Source: Pristiophorus japonicus (Eukaryota). From it: a DNA stretch of 64,000 nucleotides. The stretch's first letter is position 1. Every line of letters begins with the position of its first letter. This document shows positions 1-64,000 of the stretch, in pieces. Under the pieces are notes generated by a model, which worked only from the letters and a program-made list of their open reading frames with translations, made no database searches and was not told where the DNA came from. The DNA is taken from positions 21,142,001 to 21,206,000 of the forward strand of contig NC_091997.1 in the NCBI RefSeq assembly GCF_044704955.1, read 5' to 3'. Made by a program: the position numbers and the translations under genes.

Positions 1-1204
1 ATGTTGAAGGGCGCTAGATAAATGCAAGTCTTTCTATTTTCTTTCTTTTTTCAACATAATGTGTGAAGGTTGAAGAATATTGAGGCTTGAGAATATTAAA
101 ATAATCCGAAGGAAGTGTTAAAGGGTGAAGCATCTAAAGAGTTAACACATTTTACGGTTATCAAAAGGTGTCAGTATTTATGGCCTACAGCTTTTCACTT
201 AGAACAACCAGAACAACACCTTCTAGAGAAAAGAGAAATAATACATATAAACAGTCACAATTCAGCATCGTGATGATAGTCTATCTGAAACCATGCAGTT
301 TTCTAAAGAAAACAGATAACGAACTAAAGCTGTCTTGTCAGCTCTGTTCAGCTGATGTTCACATTAATCATGTCCCCAGTCAAGTGCCAATGCAGCCTGA
401 GAGTGCAAAGGCCAATATTGTAAAGTATTAGATGTAGCAGAATGCAAGATATTGTGCTGTGCCCCTCACTGACCTTAACCCATCATATTTTCTTTAAGAA
501 CATAAGAATTAGGAACAGGAGTAGGCCATCTAGCCCCTCGAGCCTGCTCCGCCATTCAACAAGATCATGGCTGATCTGGCCGTGGACTCAGCTCCACTTA
601 CCCGCCCGCTCCCCATAACCCTTAATTCCCTTATTGGTTAAAAATATATCTATCTGTGATTTGAATACATTCAATGAGCTAGCCTCAACTGCTTCCTTGG
701 GCAGAGAATTTCACAGATTCACAACCCTCTGGGAGAAGAAATTACTTCTCAACTCGGTTTTAAATTGGCTCCCCCGTATTTTGAGGCTGTGCCCCCTAGT
801 TCTAGTCTCCCCTACCAGCGGAAACAACCTCTCTGCCTCTATCTTGTCTATCCCTTTCATTATTTTAAATGTTTCTATGAGATCACCCCTCATCCTTCTG
901 AACTCCAACGAATAAAGACGCAGTCTACTCAATCTATCATCATAAGGTAACCCCCTCATCTCCGGAATCAGCCTAGTGAATCGTCTCTGTACCCGCTCCA
1001 AAGCTAGTATATCCTTCCTTAAGTAAGGTGACCAAAACTGTACGCAGTACTCCAGGTGCGGCCTTACCAATACCCTGTACAGTTGCAGCAGGACCTCCCT
1101 GCTTTTGTACTCCATCCCTCTCGCAATGAAGGCCAACATTCCATTTGCCTTACTGATTACCTGCTGCACCTGCAAACTAACTTTTTGGGATTCATGCACA
1201 AGGA

Positions 1205-2116
1205 GCCGGCGCCTCACAACTTGAGCCGCCTCGGGGAAATCCCCTCCGTGCCTTTCAGTTCCGCGCGGAGGGGTTTCCTGTACGGGCTGCTCCTGCACAC
1301 CCTCAACTTTGCCATCCTCGCCGGCCGTCCGGACACGCCATGGCGTACCATCTTGCCGTCCGGAGGAGGCGGGGGTCCCCGATGGAGGGCACTCTACGCA
1401 GGGGTCCTCCCACTATTCATCGGGGACTTGGCCTGGAGGGTGGTGCACGGAGCAGTGCCGTGCAACAAATTTTTAAGCCGGTTCACGGACTCCCAGGCCG
1501 CCTGCAATTTCTGCGGTCTGGAAGAGTCCGTGTTCCATGTTTTTATGGAATGCACAAGGTTGCAGCCCCTGTTTTATTATTTGAAGGGGCTGCTCCTGAA
1601 ATTCTGGCTGCACTTCAGTCCCACTCTCCTGATCTTTGGGCACCCTGTGCGGAGGGGAGCGGGTAGGTCCGAAGGCCTCCTCGTAGGACTGCTCCTGGGC
1701 ACGGCCAAGGGTGCCATCAGCCGGTCCAGGCAGCGGGCGGTCGAGGGGGTCGTTCAACCTGACTGCCTGCCTCTCTTCCGCTCTTACATCCGGTCCAGGG
1801 TGTCCTTGGAGATGGAGCACGCGGTGTCCACCGGTACGCTCGCGGCCTTCCGCGAGAGGTGGGCACCGGAGGGACTGGAGTGCATCATCACGCCCGGCAA
1901 CCAAATTTTAATTTGATTTTACGTTTTAAAGTTTATTTTGTTTTAATTGCCGGTGCTTTTAGTGTCCCCCTTTCCTTTTATAGGGGGCACTGGAAAAAAG
2001 GAAAATTTGATTTTAGTGCCCAAAAAAAAAAAGGGCCTTGTAAATGTCTGGAGTGTCACCCAGGCCGGGTGGCACCGTTTAATGTTTTTATGTTTTGCAG
2101 GTAAACTCAAAAGAGT
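1205..2116 (+). mobile_element. Tx1-clade non-LTR retrotransposon, 3' module, unit 1
   Basis: C-terminal ORF2 with WRVVHGAV and the zf-RVT knuckle CNFCGLEESVFHVFMEC, stop at 1916, A/T-rich 3' UTR; flanked by TTCATGCACAAGGA at 1191-1204 and 2117-2130. Confidence 0.9.
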
Positions 2117-2119
2117 TTC

Positions 2120-2842
2120 ATGCACAAGGAGCCTGCGCCTCACAACTTGAGCCGCCTCGGGGAAATCCCCTCCATGCCTTTCAGTTCCGCGCGGAGGGGT
2201 TTCCTGTACGGGCTGCTCCTGCACACCCTCAACTTTGCCATCCTCGCCGGCCATCCGGACACGCCATGGCGTACCATCTTGCCGTCCGGAGGAGGCGGGG
2301 GTCCCCGATGGAGGGCACTCTACGCAGGGGTCCTCCCACTATTCATCGGGGACTTGGCCTGGAGGGTGGTGCACGGAGCAGTGCCGTGCAACAAATTTTT
2401 AAGCCGGTTCACGGACTCCCAGGCCGCCTGCAATTTCTGCGGTCTGGAGGAGTCCGTGTTCCATGTTTTTATTGAGTGCACGAAGTTGCAGCCCCTGTTC
2501 CATTATTTGAAGGGGCTGCTCCTGAAATTCTGGCTGCACTTCAGTCCCACTCTCCTGATCTTTGGGCACCCTGTGCGGAGGGGAGCGGGTAGGTCCGAAG
2601 GCCTCCTCGTAGGACTGCTCCTGGGCACGGCCAAGGGTGCCATCAGCCGGTCCAGGCAGCGGGCGGTCGAGGGGGTCGTTCAACCTGACTGCCTGCCTCT
2701 CTTCCGCTCTTACATCCGGTCCAGGGTGTCCTTGGAGATGGAGCACGCGGTGTCCACCGGTACGCTCGCGGCCTTCCGCGAGAGGTGGGCACCGGAGGGA
2801 CTGGAGTGCATCATCACGCCCGGCAACCAAATTTTAATTTGA
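2120..2842 (+). CDS. Open 240-aa frame: Tx1 ORF2 C-terminal zinc-binding region, with the ATG supplied by the duplicated target (equivalent frame at 1194-1916)
   Basis: ORF track MHKEPAPHNL...GNQILI; the ATG lies inside TTC-ATG-CACAAGGA; expression unknown. Confidence 0.5.
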   Translation: MHKEPAPHNLSRLGEIPSMPFSSARRGFLYGLLLHTLNFAILAGHPDTPWRTILPSGGGGGPRWRALYAGVLPLFIGDLAWRVVHGAVPCNKFLSRFTDSQAACNFCGLEESVFHVFIECTKLQPLFHYLKGLLLKFWLHFSPTLLIFGHPVRRGAGRSEGLLVGLLLGTAKGAISRSRQRAVEGVVQPDCLPLFRSYIRSRVSLEMEHAVSTGTLAAFRERWAPEGLECIITPGNQILI

Positions 2843-3066
2843 TTTTACGTTTTAAAGTTTATTTTGTTTTAATTGCCGGTGCTTTTAGTGTCCCCTTCCC
2901 TTTTTTAGGGGGCACTGGAAAATTGTGATTTTAGTGCCCAAAAAAAAAAAACTCAAAAAAAACAAAAAAAGGAAAAAAAAAGGGCCTTGTAAATGTCTGG
3001 TGTGTCACCCAGGTTGGGTGGCACGATTTAATGTTTTATGTTTTTGCAGGTAGACTCTAAAAGAGT
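2131..3066 (+). mobile_element. Tx1-clade non-LTR retrotransposon, 3' module, unit 2
   Basis: Near-identical to unit 1 in the coding part, with indels in the 3' UTR; flanked by TTCATGCACAAGGA at 2117-2130 and 3067-3080. Confidence 0.9.
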
Positions 3067-5698
3067 TTCATGCACAAGGACCCCCAGGTCCCTCTGCACC
3101 GCAGCATGTTGTAATTTCTCCCCATTCAAATAATATTCCCTTTTACTGTTTTTTTTTCCAAGATGGATGACCTCACATTTTCCGACATTGTATTCCATCT
3201 GCCAAACCTTAGCCCATTCGTTTAACCTATCTAAATCTCTTTGCAGCCTCTCTGTGTCCTCTACACAACCCGCTTTCCCACTAATCTTTGTGTCATCTGC
3301 AAATTTTGTTACACTATACTCTGTCCTCTCTTCCAGGTCATCTATGTATATTGTAAACAGTTGTGGTCCCAGCACCGATCCCTGTGCCACACCACTAACC
3401 ACCGATTTCCAACCTGAAAAGGACCCATTTATCCCGACTCTCTGCTTTCTGTTCGCCAGCCAATTCTCGATCCATGCTAATACATTTCCTCTGACTCTGC
3501 GTACCTTTATCTTCTGCAGTAACCTTTTGTGTGGCACCTTATCGAATGTCTTTTGGAAATCTAAATACACCACATCCATCGGTACACCTCTATCCACCAT
3601 GCTCGTCATATCCTCAAAGAACTCCAGTAAATTAGTTAAACATGATTTCCCCGTCATGAATCCATGTTGCGTCTACTTGATTGCACTATTCCTATCTCGA
3701 TGTCCCGCTATTTCTTCCTTAATGATAGCTTCAAGCATTTTCCCCACTACAGATGTTAAACTAACCGGCCAATAGTTACCTGTCTTTTGTCTGCCCCCTT
3801 TTTTAAACAGAGGTGTTACATTAGCTGCTTTCCAATCCACTGGTACCTTCCCAGAATCCAGAGAATTTTGGTAGATTAAAACAAATGCATCTGCTATAAC
3901 TTCCGCCATCGCTTTTCATACCCTGGAATGTATTTCATCAGGACCAGGGGACTTGTCTACCTTGAGTCCCATTAGCCTGTCCAGCACTACTCCCCTCCCT
4001 AGTGATAGTGATTATCTCAAGGTCCTCCCTTCCCACATTCCCGTGACCAGCAATTTTTGGCATGGTTTTTGTGTCTTCCACTGTGAAGACCGAAGCAAAA
4101 TAATTGTTTAAGGTCTCAGCCATTTCCACATTTCAAATTATTAAATCCCCCTTCTCATCTTCTAAGGAACCAACATTTACTTTAGTCACTCTTTTCCGTT
4201 TTATATATCGGTAAAAGCTTTTACTATCCGATTTTATGTTTTGCGCAAGTTTACTTTCGTAATCTATCTTTCCTTTCTTTATTGCTTTCTTAGTCATTCT
4301 TTGCTGTCGTTTAAAATGTTCCCAATCTTCTAGTTTCCCACTAACCTTGGCCACCTTATACGCATTGGTTTTTAATTTGATACTCTCCTTTATTTCCTTG
4401 GTTATCCACGGCTGGTTATCCCTTCTCTTACCGCCCTTCTTTTTCACTGGAATATATTTTTGTTGAGCACTATGAAAGAGCTCCTTAAAAGTCCTCCACT
4501 GTTCCTCAATTGTGCCACCGTTTAGTCTGTGTTCCCAGTATACTTTAGCCAACTCTGCCCTCATCCCACTGTAGTCCCCTTTGTTTAAGCATAGTACGCT
4601 CGTTTGAGACACTACTTCCTCACCCTCAATCTGTATTACAAATTCAACCATACTGTGATCACTCATTCCGAGAGAATCTTTTACTAGGAGATCGTTTATT
4701 AGTCCTGTCTCATTAAAACAGGACCAGATCTAAGATAGCTTGCTCCCTTGTAGGTTCTATAACATACTGTTCTAAGAAACAATCCCGTATGCATTCTATG
4801 AATTCCTCCTCCAGGCTACCCTGTGCGATTTGATTTGACCAATCGATATGTAGGTTAAAATCCCCCATGATTACTGCCGTTCCATTTTCACATGCCTCCA
4901 TTATTCCCCTGATTATTGTCCGCCCCACCGTGAAGTTATTATTTGGGGGCCTATAAACTACGCCCACTAGTGACTTTCTCCCCTTACTATCTCTAATCTC
5001 CACCCACAATGATTCAACATTTTGTTCATTAGAGCCAATATCATCTCTCACAACTGCCCTGATATCATCCTTTATTAACAGAGCTACCCCACCTCCTTTC
5101 CCTTCTTGTCTATCTTTCCGAATTGTCAGATACCCCTGTATGTTTAATTCCCAGTCTTGGCCACCCTGCAACCACGTTTCTGTAATGGCCACCAAATCAT
5201 ACCCATTTGTAATGATTTGTGCCGTCAACTAATTTACTTTATTTCGAATGCTGCGTGCGTTTAGGTAGAGTGTTTTAATACTAGTTTTTAAACCATGATT
5301 TTTAGTTTTGACTCCTCCTCCAGCTCCTTTATATTCATACATATTGTCCCTTCCTATCACCTTGTGGTTTACACTTACCCCAGTGCTACTCTGCTCTGTT
5401 GCCTCCTGCCTTTTGCATTCTTTCTTGGGGTCCGGTTCATCTGAGCTCTCACCCACTCTAACTAGCTCAGAGCCCTCTCCTGGGTTCCGAATACTCCTCG
5501 CATTGAGGCACCGAGCTTTCAGGCTTGTCTCTTTATTACACTTTGACCCTTTAGAATTTTGCTGTACAGTAGCCCTTTTTGTTTTTTGCTTTGTATTTCT
5601 CTGCCCTCCACTTTTACTCATCTCCTTTCTGTCTTTTGCTTCTGTCTCCATTTTGTTTCCCTTTGTCTCCCTACATTGGTTCCCATCCCCCTGCCATA

Positions 5699-6383
5699 TT
5701 AGTTTAACTCCTCCCCAACAGCACTAGCAAACACTCCCCCTAGGACATTGGTTCCGGTCCTGCCCAAGTGCAGACCGTCCGGTTTGTACTGGTCCCACCT
5801 CCCCCAGAACCTGTTCCAATGCCCTACGAATTTGAATCTCTCCCTGCTGCACCATTGTTCAAGCCACGTATTCATCTGTGCTATCCTGCGATTCCTACTC
5901 TGACTAGCATGTGGCACTGGTAGCAATCCCGAGATTACTACTTTTGAGGTCCTACTTTTTAATTTAACTTCTAGCTCCTTAAATTCGTCTCGTAGGACCT
6001 TATCCCTTTTTTTACCTATGTCGTTGGTACCAATGTGCACCACGACAACTGGCTGTTCTCCCTCCCTTTTCAGAATGTCCTGCACTCGCTCGGAGACATC
6101 CTTGACCCTTGCACCAGGGAGGCAACGTACCATCCTGGAGTCTCGGTTGTGGCCGCAGAAACGCCTATCTATTCCCCTTAAAAAAAGAATCCCCTATCAC
6201 TATCGCTCTCCCACTCTTTTTCTTGCCCTCCTGTGTAGCAGAGCCAGCCACGGTACCATGAACTTGGCTGCTGCTGCCCTCCCCTAATGAGTCATCCCCC
6301 TCAACAGTACTGTTTTGCAGGGGGATGACGGCAGGGAACACTGCACTACCTTCCTTGCACTGCTCTTCCTGCTGGTCTTCCAT
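5699..6383 (-). pseudogene. CR1 ORF1 SGNH/GDSL esterase domain (frameshifted, 5' truncated)
   Basis: IVIGDS...CLPGA...VHIGTND...DGLHL motifs across ORFs 6165-6383 and 5699-6133. Confidence 0.9.
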
Positions 6384-6556
6384 TCCCTATCTGGCTGTGG
6401 ACCTTTCACCTGCGGTAAGACCAACTTGCGACTTGTTCTTTCACTCAAAGCAATGATGATTTCTTCAGCCTCTTACTGTAGTCCTTGGTTTTTTTCTTCT
6501 ACACTAAACCCTTGTTTTAGTGACTTGTTAAATAAAAGGGTCAAATTGTAAAATAT

Positions 6557-6795
6557 TGTAATGTATTTGCTTCATGGATTCTTTGCATAAGAATTCATAG
6601 CAACACATTGCTATTAAGAACTAGTTAGTTTATTAACAAAGGTTGAACAATCACACTACACATTACCAGTTCATCCGCTAGGCTCACAACCACCTGCCTC
6701 ATTGTGGATGATCTTAACCCAACTGATTAGGGTTTAATTGAATCTTGTGAACATCACATGACTGGCTAAGCCACTCACAATGCCACAGCGCTACA
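6557..6795 (-). mobile_element. Solo LTR-like element, inverted relative to the copy at 11733
   Basis: Reverse-complement similarity to 11733-11996; starts TGTAATGTAT. Confidence 0.7.
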
Positions 6796-6865
6796 CTATT
6801 TTGGATAGAATTTTAAAATCAAGTAAGGACATTAGGATCCACAAATTTCCAAATTAACTGGGAAC

Positions 6866-7165
6866 TTTAAACAGCCAAATTAAATTAAAATTCTGTTCCT
6901 GGGGGTGATGATGCACTCCAGTCCCTCCGGTGCCCACCTTTCTTGGAAGGCCACGAGCGTACTGGTGGACACCGCGTGCTCCATCTCCAGGGACACCCTG
7001 GCGCGAATGTAACCACGAAGGAGAGACAGGCAGTTGGGCTGAATGACCCCCTCGACTGCCCGCTGCCTGGACCGGTTAATGGCCACCTTGGCCATGCCCA
7101 GGAGCAGTCTTACAAGGAGGCCCTCCGGCCTGCCAGTTGCCCTCCGCACAGGATGCCCAAAGCTG
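6866..7165 (-). mobile_element. Older Tx1-clade ORF2 C-terminal fragment
   Basis: FGHPVRRATGRPEGLLV...WAPEGLECIITPRNRILI is homologous to units 1 and 2 but more diverged. Confidence 0.85.
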
Positions 7166-7199
7166 GAATCCAAAACCCAAAACTTCCTTTACCAGAGTA

Positions 7200-7720
7200 A
7201 AATATCCCAAGGCACTTCACAAGAATGTTATCAAACAAAGATATTAGGACAAGTGACCAAAAGCTTAGATTAAAAAGTAGGTTTTAAGGAGCATCCTAAA
7301 GGATGTCAGAGAGGTAGAGAGGTGGAGAGGTTTAAGGAGGGAATTCCAGAGCTTCGGGCCTCGGCAGCTGAAGGCATGGCCGCCAGTGGTGGACTGATGA
7401 AACTCAGGGATGTGCAAGAGGCCAGAATTGAAGGAACACAGATTATCTCAAAGGGTTGGAAGGCTGGAGGAGATTACAGAGACAGGGAGGGATGAGACCA
7501 TGGAGGGATTTGAAAACAAGGGTGAGAATTTTTTTTAATTGAGGCATTGGTTAACCAGGAGCCAATGTAGGTCGGCGAGCACAGGGGTGATGACGAGTGG
7601 GACTTGGTGAGAGTTAAGATACGGGCTGCCAAGTTTTGGATGAGCTCAAGTTTACAGAGAATGCATCATGGGAGGCAGGGCAGGAGAGCGTTGGATTAGT
7701 TGAGTCTTGAGGTAACATAT
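7200..7720 (-). mobile_element. L2-like LINE 3' fragment
   Basis: Homologous to 11290-11505 and 44348-44842; purine-rich antisense of an L2 C-terminus and 3' UTR. Confidence 0.65.
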
Positions 7721-7793
7721 AGCCAACATAGGACACTTTCATCCCATCATTGTGGGCTTGATTGACCCTAAGTCACAGGTGTATAACCCACTT

Positions 7794-8247
7794 ATCATCA
7801 TCAAAGGCAGTCCCTCAGAATTGAGGAAAACTTGCTTCCACTCTAAAAATGAGTCCTTAGGTTGCTGAACAGTCCAATACGAGAACTACAGTCCCTGTCA
7901 CAGGTGGGACAGACAGTCATTGAGGGAAAGGGTGGGTGGGACAGGTTTGCCGCACGCTCTTTCCGCTGCCTGCGCTTGATTTCTGCATGCTCTCGGCGAT
8001 GAGACTCGAGGTGCTCAGCGCCCTCCTTGATGCACTTCCTCCACTTAGGGCGGTCTTTAGCCAGGGACTCCCAGATGTCAGTGGGGATGTTGCACTTTAT
8101 CAGGGAGGCCTTGAGGGTGTCCTTGTAACGTTTCCTCTGCCCACCTTTGGCTTATTTGCCGTGAAGGAGTTCCGAGTAGAGCGCTTGCTTTGGGAGTCTC
8201 GTGTCTGGCATGCGAACAATGTGGCCTGCCCAGCGGAGCTGATCAAG
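7794..8247 (-). mobile_element. RTE-clade LINE 3' fragment with (GAT)n tail
   Basis: Antisense of LPKQALYSEL...GGQRKRYKDTLKASL; CATCAT tail at the left end. Confidence 0.85.
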
Positions 8248-9814
8248 CGTGATCCACTACACCACTCAGTTCACACATAAAGCTTTTTGTTGAATACATT
8301 TTACTTAGTAATTGCCAAAATAATGGGGGTTTTCCTGGTGTGCATTTTTTTAATTGTTTTCTTTCGGTGCTTAAGGATTTTTTTCTTTAATCTGTTAAAG
8401 CATTCTTGCCTTGGGTATGCAGACTTTGGGTTCTTTTGAATGTTTTCCATTTTGACTCAAATGCTGAAGTGCTCACACCAACCAGAAAATCCGTAACCTT
8501 GGAATGTCCTGGGAATTATCCTTTGCAAATGTGCAGAAAACTACATTAATGTCACTGTCCATCAAGAGGACCTTGAATCATCACACTTGACATGTGTCCC
8601 AACATGCAGGCTCACGCGGATAAAACTTTGAATTACATTGATACAGACAGGCCTGAGATCCGACGATGCTTCAATCTGAAATGGCCTCAGACCCGAAAGT
8701 AATATAATTTATACCGGACTCAAGTTTAAGAGTACTTGAGTCCACTGACTTCTTTAATCCTGACAAGATTAAGGCCTGTAGAAAATAGAACCCAGAGTGG
8801 AAATAAAACATTAATTTTCCTCAGTCGAGAAAGATTGAGGCCAGAAGTCGCTTGATTCCTGTCGTGAGTTTTCAAAACCGTTTTTCTAATAACGCTCTGC
8901 ATAAGACAAAGAATTTCTGTTCTAATCACAATGTATCCCACCAATTCTACTCAAACTGAATAGTTTTTAATCCCCTCCCTCTCTGCTTCGGACATCAAGG
9001 TGGTGACTCTACAAGAAATCATTAAGACAATGGGGTGATCTACTTCTTGAAGAAGTCCGAGGCACATACCTCCTTAGGGATTGGGATGGCAATTGCTTTC
9101 GAGATCATTCTGACAGGTTGAAATTTCTTCTTATCTGGAGATCATTCCAGCACAGATGGCTATACATGCTTCCTGCTATGATACCATTTGTTGACAGACA
9201 GCCAGTAATTTGTCCATACCTAATGGCATGGTTTCAGAAGATAAGTTAAAAGGATGTCGATGTCTGTGCCTAACACTCGCCCTCTGGGAGAAATTAAACC
9301 AAAGATAATTACTTTGAACTTCGTATCAACTACAGTTACGCAGGAAATTAATTATTACTTGCCTTCAGAGAAATATTCTCCATCGCTCACCAGTTTTAGT
9401 ATAAAGAGGTGTTCTCCGCTTGTCACACATTAGATTTTTCACTAAAAATATCTAACAGAGGGTAACACACTGATGTCTCTTACCATCAGTAACTCCTTTC
9501 ATTCACCTTCACAATGGAAAGCATTTTCTTACATATTGTTTTAGGGAATAAAAGCATGACAGGACACAGAAAGACTTTGTTCAAATATTTAGTACCAGGT
9601 TATGTTTCAATTGCTATCTGCTTTTGCCACAGAGTCACTCTGGCTGATACTTAATGAGGGCTTCTGAGCTCCACCAAAAACAATCATTACATTCCAGACT
9701 TTAAGTTGCTGAGATCTCCGCACCTCCCCTCCACCAGTGCCTGCACCCCTCCCCCCACGACTAATCATCATAATTGATGCTTTTGGTGATGGAACTCATC
9801 TAATGCTGCATTAG

Positions 9815-10280
9815 GGGTAGAGTAAGTAGCATGGTTGTTATGTTACTGGACTAGTAATCCAGTGGCTGGGGCTAATGATTCAAATCCCACCAAGGTAGCT
9901 GGGGAATTTAAATTCAATGAAATAAATCTGGAATTAAAAAGCTAGCATCAATAATGACCATGAAACTACCAGATTGTCGGAAAAACCCCAATTGCTTCAC
10001 TAATGTCCTTTAGGGAAGGAAATCTGTCGCCTTTACCCGGTCTGGCCTACATGTGACTCCAGACCCACAAGCAATGTGGTTGACTCTTAACTGCCCTGTG
10101 AAACGACCGAGCAAGCCATTCAGTTGTACAAAACTGCTACAACAGAGTCAGCACTGTGGGTGGACTGCAGCGGTTCAAGAAGGCAGCTCACCACCACCTT
10201 CTGAAGGGCAGTTCAGGATGGGCAATAAATGCCAGCCTTGCCAGCGAAGCCCACATTCAGCAAACAAATAAAAAAAAACA
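9815..10280 (+). mobile_element. tRNA-headed SINE
   Basis: A/B-box-like head (…ttcaaatccc), A-rich end; antisense homolog at 14232-14612. Confidence 0.7.
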
Positions 10281-10334
10281 ATACTGGAAACGATAGCTCA
10301 AAATCAACCATATGGAGACCTGCTTCAAACTGGA

Positions 10335-10520
10335 AGCCAAAGTACTGCGGATGCTGGAAATCTGAAATAAAAACAGAAAATGCTGGAACTACTCAGCAGG
10401 TCAGGCAGCATCTGTGGAGAGAGGGAAACAAAGTTACTGTTTCAGGTTAATGATGTTTTGTCAAAACTGTCGAAAGGTTATTGACGCGAGGCTGCTGAGT
10501 GTTGCCAGTATTTCCCGCTT
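10335..10520 (-). mobile_element. Penelope-like terminal repeat fragment with a short inverted partial copy
   Basis: Reverse complement matches 57360-57465; degenerate hammerhead core. Confidence 0.6.
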
Positions 10521-10859
10521 AAAATCTAAGTCTGCTGTTATTTGACTGGCATTAATTCTGCATAAAATTTACCCAACAAATGGAAAATAAATCATGCAGA
10601 GTGCCAAAGTCTGACAGAGCTGAAGTAATATCTGAAATACCACCAGTCCAAGGTTCTCCAGACAGCTTGCTGTTTCATTGAGTATGTCAATTTAACTCGG
10701 GCACACTGTCGGACTACCCTAGTGATGTCATCAGCACTCACTGTTTGAACAAATGTGACAAGACAAAACAAAACAAGAGCAAAGGGCGGGAAAAAGGTGT
10801 TAATATTAATCAGAATTCTTTTGAACGGCTTGTTTTTTTTCTTAAAAAGGAAGTTGTAA

Positions 10860-11085
10860 CAGTCAAACTCGCTTTTTAACATGGGAGTTCTTACGATCAG
10901 ATTCTGTCTCGATTGGTGGAGCAGACTCAATCGTGGCTTTCAAAAGAGAAAGTACCTGGAGGAAAAAACTTTGCAGGGCTAAAGGGAAAGGGCGGGGGAG
11001 TGGGACTAGCTGAAGTGCTCTTGCAGAGAGCCGGCACGGGCTCGACGGGTCAAATGGCCTCCTTCTGTGCTGTAACCATTCTAAT
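10860..11085 (+). mobile_element. CR1-type 3' end fragment
   Basis: 3' UTR-like sequence; antisense homolog at 16480-16690. Confidence 0.55.
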
Positions 11086-11289
11086 GGACTGTTGGTACAG
11101 TTACATTTTCTATCCAAGGCTAGTGTTTATTTTAAAACTAACTAAATGACATGGCTTGTCTTTCCTTTAAAGCATCTTTTGAATTATAACTGTACAACTC
11201 TAAAATGTTTAACATTTGAAGAGATGCAGCCTTTCCATAAATCTCACTGTCCAACAAACTCTCTTACCAAACATTCACATTGCTAATTG

Positions 11290-11505
11290 TAATTACAACA
11301 ATTTGCATTTATATAGCACCTTTAACGTAGTAAAACATCCCATTGTGCTTCACAGGAGCGTTATCAAACAACATTTGCCATACAAGGAGAAATTAGGGCA
11401 GATGACCAAAAGCTTGGTCAAAGAGGTAAATTTTAAGGAGCATCGTAAAGGAGGAAAGGGAGGTAGAGAGCCAGAGAGGTTTAGGCAGGGAGTTCCAGAG
11501 CTAAC
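11290..11505 (-). mobile_element. L2-like 3' end
   Basis: Tail caacaatttgcatttatatagcacc; homologous to 44348-44842. Confidence 0.6.
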
Positions 11506-11732
11506 AGGCTCTCCATTCAAACAAAATTGGCATTGTTATTATAAAAGTCTTGTCAACATTGGCTGAGGAGTTGAAAATGGGGAAACACTTAAAACGGTGA
11601 GCATACTCACAGGTGCATACATTACAGCAGCTTTTAATAAAAGGCAGTCCGATGTCAACAGAGCAGAACTGTTCAATAACTGTCCCAGTTTGAGGCAAGA
11701 GCTATCAAACAGCAAGAAAGGAATTTCACAGT

Positions 11733-11996
11733 TGTAATGTATGCAACTGTAAATATGCGTAGAGCTGTTGAGTTGTGAGTGGCTAAGCCAGTCAAGTGAT
11801 GTTCACAAGACTCAATAAAACCCCAGCCAGTTGGGTTCAGGGGATTTACGATGAGGCAGGTGGTTGTGAGCCTGCTGGATGAACTGGTAATGTATGGCGT
11901 GATTGTTAAATCATTGTTAATAAACTAACTAGTTCTTAATAGCAATGTGTTGCTATGAATTCTGAAGCAAAGAACCCATGAAGCAAATACATTACA
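11733..11996 (+). mobile_element. Solo LTR-like element (TG...CA)
   Basis: Terminal inverted TGTAATGTAT/ATACATTACA, internal AATAAA; second copy at 6557-6795. Confidence 0.7.
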
Positions 11997-12142
11997 ACTG
12001 AGGTGGCAGGAGATGGTGAAGCAAGTGGGCTTGTCCCAACTGAGAATTCAAAGTTCCCTATTTTTTTCCCCTTCCCTATCCTACAATCTGAATAATATTC
12101 CCAGATAACTTCAATTCTGATGATGGTATAGGCAATTGCTTA

Positions 12143-12694
12143 TAAGAACATAAGAAATGGGAGCAAGAGTAAGCCATACGGCCCCTCGAGCCTGCTCCGC
12201 CATTCAATAAGATCATGGCTGATCTGATCATGGACTCAGCTCCACTTCCCTGCCTGCTCCCCATAGCCCCTTATCGTTTAAGAAACTGTCTATTTCTGTC
12301 TTAAATTTATTCAATGTCCCAGCTTCCACAACTCTCTGAGGCAGCGAATTCTACAGATTTACAACCCTCATAAGAAATTTCTCCTCATCTCAGTTTTAAA
12401 TGGACGGCCCCTTATTCTAAGATCATGCCCTCTAATTCTAGTTTCCCCCATCAGTGGAAACATCCTCTCTGCATCCACCTTGTCAAGCCTCCTCATAATC
12501 TTATACATTTCGATAAGATCACCTCTCATTCTTCTGAATTCCAATGAGTAGAGGCCCAACCTACTCAACCTTTCCTCATAAGTCAACTCCCTCATCCCTG
12601 GAATCAATCTAGTGAACCTTCTCTGAACTGCCTCCAAAGCAAGTATATCCTTTCGTAAATATGGAAACCAAAACTGCACACAGTATTCCAGGTG
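12143..12694 (-). mobile_element. CR1 3' fragment (subfamily B tail)
   Basis: QFWFPYLRKDILALEAVQRRFTRLIPGM; AAGAACAT tail. Confidence 0.9.
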
Positions 12695-13364
12695 AACAGC
12701 AGTTCATACAGCATTTGCTCTATGACTACCCCTCTTTATGTCTTCATGGGAACAACATAGCAAGCCCGTGCCAGACACTCCTCAGAACCTGCAGGAAGCA
12801 GCTCACCCCCATTACATTGCATGCAGAAGCCCTGAGAGTGGGAGATATGAGTGAAGCATAGCGTAGATACACTTGTCACAAGAGAGCAAGAGCATGAATT
12901 GCACAAGGAGGTCTAAGAAGAAGTCCCGTGCCAGAGAAGGAGGGCACCTCCTGTGGCACAGCTGTGCAGGGAGTGGATCCAGATCTCGGAGCTGGATCCA
13001 GATCTCGGAGCTCCTGTTTTCAAAGGCAAATGCTTTCTGAACACGACAGAGCACTGCGATCTTTGGATGAGGCTTCCGTAATATGGTGTCAATTGTGCAG
13101 GAGTCCACATTCCATGTGTTGGACCTTGCAGCACAGATTGAAAGGCATGCAAGCAACCTTGGCATGATTTGCATTTCCAGGCCAATTTGCTGCAGGGGCC
13201 TTGTGGCCAGTCTTGGGTACTTCATGAATACTCAAACTGGTGCAATGCCAGCCTTTGACTACACTGTGGCCTCCTCAATAGACAAGTTCACAAAGGAGGT
13301 TCATTCAAACGGAGTGACTGCTGCCAACGACAGGAAGCTGTGCAGAAGCATACTGTGCATTAAT

Positions 13365-13455
13365 CATAGAATCAGAGAAATTTACAGCAATGGAAGGAGG
13401 CCATTTCGGCCCATCATGTCCGCGCCGGCCGACAAAGAGCTATCGAGCCTAATCT
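13365..13455 (-). mobile_element. Short CR1 3' tail (subfamily C-like)
   Basis: Similar to 35124-35180 and 53680-53740. Confidence 0.55.
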
Positions 13456-14231
13456 GGAAGCTCCAAAGACCGGAAGCATTATGTTTGTGCTTTTGAAAAA
13501 ATGAACATGCAAACGAGCCCACTGCCTTCCCGGCTTTTTCTAATGAGCTCGCTCCCGTAACGAACCGGACGTGCTCCTGCGCACAACGCTTCTACGCAGC
13601 TTCCGGCTCGTTGCAGCAGTCACCTCCTTATTCAAATCAGCAAGGACATAGTGGGAACCTTGCCCAATCCCACCGGTGTAGCGGCATCAGTTCATATCGA
13701 TGCGGTCTTCCCAGATTGTTCCACTTCCACAGCAGCCGCTCCCCTCACTCCCCTGTCCCTCCAGACTGCAAGGAGCCAAAAAAACAGCGGAAAAGCTGCA
13801 ACTTAAAGCCAGCCCATCTGGTACCCTAGCTCATAGAGATTGAGAGCCAACTCCGGTACCAGAACCAGACAATAACATGTATCCTCTAGCCCTGTTCCTG
13901 CCTCGGAGGCATCCCTTAGGAGGAGCATAGGATTGATTAGTTGTGCAGAAATGACACCCACTATTAGGAAATGGGCCCACCGTGGTGGACAGAATTAGTT
14001 AAACACTGACAAGATGAAAAGGTTTGTAAATAAATTTGATAACACGTATAAGTCATGTGTAAATTTCATTTCATGTTAAAGGAAACTGAAGACTTCTATG
14101 ATGGTGGAATGATATCGGGCGGGATTGATGACGATATTTTTCCAGGTGTTCATGGGATCTTTTGATTGGACTGGAAGATCAGAATAAATGGAATGGAATG
14201 AGGTCATATTTTGGAGCTCTTTGGAGCTTTT

Positions 14232-14612
14232 TAAAAAACATTTGTTCACGGGATATGGGCGTCGCTGGCAAGGCCAGCATTAATTGCCCATCCCTAATTG
14301 GCCTGGAGTGGCTTGCTAGGCCATTTCAGAGGGCAGTTAAGAGTCAACTACTGTGGGTTTGGAGTCACATATAGGCCAGACTGGGTTAGGATGGCAGATT
14401 TGCTTCCATAAAGGGCATTTGTGAACCAGATGGGTTTTTACGACAATCCGAGTTTCATGGTCACCATTACTAGCCTTTGATTCCAGATTTATTTAATTAA
14501 CCAAATTTAAATTCCCCAGCTGGCCGTGGTGGGATTTGAACACTTGTCTCCTGATCATTAATCTAGGCCTCTGGATTAGTAGTCCAGTAACATAACCACT
14601 ATGCCACTGTTC
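14232..14612 (-). mobile_element. tRNA-headed SINE, same family as 9815-10280
   Basis: Reverse-complement similarity. Confidence 0.7.
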
Positions 14613-14730
14613 CCATTTAAAAGAATGTCTCCAGAATGGTGTTTCTGAATTTTTTTTTTGTTGTTGGTGCCTGAGTACCTTGAGGTCTTTCTGGAAGCAT
14701 TCATCTCATGCTCCTCCACCATATCCTCAT

Positions 14731-15011
14731 GCTTAGGATAAGGGGCTGCCCATTTAAAACAGAAATGACGAGAAATGTCTTCCCTCAGAGGGTTGCAAAT
14801 CTGTGGAATTCGCTGCCTCAGAGAGCTGTTGATGCTGGGACATTGAATAAATTTAAGGCAGAAATAGACAGTTTCTTAAACAATAATGGAATAAAGGGTT
14901 ATGGGGAGCAGGCAGGGAAGTGGAGCTGAGTCCATGATCTTATTAAATGGCAGGGCAGGCTCGAGGGGCCGTATGTCCTACTCCTGCTCCTATTTCTTAT
15001 GTTCTTATGTT
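14731..15011 (+). mobile_element. CR1 3' fragment
   Basis: LRIRGCPFKTEMTRNVF; TTCTTATG tail; CTCAT on both sides. Confidence 0.85.
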
Positions 15012-15615
15012 CTCATCAGACCCTGGTATCCTCCTAATCATCCAGCTGGATTTCACTAATTATTGCAATGTTATGCAGGACAAAACATGCTATGATGATC
15101 CTGGAAACCTTTCTCGGATAATACTGAAGGACACCTTTGGACTGGTCCATGCCCCTGAACCTCTGTTTAAGCCTCCCAATTGTGTTCTCTACTGTTACTT
15201 TGGTGGACAGATGAACGTTGCTATACTGCTATTCAGCAGCATTGGAAGGAGCACTTGGCAACCATGACAACTGTATAGCCAAGATCCCGTAACAGTCAAT
15301 CCCTCACTCTTTCCACTTCTTCAAACGTTGGTGGGATGGTGGGATGGTGAGCATAAAGGAGTATGAGCGCTGTCAGGAAACCTGGCATTAACCTGCATAA
15401 TCTTCTTCCGGTAGTCACGCACAAATTAAACACCTAATTAAACAATTAAACAAATTAATACCTGAACCCAAAAGAAGCCTGCAAGTCTGTAGAAGCCAAG
15501 TCACAGGGTTGTTGATCTTTGGAGAAAAGTACATGTTGGCTCATTGTGGCAAACAACATACCGAGAATGTCCTGATACAGTGACAGACGGCAGACTTGTT
15601 GGTATAGGCCTTGGC

Positions 15616-15907
15616 AAGACTTGCTTCCACTCTAAAAGTGAGTTCTTAGGTGACTGAACAGTCCAACATGGGAATTACAGTCTCTGTCACAGGTGGGACA
15701 GACAGTCGTTGAAGGAAAGGGTGGGTGGGGAGTCTGGTTTGCCGCACGCTCCTTCCACTGCCTGCGCTTGTTTTCTGCATGCTCTCGGCGACAAGACTCG
15801 AGGTGCTCAGTGCCCTCCCGGATGCTCTTCCTCCACTTAGGGCGGTCTTTGGCCAGGGGCTCCCAGGTGTCAGTGGGGATGTTGCATTTTATCAAGGAGG
15901 CTTTGAT
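15616..15907 (-). mobile_element. RTE 3' fragment
   Basis: IKCNIPTDTWEPLAKDRPKWR...CPTC...HLRTH. Confidence 0.85.
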
Positions 15908-16009
15908 ACCATAATGGGATCAAATTCCCCAGCTGCCGTGGTGGGATTTGAACTCATGACTCTGGATCATTAGTCTAAGCATCTGGAATACCAGTGAGAT
16001 CATCATACC

Positions 16010-16400
16010 TCCAGACCCAGTATATAGAATGCCTGAAATAAGATCACAATGAGGAGAAATATCTCTCTAGCATAGAATGGTACTGCAGATGGCCACCGGT
16101 AACATAATCCTGGTTCTTTAATAAGGTGCAGGTTCTCTCCAAATAAATGGCACAATTCCCTGACCATATCTCTACTCAAACAGAGCCTCTGCAAATACTG
16201 CTCATCACTGAAGTAAAAGAAATGTCCTTCAGGGACACTGCTCACGCACAGTTGGGTCTCTCCTAATTGTAGCTCTCCTCCAATGGTGCTGTCGGACTAC
16301 TTGGGCATCCTGCAGAGATTCCAGCTCATTCTCTTCAGCATCCTCCAGACAGCACATGTAGAGGGAGATATCCATATTGCACAAAAAAGTCTCCTTCCAC
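16010..16400 (-). pseudogene. Degraded Harbinger (HARBI1-like) transposase N-terminal remnant
   Basis: FSDEQYLQRLCLSRDMVRELCHL resembles SEADCVKRLRFQREVVVEICDML of the element at 30221. Confidence 0.5.
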
Positions 16401-16479
16401 CCGCCAAAATCCTCACAAGAGAATATCCCATCTAGATTTATTTTTAACAACCGCAAGAAGTGTACAAAATGATAAGTCC

Positions 16480-16690
16480 ATAGAATCATAGAATGATTAC
16501 AGCACAGAAGGAGCCCATGCAAGAGCACTTCAGCGAGTACCACTCCCCCTGCCCTTTCCCCGTAGCCCTGCAATTTTTTTTTCCTTCAGGTAGTTATCCA
16601 ATTCCCTTTTGAAAGCCATGATTGAGTCTGCCTCCAACACCCTTTAAGGCCGTGCATTCCACATCCTAACCACTCGCTGCATAAAAAAAG
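16480..16690 (-). mobile_element. CR1-type 3' end fragment
   Basis: (ATAGAATC)n tail; QGYGERAG. Confidence 0.6.
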
Positions 16691-17322
16691 CTGTCACTCT
16701 TTACACTATCAAAAAGAACTCTGAATTTGCAGTTATATGAGCATCTTGCACACAAACTGCATCAGGAAATCAGATCGTGCGTCAAAACAATTAATTTACG
16801 TTACTGCACCGGCTTGTGGTTGAGAGCAATGGGGCCCTCTGAGAAGCAGAGCCAGTAGTTCAGGGGCAACGCGAGGGGAACAGAGAGAGACCTAGCACTA
16901 TGGGTCTGCCCAAATTCCCAGTTCACTATGCCTATACTTTGGATATTCCTCGGACACTAGGGCCAGGATAACCTGTTCTATTGAGTGCTGAAGATGCACT
17001 TTATTTGATCTGCCATTGCATTTACATACAACCACCGCCCCCCCCCCTACAAATTGATCAAACCTTTGTTGCCATTCAATATATCATGGTGGATATTTTC
17101 AAGATCACACCACTCACCTTAAACCTTGAATCAGGAATGCTGCAAAGTTATGTTAGACTGCTGATATTCGTCAACACGAACAAGGTGGGTGGCGGGGGGT
17201 GGGGAGGGGGAAGAATCGCTAGGAAACATCTGTGTATCCATTACTTTAATTGAGTAATTGTTGATATAAAATACTGATTTCAATGTAATTCAGAGGAGAA
17301 TCCCCAAGTACATTAAAAGGAC

Positions 17323-17481
17323 NNNNNNNNNNNNNNNNNNNNNNNNNNNNNNNNNNNNNNNNNNNNNNNNNNNNNNNNNNNNNNNNNNNNNNNNNNNNNN
17401 NNNNNNNNNNNNNNNNNNNNNNNNNNNNNNNNNNNNNNNNNNNNNNNNNNNNNNNNNNNNNNNNNNNNNNNNNNNNNNNNN
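17323..17481. other. Assembly gap (N run)
   Basis: 159 N. Confidence 1.
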
Positions 17482-18780
17482 ATTTATATAGCGCCTTTCA
17501 CGACCACTGGACGTCTCAAAGTGCTTTACAGCCAATGAAGTACTTTTGGAGTGCAGTCACTGTAATGTAAGAAAGTTGTAATATTCTAATGTTGGCAATT
17601 TATGGAAAGTAAAACTTTTTGGCCATGATAAAGTGATCATTTTTTTAATAAGCTCGCTGGGAGAAAGTGTTGAAACATATTTCGCCCACATTCTCAAATA
17701 CTTGAGAAATGTATAAAATACTGAACAGATACATCTCAAAAATAGTTTTGTTCTTCATTTTCAACTTCTGTGCCCACTAGGTTAGAAATATCAATGAGTA
17801 AGCAAGAAGTCGAACATCTTGGTAAATGCAGATTTCAATCATTCAAGTAAATCTTCCTGTTTATGACTGGGGGTGGGAGGGAGGGGAGAGCAGGAACTGT
17901 GTAATTACCAAGCACAATGCAGCACCTCATAGCTTGGAATTCTATCATAAACACAGATTACTATTATTACCCTGAAGTGGTGTGTACTGAAACATGAAAA
18001 AGGATGAGTGGGAGAATGGAGCCAAGAAAAAAAATATCTGGAGATTATTATTAACATAAGGTACTTTTTCATGTATTGCATGAATACTTCCCCTTTTCCC
18101 TATACTCATTCCTGGCCCAAAAAGCTGTTTCCTATGTTCCTGCAGGATTGGTTTCAGGGCTGTGAAACTGCACAGGCATTTTTCTCATCTGTCATAGGCC
18201 ACAATGCAAGGCAAGGCTCATTTATAAAGGTCAAGGGGCTCATTTAAAAGTTGTCAGGCTTGTTATCTTGCTGGATTCAAACATGTATAAATAAAGAGAG
18301 ACTAAAATTAACACTGGAAGATGCGTTATTGAACCAAACGTATAAAACGATGTGCTGTTGCATTGATTGTAACTCTGTGGCTTTTCTAAAAATGTGCTGC
18401 TAAAACATCCCTACGTGCAGCCAACTAGCCTATGCAATCACAGCACTAAGAGGGAGTTAGATAGATGCTTGACAAAGAAACAATATGAAAGGGTATTGGG
18501 AAAGGTGACTAGAGTCACTAACATCAAGTGTTGGGCTCGTAGTGGCACACACATGATGGGCTGAAATGGCCTCCATCTGTGCTCACATTTCTATGATTCT
18601 ATGAGGAACAGATAGTGTATCTGATCCTTGGTCATCCTGACTTAGCTATAAGCCTTGCAATGATTCAAAGTTTGATCCTTCTACAACTAACCCTGAATAA
18701 AATAGAATCATACTTCATTCATTTCTGAGCTTTACTTTCTCCCTTATCAACTAGGAAGTTATTTAAGTTGTAAACCCAAA

Positions 18781-19499
18781 GGGCTGGATTTTCGGTAGTC
18801 TAACGCCTGCCTCAGTTAGCGCCCAGAGGGAGTATTAATGCAAGCGTTAGAGCTTAGCGACCAAGCGTGCAGCATTTAGCGCCCTGCCGGAAAATTCGTT
18901 CGAGATTTGGGGCAGACGCAAACCGCTAGTGCCTGGTGCTGACGATCACACCAATCATAACATCAGTCCTGGTGCAATGCTCACGTTGCGCCCAGTTCGA
19001 TAAATTAGGTGCGGCTGCCTCACTTAGCAGCCAACAACAACGTCTGGAAAAACAGTGGGTCCAGGCTTGCAGAGTCGTTAACTGGTGGCTACTTAAAGGG
19101 ATGAGGAAATGCTTCCCTCGGAGGTCACAGTCAGTGCAACGTTTACACACAGCACGGTGCGTGAGCCTTGCAGCGGCAGGCAGACATAACATTACAGCGT
19201 GAAAACGAGTGATTTTGAAAACTTTAAATGGGAGCATTACTATGTCTAAGAGTTGGCTTTTCCCGCAATCTGAGATCGGTGCGTACGCAATGGGTCGATT
19301 AAATATAGCGGCGGCATTTTAGTTAGCGACCCCCCCCCCCCGCCAGGTCAAGTGTGTAATGGCTGACTTTGCATCAATGTCAGCTCTTCGCCCAATTCTG
19401 ACAGATTTCTCGGCCGAAGCGCAAACTTTTACAAGGCGCTAAAATTACCACTCCGCCTGGGATACCGGCCCAACTGAGGTGCGACCGAATTTCTACCCC
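18781..19499. mobile_element. Non-autonomous Harbinger-like DNA element (MITE)
   Basis: Ends GGGCTGGATTTTCGG / CCGAATTTCTACCCC resemble the TIRs of the 29595-35120 element; CpG-rich interior. Confidence 0.6.
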
Positions 19500-19694
19500 A
19501 ATGAGCATTACAGCAATAAAGAGCAGTCGCTACAGTGCATGGATTTGAAGAACATTGGTCATTGCAGCCATCGCATGTTTCTGTAGTAGATTGACCAGTC
19601 AATGCAGGATATAGGTACAGCCACTGGAGGGTATGAGGGAGGTCGGTCCCTGCGCTAATAGAGGTGACAGAGGGGGTTGACTTATGAGGAAACA

Positions 19695-21830
19695 AACATA
19701 GAAACATAGAAAATAGGTGCAGGAGCAGGCCATTCGGCCCTTCGAGCCTGCACTGCCATTCAATATGATCATGGCTGATCATGCAACCTCAGTACCCCAC
19801 CCCTGCCTTCTCTCCATACCCCCTGATCCCTTTAGCCGTAAGGGCCACATCTAACTTCCTTTTGAATATGTCCAACGAACTGGACTCAACAACTTTCTGT
19901 GGCAGAGAATTCCACAGGTACACAACTCTCTGGGTGAAGAAGTTTCTCCTCATCTCGGTCCTATATGGCTTACCCATTATCCTTAGACTGTGTCCCCTGG
20001 TTCTGGACTTCCCCAACATCGGGAACATTCTACCTGCATCTAACCTGTCCAGTCCCGTCAGAATTTTATAAGTTTCGATGAGATTCCCTCTCATTCTTCT
20101 AAATTCCAGTGAGTATAAGCCTAGCTGATCCAGTCTTTCCTCATCTGTCAGTCCTGCCATCCCGGGAATCAGTCTGGTGAACCTTCGCTGCACTCCCTCA
20201 ATAGCAAGCACATTCTTCCTCACATTAGGAGACCAAAACTGCACACAATGCTTAAGGTGTGGTCTCACCAAGGCCCTGTACAACTGCTCCTATACTCAAA
20301 TCCCCTCGCTATGAAGGCCAGCATGCCATTTGCTTTCTTTACTGCCTGCTGTACCTGCATGCCTACCTTCAATGACTGATGTACCATGACATCCAGGTCT
20401 CATTGCACCTCCCCTTTTACTAATCTGTCACCATTCAGATAATAATCTGCCTTCCTGTTTTTGCCACCAAGGTGGATAACCTCACATTTATCCACATTAT
20501 ACTGCATCTGCCTTGCATTTGCCCACTCACCTAACCTGTCCAAGTCTGCCTGCAGGCTCTTAGCATCCTCTTTGCAGCTCGCACTGCCACCCAGCTTATG
20601 TCATCTGAAAACTTGGAGATATTACCTTCAATTCCTTCGTCTAAATCATTAATGTATATTGTAAATAGCTGGGGTTCCAGCACTGAGCCCTGCGGCACCA
20701 CTAGTCACTGCTTGCCATTCTGAAAAGGACCCGTTTATTCCTACTCTTTGCTTCCTGTCTGCCAACCAGTTCTCGATCAACGTCAATACATTACCCCCAA
20801 TACCATGTGCCTTAATTTTGCACATTAATCTCTTGTGTGGGACCTTGTCAAAAGCCTTTTGAAAGTCCAAATACACCACATCTACTGGTTCTCCCTTGTC
20901 CACTCTACTAGTTACATCCTCAAAAAACTCTAGAAGATTTGTCAAGCATGATTTCCCTTTCATAAATCCATGCTGACTTGGACCGATCCTGTCACTGGTT
21001 TCCAGATGAGCTGCTATTACATCTTTAATAATTGATTCCAGCATTTTCCCCACCACCGATGTCAGGCTAAACGGTCTATAATTCCCTGTTTTCTCTCCCT
21101 CCTTTTTTAAAAAGTGGGGTTACATTAGCTACCCTCCAATCCATAGGAACTGATCCAGAGTCCATGGAATGTTGGAAAATGACCACCAATGCATCTACTA
21201 TTTCTAGGGCCACTTTCTTAAGTACTCTGGGATGCAGACTATCAGGCCCTGGGGATTTATCAGCCTTCAATCTCATCAGTTTCCCCAACACCATTTGCTG
21301 ACTGATAAGGATTTCCCTCAGTTCCCCCTTCTCGCTGGACCCTCGGTCCCCTAGTATTTTCGGGAGGTTATTCGTGTCTTCCTTAGTGAAGACAGAACCA
21401 AAGTACTTGTTCAATTTGTCTGCCATTTCTTTGTTCCCCATTATGAATTCACCTGATTCTGACTGCAAGAGACCTACATTAGTTTTCACTAATCTTTTTC
21501 TCTTCACATATCTATAGAAGTTTTTGCAGTCAGTTTTTATATTCCCTGCAAGCTTACTCTCATACTCTATTTACCCCCTCCTAATTAAACCCTTAGTCCT
21601 CCTCTGCTGAATTCTAAATTTCTCCCAGTCCTCAGGTTTGCTGCTTTTTCTGGCCAATTTTTGTATGCCTCTTCCTTGGATTTAACACTATCCCTAATTT
21701 CCCTTGTTAGCCACGGTTGAGCCACCTTCCCTTTTTTATTCTTACGCCACACAGGGATGTACAATTGTTGTAGTTCATCCATGTGATCTTTAAATGTCTG
21801 TCATTGCCTATCCACCATCAACCCTTTAAG
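19695..21830 (-). mobile_element. CR1 subfamily A (ACATAGAA tail), 5' truncated
   Basis: RT ORF fragments 19789-21782; tail at 19695. Confidence 0.95.
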
Positions 21831-22250
21831 GTTGAGTAGGTTGGGTCTCCACTCATTGGAATTGAAAAGAATGAGAGGTGATCTTATCGAAACGCATAAG
21901 ATTATGAGGGGGCTTGACAGGGTGGATGCAGAGAAGGTGTTTCCACCGATAGGGGAGACTAGAACTAGGGGGCATAATCTTAGAATAAGGGGCCACCCAT
22001 TTAAAACTGAGATGAGGAGGAATTTTTTCTCTGAGGGTTGTAAATCTGTGAAATTCGCTGCCTCAGAGAGCTGTGGAAGATGGGTCATTGAATAAATTTA
22101 AGACAGAGATAGACAATTTCTTAACCGATAAGGGGTTATGGGGAGTGGGCAGGGAAGTGGACCCGAGTCCATAATCGTATTAAATGGTGGAGCAGGCTCG
22201 AGGAGCCTTATGACCTACTCCTGCTCCTATTTCTTATGTTCTTATGTTCT
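21828..22250 (+). mobile_element. CR1 subfamily B 3' fragment, head-to-head with the previous copy
   Basis: SRLGLHSLELKRMRGDLIE; TTCTTATG tail at ~22230-22250. Confidence 0.9.
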
Positions 22251-23443
22251 TGACAAGGGATCTTAAAGGGGCAGAAGCACCTTGAAGATCATAAATAAAT
22301 TCCCAATGAAAACTTTGGATGAGACCAGGGCCTTCAGTGAGTAGGTGCTTGGGACCAACTGATGGGAGAGGAGGCCGCTACAAGGCCTTCTCCCTCCTCC
22401 GAGGGAACTTCACCACCATTTCCCGGGCCCACCGCCACCATCCATATGGTGGCCCTGGGAAGCGGCGGTGACTGGGGCAGAAAGGAAGGTAAGGAGGTAT
22501 AGGCCCCGCCTCCCTTCACTGCTATTTGCATACAGTGAGCAAGGAAGGACCAACCAGCAGCACTCCTGGTGGGGGCGGTGGGAGGGAAGTCCCAGTCGGG
22601 TTGGTGAGGTAGTGGAAGGCCTCATCACCCACATTTTCCAGCATTCTCAACCCCGTGCCATGAGATGTCAAGGGGGATTGTGGAGGAGAATTCCCGACCA
22701 TGTCTTTCATACTTGGCCTCATGCGCGTTTCTCCAATCTTTCAGTAGGCTGAAAACACTTCAGTGAGATGAGGCAAGTCACAAATCATTAGGCTGCATTA
22801 CTTTACAGACAGTAAGTGAATGCACAGACTGATCGTTAGAATTACTGGGCTAACTTAATTTTTTGGCGTCAGTTTTCTGGTTCTGACTGGCTCTGAGCTG
22901 GAGATGAACGAGTTTTCCGTCCATAAGCCAGGCTTCCTGCCCAAACTGGACTGACTTTGAACATGGGTTCTTTTCTTTTTTTTTCTACTTCTGATCATAA
23001 AATAGGTCGTTCTAACGATAATAGATGTGGATGTTGGCAGGAATCTTGAGAGGGAATAACAAATGAACATCTTCAATCTACAATACCTGGCTCATTAACA
23101 CATAAACTCCCCTTTCTCTCACTGGGTGCAGTACACGAGCATGAGGCAGATTCTAAACCCTGTGTGAACTCTCTTCAATTTGAAACACACTAATGTTTAA
23201 ACGCACCACTTAAATGTAACTCATTTCTAAATCCATTCTGCTAAATTATCCCAAAATATAGCACCTGCACACAATAGTGAATAAAGATCAGCCATGATCT
23301 TATTGAATGGCGGAGCAGGCTCGAGGGGCCGTATGGCCTACTCCTGATCCTATTTCTTATGTAAGATGCAGCGTTTCAATTTACAAAGGTCTTGCTTAAT
23401 GGAAGGGGGAATACAGGGCAATTACACCTCCAATTATGCCATG

Positions 23444-24340
23444 GGGCTCAATTTTCCCTGGTTATCTGCGCCGTTTGTTTGGCGCGCAGCGCTTTTTTTG
23501 GTCTAAATTCAAATATCCAAGTTTCCCCAAAGATTGTGCGCCAGCGTAACTCAGTTACGATTTTTTTTAGATTAGTTTTTTTTGCGTAACCTGATGTCTG
23601 CACCAGTTTTTCAGATTTAAGCAAGTTTGGCCAACTTACATTTTTCCTAGGATGGTGTATGTGATCACTCCCAAAAAACATTCTGGGCACTTAAGAAAAA
23701 CCATCGAACATCAAAAAAAATCGGCGCAGAAAGACGCCATTGTTTTTATGTGAAGTTTTGGAGGGAGTCAAGAAGACAAAGATTATTCATCATGAAGTGT
23801 ATTTTAATGTTTTCAAACTCAAAACGGAGAAAGTGGAAGTCTAATACAATTCTTTAATTTTGGATTTTTTTCTCAGTGCCATGCCACCACCGAATGTCTC
23901 CTCGACGATCGGAGCTTCGGTCGGCAGAATCACTCCCTCGCCCGGACACAGGGGCTCGGTTTCAAAAGAAGTCCGGAGGGGGCCGGGGGCGGGGCTGGGT
24001 GGAAGCCGAACTGAAGGGATGAGAAGCCTTACACTATACAGCAGCTTCAAAAGAAGCCGGGGTGGTGGGGGGCGCTATGTATTGGGAATTTTTTCAGGGT
24101 TTTTTTTCTCGCCAGGCCTCTCTCGGAGCATTGCTGGGCTGGCTCTTTAGCTCTGGATTTTCCCATGCTCAGCCGGCCTAGCACCCTAAGAGAGGTGTGT
24201 AATGCCTCCCTTCGCGCTCCGCCCCATACTCAGGGCCCAGCTGCCCACTTTTGATGACTGAGGCGCAAATTGTTCCCGGGCGCAAATACCGCCCCGCCGC
24301 CATTACTGCCCCGAAATGAGCAAAGCCGAAAATCCCGCCC
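23444..24340. mobile_element. Non-autonomous Harbinger-like DNA element
   Basis: Ends GGGGCTCAATTTTC / GAAAATCCCGCCC; interior shares segments with 43340-43912. Confidence 0.55.
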
Positions 24341-24846
24341 TACAGCCTAGTTCCTTCTCACCTGCACCTTTTCCGTGAGGAGGATCAGAGGCATCAGAAG
24401 GATGGGCCTCAAATGTGTGGGTACTTTATTTTATTTTGATCACTTTGATTTTCATCATTTGTCAGTCCTACGCACCAGTGTCAACGGTTTTGGTGTTCTC
24501 TGATGTGAAAATGTCTGTTTTGATCTGCCTATCCAGCATCTGGATCAGCAGAAATATAGATGCAGCCATGTACCAACTATGTGTAAAGTCCTGACTCAAT
24601 AGTATAAAACCACATGAGGCACATCCTGGGGACAAGGTCACACACAGATCTTAACTCTTTATTTACAGCACTAAGACAAAGTAACCCTACGTGGGACCTC
24701 CCTTTATATACCTGGGTGCCAGGTATGGGGCAGTCTCCCACAAGTGCACCTCTTGTGGTCAAGGTGTGCATCAAAGTCAAGTGTGTACAGTAATACAGTG
24801 GTGTTACATACATGACATCACTTCCCCCCCCAAAGTCTTATTGGGA

Positions 24847-26370
24847 TCATAGGTTTGGTCTTTCAGGTGGTCTACGCTTCCTCGTGGAGCGCCGCAGTTG
24901 GAGCTCTGGTTGTTGGACACTAACGGGAGTGTCTGTCACCTGTGGTGATTCCGCCCTGTCCGGGCTGACCGCAGGGACTGTGCATTCTTCTGATTGCTCT
25001 TGTTGCTCGTTCACTGGTGGTGGTGTGAGTTCCAACTCGTGGTCTTCTTCAGGTTCCTCCGTGCCGGTGCTGAAACATTTTTTTTTTACTTGGTCCAGAT
25101 GCTTGCGGCATATCTGACCATTGTTGAGTTTTACCACAATGACCCTATTCCCCTCTTTGTCAATTACAGTGTCCTCAAGCCATTTGGGCCCCATGGCATG
25201 ATTGAGGATGAATACGGGATCATTTATTTCTATACACCTCCCCCTTGAATTGCGGTCATGGTACTCATTTTGGGACTGGCGCTTGCCCTCAACAATGTCG
25301 GTCAGGATTGGGTGAATGAGAGACAACCAAGTTTTGAGTGTCCGTTTCATTAGTAGCTCTGCGGCGGGACCCCCGTGAGCGAGTGCGGGCGGGATCTATA
25401 GGCCAGCAGGAGGCGCGATAGGCGGCATTGTAGGGAGGGTCCTTGGATCCTGAGCATACCTTGCTTAATGATTTGGACCGCACGTTCCACCTGGCCATTG
25501 GAGGCCGGCTTGAACGGGTCTGTCTTGTCTTGGTTAATGTCATTACCCAACATGAACTCCCGGAATTCGTAGCTTGTGAAACATAGGCCATTATCACTAA
25601 CCAGGATGTCCGGAAAGCCATGTGTTGCGAAGATCGCACATAGGCTTTCCACGTTGGTGGATGTCGTGCATGAATTCAAAATGATGCACTCGACCCATTT
25701 CGAGTACGCGTCCACCACGATGGGAAACATCTTTCCCATGAACGGGCCCGCGTAGTCTACATGAATGCGTGACCATGGCCTGGTGGGCCAGGGCCACGGG
25801 CTGAGCGGGGCCTCCCTGTGGGCATTGCCCAGCTGGGCACACGTCGTGTACCTGCGAACACAGTGTTCCAGGTCTGAATCAATCCCAGGCCACCAAACGT
25901 GTGACCGGGCAATGGCCTTCATCAGCACGATGCCTGGATGCTCGCTGTGGAGTTCCCTGATGAATGCCTCCCTCCCCTTTTGGGGCATAACTACACAGCT
26001 GCCCCATAGTAGGCAGTCAGCCTGGATGGAGAGCTCATCCATCCGTCTGTGGAAGGGTCTGACCTCCTCAGGGCATGCTCCGTGTGCGGGCGTCCAATCC
26101 CCAGTCAGAACACATTTCTTAATCAGGGATAGAAGGGATCTCTATTTGTCCAGATTTTGATCTGGTGGGCTGTGATGGGGGTGCCTGCGCTGTCGAAGGC
26201 TTCGACAGCCATGACCATCTCAGCGCTTTGCTCCGCTGCCCCTTCAGTGGTGGCCAGCGGAAGCCTGCTGAGCGCGTCTGCGCAATTTTCGGTGCCGGGC
26301 CGGTGCTAATTGTGTAGTCATAAGCAGCCAGCGTGAGGGCCCATCGCTGTATGCGAGCTGATGCATTGCC
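24847..26370 (-). pseudogene. Gypsy pol 3' part: RNase H end and integrase (HHCC-like zinc finger, DDE), frameshifted
   Basis: LHSEHPG, WWPG, RIHVDYAGPF, VSDNG, SNGQVER, GPKW motifs. Confidence 0.92.
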
Positions 26371-26661
26371 GTATTGGGGGCAGAATTGCGCGCTTATATC
26401 AGTTTCGTCTCCTCCTCTCCCGCCATGAAAGTTTGAACCATCAATGCCGCCGCTTCCAAGGTCAAATCCTTGGTCTCAATTAATTTATGGAAAATTCCCG
26501 CATGACCGATGCCCTCGATAAAGAAGTCCCTGAGCATCTTCCCCCTACAGGCGTCTGTGAACTTACAGAGGCTGGCCAAACGCCGAAGGTCCGCTACAAA
26601 GTCCGGTATGCTCTGTCCTTCACGACGTTTGAGGGTGTAGAATCTGTGTCAGCCATGTGTA

Positions 26662-28244
26662 ACATAGAAACATAGAAACATAGAAAATAGGTGCAGGAGT
26701 AGGCCATTCGGCCCTTCTAGCCTGCACCGCCATTCAATGAGTTCATGGCTGAACATTCAACTTCAGTACCCCATTCCTGCTTTCTCGCCATACCCCTTGA
26801 TCCCCCTAGTAGTAAGGACCTCATCTAACTCCTTTTTGAATATATTTAGTGAATTGGCCTCAACAACTTTCTGTGGTAGAGAATTCCACAGGTTCACCAC
26901 TCTCTGGGTGAAGAAGTTCCTCCGCATCTCGGTCCTAAATGGCTTACCCCTTATCCTTAGACTGTGACCTCTGGTTCTGGACTTCCCCAACATTGGGAAC
27001 ATTCTTCCTGCATCTAACCTGTCTAACCCCGTCAGAATTTTAAATGTTTCTATGAGGTCCCCTCTCATTCTTCTGAACTCCAGTGAATACAAGCCCAGTT
27101 GATCCAGTCTTTCTTGATAGGTCAGTCCCGCCATCCCGGGAATCAGTCTGGTGAACCTTCGCTGCACTCCCTCAATAGCAAGAATGTCCTTCCTCAGGTT
27201 AGGAGACCAAAACTGTACACAATACTCCAGGTGTGGCCTCACCAATGCCCTGTACAACTGTAGCAACACCTCCCTGCCCCTGTACTCAAATCCCCTTGCT
27301 ATGAAGGCCAACATGCCATTTGCTTTCTTAACCGCCTGCTGCACCTGCATGCCAACCTTCAATGACTGATGTACCATGACACCCAGGTCTCTTTGCACCT
27401 CCCCTTTTCCTAATCTGTCACCATTCAGATAATAGTCTGTCTCTCTGTTTTTACCACCAAAGTGGATAACCTCACATTTATCCACATTATACTTCATCTG
27501 CCATGCATTTGCCCACTCACCTAACCTATCCAAGTCGCTCTGCAGCCTCACAGCATCCTCCTCGCAGCTCACACTGCCACCCAACTTAGTGTCATCCGCA
27601 AATTTGGAGATACTACATTTAATCCCCTCATCTAAATCATTAATGTACAGTGTAAACAGCTGGGGCCCCAGCACAGAACCTTGCGGTACCCCACTAGTCA
27701 CTGCCTGCCATTCTGAAAAGTACCCATTTACTCCTACTCTTTGCTTCCTGTCTGACAACCAGTTCTCAATCCATGTCAGTACACTACCCCCAATCCCATG
27801 TGCTCTAACTTTGCACATCAATCTCTTGTGTGGGACCTTGTCGAACGCCTTCTGAAAGTCCAAATATACCACATCAACTGGTTCTCCCTTATCCACTCTA
27901 CTGGAAACATCCTCAAAAAATTCCAGAAGATTTGTCAAGCATGATTTCCCTTTCACAAATCCATGCTGACTTGGACCTATCATGTCACCTCTTTCCAAAT
28001 GCACTGCTATGACATCCTTAATAATTGATTCCATCATTTTACCCACTACCGATGTCAGGCTGACCGGTCTATAATTCCCTGTTTTCTCTCTCCCTCCTTT
28101 TTTAAAAAGTGGGGTTACATTGGCTACCCTCCACTCCATAGGAACTGATCCAGAGTCAATGGAATGTTGGAAAATGACTGTCAACGCATCCACTATTTCC
28201 AAGGCCACCTCCTTAAGTACTCTGGGATGCAGTCCATCAGGCCC
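26662..28244 (-). mobile_element. CR1 subfamily A inserted in Gypsy gag; uninterrupted 481-aa RT frame (26763-28208)
   Basis: Complete RT motifs without stops; TGTA on both sides. Confidence 0.95.
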
Positions 28245-28535
28245 TGTATGCTGCTCACCGGTTTGAGGTGCTCCCCGATTAACTTGCTGAGCTCCTCAAA
28301 GGTTTTGTCCGCCGGCTTTTCGAGTGCCAGTAAGTCCTTCATTAGTGCATAAGTCTTTGGTCCGCAGCTGGTCAAGAGGTGAGCCCTGCGCTTGTCAGCC
28401 GCTGCATCCCCCAGCCATTCCTTCGTAACAAAACTCTGCTGAAGCCTCTCAACAAAATCGTCCCAATCTTCCCCAACTCAGTACCGTTCTTCTGAGCTAC
28501 CGGTGGCCATTCTCGTGGGTCGTAAATTCCTGTTT

Positions 28536-28545
28536 CTCGTCGCCA
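28536..28545 (-). promoter_or_regulatory. Primer-binding site TGGCGACGAG (complementary to the 3' end of vertebrate tRNA-Ser(GCT), from recall)
   Basis: One nucleotide inside the 5' LTR boundary at 28547. Confidence 0.75.
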
Positions 28546-29237
28546 CTGTAAAGTCCTTGCTCAATAGTATAAAACCACACGAGGCACATCCTGGGGACAA
28601 GGTCACACACAGACCTTGACTCTTTATTTACAGCACTAAGACAAAGCAACCCTCCCTTCATATACCTGGGTGCCCAGGTATGGGGCAGTCTCCCACAAGT
28701 GCATCTCTTGTGGTCAAGCTGTGCATCAAGTTCAAGCGTTGACACTATGCAGCACAGCAAGCATGAACAAAGAGAGAAACGTCAACAGCGGTCTGAAACA
28801 TGGGCCCAGAATTTGTGATCAGCGGCAAAGCGAAGGCATTCTCCGCTAACCCCGAAGTTAGCTTCCTACAAAGATCTCGCGATCTCTGTGTCAAGAACTT
28901 TGGATTTTCTGACATTCGATTCACATCAACGGACTGTACTGGGGATCCCCGAGTGCGAGCTGCTGCGACATCAAAAGGACAGCGGATAAGGAAATGGGTA
29001 AGCTCTGAAAATTCTAACTTTTAAAAAATGTTCGAGAGAGCAAAACAAAGATTGGGGCTTTCACATGGGGAAAAGGTAAACTTTAAGTACAGATGATCAA
29101 TTTTTTTTTAAGTAAAAAAAATTTAAGTTTCTTAAAAATTTTCATTTTTATTAATTTGGATAAATTTCACACTGCACAAAATTAAAGTTCATTTTTCAGG
29201 CCCATAAACTTTGTTTAGCAGTCAATACGCTGTTAAA

Positions 29238-29418
29238 AGAAGAGCGGGGGAGTCATCCCCAGTGTCCTGGCCAATATTTATCCCTCAATCAACATAACAA
29301 AAACAGAATATCTGGTCATTATCACATTGCTGTTTGTGGGAGCTTGCTATGCACAAATTAGCTGCCGCGTTTCCCACATTACAACAATGACTAAACTCTA
29401 AAAGTACTTCATTGGCTC
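29238..29418 (+). mobile_element. DeuSINE-type SINE fragment
   Basis: Matches the core of 59990-60418. Confidence 0.7.
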
Positions 29419-30220
29419 CCACTTTTTCTTTATTAGCAAACATTTAGCCCCATCCGTCCCAGATACTTACCATCCCCTTCTCTCCCTGTTATTATTTTGT
29501 ATCATGTTCTAATCGCCTTCCTCGGATGACAAATGCTGAGCGCAAATGTAACATTTGCAGACTCCATTCAGTGTAAAATGAACTTAGAAGCATAGGGGTC
29601 AAGTTTCGGCCTGAGTTGCTCCAATTTTGGAGCAACTGGTTTAGAATGGAGTATCTTAGAAATGGCAATTCTCTGCATTTAGTTTGCTCCAGTTCTAGTC
29701 AGTTAGAAGAGTTTCATTTTGGAACAGATTTTTTTTTCAAAAGGGGGCGTGTCCGGCCACTTACGCCTGTTTTGAAAGTTTAGGCAGTGAAAACTTACTC
29801 CAAACTAGCTTAGAATGGAGTAAGTCTAGATTTTTGTACGTTCAGAAAAACCTTGCCTACACTTTAGAAATCAGGGGGGTTGGGGGGTGAGGAGGGGGGC
29901 GGGGAAGGGAAGTAATTAAATTCTACAAGCATTCAACAGTCTTACTTATATAAATAAAGAGCCATCCTGAATAAAAAATTATAAACAAAGCCAATACAAA
30001 ATATTGAATATTCCTACCTGTGTGAAGCAGCAGCAGCCTTCGAGCTGCGGTGCTTCAGGCAGGCCTTCCATGTAGGAGACAGGGGCGGCGTCAGTGACTC
30101 GACGGCAGCCGAAGACACAGCAAGCAGCCTTCGAGCTGTGAGGGTAACTGAGGCCATTCGGCCAGGGACAGGGAGAGGCAGCCAGATAGCCAGTTTGAAA
30201 CTTAAATTTGTAATTGCAGA

Positions 30221-32480
30221 ATGGGTGTTGCATTGTCAACACCACGGATTATGCAATGGTTCGCCAGCAATTCACTGCATAGGAGAGAATTGATTAGAGC
30301 TCACCGCACCAGGACCGTCATAGCCCGTAGGTTGATGGGCAGGAGACCTTACCCACGTCGGCAATATCGAGCCAGGCGCTCATACCTGGACAGGAGCGAG
30401 GCTGATTGTGTCAAAAGGCTGCGTTTCCAAAGAGAAGTTGTCGTTGAGATCTGTGATATGCTGAGAGCAGATTTGCAGCCCAGAAGCAGAATGCCAACTG
30501 CCTTGTCTGTTGAAGTGAAGGTAACAGCTGCCTCGGGATCGTTTCAGGCTACAACTGGAGATGTGTGCGCCATCTCTCAACGTGAAATACATGCCTGGGG
30601 TTTACCAGGTCACGGCTGCACTTTATGCGCGAAGGAATGACTTCATCAATTTCCCAATGACCGCACAAGCGATCCATGAGAGGACTGTGGGCTTCTTCAG
30701 GATGCAGGGCTGCATTGATTGTACCTCCATAGCCTTGGGAGCACCTGTGGAGGATTCTGAGCAGTACAGGAATAGAAAAGGTTTCCACTCCATCAATGTG
30801 CAGCTCGTATGTGACGACAAGCAGCGCATCATGTCAGTCGATACGAGATACCCTGGCAGCACCCATGATGCGTTCATCCTACGCGACAGCGTTATATCTG
30901 ACATGTTTGAGCAGCAGCCAGAAGGGCAAAGCTGGCCACTGGGAGACAAAGAGTACGGCCTGACCACCTGGCTCAAAGAAACATAGAAAATAGGTGCAGG
31001 AGTAGGCCATTCGGCCCTTCGAGCCTGCACCGCCATTCAATGAGTTCATGGCTGAACATGCAACTTCAGTACCCCATTCCTGCTTTCTCGCCATAGCCCT
31101 TGATCCCCCTAGCAGTAAGGACTACATCTAACTCCTTTTTGAATATATTTAGTCAATTGGCCTCAACAGCTTTCTGTGGTCGAGAATTCCACAGGTTCAC
31201 CACTCTCTGGGTGAAGAAGTTTCTCCTCATCTCGGTCCTAAATGGCTTACCCCTTATCCTTAGACTGTGACCCCTGGTTCTGGACTTCCCCAACATTGGG
31301 AACATTCTTCTTGCATCTAACCTGTCTAAACCCATCAGAATTTTAAACGTTTCTATCCCCTCTCATTCTTCTGAACTCCAGTGAATACAAACCCAGTTGA
31401 TCCAGTCTTTCTTGATATGTCAGTCCCGCCATCCTGGGAATCAGTCTGGTGAACCTTTGTTGCACTCCCTCAATAGCAAGAATGTCCTTCCTCAAGTTAG
31501 GAGACCAAAACTGTACACAATACTCCAGGTGTGGCCTCACCAAGGCCCTGTACAACTGTAGTAACACCTCCCTGCCCCTGTACTTAAATCCCCTCGCTAT
31601 GAAGGCCAACATGCCATTTGCTTTCTTAACCGCCTGCTGTACCTGCATGCCAACCTTCAATGACTGATGTACCATGACATCCAGGTCTCGTTGCACCTCC
31701 CCTTTTCCTAATCTGTCACCATTCAGATAATAGTCTGTCTCTCTGTTTTTACCACCAAAGTGGATAACCTCACATTTATCCACATTATACTTCATCTGCC
31801 ATGCATTTGCCCACTCACCTAACCCATCCAAGTCACTCTGCAGCCTCATAGCATCCTCCTCGCAGCTCACACTGCCACCCAACTTAGTGTCATCCGCAAA
31901 TTTGGAGATACTACATTTAATCCCCTCGTCTAAATCATTATAGTACAATGTAAACAGCTGGGGCCCCAGCACAGAACCTTGCGGTACCCCACTAGTCACT
32001 GCCTGCCATTCTGAAAATACCCATTTACTCCTACTTTTTGCTTCCTGTCTGACGCCTCTACACCGGACACGGACAGAAGCTGACCGTCAATACCACATGG
32101 CGCACATTGCGACGTGCAGCATCATTGAGAGGACCATTGGCATATTGAAACAGCATTTCCGATGCCTGGACCATTCCGGAGGCCACTTGCAATACTCTCC
32201 TCAGACTGTCGGTCACTTCACTGTTGTGTGCTGCATGCTCCATAACTTAGCCATCATGAGGCAGCAGGAGCTGGTAGTGGAACCAGAAGACCCATGTGAG
32301 GGTCCAGTGCCTGATGATAGCATTTTGGAAGAGCAGGATGAGGATGATGACGACGATCAGGAAAGCATGCAAGTGCCTGATGCCGGAGCACGAGGTCGGA
32401 GGAGGGCCGTCCATCGTGCTCCTTTAACGATTGCTCGAGCCCTGCGCCAGCAGATCATCCGTGAACGCTTCAATTACTGA
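30221..32480 (+). pseudogene. Harbinger (HARBI1-like) DDE transposase, with deletions, frameshift and a CR1 insertion
   Basis: GCIDCT, YRNRKGFHSINVQ, YPGSTHD, LGDKEY, IIERTIGILKQHFRCL, CCMLHN. Confidence 0.92.
30976..32049 (-). mobile_element. CR1 subfamily A inserted in the transposase
   Basis: Removing it restores TGG CTC ATG ACG CCT (WLMTP); TGAC microhomology at the 5' junction. Confidence 0.93.
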
Positions 32481-32987
32481 TGCCTGAGGGCTCTGCGACC
32501 ACTGTTGCACATGGACATGTTTATTCTTTGGAGTTGTTCCGACGTTGTATTGTGTTAATGGAAGATGATTCAGTTTTAATGAAAAAATATTTTATTGAAA
32601 AGTTAACGTCACTGCAATAAAATATTTCTTGTATCAAACTTTACTATTTAATGTGAGTCTTGAAGATCACTTAAAAACTTTAAGATCACTTATAAACTTG
32701 TAAAGTTACAGAGCAATTTCAATGTGAAAAATCTTACACTCTTACGATCACTTAAACTTCAAGATCACTTTTAGGTGCAAAATTAAATAAGTTACAAAAA
32801 GTGAGAGCATTTACACTATAAGATCACTTAAAAATCCTAAGATCACTTATAAGTTGTAAAGTTACAAAACTTACAAAACAATTTCAATTTGAAAAACGCT
32901 ACTACAGCTACATCAAGAACAAGAACAAAAGCAGCACAGAAAGGCTGCAACCATGTCTCATCCACATCTCAGTGAATGTTCACTTCT

Positions 32988-34585
32988 TCATGGGGGTGTC
33001 ATTTGATTGGCTGGGCTGTGTGCCCTTATTGCAGCAGCTACCTCCCTAACGGCCTGTGCCGCCACTTGCATGCCCTCCCTGATAGCCTGTGCCATCGATT
33101 GGACTCCCTCGGACATTCCCTCCCTAAGTACCCGTGTCATTACTGCTATTTCTCCCGTCAGGACTGTCACCTCTTCACCCACTGCGCTGACGCTACCGAT
33201 GAGTGATCGGGTAAGCTCATTGGTCTCCACACCCAATGCCATAACCTGAGCCGCATCTGTTGCACGCTGCATCGCAGGAGAGCGTGTCTCCAATCTCCTT
33301 CTCCTCTGCCTGGGTCTGCCTCGCAGCACCACTGCACTGGGAGGCGCGGGCTGGGACGGTGGGACGCCCGGTGTTGCAGACGGCACCACAACACAGGGAG
33401 GGGCGGGCTGGGACGGTGGGATGCTCAGTGTTCCAGACGGCAGTACTAGAGAGAGAGGCATGGGCTGGGACGGTGGGGCGCTCGGTGTTCCAGACGACAG
33501 CACTCGAGTGCGAGCCGTGGGCTGGGATGGTGGGTGAATGGGTGTAAACTGCTCCATTACATCACCAGCACCACTGGGACCCGCAACGTCGGAATCAAAA
33601 CCATGGAAGGTGGAACCAGAACCTATGCGAGTGGGAAACGCAGGCTCGGACGGTAGTGCACTGGCTGTAAACTGCTGCATTACACCAGCAGCACCACTGG
33701 GACCCGCAACATCAGAATCAAAACCATGGAAGGTGGAACCAGAACCTATGCAAGGGGTTGAAACTCTGATGCCCCTTAATGGGGGCTCATAAACATTAAT
33801 TTGGAAGCTCTCCCCTGTAGACATTTCAGTCATCACCGCCATCATCCAGTCTGGATTGTCCGCATCTGGTTGTACTGGTTCTTGTTCTGTATCTTCAGGA
33901 TCCTCAGGGTTGGCATCATCATCATCATCATGTTCTGCAAAATACATCAGAACAGTCAAATGTTTAACAGCAAGGGAGGGGGCAGGATGGGTGGCATGAG
34001 TACTCTCACACATAGCAGGCCAGGCAGCAGGTTGATTTAAAGGGCCACGATGCATTTTCAGGACTTACTCTCTTCCTCGCATGCGGGCCCAGCCTGTGCT
34101 GTACCGATTGCTTTTCTCCATGTACGACTCATCATAGCAGCTACCCTTTGTTCCAAGGGTGTCAGTGGATGCAGATTGGGCGTGCCTCCTCCTGTCCGAG
34201 TTGCTTCCCTTTTGTTGTGGGCCAATTTCTTCTGCAAAGAGTAAAATATAACTTTTTACAGAGTGTGTCAGTCTGCAGGGTGGGACATACAGATAGTCAC
34301 GTTACAATTACGATTAGATTAAAAAATGAAAATATTACTTACACTAACTACTTGACCAAGGTCGTGCCATTTCTTTTTACACTGGCTTCCAGATCTCATG
34401 GAATGCACCACTGCGCAGTAATCTTCTGCAACTTGGTTCCAGCGTTTCTTCAATTCTTTAGGTGGCACTTTTATGCGACCTCTGTTGCTGGTATCTAGCT
34501 CCTGCCATCTCTGCTCAATGACGTTGACTAATATCTCCACTTTCTCATGCAAGAAATTCTTTGTTCTTGGTGGACGTTGTCCCAT
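32988..34585 (-). CDS. Harbinger Myb/SANT-like DNA-binding protein, 3 exons (34585-34343, 34231-34069, 33934-32988), about 450 aa
   Basis: Exon 1 NF..EK..L..W..VA..R...QCKKKW.DL; exon 2 [10 protein letters not shown]; GTAAGT donors and TGCAG acceptors with compatible phases (0, 1); no stops. Confidence 0.88.
33340..33755 (-). repeat. Coding repeats: four 60-bp PPSQP units and two [20 protein letters not shown] units
   Basis: GGGCTGGGAYGGTGGG recurs every 60 bp; duplicated segment at ~33570-33630 and ~33690-33750. Confidence 0.85.
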
Positions 34586-35371
34586 TGCTGTATTGAATTT
34601 ACACTCTTATTTTTCAAAACACACAGTGCTTAATTTGCATGCACCTATGCAGCATCTGTTCTGGAAGTTTAGCAGTGAAAAGCAACACTCACTGATTTCA
34701 GCAAGTGATTTATTCAACAGTGCTGCTAAAAGCACTCCTTCAGACACCACAAAATCAACAAAATTCAATCTACAAGCCTTTCCAGAGATCCACGAGACAA
34801 AGCAGCACTTTTCTTTAAGTTCCTTTAAAAATGGCCGAGTGCCAATGTTTCTGGGCTACTGCGCGTGCGCGCGTGCTCCAACGCGCATGCGCAGGGCTGC
34901 CGGCACGACGTTCTCTCATTTGACTTAGCCCCGCCCCCCTCCACTTGCAGAATCGGCGCAACCCTGTGGCTCCACCCCCCGCTGCTGTCTGCACGAGCTC
35001 CCAGGGACCAGCAAGGAGCCTGAGAATTACGAGGATGATTTTTGTCACGCTTTTAGGCGCGAAAAACGGGCGTCCATGCCAGGGCTGCGCCGTTCTAGGC
35101 GTGGCCCGAAATTTGACCCCACTGAAATTTACAGCGCTGAAGGAGGCCATTTCGGCCCATCATGTCCGTGCCGACCGACAAAGAACCGCACGGCCCTCGG
35201 TCAGCAGCCCTGAAGGTTACATATAAACCTATGAACAATGAACAATGACATAAAGGTAAAGAGCCCCCAGCCCAACCAGTCTGCCCCACACAACTGTAAG
35301 CCTTGGCAATAATCTAAAGCATTAACAATGTAGAACTTTATAACCACCATTTCTCAGGGCTAAGGTTTCCT

Positions 35372-36038
35372 GAGGAAAAGACCAGGCCCTTAAATCTGCC
35401 ACCAAGCTCATGGTCTACAAGGCTGTAGTAATACCCACCCTCCTGTATGGCTCAGAGACATGGACCATGTACAGTAGACACCTCAAGTCACTGGAGAAAT
35501 ACCACCAACGATGTCTTCACAAGATCCTACAAATCCCCTGGGAGGACAGAAGCACCAACATTAGCGTCCTCGACCAGGCCAACATCCCCAGCATTGAAGC
35601 ACTGACCACACTTGATCAGCTCCGCAAGGCAGTCCAAATTGTCCACATGCCAGACATGAGACTCCCAAAGCAAGCGCTCTACTCGGAACTCCTTCACGAC
35701 AAACGAGCCAAAGGTGGGCAGAGGAAACGTTACAAGGACACCCTCAACGCCTCCCTGATAAAGTGCAACATCCCCACTGACACCTGGGAATCCCTGGCCA
35801 AAGACCGTCCTAAGTGGAAGAAGTGCATCCAGGAGGATGCTGAGCCCCTCAAGTGTCATCGCCGAGAGCATGCAGAAATCAAGCGCAGGCAGCGGAAAGA
35901 GCATGCAGCAAACCTGTCCCACCCACCCTTTCCCTCACCTGTGACAGGAATTGTGGCTCTCATATTGTTCAGCCACCAAAGGACTGATTTTAAGAATGGA
36001 AGCAAGTCTTCCTCAATTACGAGGGACTGCCTATGATG
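35372..36038 (+). mobile_element. RTE-clade LINE 3' part (ORF 35410-36036)
   Basis: VYKAVVIPTLLYGSETWT...RLPKQALYSEL; ATGATG tail. Confidence 0.9.
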
Positions 36039-39000
36039 AAACATAGAAACATAGAAAATAGATGCAGGAATAGGCCATTCGGCCCTTCGAGCCTGCACCA
36101 CCATTCAATGAGTTCATGGCTGAACATGCAACCTCAGTACCCCATTCCTGCTTTCTCGCCATACCCCTTGATCCCCCTAGTAGTAAGGACTACAAATAAC
36201 TCCTTTTTGAATATATTTAGTGAATTGGCCTCAACAACTTTCTGTGGTAGAGAATTCCACAGGTTCACCACTCTCTGGGTGAAGACGTTTCTCCTCATCT
36301 CGGTCCTAAATGGCTTACCCCTTATCCTTAGATTGTGACCCCTGGTTCTCGACTTCCCCAAAATTGGGAACATTCTTCCTGCATCTAGCCTGTCGAAACC
36401 CGTCAGAATTTTATATGTTTCTATGAGATCTCCTCTCATTCTTCTGAACTCCAGTGAATACAAGCCCAGTTGATTCAGTCTTTCTTGATATGTCAGTCCC
36501 ACCATCCCAGGAATCAGTCTGGTGAGCCTTCACTGCACTCCCTCAATAGCAAGAATGTCCTTCCTCAAGTTAGGAGACCAAAACTGTACACAATACTCCA
36601 GGTGTGGCCTCACCAAGGCCCTGTACAACTGTAGTAACACCTCCCTGCCCCTGTACTTAAATCCCCTCGCTATGAAGGCCAACATGCCATTTGCTTTCTT
36701 AACCGCCTGCTGTACCTGCATGCCAACCTTCAATGACTGATGTACCATGACACCCAGGTCTCGTTGCACCTCCCCTTTTCCTAATCTGTCACCATTCAGA
36801 TAATAGTCTGTCTCTCTGTTCTTACCACCAAAGTGGATAACCTCACATTTATCCACATTATTCTTCATCTGCCATGCATTTGCCCACTCACCTAACCTAT
36901 CCAAGTCACTCTGCAGCCTCAAAGCATCCTCCTCGCAGCTTAGTGTCACCCGCAAATTTGGAGATACTACATTTAATCCCCTCGTCCAAATCATTAATGT
37001 ACAATGTAAACAGCTGGGGCCCCAGCACAGAACCTTGCGATACCCCACGAGTCACCGCCTGCCATTCTGAAAAGTACCCATTCACTCCTACTCTTTGCTT
37101 CCTGTCTGACAACCAGTTCTCAATCCATGTCAGCACACTACCGCTAATCCCATGAGCATTAACTTAGCACATTAATCTCTTGTGTGGGACCTTGTCGAAA
37201 GCCTTCTGGAAGTCCAAATATACCACATCAACTGGTTCTCCCTTGTCCACTCTACTGGAAACATCCTCAAAAAATTCCAGAAGATTTGACAAGCATGATT
37301 TCCCTTTCACAAATCCATGCTGACTTGGACCTATCATGTCACCTCTTTCCAAATGCACTGCTATGACATCCTTAATAATTGATTCCATCATTTTACCCAC
37401 TACCGATGTCAGGCTGACCGGTTTATAATTCCCTGTTTTCTCTCTCCCTCCTTTTTTAAAAAAGTGGGGTTACATTGACTACCCTCCACGCGATAGGAAC
37501 TGATCCAGAGTCTATGGAATGTTGGAAAATGACTGTCAATGCATCCTCTATTTCCAAGGCCACCTCCTTAAGTACTCTGGGATGCAGTCCATCAGGCCCT
37601 GGGGATTTATCGGCCTTCAATCCCGTCAATTTCCCCAACACAATTTCCCGACTAATAAGGATTTCCCTCAGTTCCTCCTTCTTACTCGACCCTCTGACCC
37701 CTTTTATATCCAGAAGGTTGTTTCTGTCCTCCTTAGTGAATACCGAACCAAAGTACTTGTTCAATTGGTCTGCCATTTCTTTGTTCCCCATTATGACTTC
37801 CCCTGATTCTGACTGCAGGGTACCTACGTTTGTCTTTACTAACCTTTTTATCTTTACATATCTATAGAAACTTTTGCAGTCCGTTTTAATGTTCCCTGCA
37901 AGCTTCCTCTCGTACTCTATTTTCCCTGCCCTAATCAAACCCTTTGTCCTCCTCTGCTGAGTTCTAAATTTCTCCCAGTCCCCAGATTCACTGCTATTTC
38001 TGGCCAATTTGTATGCCACTTCCTTGGCTTTAATACTATCCCTGATTTCCCTTGATAGCCACAGTTGAGCCACCTTCCCTTTTTTATTTTTATGCCAGAC
38101 AGGGATGTACAATTGTTGTAGTTCATCTATGCGGTCTCTAAATGTCTGCCATTGCCCATCCACTGTCAACCCCTTAAGTATCATTCGCCAATCTATCCTA
38201 GCCAATTCACACCTCATACCTTCAAAGTTACCCTTCTTTAAGTTCTGGACCATGGTCTCTGAATTAACTGTTTCATTCTCCATCCTAATGTAGAATTCCA
38301 CCATATTATGGTCACTTTTCCCCAAGGGGCCTCGCACAACGAGATTGCTAATTAATCCTTTCTCATTACGCAACACCCAGTCTAAGATGGCCTCCCCCCT
38401 AGTTGGTTCCTCAACATATTGGTCTAGAAAACCATCCCTTATGCACTCCAGGAAATCCTCCTCCACTGTATTGCTTCCAGTTTGGTTAGCCCAATCTATA
38501 TGCATATTAAAGTCACCCATGATAACTGCTGCACCTTTATTGCATGCACCCCTAATTTCCTGTTTGATGCCCTCCCCAACATCACTACTACTGTTTGGAG
38601 GTCTGTACACAACTCCCACTAACGTTTTTTGCCCTTTGGTGTTCTGCAGCTCTACCCATATAGATTCCACATCATGAAAGCTAATGTCCTTCCTAACTAT
38701 TGCATTAATCTCCTCTTTAACCAGCAATGCTACCCCACCTCCTTTTCCTTTTATTCTATCCTTCCTGAATGTTGAATACCCATGGATGTTGAGTTCCCAG
38801 CCCTGATCATCCTGGAGCCACGTCTCCGTAATCCCAATCACATCATATTTGTTAACATCTATTTGCATAGTTAATTCATCCACCTTATTACGTTTACTCC
38901 TTGCATTAAGACACAAAGCCTTCAGGCTTGTTTTTTTAACACCCTTTGTCCTTTTAGAATTATGATGTAGTGTGGCCCTTTTTGTTTCTTGCCTTTGTTT

Positions 39001-39440
39001 ACTCGGCCTTCCACTATTGTTTTTTTACCTTTCTACCATCTGTTTCTGACTCCATATTACTTCGCCCTATCTCGCTGCATTGGTTCCCATCCCCCTGCCA
39101 TATTAGTTTAAACAATCCCGAACTGCAGTAGCAAATGTTACCCCCAGGACATCAGTTCCAGTCCTGCCCAAGTGCAGACCGTCCCTTTTGTACAAGTCCC
39201 ACTTCCCCCAGAACTGGTTCCAATGTCCCAGGCATTTGAATCCCTCCCTCTTGCACCACTGCTCAAGCCACGTATTTATTCTAACTATCCTGCTCCCTCT
39301 ACTCTGATTAGCACGTGGCACTGGTAGCAATCCAGAGATTACTACCTTTGAGGTCCTACTTTTTAATTTAACTCCTAGCTCCCTAAATTCAGCTTGTAGG
39401 ACCTCTTCCCACTTCTTACCTATATCGTTGGTACCTACAT
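36039..39440 (-). mobile_element. Long CR1 subfamily A (ORF1 esterase end, APE, RT)
   Basis: ORFs 39103-39330 (DGLHL), 37456-38916 (APE) and RT pieces; tail abuts the RTE tail. Confidence 0.95.
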
Positions 39441-40025
39441 GTCATGTCCAGGTTCTTGTCCAATATCTACCACTAAAAAGGGAGGAACAAGAAGTTGCAG
39501 GTCAAACTAGACACGAGTGATCCTAGACTGTCACGGCTGCCATGACTGAATGAAAAGTTGGCAGTCCCAAAGCATAATGAGTTTAATCAGATGGAATGGC
39601 TAATCCATAATTTGTGACACTGCCAGCATCATGTCATTCCCCACGTCTGGTCCTCTTTGTATGCAGTCTCAGTACTATTTTTGTTGATGCCTCTTCTGAA
39701 GTGCATAATAACATGGGTATGAGTGATAATAAGGCTCATTTTCTGCCGAACATGTTCACTGGCAGTCGCACCATTGAAATGCTAATCTGATAATTACTGC
39801 GAGAGTCTGTATTAGAGCAGTTACTATTACAATACCATAATTTAAATTCTTCAAGTAGCCCTCATGGTTTTATTATTGTAAAAGTCATCAACATAAACCA
39901 GCATTTCTCTAAATAAATTATAAATGAACCTACTGCAATACTAAAGAAACCATATTCTCTCAAATGCCTTGATTATTCAGATTGTTACAGTAAGTAGCAG
40001 CATAACCATTATTGTATTATCTGAA

Positions 40026-40788
40026 TATTATCTGAATGGTGACAGATTAGGAAAAGGGAAGGTGCAACGAGACCTGGGTGTCATGGTATATCAGTCATTG
40101 AAAGTTGGCATGCAGGTACAGCAGGCAGTGAAGAAGGCAAACGGCATGTTGGCCTTCATAGCGAGAAGATTTGAATATAGGAGCAGGGAGGTCTTACTGC
40201 AGTTGTATAGTGCCTTGGTGAGGCCACACCTTGAATATTGTGTACAGTTTTGGTCTCCTAATCTGAGGAAGGACATTCTTGCTATTGAGGGAGTGCAGCG
40301 ACGGTTCACCAGACTGATTCCCGGGATGGCAGGACTGACATATGAAGAAGGATGGGATCGACTCGGCTTATATTTACTGGAATTTAGAAGAACGAGAGGG
40401 GATCTCATAGAAACATATAAAATTCTGACGGGATTGGACAGGTTAGATGCAGGAAGAATGTTCCCGATGTTGGAGAAGTCCAGAACCAGGGGTCACAGTC
40501 TAAGGATAAGGGGCGAGCCATTTAGGACCGAGATGAGAAAAAACTTCTTCACTCAGAGAATTGTGAACCTGTGGAATTCTCTACCACAGAAAGTTGTTGA
40601 GGCCAGTTCATTAGATATATTAAAAAGGGAGTTAGATGTGGCCCTTACGGCTAAAGGGATCAAGGGGTATGGAGAGAAAGCAGGAATGGGGTACTGAAGT
40701 TGCATGATCAGCCATGATCATATTGAATGGTGGTGCAGGTTCGAAGGGCCGAATGACCTACTCCTGCACCTATTTTCTATGTTTCTAT
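40026..40788 (+). mobile_element. CR1 subfamily A 3' fragment
   Basis: ORF 39969-40697; TTCTATGT tail. Confidence 0.93.
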
Positions 40789-41182
40789 ATAACAGAATCC
40801 TGATGTACACTTCATTCCTTGAAGTTGCACATAGTATGTGATGTGATATGCTACTGTAAATGAGGGAAGAACTGCCCCTTGTGAATTCCCCATAAAGATT
40901 CCAATCCCAGCTCTTACTTTCCTTGTGAAGTGGGAAATCACATTGAACTATTTACACTATGTCAGTCTGATTTACACAGCATGTTTGACAAGGACACAAT
41001 TGGATTCCTTTGATCCACCAAGAAAGCAGGAGTAGAGATTTTCCACTGCTAGGTGCCCGAGGAAGGTTCAGGAGGGTCATTGCCCAGGTGGTGAGCTGGT
41101 TGCACGCATCCCGGTGTTTTCCCACCAGACTACGCTGGGCTCTGAAAGGGCTCGCTCTGCTAGTGCGCACAAGTGTCATTGA

Positions 41183-41701
41183 TCCATCATCATCATCATA
41201 GGCAGTCCCTCGGAATCGAGGAAGACTTACTTCCACTCTTAAAATGAGTTCTTAGGAGACTGAACAGTCCAATACAAGAACCACAGTCTCGGTCGAGGGA
41301 AGGGGTGGGTGGGATTGGTTTGCTGCACGTTCTTTCCACTGCCTGCGCTTGATTTCTGCATGCATTCGGCAACGAGACTCGAAGTGCTCCAGCAAGTCCG
41401 CCAGTGCAGCCTTCGGTCGCCTAAGGAAAAGAGTGTTTGAAGACCAGGCTCTCAAAACTGCCACTAAATTCATGGTCTACAGGGCTGTAGTAATACCCAC
41501 CCTCGTGTATGGCTCAGAGACATGGACCATGTACAGTAGACACCTCAAGTCGCTGGAGAAATACCACCAACGATGTCTCCGCAAGATCCTACAAATCCCC
41601 TGGGAGGACCGACGCACCAACATTACCATCCTCGACCAGGCCAACATCCCCAGCATCGAAGCACTGACCACACTCGATCAGCTCCACTGGACGGGCCACA
41701 T
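41183..41701. mobile_element. RTE insertion with an inverted 5' segment
   Basis: 3' end on - (41185-41390), upstream ORF part on + (~41395-41701); 9-bp TSD TGTCATTGA. Confidence 0.85.
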
Positions 41702-41711
41702 TGTCATTGAA

Positions 41712-42140
41712 TGTCTCAGTGGATAGCACGCTCACTTCAGCGTCAAATGTTTGTGAGTTCAAGTCCCACTCCAGAGACTTGGGCACAAAAATTTAAGCTG
41801 ACACTCCAGTTCAATACGGAGCGAGTGCTGAACCTTCGGAGGTACCATCTTTTGGATGACACATTAAACGGAGGCCCCTTTTTCCCATTCTCAGGTGGGC
41901 ATAAAAGACCACAAGGCTCTATTTCAAAGAAGAGCAGGAGAGTGCTCCCCAGTATCGCAGCCAACATCACTAAAACAGATTATCTGGTCATTATACATTG
42001 CTGTTTCTGTGAGCTTGCTGTGCACAAATTGGCTGCAGCATTTCCTACATTTCAACAGTGACTACACTTCAAAAGTATTTAATTTTGCTGTGAAGCATTT
42101 TGGAACGTCCTGAGGTCATGAAAATGCAAGTTTTCCCTTT
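41712..42140 (+). mobile_element. DeuSINE-type tRNA SINE (SacSINE1/AmnSINE-like)
   Basis: tRNA head GTTCAAGTCCC, shared core and tail. Confidence 0.75.
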
Positions 42141-42594
42141 CTTTATTTTTGAGAATCCTGGTAATGAGATTTGGCTTTCCTCCTCCCCATTGGCCATCAT
42201 TTGCTTCTGAAATACAACATCTTTGCTGATCGTTCACTTTATATGGGTGCACGTGGTAACTCGCTCCCTGGTGTTTCTCTTCACGCTGTGTGCACTGGAA
42301 GTGAGGATGAGATAGTATTTTTTGGCTTTTTGCTTTGCTCTTGATGCAGTTAGTTTGGTGCGTGTTTTTTTGGCCATTTTGCACTTAAAGGTTTGCTTTT
42401 TTGTACCATTTTAATTTCTTATTTCGCTTCACACTATCAAAGGGAGTTCACTCTTAATTCAAAGACATTACTCTGGTAGAATGGGCAATCCTCTGGGAAT
42501 TGCACTGGCCCTTAAGGAGCTTAAAGATGAGAAGTTGCTAAGGAATGATCAGACAGAGCCTTCCTGCACCGAAGGCACAACCTCATGCTTACTC

Positions 42595-42708
42595 CTACAT
42601 TCCCACATTACAACAGTGACTACACTCCAAAAGTACTTCATTGGCTGCAAAGCGCTTTGAGATGTCCGGTGGTCGTGAAAAGCGCTATATAAATCCAAGT
42701 CTTTCTTT
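42595..42708 (+). mobile_element. SINE 3' tail
   Basis: …cattacaacagtgactacac…gcgctatataaat; similar tails at 1-40 and 17482-17570. Confidence 0.7.
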
Positions 42709-43339
42709 CATTACATTGGAAGAACTGGTTTTATCTGGCAATGTGTGCCCGGACAAAAAAGAAAGTGAAGGCTTGTTGACATATGAACATGATTTTGTCT
42801 GCTTCCATGAAATGTTATTTGATTCTGAAGGGAGTTTTACTGTCACTTTACCAATTTCACAATTTGTGGCATTAACACCTAACTTCTTTAAAAGGGTTAT
42901 GTGCCTCATTACCGGCTGTTAAATTAAGGGGGGTCACAAACGCTGAAATTTGTACTGCCTTATTTTTAAACATAAAAAAAATTGCAACTGCAATGTGTCA
43001 AGGCTTATTTAGGAAAAGTGCTTTGTTCATGGATTTTTAATTACTGCAGCGGTCAGTAATACTTCAAAAGGAGCTCGACTTCCTCCTTCTAATTAGCATA
43101 ATTAGTCAATTCTCTTTGAAGGGAACAAATTATTCTCTACAGAACAAAATCCAGTATCCTGTAACAGTCAACAAGTTTCTGTGTCTGGAGTATTACTCAT
43201 AAGAGGTTTATTATGGATTTATAGCACACAAACATTTTATTCTCTTAAGATTGCGTGCGCTGTGGTAACTCAGATCAAATATGGATTCCATGGGCTAGAT
43301 ATTTGGTTGGAGGATTCTTACGGCACTAATGTCAGGCAG

Positions 43340-43912
43340 TCGCTAAATTTAATGCCGGGAAATGGTTAGCGATGGCAGTCACAATATTCCAGTGGTTGTG
43401 CCCTGAGAGTGGAGTGGAGAGCTAAGGGAAGTGTTCCACAATTCTCTTAGGGCACTCGGCCGGGCGCGCAACTGAATATCCCGTGCTAAAGAGTTGGCTT
43501 CACAGCACCCTAAGAGAGGCCTTTATGCAAAAAAAAGAAGAATCTGAACAAAAAAAATATATATACATCACTCACCCCAAATAAAGTTAAATTGCAAAAA
43601 AAAAAATCAATCACACTTACCTCACACAGTCATTCCTTCCCTCCGCGCCCCGGGGCAGCTCTGTGTGCCAGCTTTCTATGGCGGGGTCACTGGAGGGCGC
43701 TACAGGTGCAGCGCAGACCAAATTTTGCTTCCCTGTGGATACCGGGAGCGTTGCACACCGGCGCGATGCTCCCGGGCAATACTCCTCAGCGCCGCCGGTA
43801 CCGGAACACTGAATTTGCCGAGCGGCACAAATGCCGGAGCTCGCGGCTACAAACCCTTTAGCGCCCCGTTCCGACCCTCGCAAGGGGTGTTATCCTACCG
43901 AATTTCTCCCCC
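43340..43912. mobile_element. Harbinger-like MITE remnant
   Basis: Right end CCGAATTTCTCCCC; CpG-rich. Confidence 0.5.
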
Positions 43913-44347
43913 CATTTCTTTCATTAAAATGATTTCCTTCTGTTCTGCAAACTGGCTGCTGTGATTTATTCTGTTAAATCCGATTTCTGCAGCCTGAATT
44001 AAAAGAATATAAATACAACTTTAACTGGCTGTTTGGAGATGTTGCGTCCGATTTACAGCATCCAAATTCTTTGATCGCGATGTAAGTTAGAATCTGCATT
44101 TTAGTTATTGTGTGCTGGATAGGCCATTTGTTAGCAAGTGTCACAATCATTTGGCTGCAGATGCTAAATTGTTATTGCAGACAACAATCCAGACAACATG
44201 TGCTTCCCTTCCCATTAACAATCTGTGGAGCCTTCTGATAATTTGGAGAAACTTGATGAAAATCGTGCTACTGTTTGTATAAAACAATATTGTTGATTTG
44301 AGGATAATTAATTGATAGTCAATCTTCGAAGAAATTAAAGGCTTAAA

Positions 44348-44842
44348 GCAACAACTTGCATTTATAAAGTGCCTTTAATGTAGTAAAACATAAGAACATA
44401 AAAAACATAACAAATAGGAGCAGGACTAGGCCATTTGGCCCCTCGAGCCTGCTCCGCCATTTAATAAGATCATGGTTGATATGATCTTGGGCTCAGCTCC
44501 ACTTCGCTGCCCGCTCCCCAAAACATCCCAAGGCAGGAGCGTTATCGGTCAAAATTTGACACCAAGCCACATAAGTAGATATCAGGACAGGTGATCAAAA
44601 GCTAAGTTAAAGAGGTAGATTTTAAGGAGCTTTTTAAAAGGAGAGGGAGCTGGAGAGGTGGAGAGGCTTAGGGAGGGAATTCCAGAGCCTAGGGCCCAGG
44701 CAGCTGAAAGCATGGCTGCCAATGCTGGAGCGATTAAAACCGGGGATGCACAAGAGGCCAGAATTGGAGGAGCGCAGAGATCTCGCAGGTTTGTCGGGTT
44801 GGAGGAGGTTACAGAGATCGGGAGGGGCGAGGCCATGGAAGG
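44348..44842 (-). mobile_element. L2-like 3' fragment containing a short CR1 tail (~44392-44520)
   Basis: AAACAT duplicated around the CR1 piece. Confidence 0.7.
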
Positions 44843-44859
44843 GCAGAAAGTAAAACTCT

Positions 44860-45380
44860 TAGGCCTAGATTTTCGGCGGCTTTTCGCCGCGATTTGACCC
44901 TCAGCGGGATCCTCCGTGACCTCTTGCGGCGGCGACTCCATGTACCGCCGGGGAGAGGAGCGTCAGCATGAAATGACGGGCAATGCCACGGATTGTGTTA
45001 CTGTTGTACTTTCGGCTCTCTTGGGACCCGTACGCCATGCCTAGAATACCGACAGGGTCAAACCTGTCAGTGCAGCCCTGCCAGTAAGTATGAAGACCTG
45101 CAAAAAGGAATGTTAAAGTTTTTATTTTTAAATTATTTCTCAGCGATTTAGTACACAAGGGTTTGTTGAATGTTTTTTTAAAAAATGTTTTTTGCAATTT
45201 TTTTGTGTTTTTCCCCCCTCCCAAGGCCTCTCGAGCAGCGTTATCGGCCTCGGACTAAAGTTGCTGAAACTCGCGGTTTGCGCCACGAATCCTCATGCAA
45301 CCCCAACTTTACCAATGCGGCAATACATAAAGGCCGAAAGTTAGGCCTGAAAATGGTAGCAAAGTGAAAACGGAAATCTG
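44860..45380. mobile_element. Harbinger-like MITE remnant
   Basis: GGCCTAGATTTTCGG start, GGAAATCT end. Confidence 0.45.
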
Positions 45381-45665
45381 TTATGTAAGCTGTTGTCAGG
45401 AAACAAGGAAATTATGTTTGAAAGAGAAGATAGTCTTTGATAAGCTAGAACAGTAATGCTGATTAATTTATATTACCTCATCTTGCATCTGGTTGGGGTA
45501 GCTTAATTGATATATCTGGGCCATAGTTATTCACAGTGCCATCTGCTAAGGAACTGGACTGTATCTAGTGACAGTCCTACTGCTACTTGCTGGCAATAGA
45601 CATATTCAAATATTTTAATTTGTTGCTACTGGTATTCAAATCATTTAAAGAATGGAACATGTTTA

Positions 45666-46009
45666 CGGGTTGAACCTCCCTTATCCAGAACTCTCTTATC
45701 TGGAACCACCCTGTGTCCACAACCATTCCTGACCACTGGGTGGCGCATGCACAGAACTCCGACATGAACAAATTGAATTCCTTCCTCGCTACCTACTCTC
45801 TCGCAATCGCTGGCCTGACCCCGCGATCCACCGTTTCCCCCCCCCCCACCCCCCGACCATGATCGCTCTGCCGCACTTCCAGCCCCAAGCCAACCAGCCC
45901 CAATATCCCCTCGCTCATCCAATTTAACATGACCAACTCTCGTCCAGAAAAATCCCTTATCCAGAACGGGCCTGGTCCCGAGGGTTCCAGATAAGGGACG
46001 TTCAATCTG
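45666..46009. mobile_element. Tc1/mariner (pogo/Tigger-like) MITE
   Basis: About 26-bp imperfect TIRs (CGGGTTGAACCTCCCTTATCCAGAAC / GTTCCAGATAAGGGACGTTCAATCTG), TA on both sides. Confidence 0.8.
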
Positions 46010-46294
46010 TACTCACGGTGGACAAATGAGGATAGATGATGTGGGCCAGAGAAAAACAGCACAGGCTGGGTTTTATTATTTTTTAAGTAACACTGCAAAA
46101 TCCCTTATTGTTGCTAAAGCTCAGGACAAATTTTACTACATTGGTAGAAGAATTTCAAAAACAACTGAAGGAAGTTGCTGGGAAGTTCAGTGATGAGAGA
46201 ACTTTTGCACCATACCTATTTCTAGACCAGAAAATCGGAGCAATTACCACCAGCTCATCCAGGACGAATACAATACGCCCACGGGTAGTGGTAA

Positions 46295-46685
46295 GCCTGA
46301 AACAGGCACTCTACTCCGAGCTCCATCACGGCAAGTGGGCCCCAGGTGGGCAGAGGAAACGCTTCAAGGACACCGTCAAAGCCTCCTTGAAAAAATGTAA
46401 CAACCCAACCAACTCTTGGGATTCCCTGGCCCGCTCAAAGTGGAGGAGAAGCATTCGGGAAGGTACCAAGCACTTTGAGTCCCTTCGTCAGGAGCATACG
46501 GAAGCCAAGTACAAACAGCAGAAGGAGCGCACGACAAACCAAGCACCCCACGCACCCATCCCTCCAACCATCACCTGCCCCACCTGTGACAAAGTCTGTT
46601 GATCCTGCATTGGACTCATTAGCCACCTAGAACTCATGTTAGTGTTGAAGCAAGTCATCCTCGAATCCGAGGGTCTGCCTAAGAG
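46295..46685 (+). mobile_element. RTE 3' fragment
   Basis: LKQALYSELHHGKWAPGGQRKRFKDTVKASL. Confidence 0.85.
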
Positions 46686-46921
46686 GCAAGCCATTAAATA
46701 TGGTTCAAAACCCTATTGATAAGATAAATCAGGATAAACTATTTCCACTCATTGAGTCAGTAACACGAGGGCATAAATTAAAGAGCATCACCAAGGGAAC
46801 AAAGGGAAAGGTTAGGAGGATTGTTCTTTCTTCTTTCACAGAGGATTGTTGAGACATGAGATGCCCCCAGAGAAAGAGGGATGAAAACAGAACCTAGAAT
46901 AGCTTTGAAATGGGAAGACAG

Positions 46922-47382
46922 ACAGACTTACATTTATATAGCGCCTTTCGTGACCACTGGATGTCTCAAGGCGCTTTACAGCCAATTAAGTACTTTTGGA
47001 GTATAGTCACTGTTGTAATGTAGGAAACGTGGCAGCCAATTTGCGCACAGCAAACTCCCACAAACAGCAATGTGATAATGACCAGATAATCTGATTTTTG
47101 TTCTGCTGATTGAGGGATAAATATTGGCCAGGACACCAGGATAACTTCCCTGCTCTTCTTTAAAATAGTGCCATGGGATCTTTTACATCCACTTAAAAGA
47201 GCAGACAAGACCTTGGTTTAACGTCTCATCTGAAAGACTGCACGTCCAACAGTGCAGCACTCCTCAGCACTGCACTGACGTGTCAGCCTAGATTTTTGTG
47301 CTCAAGTCCCTGGAGTGGGGCTTGAACCCACAATCTTCTGACTCAGAGGTAAGTGCACGATTCACTGAGCCACAGCTGACAC
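46922..47382 (-). mobile_element. Full-length DeuSINE-type tRNA SINE
   Basis: Reverse complement of the 59990-60418 family. Confidence 0.8.
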
Positions 47383-47423
47383 AAGATGATATATATTTGA
47401 AAAAGAAAATGTTAATCGGGTAT

Positions 47424-48001
47424 ACATAGAAACATAGAAAATAGGTGCAGGAGTAGGCCATTCGGCCCTTCGAGCCTGCACCACCATTCAATATGATCAT
47501 GGCTGATCATGCAACTTCAGTACCCCACTCCTGCCTTCTCTCCATACCTCCTGATCCCTTTAGCCGTAAGGGCCACATCTAACTCCCTTTGGAATATATC
47601 CAATGAACTGGACTCAACAACTTTCTGTGGTAGAGAATTCCACAGGTTCACAATTCTCTGGGTGAAAAAGTTTCTCCTCAACTCGGTCCTAGATGGCTTA
47701 CCCCTTGTCCTTAGACTGTGACCCCCTGGTTCTGGACTTCCCAACATCGGGAACATTCTTCCTATATCTAACCTCTCCAATCCCTTAAGAATTTTATATG
47801 CTTCTATGAGATCCCCTCTCATTCTTCTAAATTCCAGTGAATATAAGCTAGTCGATCCAATCTTTCTTCATCTGTCAGTCCTGCCATCCCGGGAATCAGT
47901 CTGGTGAACCTTCGCTGCACTCCCTCAATAGCAAGAACATCCTTCCTCAGATTAGGAGACCAAAACAGCACACAATACTCAAGGTGTGGTCTCACCAAGG
48001 C
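47424..48001 (-). mobile_element. CR1 subfamily A 3' fragment
   Basis: Tail and ORF2 C-terminus. Confidence 0.92.
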
Positions 48002-49260
48002 ACAGACCAATTGCACTTCACCTGGCGTGGCCTGTAGAGAACCTGCCTGCGTTTCTAGATTCAGGTCATTTGCCAAGATCAATCCTGCTTCTGGAGCAGG
48101 GCTGCTTCCTGGGAGAACTTGTGCCTGGAAACAGGGGGTGGGAAATGCAATGCCTGATGCAGGCCTCCCAGGCCACTGCGGTGGTAATGGCTGCCGGATG
48201 CCAGGTCCAACAACAGCAGCAGAAGCCTTACGACCGAAGGATGCTATCCAGTACCTGCAAAGGTACTTTGTAAGCTCCATCTTCTTGTTGCCTAACTTGG
48301 TTAGATCCACCAACCCAATCTGCCAGGGACTGCATGTAGAACCGAATACCAACTTCTGGGTAGCCCTCAAAACAGGCATGATTCCAGCATTGGAGAAGGA
48401 AAATAAGGTAGGCCCACTCCTGCCCCTCCAATCCCCAATAACACAGCTGCAATTTCAAGGAGCACAATCCTCTCCCGCGGCAAATCCCTGGGCATTGTAA
48501 AGGGTTTATGCCTCTTTTTCCTCTGCTCCGTGCCAAAGAATTATGCATTCCCTGCACAAAAAGGAGAGAAAAATCAAGCTTAGTAAGTATGGATAAATCT
48601 GTGTACATGTGTGAGGGAAGAAAGTAGCATTGCATAGAGCAGTAATCTATCATAGCTTTTAATATTACCAGATTTATAACTGCAGCTGACTATCTGCTGA
48701 GCTGAACCGTTAATTAATGTGCAAAACCATTATAGTTATTCATCTTTATTTTACTAAGTGCTGAACGAAATAGGCTGTTGAAAAGAGCTATGTTTGCTCT
48801 TCTGTGAGTCTTATGATGGTATTAACTGATTCTCACCAACGAGTTTCACTATCAGTGCACCATTCGATTCGCTTCAGGACAACCCTGCCACACTCTAATC
48901 CATCTTCAACTAATTTTCAAATCAGTTTTTGGGAAAGCTTATTAAAGTGCATTGAAGGAGGTTGTCACGCATTAACAATAGACTCAGGCAACTGATAGTG
49001 TATACATAATCTAAAAGTATAAAAACTACACACTCTCTGTGAGCTGTTTTAAAACTGATAAATGACTATATTCAGACGATGGCCAACCAAGCCAATGGAG
49101 ACAGTGAGCTTTGCTAGTAATCTTAGGTTTACCATTAGTGATACCCATCAATAACAGAAAGATACGGCAAAATTCTAATTACACTTGCGATTTGGCCTTG
49201 ATCATGGAGTCTTTGTGAATTATCAATAACATCTTGGTGATAACTGCTGAGGTACTTTTC

Positions 49261-49520
49261 AAGAAATAGGAGCAGGAGTCGGCCATTTAGCCCCTCAAGC
49301 CTGCTCCGCCATTCAATAAGATCATGGCTGATCTTCTACCTCAACTCCACTTTCCTGCACTCTCCCCATATCACTTAATACCAAAAATCTATCAATCTTG
49401 GTCTTGAATATATTCAACGACTGAGCCTCCACAGCCCTCTGGGGTCGGAAATTCCAAAGATTTACCATCCTCTGAATGAAGAAATTTCTCATCCTCTCAG
49501 TCCTAAATGGCCAACCATTC
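49261..49520 (-). mobile_element. CR1 3' fragment
   Basis: RNFFIQRMVNLWN; 3' UTR. Confidence 0.8.
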
Positions 49521-50982
49521 AAGACAGGTTGATATGTTTTCATTTTGAAGGTCTGCGGTTTTCTTCCATTTGATCAACATTATTAGGATCCCCACTGAGC
49601 GTTACCATCACTGTCCCGAAATGTACCTGACCTGTGTATGTAGCTGGCCCGTTTCGGAGCGCTAGCACCACTTCAAAGCTTCTTGGATTTCTGCTACCAT
49701 TGCTGTGGCTTATGATAAGGAGTTCCTTGGCAATTGTAGCTTTGGATCACCGCTGGAGCATAAAGGTGAACAAAGGTCTTACTTATGGCAATTGGCACCA
49801 GTAAAGCCACTGCAGCAAATAATACCATTGCAGCAAACTCCAGACCATCATTATCAACGTGTCCAGCATGGACATTGCTTATTTTTTTTTTTATTTCACT
49901 TCTCCCTGAACTCTTTCAGTTACATGTGATACTATCCAACATATTGAACCTGGGTTTAAATGTGTTAAATGTGATTATGAATTAACTTATTTCCTTTTGA
50001 ACAAATACACACTGCAGTCGGAATGTGCTGGTATTTAAATGTTATCACAATGTTGTCACTGTGTCTTATATAACCTTTCTGTGGATTAGGCTTTACTCGG
50101 TATCAGAGATCAACATTACCAGCACAGAGTAAGGGCGAGTTCACGACGCACACTGTTATTAATGCGCAAATCGGCCAGCAAGTTGAGGTGAAGGAGAGAC
50201 ACACCGCGAGTTGTGAATCGCCATAACTTGCTCGTCGCCACCCCACCATGGTGCCTCACACAAAGGGCAGCACGCCCTCAACCTTCCCGTTATTTTTAAG
50301 AACTTGCTGGATTTTCATAATAGACGCGAATTAAACTTGCTGTAGAAAGTTAGGACTCAAACTTAACAGCGCAAGAACGCTACTAACAATGTGATAATTG
50401 TTAATGCAATGCCAATCAACCTCTCCGGGCCAGAAAGGGAACTATTTTACATTTTAAATGTCTTTTTTTCTTACATTTCCTTATTGTCTTTTTTTTTCTC
50501 TCTCTCTCTTAATCTAATCTTTCTATCCTTCTCTTTATTTCTCTTTCTGTACTTGATTTGACTGTCTAATTCAACCTCCTCCTTTGTTCCTCAATCTTTA
50601 AGTTCTCAATCATTACATTTCATTGGTGAAGGAGATACACTATTGGTCCCGTTATTCACCAAGGTCCCAGATGCCTTGATCCCCTCAGCTTGCACTTCCA
50701 GCAATTTACGGGGCAAAATATTTAGAGCTAAAGGGCACAGGAAAAGGTCAGATTTGCAAAGTACATTGCGAGATGCCTCACTCAAGCAAGATTTGGACCA
50801 TATTTTCATATTTTCATAATGAAACACAAACATTTTCTTTACAATATTTTAAGCAGTCAAATCACAAACCATTTGTCAGGCTTTCGCTCAGTTTCCACAA
50901 CTATGTTTTACTGGTGAAAGATGGGGATCGAACAGGCAGATTTGTGTATTTTTGGCTTTCAGTGTGCTGATGCTGTCTGGAT

Positions 50983-52741
50983 AATGTAGTCACCACACGT
51001 TAAAAAAATCCACGCACAGGCTTCTTGAAGGCCGATAAATCCCCAGGGCCTGATGGACTGCATCCCAGAGTACTTAAGGAGATGGTCTTGGAAATAGCGG
51101 ATGCATTGACAGTCATTTTCCAACATTCCATAGACTCTGGATCAGTTCCTATGAAGTGGAGGGTAGCCAATGTAACCCCACTTTTTAAAAAGGAGGGAGA
51201 GAGAAAACAGGGAATTATAGACCGGTCAGCCTGACATCGGTAGTGGGTAAAATGATGGAATCAATTATTAAGGATGTCATAGCAGCGCATTTGGAACGAG
51301 GTGACATGATAGGTCCAAGTCAGCATGGATTTGTGAAAGGGAAATCATGCTTGACAAATCTTCTGGAATTTTTTGAGGATGTTTCCAGTAGAGTGGACAA
51401 GGGAGAACCAGTTGATGTGGTGTATTTGGACTTTCAGAAGGCTTTCGACAAGGTCCCACACAAGAGATTAATGTGCAAAGTTAAAGCACATGGGATTGGG
51501 GGTAGTGTGCTGACGTGGATTGAGAACTGGTTGGCAGACAGGAAGAAAAGAGTAGGAGTAAATGGGTACTTTTCAGAATGGCAGTCAGTGACTAGTGGGG
51601 TATCGCAAGATTCTGTGCTGGGGCCCCAGCTGTTTACATTGTACATTAATGATCTAGACGAGGGGATTAAATGTACTATCTCCAAATTTGCGGACGACAC
51701 TAAGTTGGGTGGCAGTGAGAGCTGCGAGGAGGATGCTATGAGGCTGCAGAGTGATTTGGATAGGTTAGGTGAGTGGGCAAATGCATGGCAGATGAAGAAT
51801 AATGTGGATAAATGTGAGGTTATCCACTTTGGTGGTAAAAACAGAGAGACAGACTATTATCTGAATGGTGACAGATTAGGAAAAGGGAAGGTGCAACGAG
51901 ACCTGGGTGTCATGATACATCAGTCATTGAAGGTTGGCATGCAGGTACAGCAGGCGGTTAAGAAAGCAAATGGCATGTTGGCCTTCATAGCGAGGGGATT
52001 TGAGTACAGAGGCAGGGAGGTGTTACTACAGTTGTACAGGGCCTTGGTGAGGCCACACCTGGAGTATTGTGTACAGTTTTGGTCTCCTAACTTGAGGAAG
52101 GACATTCTTGCTATTGAGGGAGTGCAGCGAAGGTTCACCAGACAGATTCCCGGGATGGCGGGACTGACATATCAAGAAAGACTGGATCAACTGGGCTTGT
52201 ATTCACTGGAGTTCAGAAGAATGAGAGGGGATTTCATAGAAACATTTAAAATTCTGACGGGTTTAGACAGGTTAGATGCAGGAAGAATGTTCCCAATGTT
52301 GGGGAAGTCCAGAACCAGGGGTCACAGTCTAAGGATAAGGGGTAAGGGGTAAGCCATTTAGGACCGAGATGAGGAGAAACTTCTTCACCCAGAGAGTGGT
52401 GAACCTGTGGAATTCTCTATTACAGAAAGTTGTTGAGGCCAATTCACTAAATATACTCAAAAAGGAGTTAGATGTAGTCCTCACTACTAGGGGGATCAAG
52501 GGGTATAACGAGAAAGCAGGAATGGGGTACTGAAGTTGTATGTTCAGCCATGAACTCATTGAATGGCGGTATAGGCTCGAAGGGCCAAATGGCCTACTCC
52601 TGCACCTATTTTCTATGTTTCTATGTTTCCCACCCCTGGAGTTCAGGACTGGAATATCAGCTCCTCCACTGAAACATCTGTGAACTCATCCGTTTTGGTG
52701 TGGAAGCAAGTCATCCTCGTTCGAGGGACCGCCTATGATGA
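50983..52741 (+). mobile_element. Short RTE-tailed non-autonomous element split by CR1
   Basis: 15-bp TSD TGATGCTGTCTGGAT (50968-50982, 52742-52756); RTE-type end GAAGCAAGTCATCCTCG…CCTATGATGATG. Confidence 0.8.
51025..52627 (+). mobile_element. CR1 subfamily A, 5' truncated (RT ORF 51243-52352)
   Basis: RT motifs; 7-bp tandem duplication near 52341 shifts the frame. Confidence 0.95.
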
Positions 52742-53679
52742 TGATGCTGTCTGGATTACGCTAATGTCTGCCAGAAGTGCTGGAGCGATTTCTGCTTACA
52801 CACAGGTCAGTTGCTCAAATCTAGAATGCAGTTACTATATTCTACTGTCAGAAAAGTCAGTAGGAAATTACGGCCTTGGCAGTTTGCTGTTCACTGAAAT
52901 GCAGAGCCAGCAGTAAAACACTACGGCCAGGGAAACTGTGCAGATCATTCCTGGTGTGAAGATAGACTCTGTGAACCAACATGCAGAGATGTTTTACCTT
53001 CCTTTCCCCCCCCCCCCCCCGACCGCCCCAGCCAAACTCAAAAAGCATTGTCTATGTGTAACAGGGTTCCCAGGAAGGATGATCTGATCTTTAAGGACAT
53101 TGTAGAACAGTACACCTTGGCACTGTGTTTACCATCCAGAATAATGAGGAAATGATGTAAAAGGGATTGACTTGTGATATTTCCCTCGGCACGCTCTTGT
53201 GCTGATGGGACTGCACTCCACTGAACAGTGGACTCTTGAGGCTGAAATCTCTAACTTTCCTGACAACAGAAGATAGTAACTACATTCTCGATGTTCAGAA
53301 CTGATTTGTGTGCGGCAAAATTCCCTCTAGCATCTGCCGCATATATTTTGGCATAATCCTGACAACCCGTGCACTCTCAAAGCCAAAGATACACAAATGT
53401 GCCTACCGATGTAGTAACTCAGGTCTTTTTAATAACGCTTGTATTTATTCAGGACATTATCAAATCGACATATTTCAAAGCAGTGAATGACTTTTAATTC
53501 CAGTGGCTGTTGTGTAGATAGTGCAACAACCAATTCTATTGCCGCAACTTCCACAAACAGCAATGTGATGAATCGACCAGTTTGTCTCTTTATTTGGTGG
53601 TGGATTGAAGGATCGTTGGCCAGCACGCTAGAAGAAATCCAAGCTGGTTTTCAAAATAATGCAATGGAATTCCTATTGA

Positions 53680-54822
53680 ATCATAGAAGTTTACAGCATC
53701 GTGTCCGCGCCGGCCAACAAGAGGCTATCCAGCCTAATCCCTCTTTCTAGCTCCAGGTCTGTAACCCTGCACTTCAAATGCACATCCAAGTTCTTTTTAA
53801 ATGTGGTGAGGGTTTCTGCCTCTACCCTTTCAGGCAATGAGTTCCAGACCCCCTGAACCCTCTACATGAAGAAATTTCCCCTCAAATCCCCTCTAAATCT
53901 TCTACCAATTACTTTAAATTTATGCCCACTGGTTGTTGGCCGCTCTGCTAAGAGACATAGGCCCTTTCTATCCACTATATCCAAGCCTCTCATAATTTTA
54001 TACACCTCAATGAGGTCTCCCCTCAACCTCCTCTGTCCCAAGGAAAACAAACCCAGCCTATCCAATCTGTCCTCATAGCTAAGATTCTCCACTCCCAGCA
54101 ACATCCTCGTAAATCTCCTCTGTACCCTCTCCAGTGCAATCACGTTCTTCCTGTAATGCGGTGACCAGAACTGCAGCTGTGGCCTAACCAGTGTTTGATA
54201 CAGTTCAAGCATAACCCACTTGCTCTTATATTCGATGCCTTGGCTAATAAAGGCAAGCATTCCGTAAGCTTTCTTAACCACCTGGCCTGCTACCTTCAGG
54301 GATCTGTGGACATGCACTCCCAGGTTCCTTTGTTCCTCTACACTTCTCAATGTCCGACCATTTATTGTGTATTCCCTTTCCTTGTTAGCCCTCCCCAAAT
54401 GCATTACCTCACACTTCTCTGGATTAAATTCCATTTGCCACTGTTCTGCCCACCTGACCAGTCCATTGATATCTTCCTGCAGTCCGCAGCTTTCTTCTTC
54501 ATTATCAACCACGCAGCCTATTTTTGTATCATCTGCAAACTTCTTAATCATACCCCCTATATTCAAGTCGAGATCATTGATGTATATCACAAAAAGCAAG
54601 GGACCTAGTACTGAGCCCTGCAGAACCCCACTGGAAACATCCTTCCAGTCACAAAAACACCCTTTGCTTCCTGCTTCTGAGCCAATTTTGGATCCAACTT
54701 GCCACTTTGCCTTGGATCCCATGGGCTTTTACTTTCGTGACCAGTCTGCCATGTGGGACCTTATCAAAATCTTTGCTAAAATCCATATACACTGCATCAT
54801 ATGCACTGCCCTCATTGTCCAT
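53680..54822 (-). mobile_element. CR1 subfamily C RT fragment
   Basis: ORF 53862-54722 QGSVLGPLLF...KFADD...EFNPEKC; divergent from A and B. Confidence 0.9.
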
Positions 54823-54899
54823 CTGAACCGGAAAGCAGCCTCTTGGTTTAATCTCGGACAAGCAGTACTCCCTCGGTACTGCACTGATATTATGAGTTC

Positions 54900-57465
54900 A
54901 AACCCCCCCCTCACCACCCCACACTTTGTTTTTCTCTTTCCCACGGCAGCTGGTGATGATTCTGCCATTCACACTCCAACTAGACTCATCTTTTGTTTCT
55001 TAACTTGTTCCATCTCATTTTTGCCCATCATCCCTTTTGTCTCTCTAATCTCTCCTGCCTGCCACCCTATCACAGACCTTCCCTTTTGTTCCTTCCTCCC
55101 CCTCCCCCTTTCAGTGCCCCTGCACGTCATTCAGAATCAGTTACACCTCAAACTTTTCCAGTTCTGATGAAGGGTCACAGACATAGAAACTAGGTGCAGG
55201 AGTCGGCCATTCGGTCCTTCGAGCCTGCACCGCCATTCAATAAGATCATGGCTGATCACTCCCTCAGTACCCCTTTCCTGCTTTCTCTCCATACCCCTTG
55301 ATCCCCTTAGCCATAAGGGCCATATCTAACTCTCTCTTGAATATATCCAATGAACTGGCATCAACAACTCTCTGCGGCAGGGAATTCCACAGGTTAACAA
55401 CTCTCTGAGTGAAGAAGTTTCTCCTCATCTCAGTTCTAAATGGCCTACCCCTTATTCTAAGATTATGTCCCTTGGTTCTGGACTTCCCCAACATCGGGAA
55501 CATTTTTCCCACATCTAACCTGTCTCGTCCCATCAGAATCTTATACGTTTCTATGAGATCCCCTCTCATCCTTCTAAACTCCAGTGTATAAAGTCCCAGT
55601 TGATCCAGTCTCTCCTCATATGTCAATCCAGCCATCCCTGGAATCAGTTTGGTGATCCTTCGCTGCACTCCCCCAATAGCAAGAACGCCCTTCCTCAGGT
55701 TAGGAGACCAAAACTGAACACAATATTCCAGGTGAGGCCTCAATAAGGCCCTGTACAACTGCAGTAAGACCTCCCTGCTCCTATACTCAAATCTCCTAGC
55801 TATGAAGACCAACATACACCATTTGCCTTCTTCACCGCCTGCTGTACCTGCATGCCAACTTTCAATGACTGATGAACCATGACACCCAGGTCTCGATGCA
55901 CCTCCCCTTTTCCTAATCTGCCGCCATTCAGATAATATTCTGCCTTCGTGTTTTTGCTCCCAAAATGGATAACCTCACATTTATCCACATTATACTGCAT
56001 CTGCCATGCATTTGCCCACTCACCTAACCTGTCCAAGTCACCCTGCAGCCTCCTAGCATCCTCCTCACAGCTCACACCGCCACCCAGTTTGGAGTCATCT
56101 GCAAACTTGGAGATATTACACTCAATTCCTTCATCCAAATTGTTAATGTATATTGTAAGGAGCTGGGGTCCCAGCATTGAGCCCTGCGGCACTCCACTAG
56201 TCACTGCCTGCCATTCTGAAAAGGACCCATTTATCCCGACTCTCTGCTTCCTGTCTGCCAACCAGTTCTCTATCCATGTCCATACGTTACCCCCAATACC
56301 ATGCGCTTTGATTTTGCACACTAATCTTTTGTACAGGACCTTGTCAAAAGCCTTTTGAAAGTCCAAATACACCACATCCACTGGTGCTCCCTTGTCCACT
56401 CTGCTAGTTACATCCTCAAAAAATTCCAGAAGATTCGTCAAGCATGATTTCCCTTTCATAAATCCATGCTGACTTGGACCAATCCTGTCACTGCTTTCCA
56501 AATGTGCTGCTATTTCATCCTTAATGATTGATTCCAACATTTTCCCCACTACTGATGTCAGGCTAACCAATCTATAATTACCCATTTTCTCTCTCCCTCC
56601 TTTTTTAAAAAGTGGTGTTACATTAGCTACCCTCCAGTCCATAGGAACTGATCCAGAGTCGATAGACTGTTGGAAAATGGTCACCAATGCATCCACTATT
56701 TCTAGGGCCACTTACTTAAGTACTCTGGGATGCAGACTATCAGGCCCCGGGGATTTATCGGTCTTCAATCCCATCAATTTCCCTAACACAATTTCCCGCC
56801 TAATAAGGATATCCTTCAGTTCCTCCTTCTCACTAGACCCACTGTCCCCTAGTACATTCGGAAGGTTATTTGTGTCTTCCCTCGTGAAGACAGAATCGAA
56901 GTATTTATTCAATTGGTCTGCCATTTCTTTGTTCCCCATTATAAATTCACCTGAATCTGACTGCAAGGGACCTACATTTGTCTTCATTAATCTTTTTCTC
57001 TTCACATATTTATAGAAGCTTTTGCAGTCAGTTTTTATATTCCCTGCAAGCTTCCTCTCGTATATTTTCCCCCTCTTAATTAAACCCTTAGTCCTCCTCT
57101 GTTGAATTCTAAATTTCTCCCAGTCCTCAGGTTTGTTGCTTTTTCTAGCCAATTTATATGCCTCTTCCTTGGTTTTAACACTATCCTTAAATTCCCTTGT
57201 TAGCTACGGTTGAGCCACCTTCCCAGTTTTATTTTTACTCCAGACAGGGATGTACAATTGCTGAAGTTTATCCATGTGATCTTTAAATGTTTGCCATTGC
57301 TTATCCACCATGAACCCTTTAAGTATCCTTTGCCAGTATATTCTAGCCAATTCAGACCCGAAACGTTAACTCCGTTTCTCTCTCCACTGAGGCTACCTGA
57401 CCCGCTGAGATTTCCAGCATTTTCTGTTTTTATTTCGGATTCTGGCATCCGTAGTATTTTGCTTG
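54900..57465 (+). mobile_element. Penelope-like terminal repeat with hammerhead motif, split by CR1
   Basis: Pieces 54900-55182 and 57353-57465 join through CAGAC. Confidence 0.7.
55183..57352 (-). mobile_element. CR1 subfamily A, 5' truncated, TSD CAGAC
   Basis: ORFs 55264-57152; CAGAC at 55178-55182 and 57353-57357. Confidence 0.95.
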
Positions 57466-58032
57466 TGCGTTAGGAGTTCACATCCTGATAGGGGGCATAA
57501 ATCCAAAACTTTCCGACCCAAAGAGGAGAGTGTGGGTAATTGAGCCCGGCCGAACGGTATGCCAAAGCGAGTTGGGGACTCTCCCCACTTGGCGAGCACA
57601 CTCAGTTTGCTCAGTAAACTGGAGAGATTAAGAAGCATCCTGAGACTGTATTGATGTGTCTGTATGGGTACGTGTGGGTCACGGAAGATTCTGAGGGACC
57701 TCCAAAGGCACTGAGTAACCAAGAGGAGCACAGACTTCAGCAGAAACTCAAGTCTACCGCTGGTGTGAGATGGGTCTGAGGATATTACAGTACACTGAAG
57801 AATACGGGAGGCTACTGTGAAAAAATGAGCACCATTGATGGACGCAGAAACAATGAGGGATATGACGGGGCATTGTGGAAGACTGCAGAGCACTGAGGGA
57901 CAAAGATGAAACTCCTCGGTGATTGTAAAATGAGCAGGTCAATCAGTTACAACAATTTATAACATTAGATATCCAGTGCATATTATCTAAATTGTACTGT
58001 TCCATTATCAGATTACTATATCTGTGTTTACT

Positions 58033-58575
58033 GTGTCAGCCGTGGCTCACTGGGTAACACACTCGCCTGAGTCAGAAGGTTGTGGGTTCAAGTCCCACTC
58101 CAGGAATTTGTGGCACAGAAAATCTAAGCTGACACTCCAGTGCAGTGCTGAGAGAGCACGCTGCACTGTTGGAGGTGCCGTCTTTCGGATGAAATGTTAA
58201 ACCGAGGCCCAGTCTGCTCTCTCAAGTGGACATAAAAGATCCCTTGGCATTATTTTGAAGAAGAGCGGGGGATTTATCCCTGGTGTCCTGGCCAATATCT
58301 ATCTCTCAATCAATATTAAAGCTGGAACACAGATAAAATCTTAAGCACGCAACCTCATTAAAATATTTAAATGAAGGACCTGCTTCCTGAGAGAGGGTTG
58401 GTTGCCCTGGTCATTATCATATTGCTGTTTGTAGGAGCTTGCTTGTGCGCAATTTGTCTGCCACATTTCCTACATTACAACAGTGACTACAATCCAGAAT
58501 TACTTCATTGGCTGTAAAGTGCTTTGAGATGTCCGGTGGTCATGAAAGATGCTATATAAATCAAAGTCTTTCTTC
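58033..58575 (+). mobile_element. DeuSINE-type tRNA SINE with a foreign ~92-bp insert
   Basis: Head GTGTCAGCCGTGGCTCA…GGTTCAAGTCCC; insert at 58314-58406. Confidence 0.8.
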
Positions 58576-58645
58576 TCTTTTATGTAATATGCTGAAATTA
58601 TTTTCATATCAATAGATAAACAATGTTTTACTTCTGGAACAGACT

Positions 58646-59029
58646 ACATAAGAACATAAGAAATAGGAGCAGGAGTAGGCCATTTGGCCCCTCAAGCCTG
58701 CTCCGCCATTCAATGTCATGGCTGATCTGATCTTGGCCTCAACTCCACTTCCCCGTCCGCTCCCCATAACCTTGACTCCCTTAGCATTCAAAAATCTGTC
58801 TATCCCCACCTTAAATATATTCAATGACCCAGCCTCCACAGCTCTCTGGGGTGGAGAATTCCACAGATTTACAACCCTCAGAGAGAAGAAATTCCGTTTT
58901 AAATGGGCGACCCCTTATGCTGAAACTATGGCCCCTAGTTCTAGATTCCCCCACGAGGGGAAACATCGTCTCTGCATCCACCCTGTCAAGCCCCCTCATA
59001 AACTTATACATTTCAATAAGATCACCTCT
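58646..59029 (-). mobile_element. CR1 subfamily B 3' fragment, TSD CAGACT
   Basis: CAGACT at 58640-58645 and 59030-59035. Confidence 0.9.
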
Positions 59030-59199
59030 CAGACTGTTTTGAAGTAGTCGAGGGAAGAGGAAAGTATGTCTGAGACAGGGCAACTCAGTCACTCAGTGTG
59101 ATGCTCAGTGTCGGGGCTTGCTGCTGGCTGTGCTGCTACAAACCTAAACCAAACCTGGCAGGATCGGATTTTGCCGAAACAAAAAATGCGTTGCCCCTG

Positions 59200-59320
59200 T
59201 CTGACCAGCTTGCATAACAGCCAATAGAATAACACACCAATAATTCAGTGAGGGGTGTATCAGAAGGCATGTGTCCTACATGATTGGTCAATTGGCTTCT
59301 TATCCAACCAAATGTGGCGT
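59200..59320. promoter_or_regulatory. Cluster of CCAAT boxes, possible promoter
   Basis: CCAAT at 59221 and 59237, ATTGG at 59283 and 59291, in non-repetitive-looking DNA. Confidence 0.3.
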
Positions 59321-59517
59321 TTGTAGATAATTAATGATCAGAGCAGTGAACTGCAGACAGGAACACTGGAACTAATAGCAGTGTGGTTCTTACTGCAGCC
59401 CTGATTAAAGATAACCAATTTGTAACAATTTAATCCCATTTATCTTTCCCTCTCTTGATTTTGCTTTCTGATCATGATTTGGCATTGAATTAACTATTCT
59501 CCTGGTTCAGACGCTGC

Positions 59518-59989
59518 AGGGGTCATTTAAACCCCCAAAAACGGGTGGGTTTGTGTCAGAAGTTAAAATCTTTTAAAATTCATACCCAAACCCGCCAACT
59601 TCCCCCCAACAGAGGCGGGATGGGGAGCAGGTGACCAACCCTCTCTCAGGAAGCGTATCCTTCATTTAAATATTTTAATGAGGCTGCGTGATTAAGATTT
59701 TATCTGTGTTCCAGCTTTAATACTGGCCAGCCGGGTTGCTCAGGTCTCAGGAAACGTGGCAGCTGAAGGGAGGAGAGGAATGTTGAATGAACAGGTAAGT
59801 GCCTTTCCAGTACGACCTGTGGGCCAGGTGGAGCAGGCTTCCCACCCTGGCCCGCCAAGTTACCTGGTTAACCTCTCCTGTGACCGCACACACCCCCATC
59901 CCCACAATCTGATGGCCTCCTCAACCTCCGATCTCCTTCCCCCCTCCCCTCTGCCTCCGCCTCCGCCTCCTCCTCCTCCTCCTCCTCAG
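59518..59989. mobile_element. MITE-like DNA element remnant
   Basis: Starts GGGGTCATTTAAACCCC; probable source of the insert at 58314. Confidence 0.45.
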
Positions 59990-60418
59990 TGTCAGCTGTG
60001 GCTCAGTGGATAGCACACTCACCTCTGAGTCTGAAGGTTGTGGGTTCAAGTCCCACTCAAGGGACTCGAGCACATAAAATCTAGGCTGACACCCCAGTGC
60101 CGTGCTGAGGGAGTGCTGCATTGTGGGAGGTACTGTCTTTCAGGTGGGCGTAAAAGATCCCATGGCACTATTTCTAAGAAGAGCAGGGGCGTTATCCCAG
60201 GTGTCCTGGCCAATATTTATCCCTTAAGCAACATAATGAAAAAGCAGATTATCTGGTCATTATCACATTGCTGTTTGTGGGAGCTTGCTTGTGCGCAAAT
60301 TGGCTGCTGCGTTTCCCACATTACAACAGTGACTACACTTCAAAAAGTACTTAATTGGCTGTAAAGTGCCTTGAGACATCCAGTGGTCATGAAAGGTGCT
60401 ATATAAATGTAAGTCTGT
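59990..60418 (+). mobile_element. DeuSINE-type tRNA SINE
   Basis: A/B boxes, core and tail; flanked by CCT-rich repeats. Confidence 0.8.
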
Positions 60419-61084
60419 CGCTGTCATCACCTCCTCTGCCTCCCTTCACACTCCTTCTATCCCCTCCTCCTCACCCCCGGCAAGACCTGAAGGAAATCCA
60501 TATTTCCGGCTTTACCAACTGCCCCCCTCCCTCTCTCCCCACCTCCCCGTAATTGTCAGGGCCTGCGTGTATCAGTAAGGATTCTTCCAACTGATTGTTT
60601 AAGGAGATGCACAGTTGTTTCCCCTGCTCACACAGGTACCAGGTCCCCTGTAGGGGGCGCCACGCTGTATTGACTTTCTAATAGCCACAAGTTCCAGTGC
60701 AAAAGCCCACAGAAAGTCTGTGGCCAAGTGTAAGTGTATGAAGCCGTTCATTCACCGCTGACCATAAAATTTGGGCCATTAGATGCAAGAAGCTGCTGCT
60801 TGACATTTGACACAAGTCAATGAATGTGTTCGTTCCATTTGTAGTTTTGTTTTTAATTTGCGGAAAACCATATTTTTCTTTTTAAGTTCACAGTTTTTGT
60901 ATTTTAAAAGCTGCCATGCAAACTCCATATTGAAATTCACATTTCTGGTTTTAAAAAGTTCCTCTAACGATATAAACTAACAATTCATCTTCTTCATTGC
61001 TACCAGCGATTATTGCCATCATGACAAATGCTGACACAGTTGTGCTCCCAGCCTTTGCATGGGATTGTGACCTTTTCTGTTCCA

Positions 61085-61452
61085 GCACTTGTGCACATAA
61101 TCTAGGCTGACACTTCAGTGCAGTACTGAGGGAATACTGCATTGTCAGAGATTCTGTCTTTTGCATATTAAGCTGTCTGCTCAAGCGGATATAATAGATC
61201 CCACTGCGCAATTCAAAGAAGACAGGAGAGTTCTGCCAGTGTCCCGGCTAATATTCGTCCTTTAATCAGCACTACCGAAAATTGATTAACCGGTCTGTAC
61301 AATCATTGCAGTTTGTGGGAGCTTGCTGTGTGCAAATAGGCTGTAGCGTTTGCCTAAAAAAACAACAGTGCCCACACCACAAAAGTAACTAATTGGTTGT
61401 AAAGTATTCTGGGACATCCTGAGGTCATGATAGGCACAATATAAATGCAAGT
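61085..61452 (+). mobile_element. Old DeuSINE-type SINE
   Basis: Diverged match to 59990-60418. Confidence 0.65.
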
Positions 61453-61850
61453 TCCACTCCTACCATTCCTTCCCTCTTGCTGATGCAGTCTCTTTCTATG
61501 AAGATTCAAATATTAGCTATGATTAAAATGTAGCTGCCCTCTCAGAGACTTGTATTTGCGAAGTGTAATAGGTCACCAACTCAACCGAGTAATACTGCTG
61601 CGTACAAGCTGCACCAAATTCAGCAATAAAGGAACTCTGTGCATGCATGCTTGGATACGTGTGCAGAGCTTCACCCGCTAAGTGGCCAATTGCAAACGTT
61701 CAGAAAGAGTGGTGCAAGTTTTCTTCCAACATAAAAAAAAAACTGAAAATAAAGTACAATGAAACATCTGTGCACATCTATAACGTGGCTCTGCACGAGC
61801 TGGAGTTATAATGCACCTGGTGCAAATTCTGACTGGGGTAAACTGGCCTC

Positions 61851-62170
61851 CTCCAGGGACTTGAGCACATAAATCTAGGCTGACAGTGCAGTGCTGAGAG
61901 AGTGCTGCACTGTCGGAGGTGCTGTCTTTCAGATGAGATGTCTGCTGGACATAAAAGATTATATGGCACTATTTTGAAGAAGAGCAGGGGAGTTATCCCC
62001 AGTGTCTTGGCCAATATTTATCCCCCTTTCAACATAACAAAGAGCAGATTATCTGGGTCATTATCATGTTGCTGCTTGTGGGAACTTGCTCTGCGCAAAC
62101 TGGCTGCCGCGTTTCCCACATTACAACAGTGACTACACTCTACAGCCAATAAAGTACTTTTAAAGCGCTT
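61851..62170 (+). mobile_element. DeuSINE-type SINE, 5' truncated
   Basis: Match to the family core. Confidence 0.7.
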
Positions 62171-62742
62171 GCTCCTGAAGGGGCAGTTGGAGGCCTCATA
62201 TCATTTGGCTTTACTGCCTCCTGAATGATTCGGCCATGTTTGTGTTAATGAACACATGTAACAACTTTACATCAGTGTAACAAAGGCAGTAGATGAACTT
62301 TGCATCAAGATCCTAATCACATCTGCAGATCTATCACCTCCTGAGACATAATTCCCTTTCTCTTTAGCAGTTGCAATTATAATTAGGATTGAAAATGAAT
62401 TTACTTGCCAAGTAATAGCACCTAACACATCTCTGTACCTGCCATCAATACACCATAAATCTCTCTTCCTCCAAGTAAATGCAATATTAATTTCTACATT
62501 AGACAGATTTCTACCCATTTGTTAAATTTTGGAGGGCTTTTAGGCTTTATTTGCAATTATAAGAGACTTTGAATTGAAAATGTTGTCACTTGGTGTCTTA
62601 TGAAGTAATAAGAAATAATTCTTTCCTGATCGATCCAAACAGTGACATTTGTGGATGTTTAAGGTTTGCTCTAAGTAACAGCTTTGTAGATGGCTTCCAG
62701 AGTTAACTTCCCTGAACAGTTCTCCAGTACTGACTCCATTCA

Positions 62743-64000
62743 CATAGAAAATAGGTGCAAGAATAGGCCATTTGGCCCTTCAAGCCTGCACCACCATTCA
62801 ATATAATCATGGCTGATCATGCAACTTCAGTACCCCATTCCTGCTTTCTCTCCATACCCCTTGATCCCTTTAGCTGCAAGGGCCACATCTAACTCCCTTT
62901 TGAATATATCTAACGAACTGGCCTCAACAACTTTCCGTGGTAGAGAATTCCACAGATTCACAATTCTCTTGAGTGAAGAAGTTTCTCCTCATCTCGGTCC
63001 TAAATGGCTTACCCCTTATCCTTAGACTGTGACCCCTGGTTCTGGACTTCCCCAACATCAGGAACATTCTTCCTGCATCTAACCTGTCCAATCCCGTCAG
63101 AATTTTATGTTTCTATGAGAGCCCCTCTCATTCTTCTAAATTCCAGTGAATATAAGCCTAGTCGATCCAGTCTTTCTTCATATGTCAGTCCTGCCATCCC
63201 GGGAATCAGTCTGGTGAACCTTTGCTGCACTCCCTCAAAAGCAAGAACATCCTTCCTCAGATTAGGAGACCAAACTGCACACAATACTCAAGGTGTGGTC
63301 TCACCAAGACCCTGTACAACTGTAGTAAGACCTCCCTGCTCCTATACTCAAATCCCATCACAATGAAGGCCAGCATGCCATTTGCTTTCTTTATTGCCTG
63401 CTGTACCCGCATGCCTACCTTCAATGACTGATGTACCATGAAACCCAGGTCTCGTTGCACCTCCCCTTTTCCTAATCTGTCACTATTCAGATAATAATCT
63501 GTCTTCCTGTTTTTGCCACCAAAGTGGATAACCTCACATTTATCCACATTATATTGCAACTGCCATACATTTGCCGATTCACTTAACCTGTCCAAGTCCC
63601 CCTGCAGCCTCCTAGCATCCTCCTCACAGCTCGCACTGTCACCCAGCTTAGTGTCATCTGCAAACTTGGAGATATTACATTCAATTCCTTTGTCTAAATC
63701 ATTAATGTATATTGTAAATAGCTGGGGACCCAGCACTGAACCCTGCGGCACCCCACGAGTCACTGCCTGTCATTCTAAAAAGGACCCGTTTATTTCTACT
63801 CTTTGCTTCCTGTCTGCCAACTAGTTCTCTATCCACGTCAATACATTAGCCCCAATACCATGTGCCTTAATTTTGCTCACTAATCTCCTGTGTGGGACCT
63901 TGTCAAAAGCCTTTTCAAAGTCTAAATACACCACATCCACTGGTTCTCCCTTATCCACTCTACTAGTTACATCCTCAAAAAATTCGAGAAGATTTGTCAA
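62743..64000 (-). mobile_element. CR1 subfamily A, continues past the window edge
   Basis: RT ORF 63257-63763; tail at 62743. Confidence 0.93.

Follow-up and report, generated by a model that had tools for sequence, protein, structure and literature searches.

A Tx1-clade retrotransposon that targets the reverse transcriptase gene of a LINE, probably CR1, in Pristiophorus japonicus, and a probable role for resident copies in forming its tandem arrays

Targeting of other transposons by Tx1 elements and tandem stacking of R1 elements are both already known. The Tx1 targets on record are DNA transposons, LTR elements, U2 and microsatellites (PMC4494074, portions covered). Xenopus Tx1L, like the element described here, inserts specifically into another transposon, Tx1D, and the crocodilian families Tx1-Mar, Tx1-8_Crp, Tx1-4_AMi and Tx1-9_AMi likewise prefer transposons, namely Mariner-N4, LTR elements and Harbinger (PMC4494074, same portions). 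The target of Tx1L is, however, a non-autonomous piggyBac DNA transposon, whereas the present element enters the reverse transcriptase (RT) coding region of a LINE in antisense orientation. In the covered portions of Kojima 2015 (PMC4494074) neither a LINE target nor the inheritance of a truncation point was found, and its Fig. 3 lists further targets; the tandem copies of crocodilian SINEU-3 around a duplication are interpreted there as sequential insertions. Drosophila R1 forms arrays much like those described below: it is an APE-type site-specific element with a 14-bp duplication, and its arrays have been explained by new copies entering the duplication that lies 5' of the resident (Stage and Eickbush 2009, PMC2718515, portions covered). 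R1 differs in its clade and in its rDNA target, and no mention of new R1 units copying the truncation point of the resident was found in those portions. Dimers of non-LTR elements split by a target duplication, and later expanded by unequal exchange, were described by McGurk and Barbash 2018, who took distinct truncations as a sign of double insertion (6/10 jockey dimers; PMC5932611, portions covered). In the arrays reported here double insertion would mostly give identical truncations, which that criterion would read as DNA duplication. In the covered portions of the literature, including PMC4494074, PMC2718515, PMC5932611, PMC4640811, PMC3747384 and PMC11702581, neither a CR1-targeting Tx1 nor an inherited-truncation mechanism was found, a scope that does not extend to Repbase, Dfam, Kojima and Fujiwara 2004 or Fig. 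3 and the supplements of Kojima 2015.

The array that led to this analysis lies in the window (the whole stretch of 64,000 nucleotides analysed), on contig C21 of a 5.9-Gb genome. Its parts are as follows.

495..1190, minus strand: 3' part of the host LINE (CR1-type), comprising the ORF2 C-terminus and the 3' tail and flanking the target on the left; supported by the homologues of an uninterrupted copy
1191..1204, plus strand: target-site duplication, copy 1, the left junction and presumed site of re-cutting
1205..2116, plus strand: Tx1 unit 1, 5'-truncated at element position ~6250, with the ORF2 C-terminus at 1206-1916 and the 3' UTR; probably the later arrival, an order taken from other arrays, this array being a tie
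2117..2130, plus strand: target-site duplication, copy 2, the internal junction
2131..3066, plus strand: Tx1 unit 2, with the ORF2 C-terminus at 2132-2842 and the same 5' truncation point as unit 1
3052..3068, plus strand: predicted terminal stem-loop (ACTC-loop-GAGT), its stem kept and its loop variable among copies
3067..3080, plus strand: target-site duplication, copy 3, the right junction
3081..6031, minus strand: upstream part of the host LINE (RT core and endonuclease), broken by stops and frameshifts and flanking the target on the right

The layout agrees with what the initial annotation had read from the letters. TTCATGCACAAGGA is exact at 1191-1204, 2117-2130 and 3067-3080, and its three other matches in the window have three mismatches each, which is the chance level. 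The units are 912 and 936 bp long; each consists of the last 236 codons of ORF2, with a zf-RVT match below the Pfam cut-off, and the 3' UTR. As had been claimed, they are separated by 10 substitutions in the coding part, and also by several changes in the UTR. On the minus strand the host frame reads ...DLGVLVHE on one side of the array and LVHESQKVSLQV... on the other, with the 14-mer coding for VLVHE, and the further CR1 copies in the window all run through the homologous site unbroken (8/8), with a CTGATGTACCATGA-like reading there. Both units start at element position 6248-6251 in the numbering of a 7,200-nt copy at locus L031. They are identical at five common polymorphic sites up to +264 but differ at 6/7 of the next sites, the haplotype of unit 2 departing from +321 on, and its 3' terminus is also different.

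Full-length copies, found in loci fetched around the 3' terminus, are ~7.2 kb long and have two ORFs. In L031 the open stretches are 703 aa (ORF1) and 1,306 aa (ORF2), and both are intact in L031, L048, L077 and L098. Pfam placed Exo_endo_phos and RVT_1 above the cut-off and zf-RVT below it in L031 ORF2; a CCHC knuckle in ORF1 was seen by eye, where Pfam gave no match. ORF2 is 49% identical to that of Xenopus Tx1L across its full length. The element was placed in an RT tree, as had been suggested, of 32 rows: the element and 31 of 120 listed matches (one chosen match was dropped for short overlap). The tree is midpoint-rooted and lacks rows labelled as L1, Keno, Kibi, Koshi or Dewa; in it the element, Tx1L and turtle, sturgeon and stingray proteins form one clade of 7 rows with support 100/99. 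By its two-ORF architecture and its RT grouping with Tx1L, both judged from sequence, the element is a Tx1-clade non-LTR retrotransposon. Membership of the R1 clade was rejected, since the homologues and the RT tree put the element with Tx1L; it is R1-like only in its stacking. The 3' end carries no poly(A) tail, and its terminus is a predicted small hairpin, the ACTC/GAGT stem of which is retained in 173/174 termini of a sample partly selected by terminus, with a variable loop. Insertions range from 10-25-nt tips up to full length.

Specificity for the target is evident genome-wide. In the tabulation of 3' flanks proposed by the initial annotation, one 3' terminus variant occurs 1,669 times without mismatch, and TTCATGCAC comes next in 1,255 of these cases (75% for an exact 9-mer). 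When loci were found instead with a word from the 3' UTR that leaves the terminus out, 26/30 continued into the 14-mer with at most 2 mismatches, in a sample that counts three segmental duplicates and draws several of its units from shared arrays. The published criterion for a target-specific Tx1 family is that >20% of flanks be of one type (Kojima 2015, PMC4494074, portions covered); here one flank type dominates, independently truncated copies included, and the family is target-specific in that sense. Insertion occurs 5' of TTCATGCACAAGGA, antisense to the host RT gene. The duplication is 14 bp at most sites, a minority having shorter or deleted left junctions. At off-target and variant sites the site's own sequence is present on both sides, so the duplication is genuine; since empty sites also hold one copy, the 14-mer was rejected as the element's own 3' end, and only its first 1-4 nt are ambiguous between element and target. 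The target codes for VLVHE just past the host RT core, ~700 nt from the host 3' end, a position that most truncated host copies should therefore retain.

Terminus-plus-14-mer junctions number 14,553 genome-wide, and host sequence comes next in 6,088; there are 19,510 exact empty target sites. By simple arithmetic on exact patterns of unequal length, about a fifth to a quarter of the sites are filled. At the homologous site of CR1 subfamily A, present in 114,354 copies, the matching junction pattern occurs 0 times. It is thus almost certain that this Tx1-clade family is specific for a single site, found in one group of CR1 subfamilies. The proposal had been that an abundant CR1 subfamily is targeted and thereby inactivated. 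Its first part stands as to sequence specificity, a single site and a single subfamily group, but the group is a minor one (19,510 empty sites against the 114,354 of subfamily A). Inactivation is unsupported: the host copy in the window has stops and frameshifts elsewhere too, and the Tx1 burst looks younger than that of the host. A strong preference for occupied sites was suggested by a first, biased sample and then found unsupported; the excess is moderate with a heavy tail, the first 100 junctions falling into 74 clusters (60 single, 8 double, 5 triple and one of nine).

The best named matches of the host LINE are RT proteins of shark, ray and chimaera (65-72%), followed by bird, turtle and frog (40-50%); among the matches listed, none of the best is labelled CR1. 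The name is our assumption from CR1 motifs and from CR1 being the main LINE of birds, and on this basis the host is likely a CR1 element. The closest named relatives of both host LINE and Tx1 element, among the matches listed, are from cartilaginous fishes. Pairwise divergence is 4.0-4.7% among host copies and 2.2% among Tx1 copies, so the Tx1 burst likely followed the host burst. Subfamily A was considered as an escape variant and rejected, as it is older (10.9% pairwise) and 28.5% away from the target subfamily.

How the arrays formed was approached through 5' truncation points. The sample consisted of 138 loci with 276 units, after nine segmental duplicates had been dropped; about half of the fetched stretches were picked by one terminus variant, all except the window come from contig C1, and pairs inside one array are non-independent. 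Both 5' ends are visible in 116 adjacent pairs: 51 have the same truncation point, in 25 both units are full length, and the other 40 have different starts. Among neighbours that are both truncated, 51/69 (27 arrays) share the point, as against 38 of 6,651 comparisons (0.6%) between loci. Same-truncation pairs make up 11/34 over the first 34 Mb of C1, collected mostly without terminus bias. The 27 arrays use ~25 different points, mostly locus-specific, with 9 positions recurring between loci, and the data hold 116 distinct locus-and-truncation combinations. Position 6248 is a hot spot, with 131 junctions from several lineages; the first 100 of these junctions listed fall at 72 loci, and 15 of the loci repeat it in tandem. 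Because the window array is truncated at this hot spot, its pair of units proves little by itself. A non-autonomous subfamily that begins at 6248 was considered and rejected: divergence between loci is 1.8-2.7% against a background of 2.2-3.2%, and the termini differ.

Neighbours with the same truncation are mosaics. They are alike within ~100-200 nt of the junction but look almost unrelated past 300 nt, as they do at the 3' tip. Of the lineage-informative sites in the 50 nt next to the junction, 1/58 differs, where 17 differences would be expected of unrelated copies. The ratio of observed to expected lineage differences is 0.22 below 100 nt, 0.48 from 100 to 300 nt and 0.80 beyond (array bootstrap intervals 0.03-0.53, 0.19-0.76 and 0.59-1.03), and the near-junction difference is below the far one in 13/14 arrays. 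Private alleles are among those that neighbours share, and the sharing is confined to the vicinity of the junction. Past 300 nt, the sequence most similar to a unit is its neighbour in 3/29 pairs (median rank 0.54), although the neighbour remains somewhat closer than unrelated copies, as the ratio of 0.80 indicates; 3' termini are identical in 5/46 same-truncation pairs, the chance rate being 0.10. Left junctions themselves are also repeated. In six arrays (segments 67, 89, 95, 103, 136 and 149) an odd left junction recurs at the internal junctions, as a shortened duplication, mini-inserts or a captured tRNA, as judged by eye; the opposite pattern was not seen, by eye, among truncated arrays. 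Right-most units carry 118 private changes in 41,598 nt, as against 71 in 43,923 nt, and in 17 complete arrays private changes are more numerous on the right in 11, on the left in one and tied in 5. Over all adjacent pairs the age gradient is non-significant (42 versus 29, p 0.15), the window pair being a tie.

Template switching is known from L1, where chimeras with endogenous L1 and U6-L1 chimeras show that nascent cDNA can pass to homologous DNA or to small RNAs. Those are rare side events at non-specific sites, whereas here switching would be the usual outcome at a regenerated target. That this RT readily switches template is shown by tRNA, 5S and U6atac sequences captured at 5' junctions and by L182, which carries an inverted copy of a neighbouring junction. 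On the sequence record, tandem copies probably arise by re-cutting of the left junction and a switch of the cDNA from RNA onto the 5' end of the resident. The APE domain would nick the bottom strand 5' of TTCATGCACAAGGA and prime reverse transcription; at an occupied site the endonuclease would re-nick the left junction, where host sequence and 14-mer are intact. The cDNA would be made on the RNA of some other copy until it reached a match to the DNA beside the nick, the resident's 5' end, whereupon it would invade the resident or the sister chromatid and copy that 5' end together with the junction. The second template may belong to the same molecule or to the sister chromatid, or it may be a local RNA. 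Arrays would grow leftwards, leaving the right-most unit the oldest, and a minority would expand further as plain DNA duplicates. Such a process predicts a late switch, repeated left-junction oddities and older right-hand units; the late switch is seen, the oddities recur in the six arrays, and older right-hand units appear in the complete arrays only. A resident-templated way of finishing integration is likely undescribed. The wider picture, which we hold with somewhat more belief than doubt, is of a LINE parasitising another LINE at a conserved RT motif with about a quarter of the sites filled, in which the newcomer usually finishes on the resident, and the resident sets the 5' boundary, builds mosaics and passes on its junction and captured RNAs.

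Independent sequential insertion into a regenerated target, the R1-type stacking that the initial annotation had invoked, predicts unrelated truncation points, yet most truncated neighbours share theirs. That explanation holds for the 40/116 pairs with different starts, where fresh insertions do occur. It could be extended to the others if shared starts were truncation hot spots, and hot spots are real, as position 6248 and the 9 recurring positions attest; but ~25 points in 27 arrays, the 0.6% match between loci and the restriction of shared alleles, private ones included, to the near junction contradict it for same-truncation pairs and make it very improbable as a general account. Least credible of all is an assembly artefact (two stacked haplotypes) or the hitch-hiking of one CR1-Tx1 composite. 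The reads for the window dimer give only short contigs, none of which, among the matches listed, bridges the internal junction, no RNA record is among the matches listed, and segmental duplicates do occur among the loci at the beginning of C1. An artefact is opposed by arrays that hold 3-9 units with differing termini, and the many different truncation points, with flanks that differ beyond the host copies, exclude the hitch-hiking of one composite.

Tandem duplication of DNA, whether by unequal exchange or by slippage between the 14-bp repeats, would account for shared truncation points and junctions if retrotransposition-driven gene conversion had then replaced most of each unit. Near-exact periods (938/939, 955/954, 945/945) and the identical termini of L137-L139 fit it, and conversion primed at internal junctions could likewise rejuvenate left units. 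Some role for unequal exchange is indicated: full-length pairs are more alike throughout (ratios 0.2-0.6; identical termini in 6/15), and L137-L139 resemble DNA duplicates. As the general explanation it is nevertheless unlikely, as both processes would have to be frequent, with conversion reaching almost to the 5' end in nearly all units, and as junctions with only 1-4 nt of duplication (segments 67, 95, 136 and 149) are repeated too, although such a remnant offers no repeat for unequal exchange. Slightly more doubtful is the same copying placed at the right (3') junction, or using a local transcript instead of DNA as the second template. The end product would be identical in most arrays, and 195 full-length copies at dispersed loci have a single precise junction in common, at which 18 nt of target are deleted, as if target sequence borne on RNA guided 5' joining, an idea already put forward for R1A; they resemble the R1A class, with its fixed upstream deletion and precise junction (PMC2718515, portions covered). 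A cut at the right junction, however, would place the resident's 3' end beside the nick and predict an early switch, the opposite of the observed profile, and the repeated oddities are those of left junctions. Re-cutting at the left junction with a switch onto the resident is accordingly the reading we prefer.

With this family a LINE coding sequence joins the list of Tx1 targets, a safe-haven strategy practised on a genome parasite. The joining of the 5' end of LINE cDNA to the target is an open question in the field. The fixed target, the ~14,500 junctions and the 2-3% variation among source copies make the switch point mappable, and, if the preferred reading is true, the arrays document, in thousands of natural cases, how the 5'-joining step of target-primed reverse transcription proceeds. 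Identical truncation points would then be no proof of DNA duplication, tandem LINE arrays would need re-reading, and element lineages would have a route for recombination. The rule it offers, that homology beside the nick sets the 5' boundary, bears on the use of site-specific retrotransposons for gene insertion.

Turtle Tx1 gene models fused with CR1 were considered and rejected, with no match at ≥36% identity among the 120 proteins listed. In three other organisms contigs with the empty CR1 site were found, and two or three of these hold Tx1-like pieces whose 3' UTR lies outside the coverage.

One exact left junction is common to full-length copies of the Tx1 element at 195 places found in a pattern search of the whole genome (for example L230-L241, stretches fetched around individual insertions). 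At this junction 18 nt of host sequence are lost and GG is gained, without target duplication; the loci are scattered and their outer flanks are unlike each other. In having a fixed upstream deletion and a precise junction, these copies resemble R1A of the melanogaster type (PMC2718515). This junction class suggests a source RNA bearing upstream host sequence.

Other 5' junctions contain captured small-RNA sequences, namely U6atac and 5S rRNA in series, and also tRNAs, part of which include trailer sequence. Captured sequences lie at:
L071, 1931-2142
L099, 1959-2031 and 9593-9665
L061, 8219-8290
L180, 7801-7872

Two left junctions are rearranged: in L182 the neighbouring junction and 5' end are present as an inverted copy, and L172 has a 120-bp duplication consisting of flank, 14-mer and the first 62 nt of the unit.

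Truncation recurs at fixed points. A hot spot used by several lineages is at element position 6248-6251, within a G+C-rich stretch, and is represented in the window by:
1205, 5' end of a unit
2131, 5' end of a unit

Other recurrent points are 6899, 6942, 6760, 6945 and 4972. At many filled sites, all that lies between two complete 14-bp duplications is the element's final 10-25 nt:
L171, L196, L198, L210, L211, L227, L228 and others, tip-only insertions

An array of nine units, seven of them full length, occupies ~60 kb within a single host LINE copy (G000:C1:9709119-9773699; L174-L179, L031), with like junction types grouped in runs of 2, 2 and 5. On the same contig (176000-3250000), three filled sites each occur 3-5 times, their junctions unchanged between occurrences, which suggests segmental duplications close to the beginning of the contig.

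Off-target insertions are in a minority of cases located at T|TAAA-type sites (L049, L081, L050, L039), reminiscent of the L1 endonuclease motif. At one of these, L049, an array of at least 12 units has grown; it contains a canonical 14-mer, perhaps originating from a read-through transcript.

A related Tx1-like family is represented by a 300-bp fragment, 85% identical, on the minus strand at 6863-7162 of the window; its 3' region differs and it is located away from the target site.
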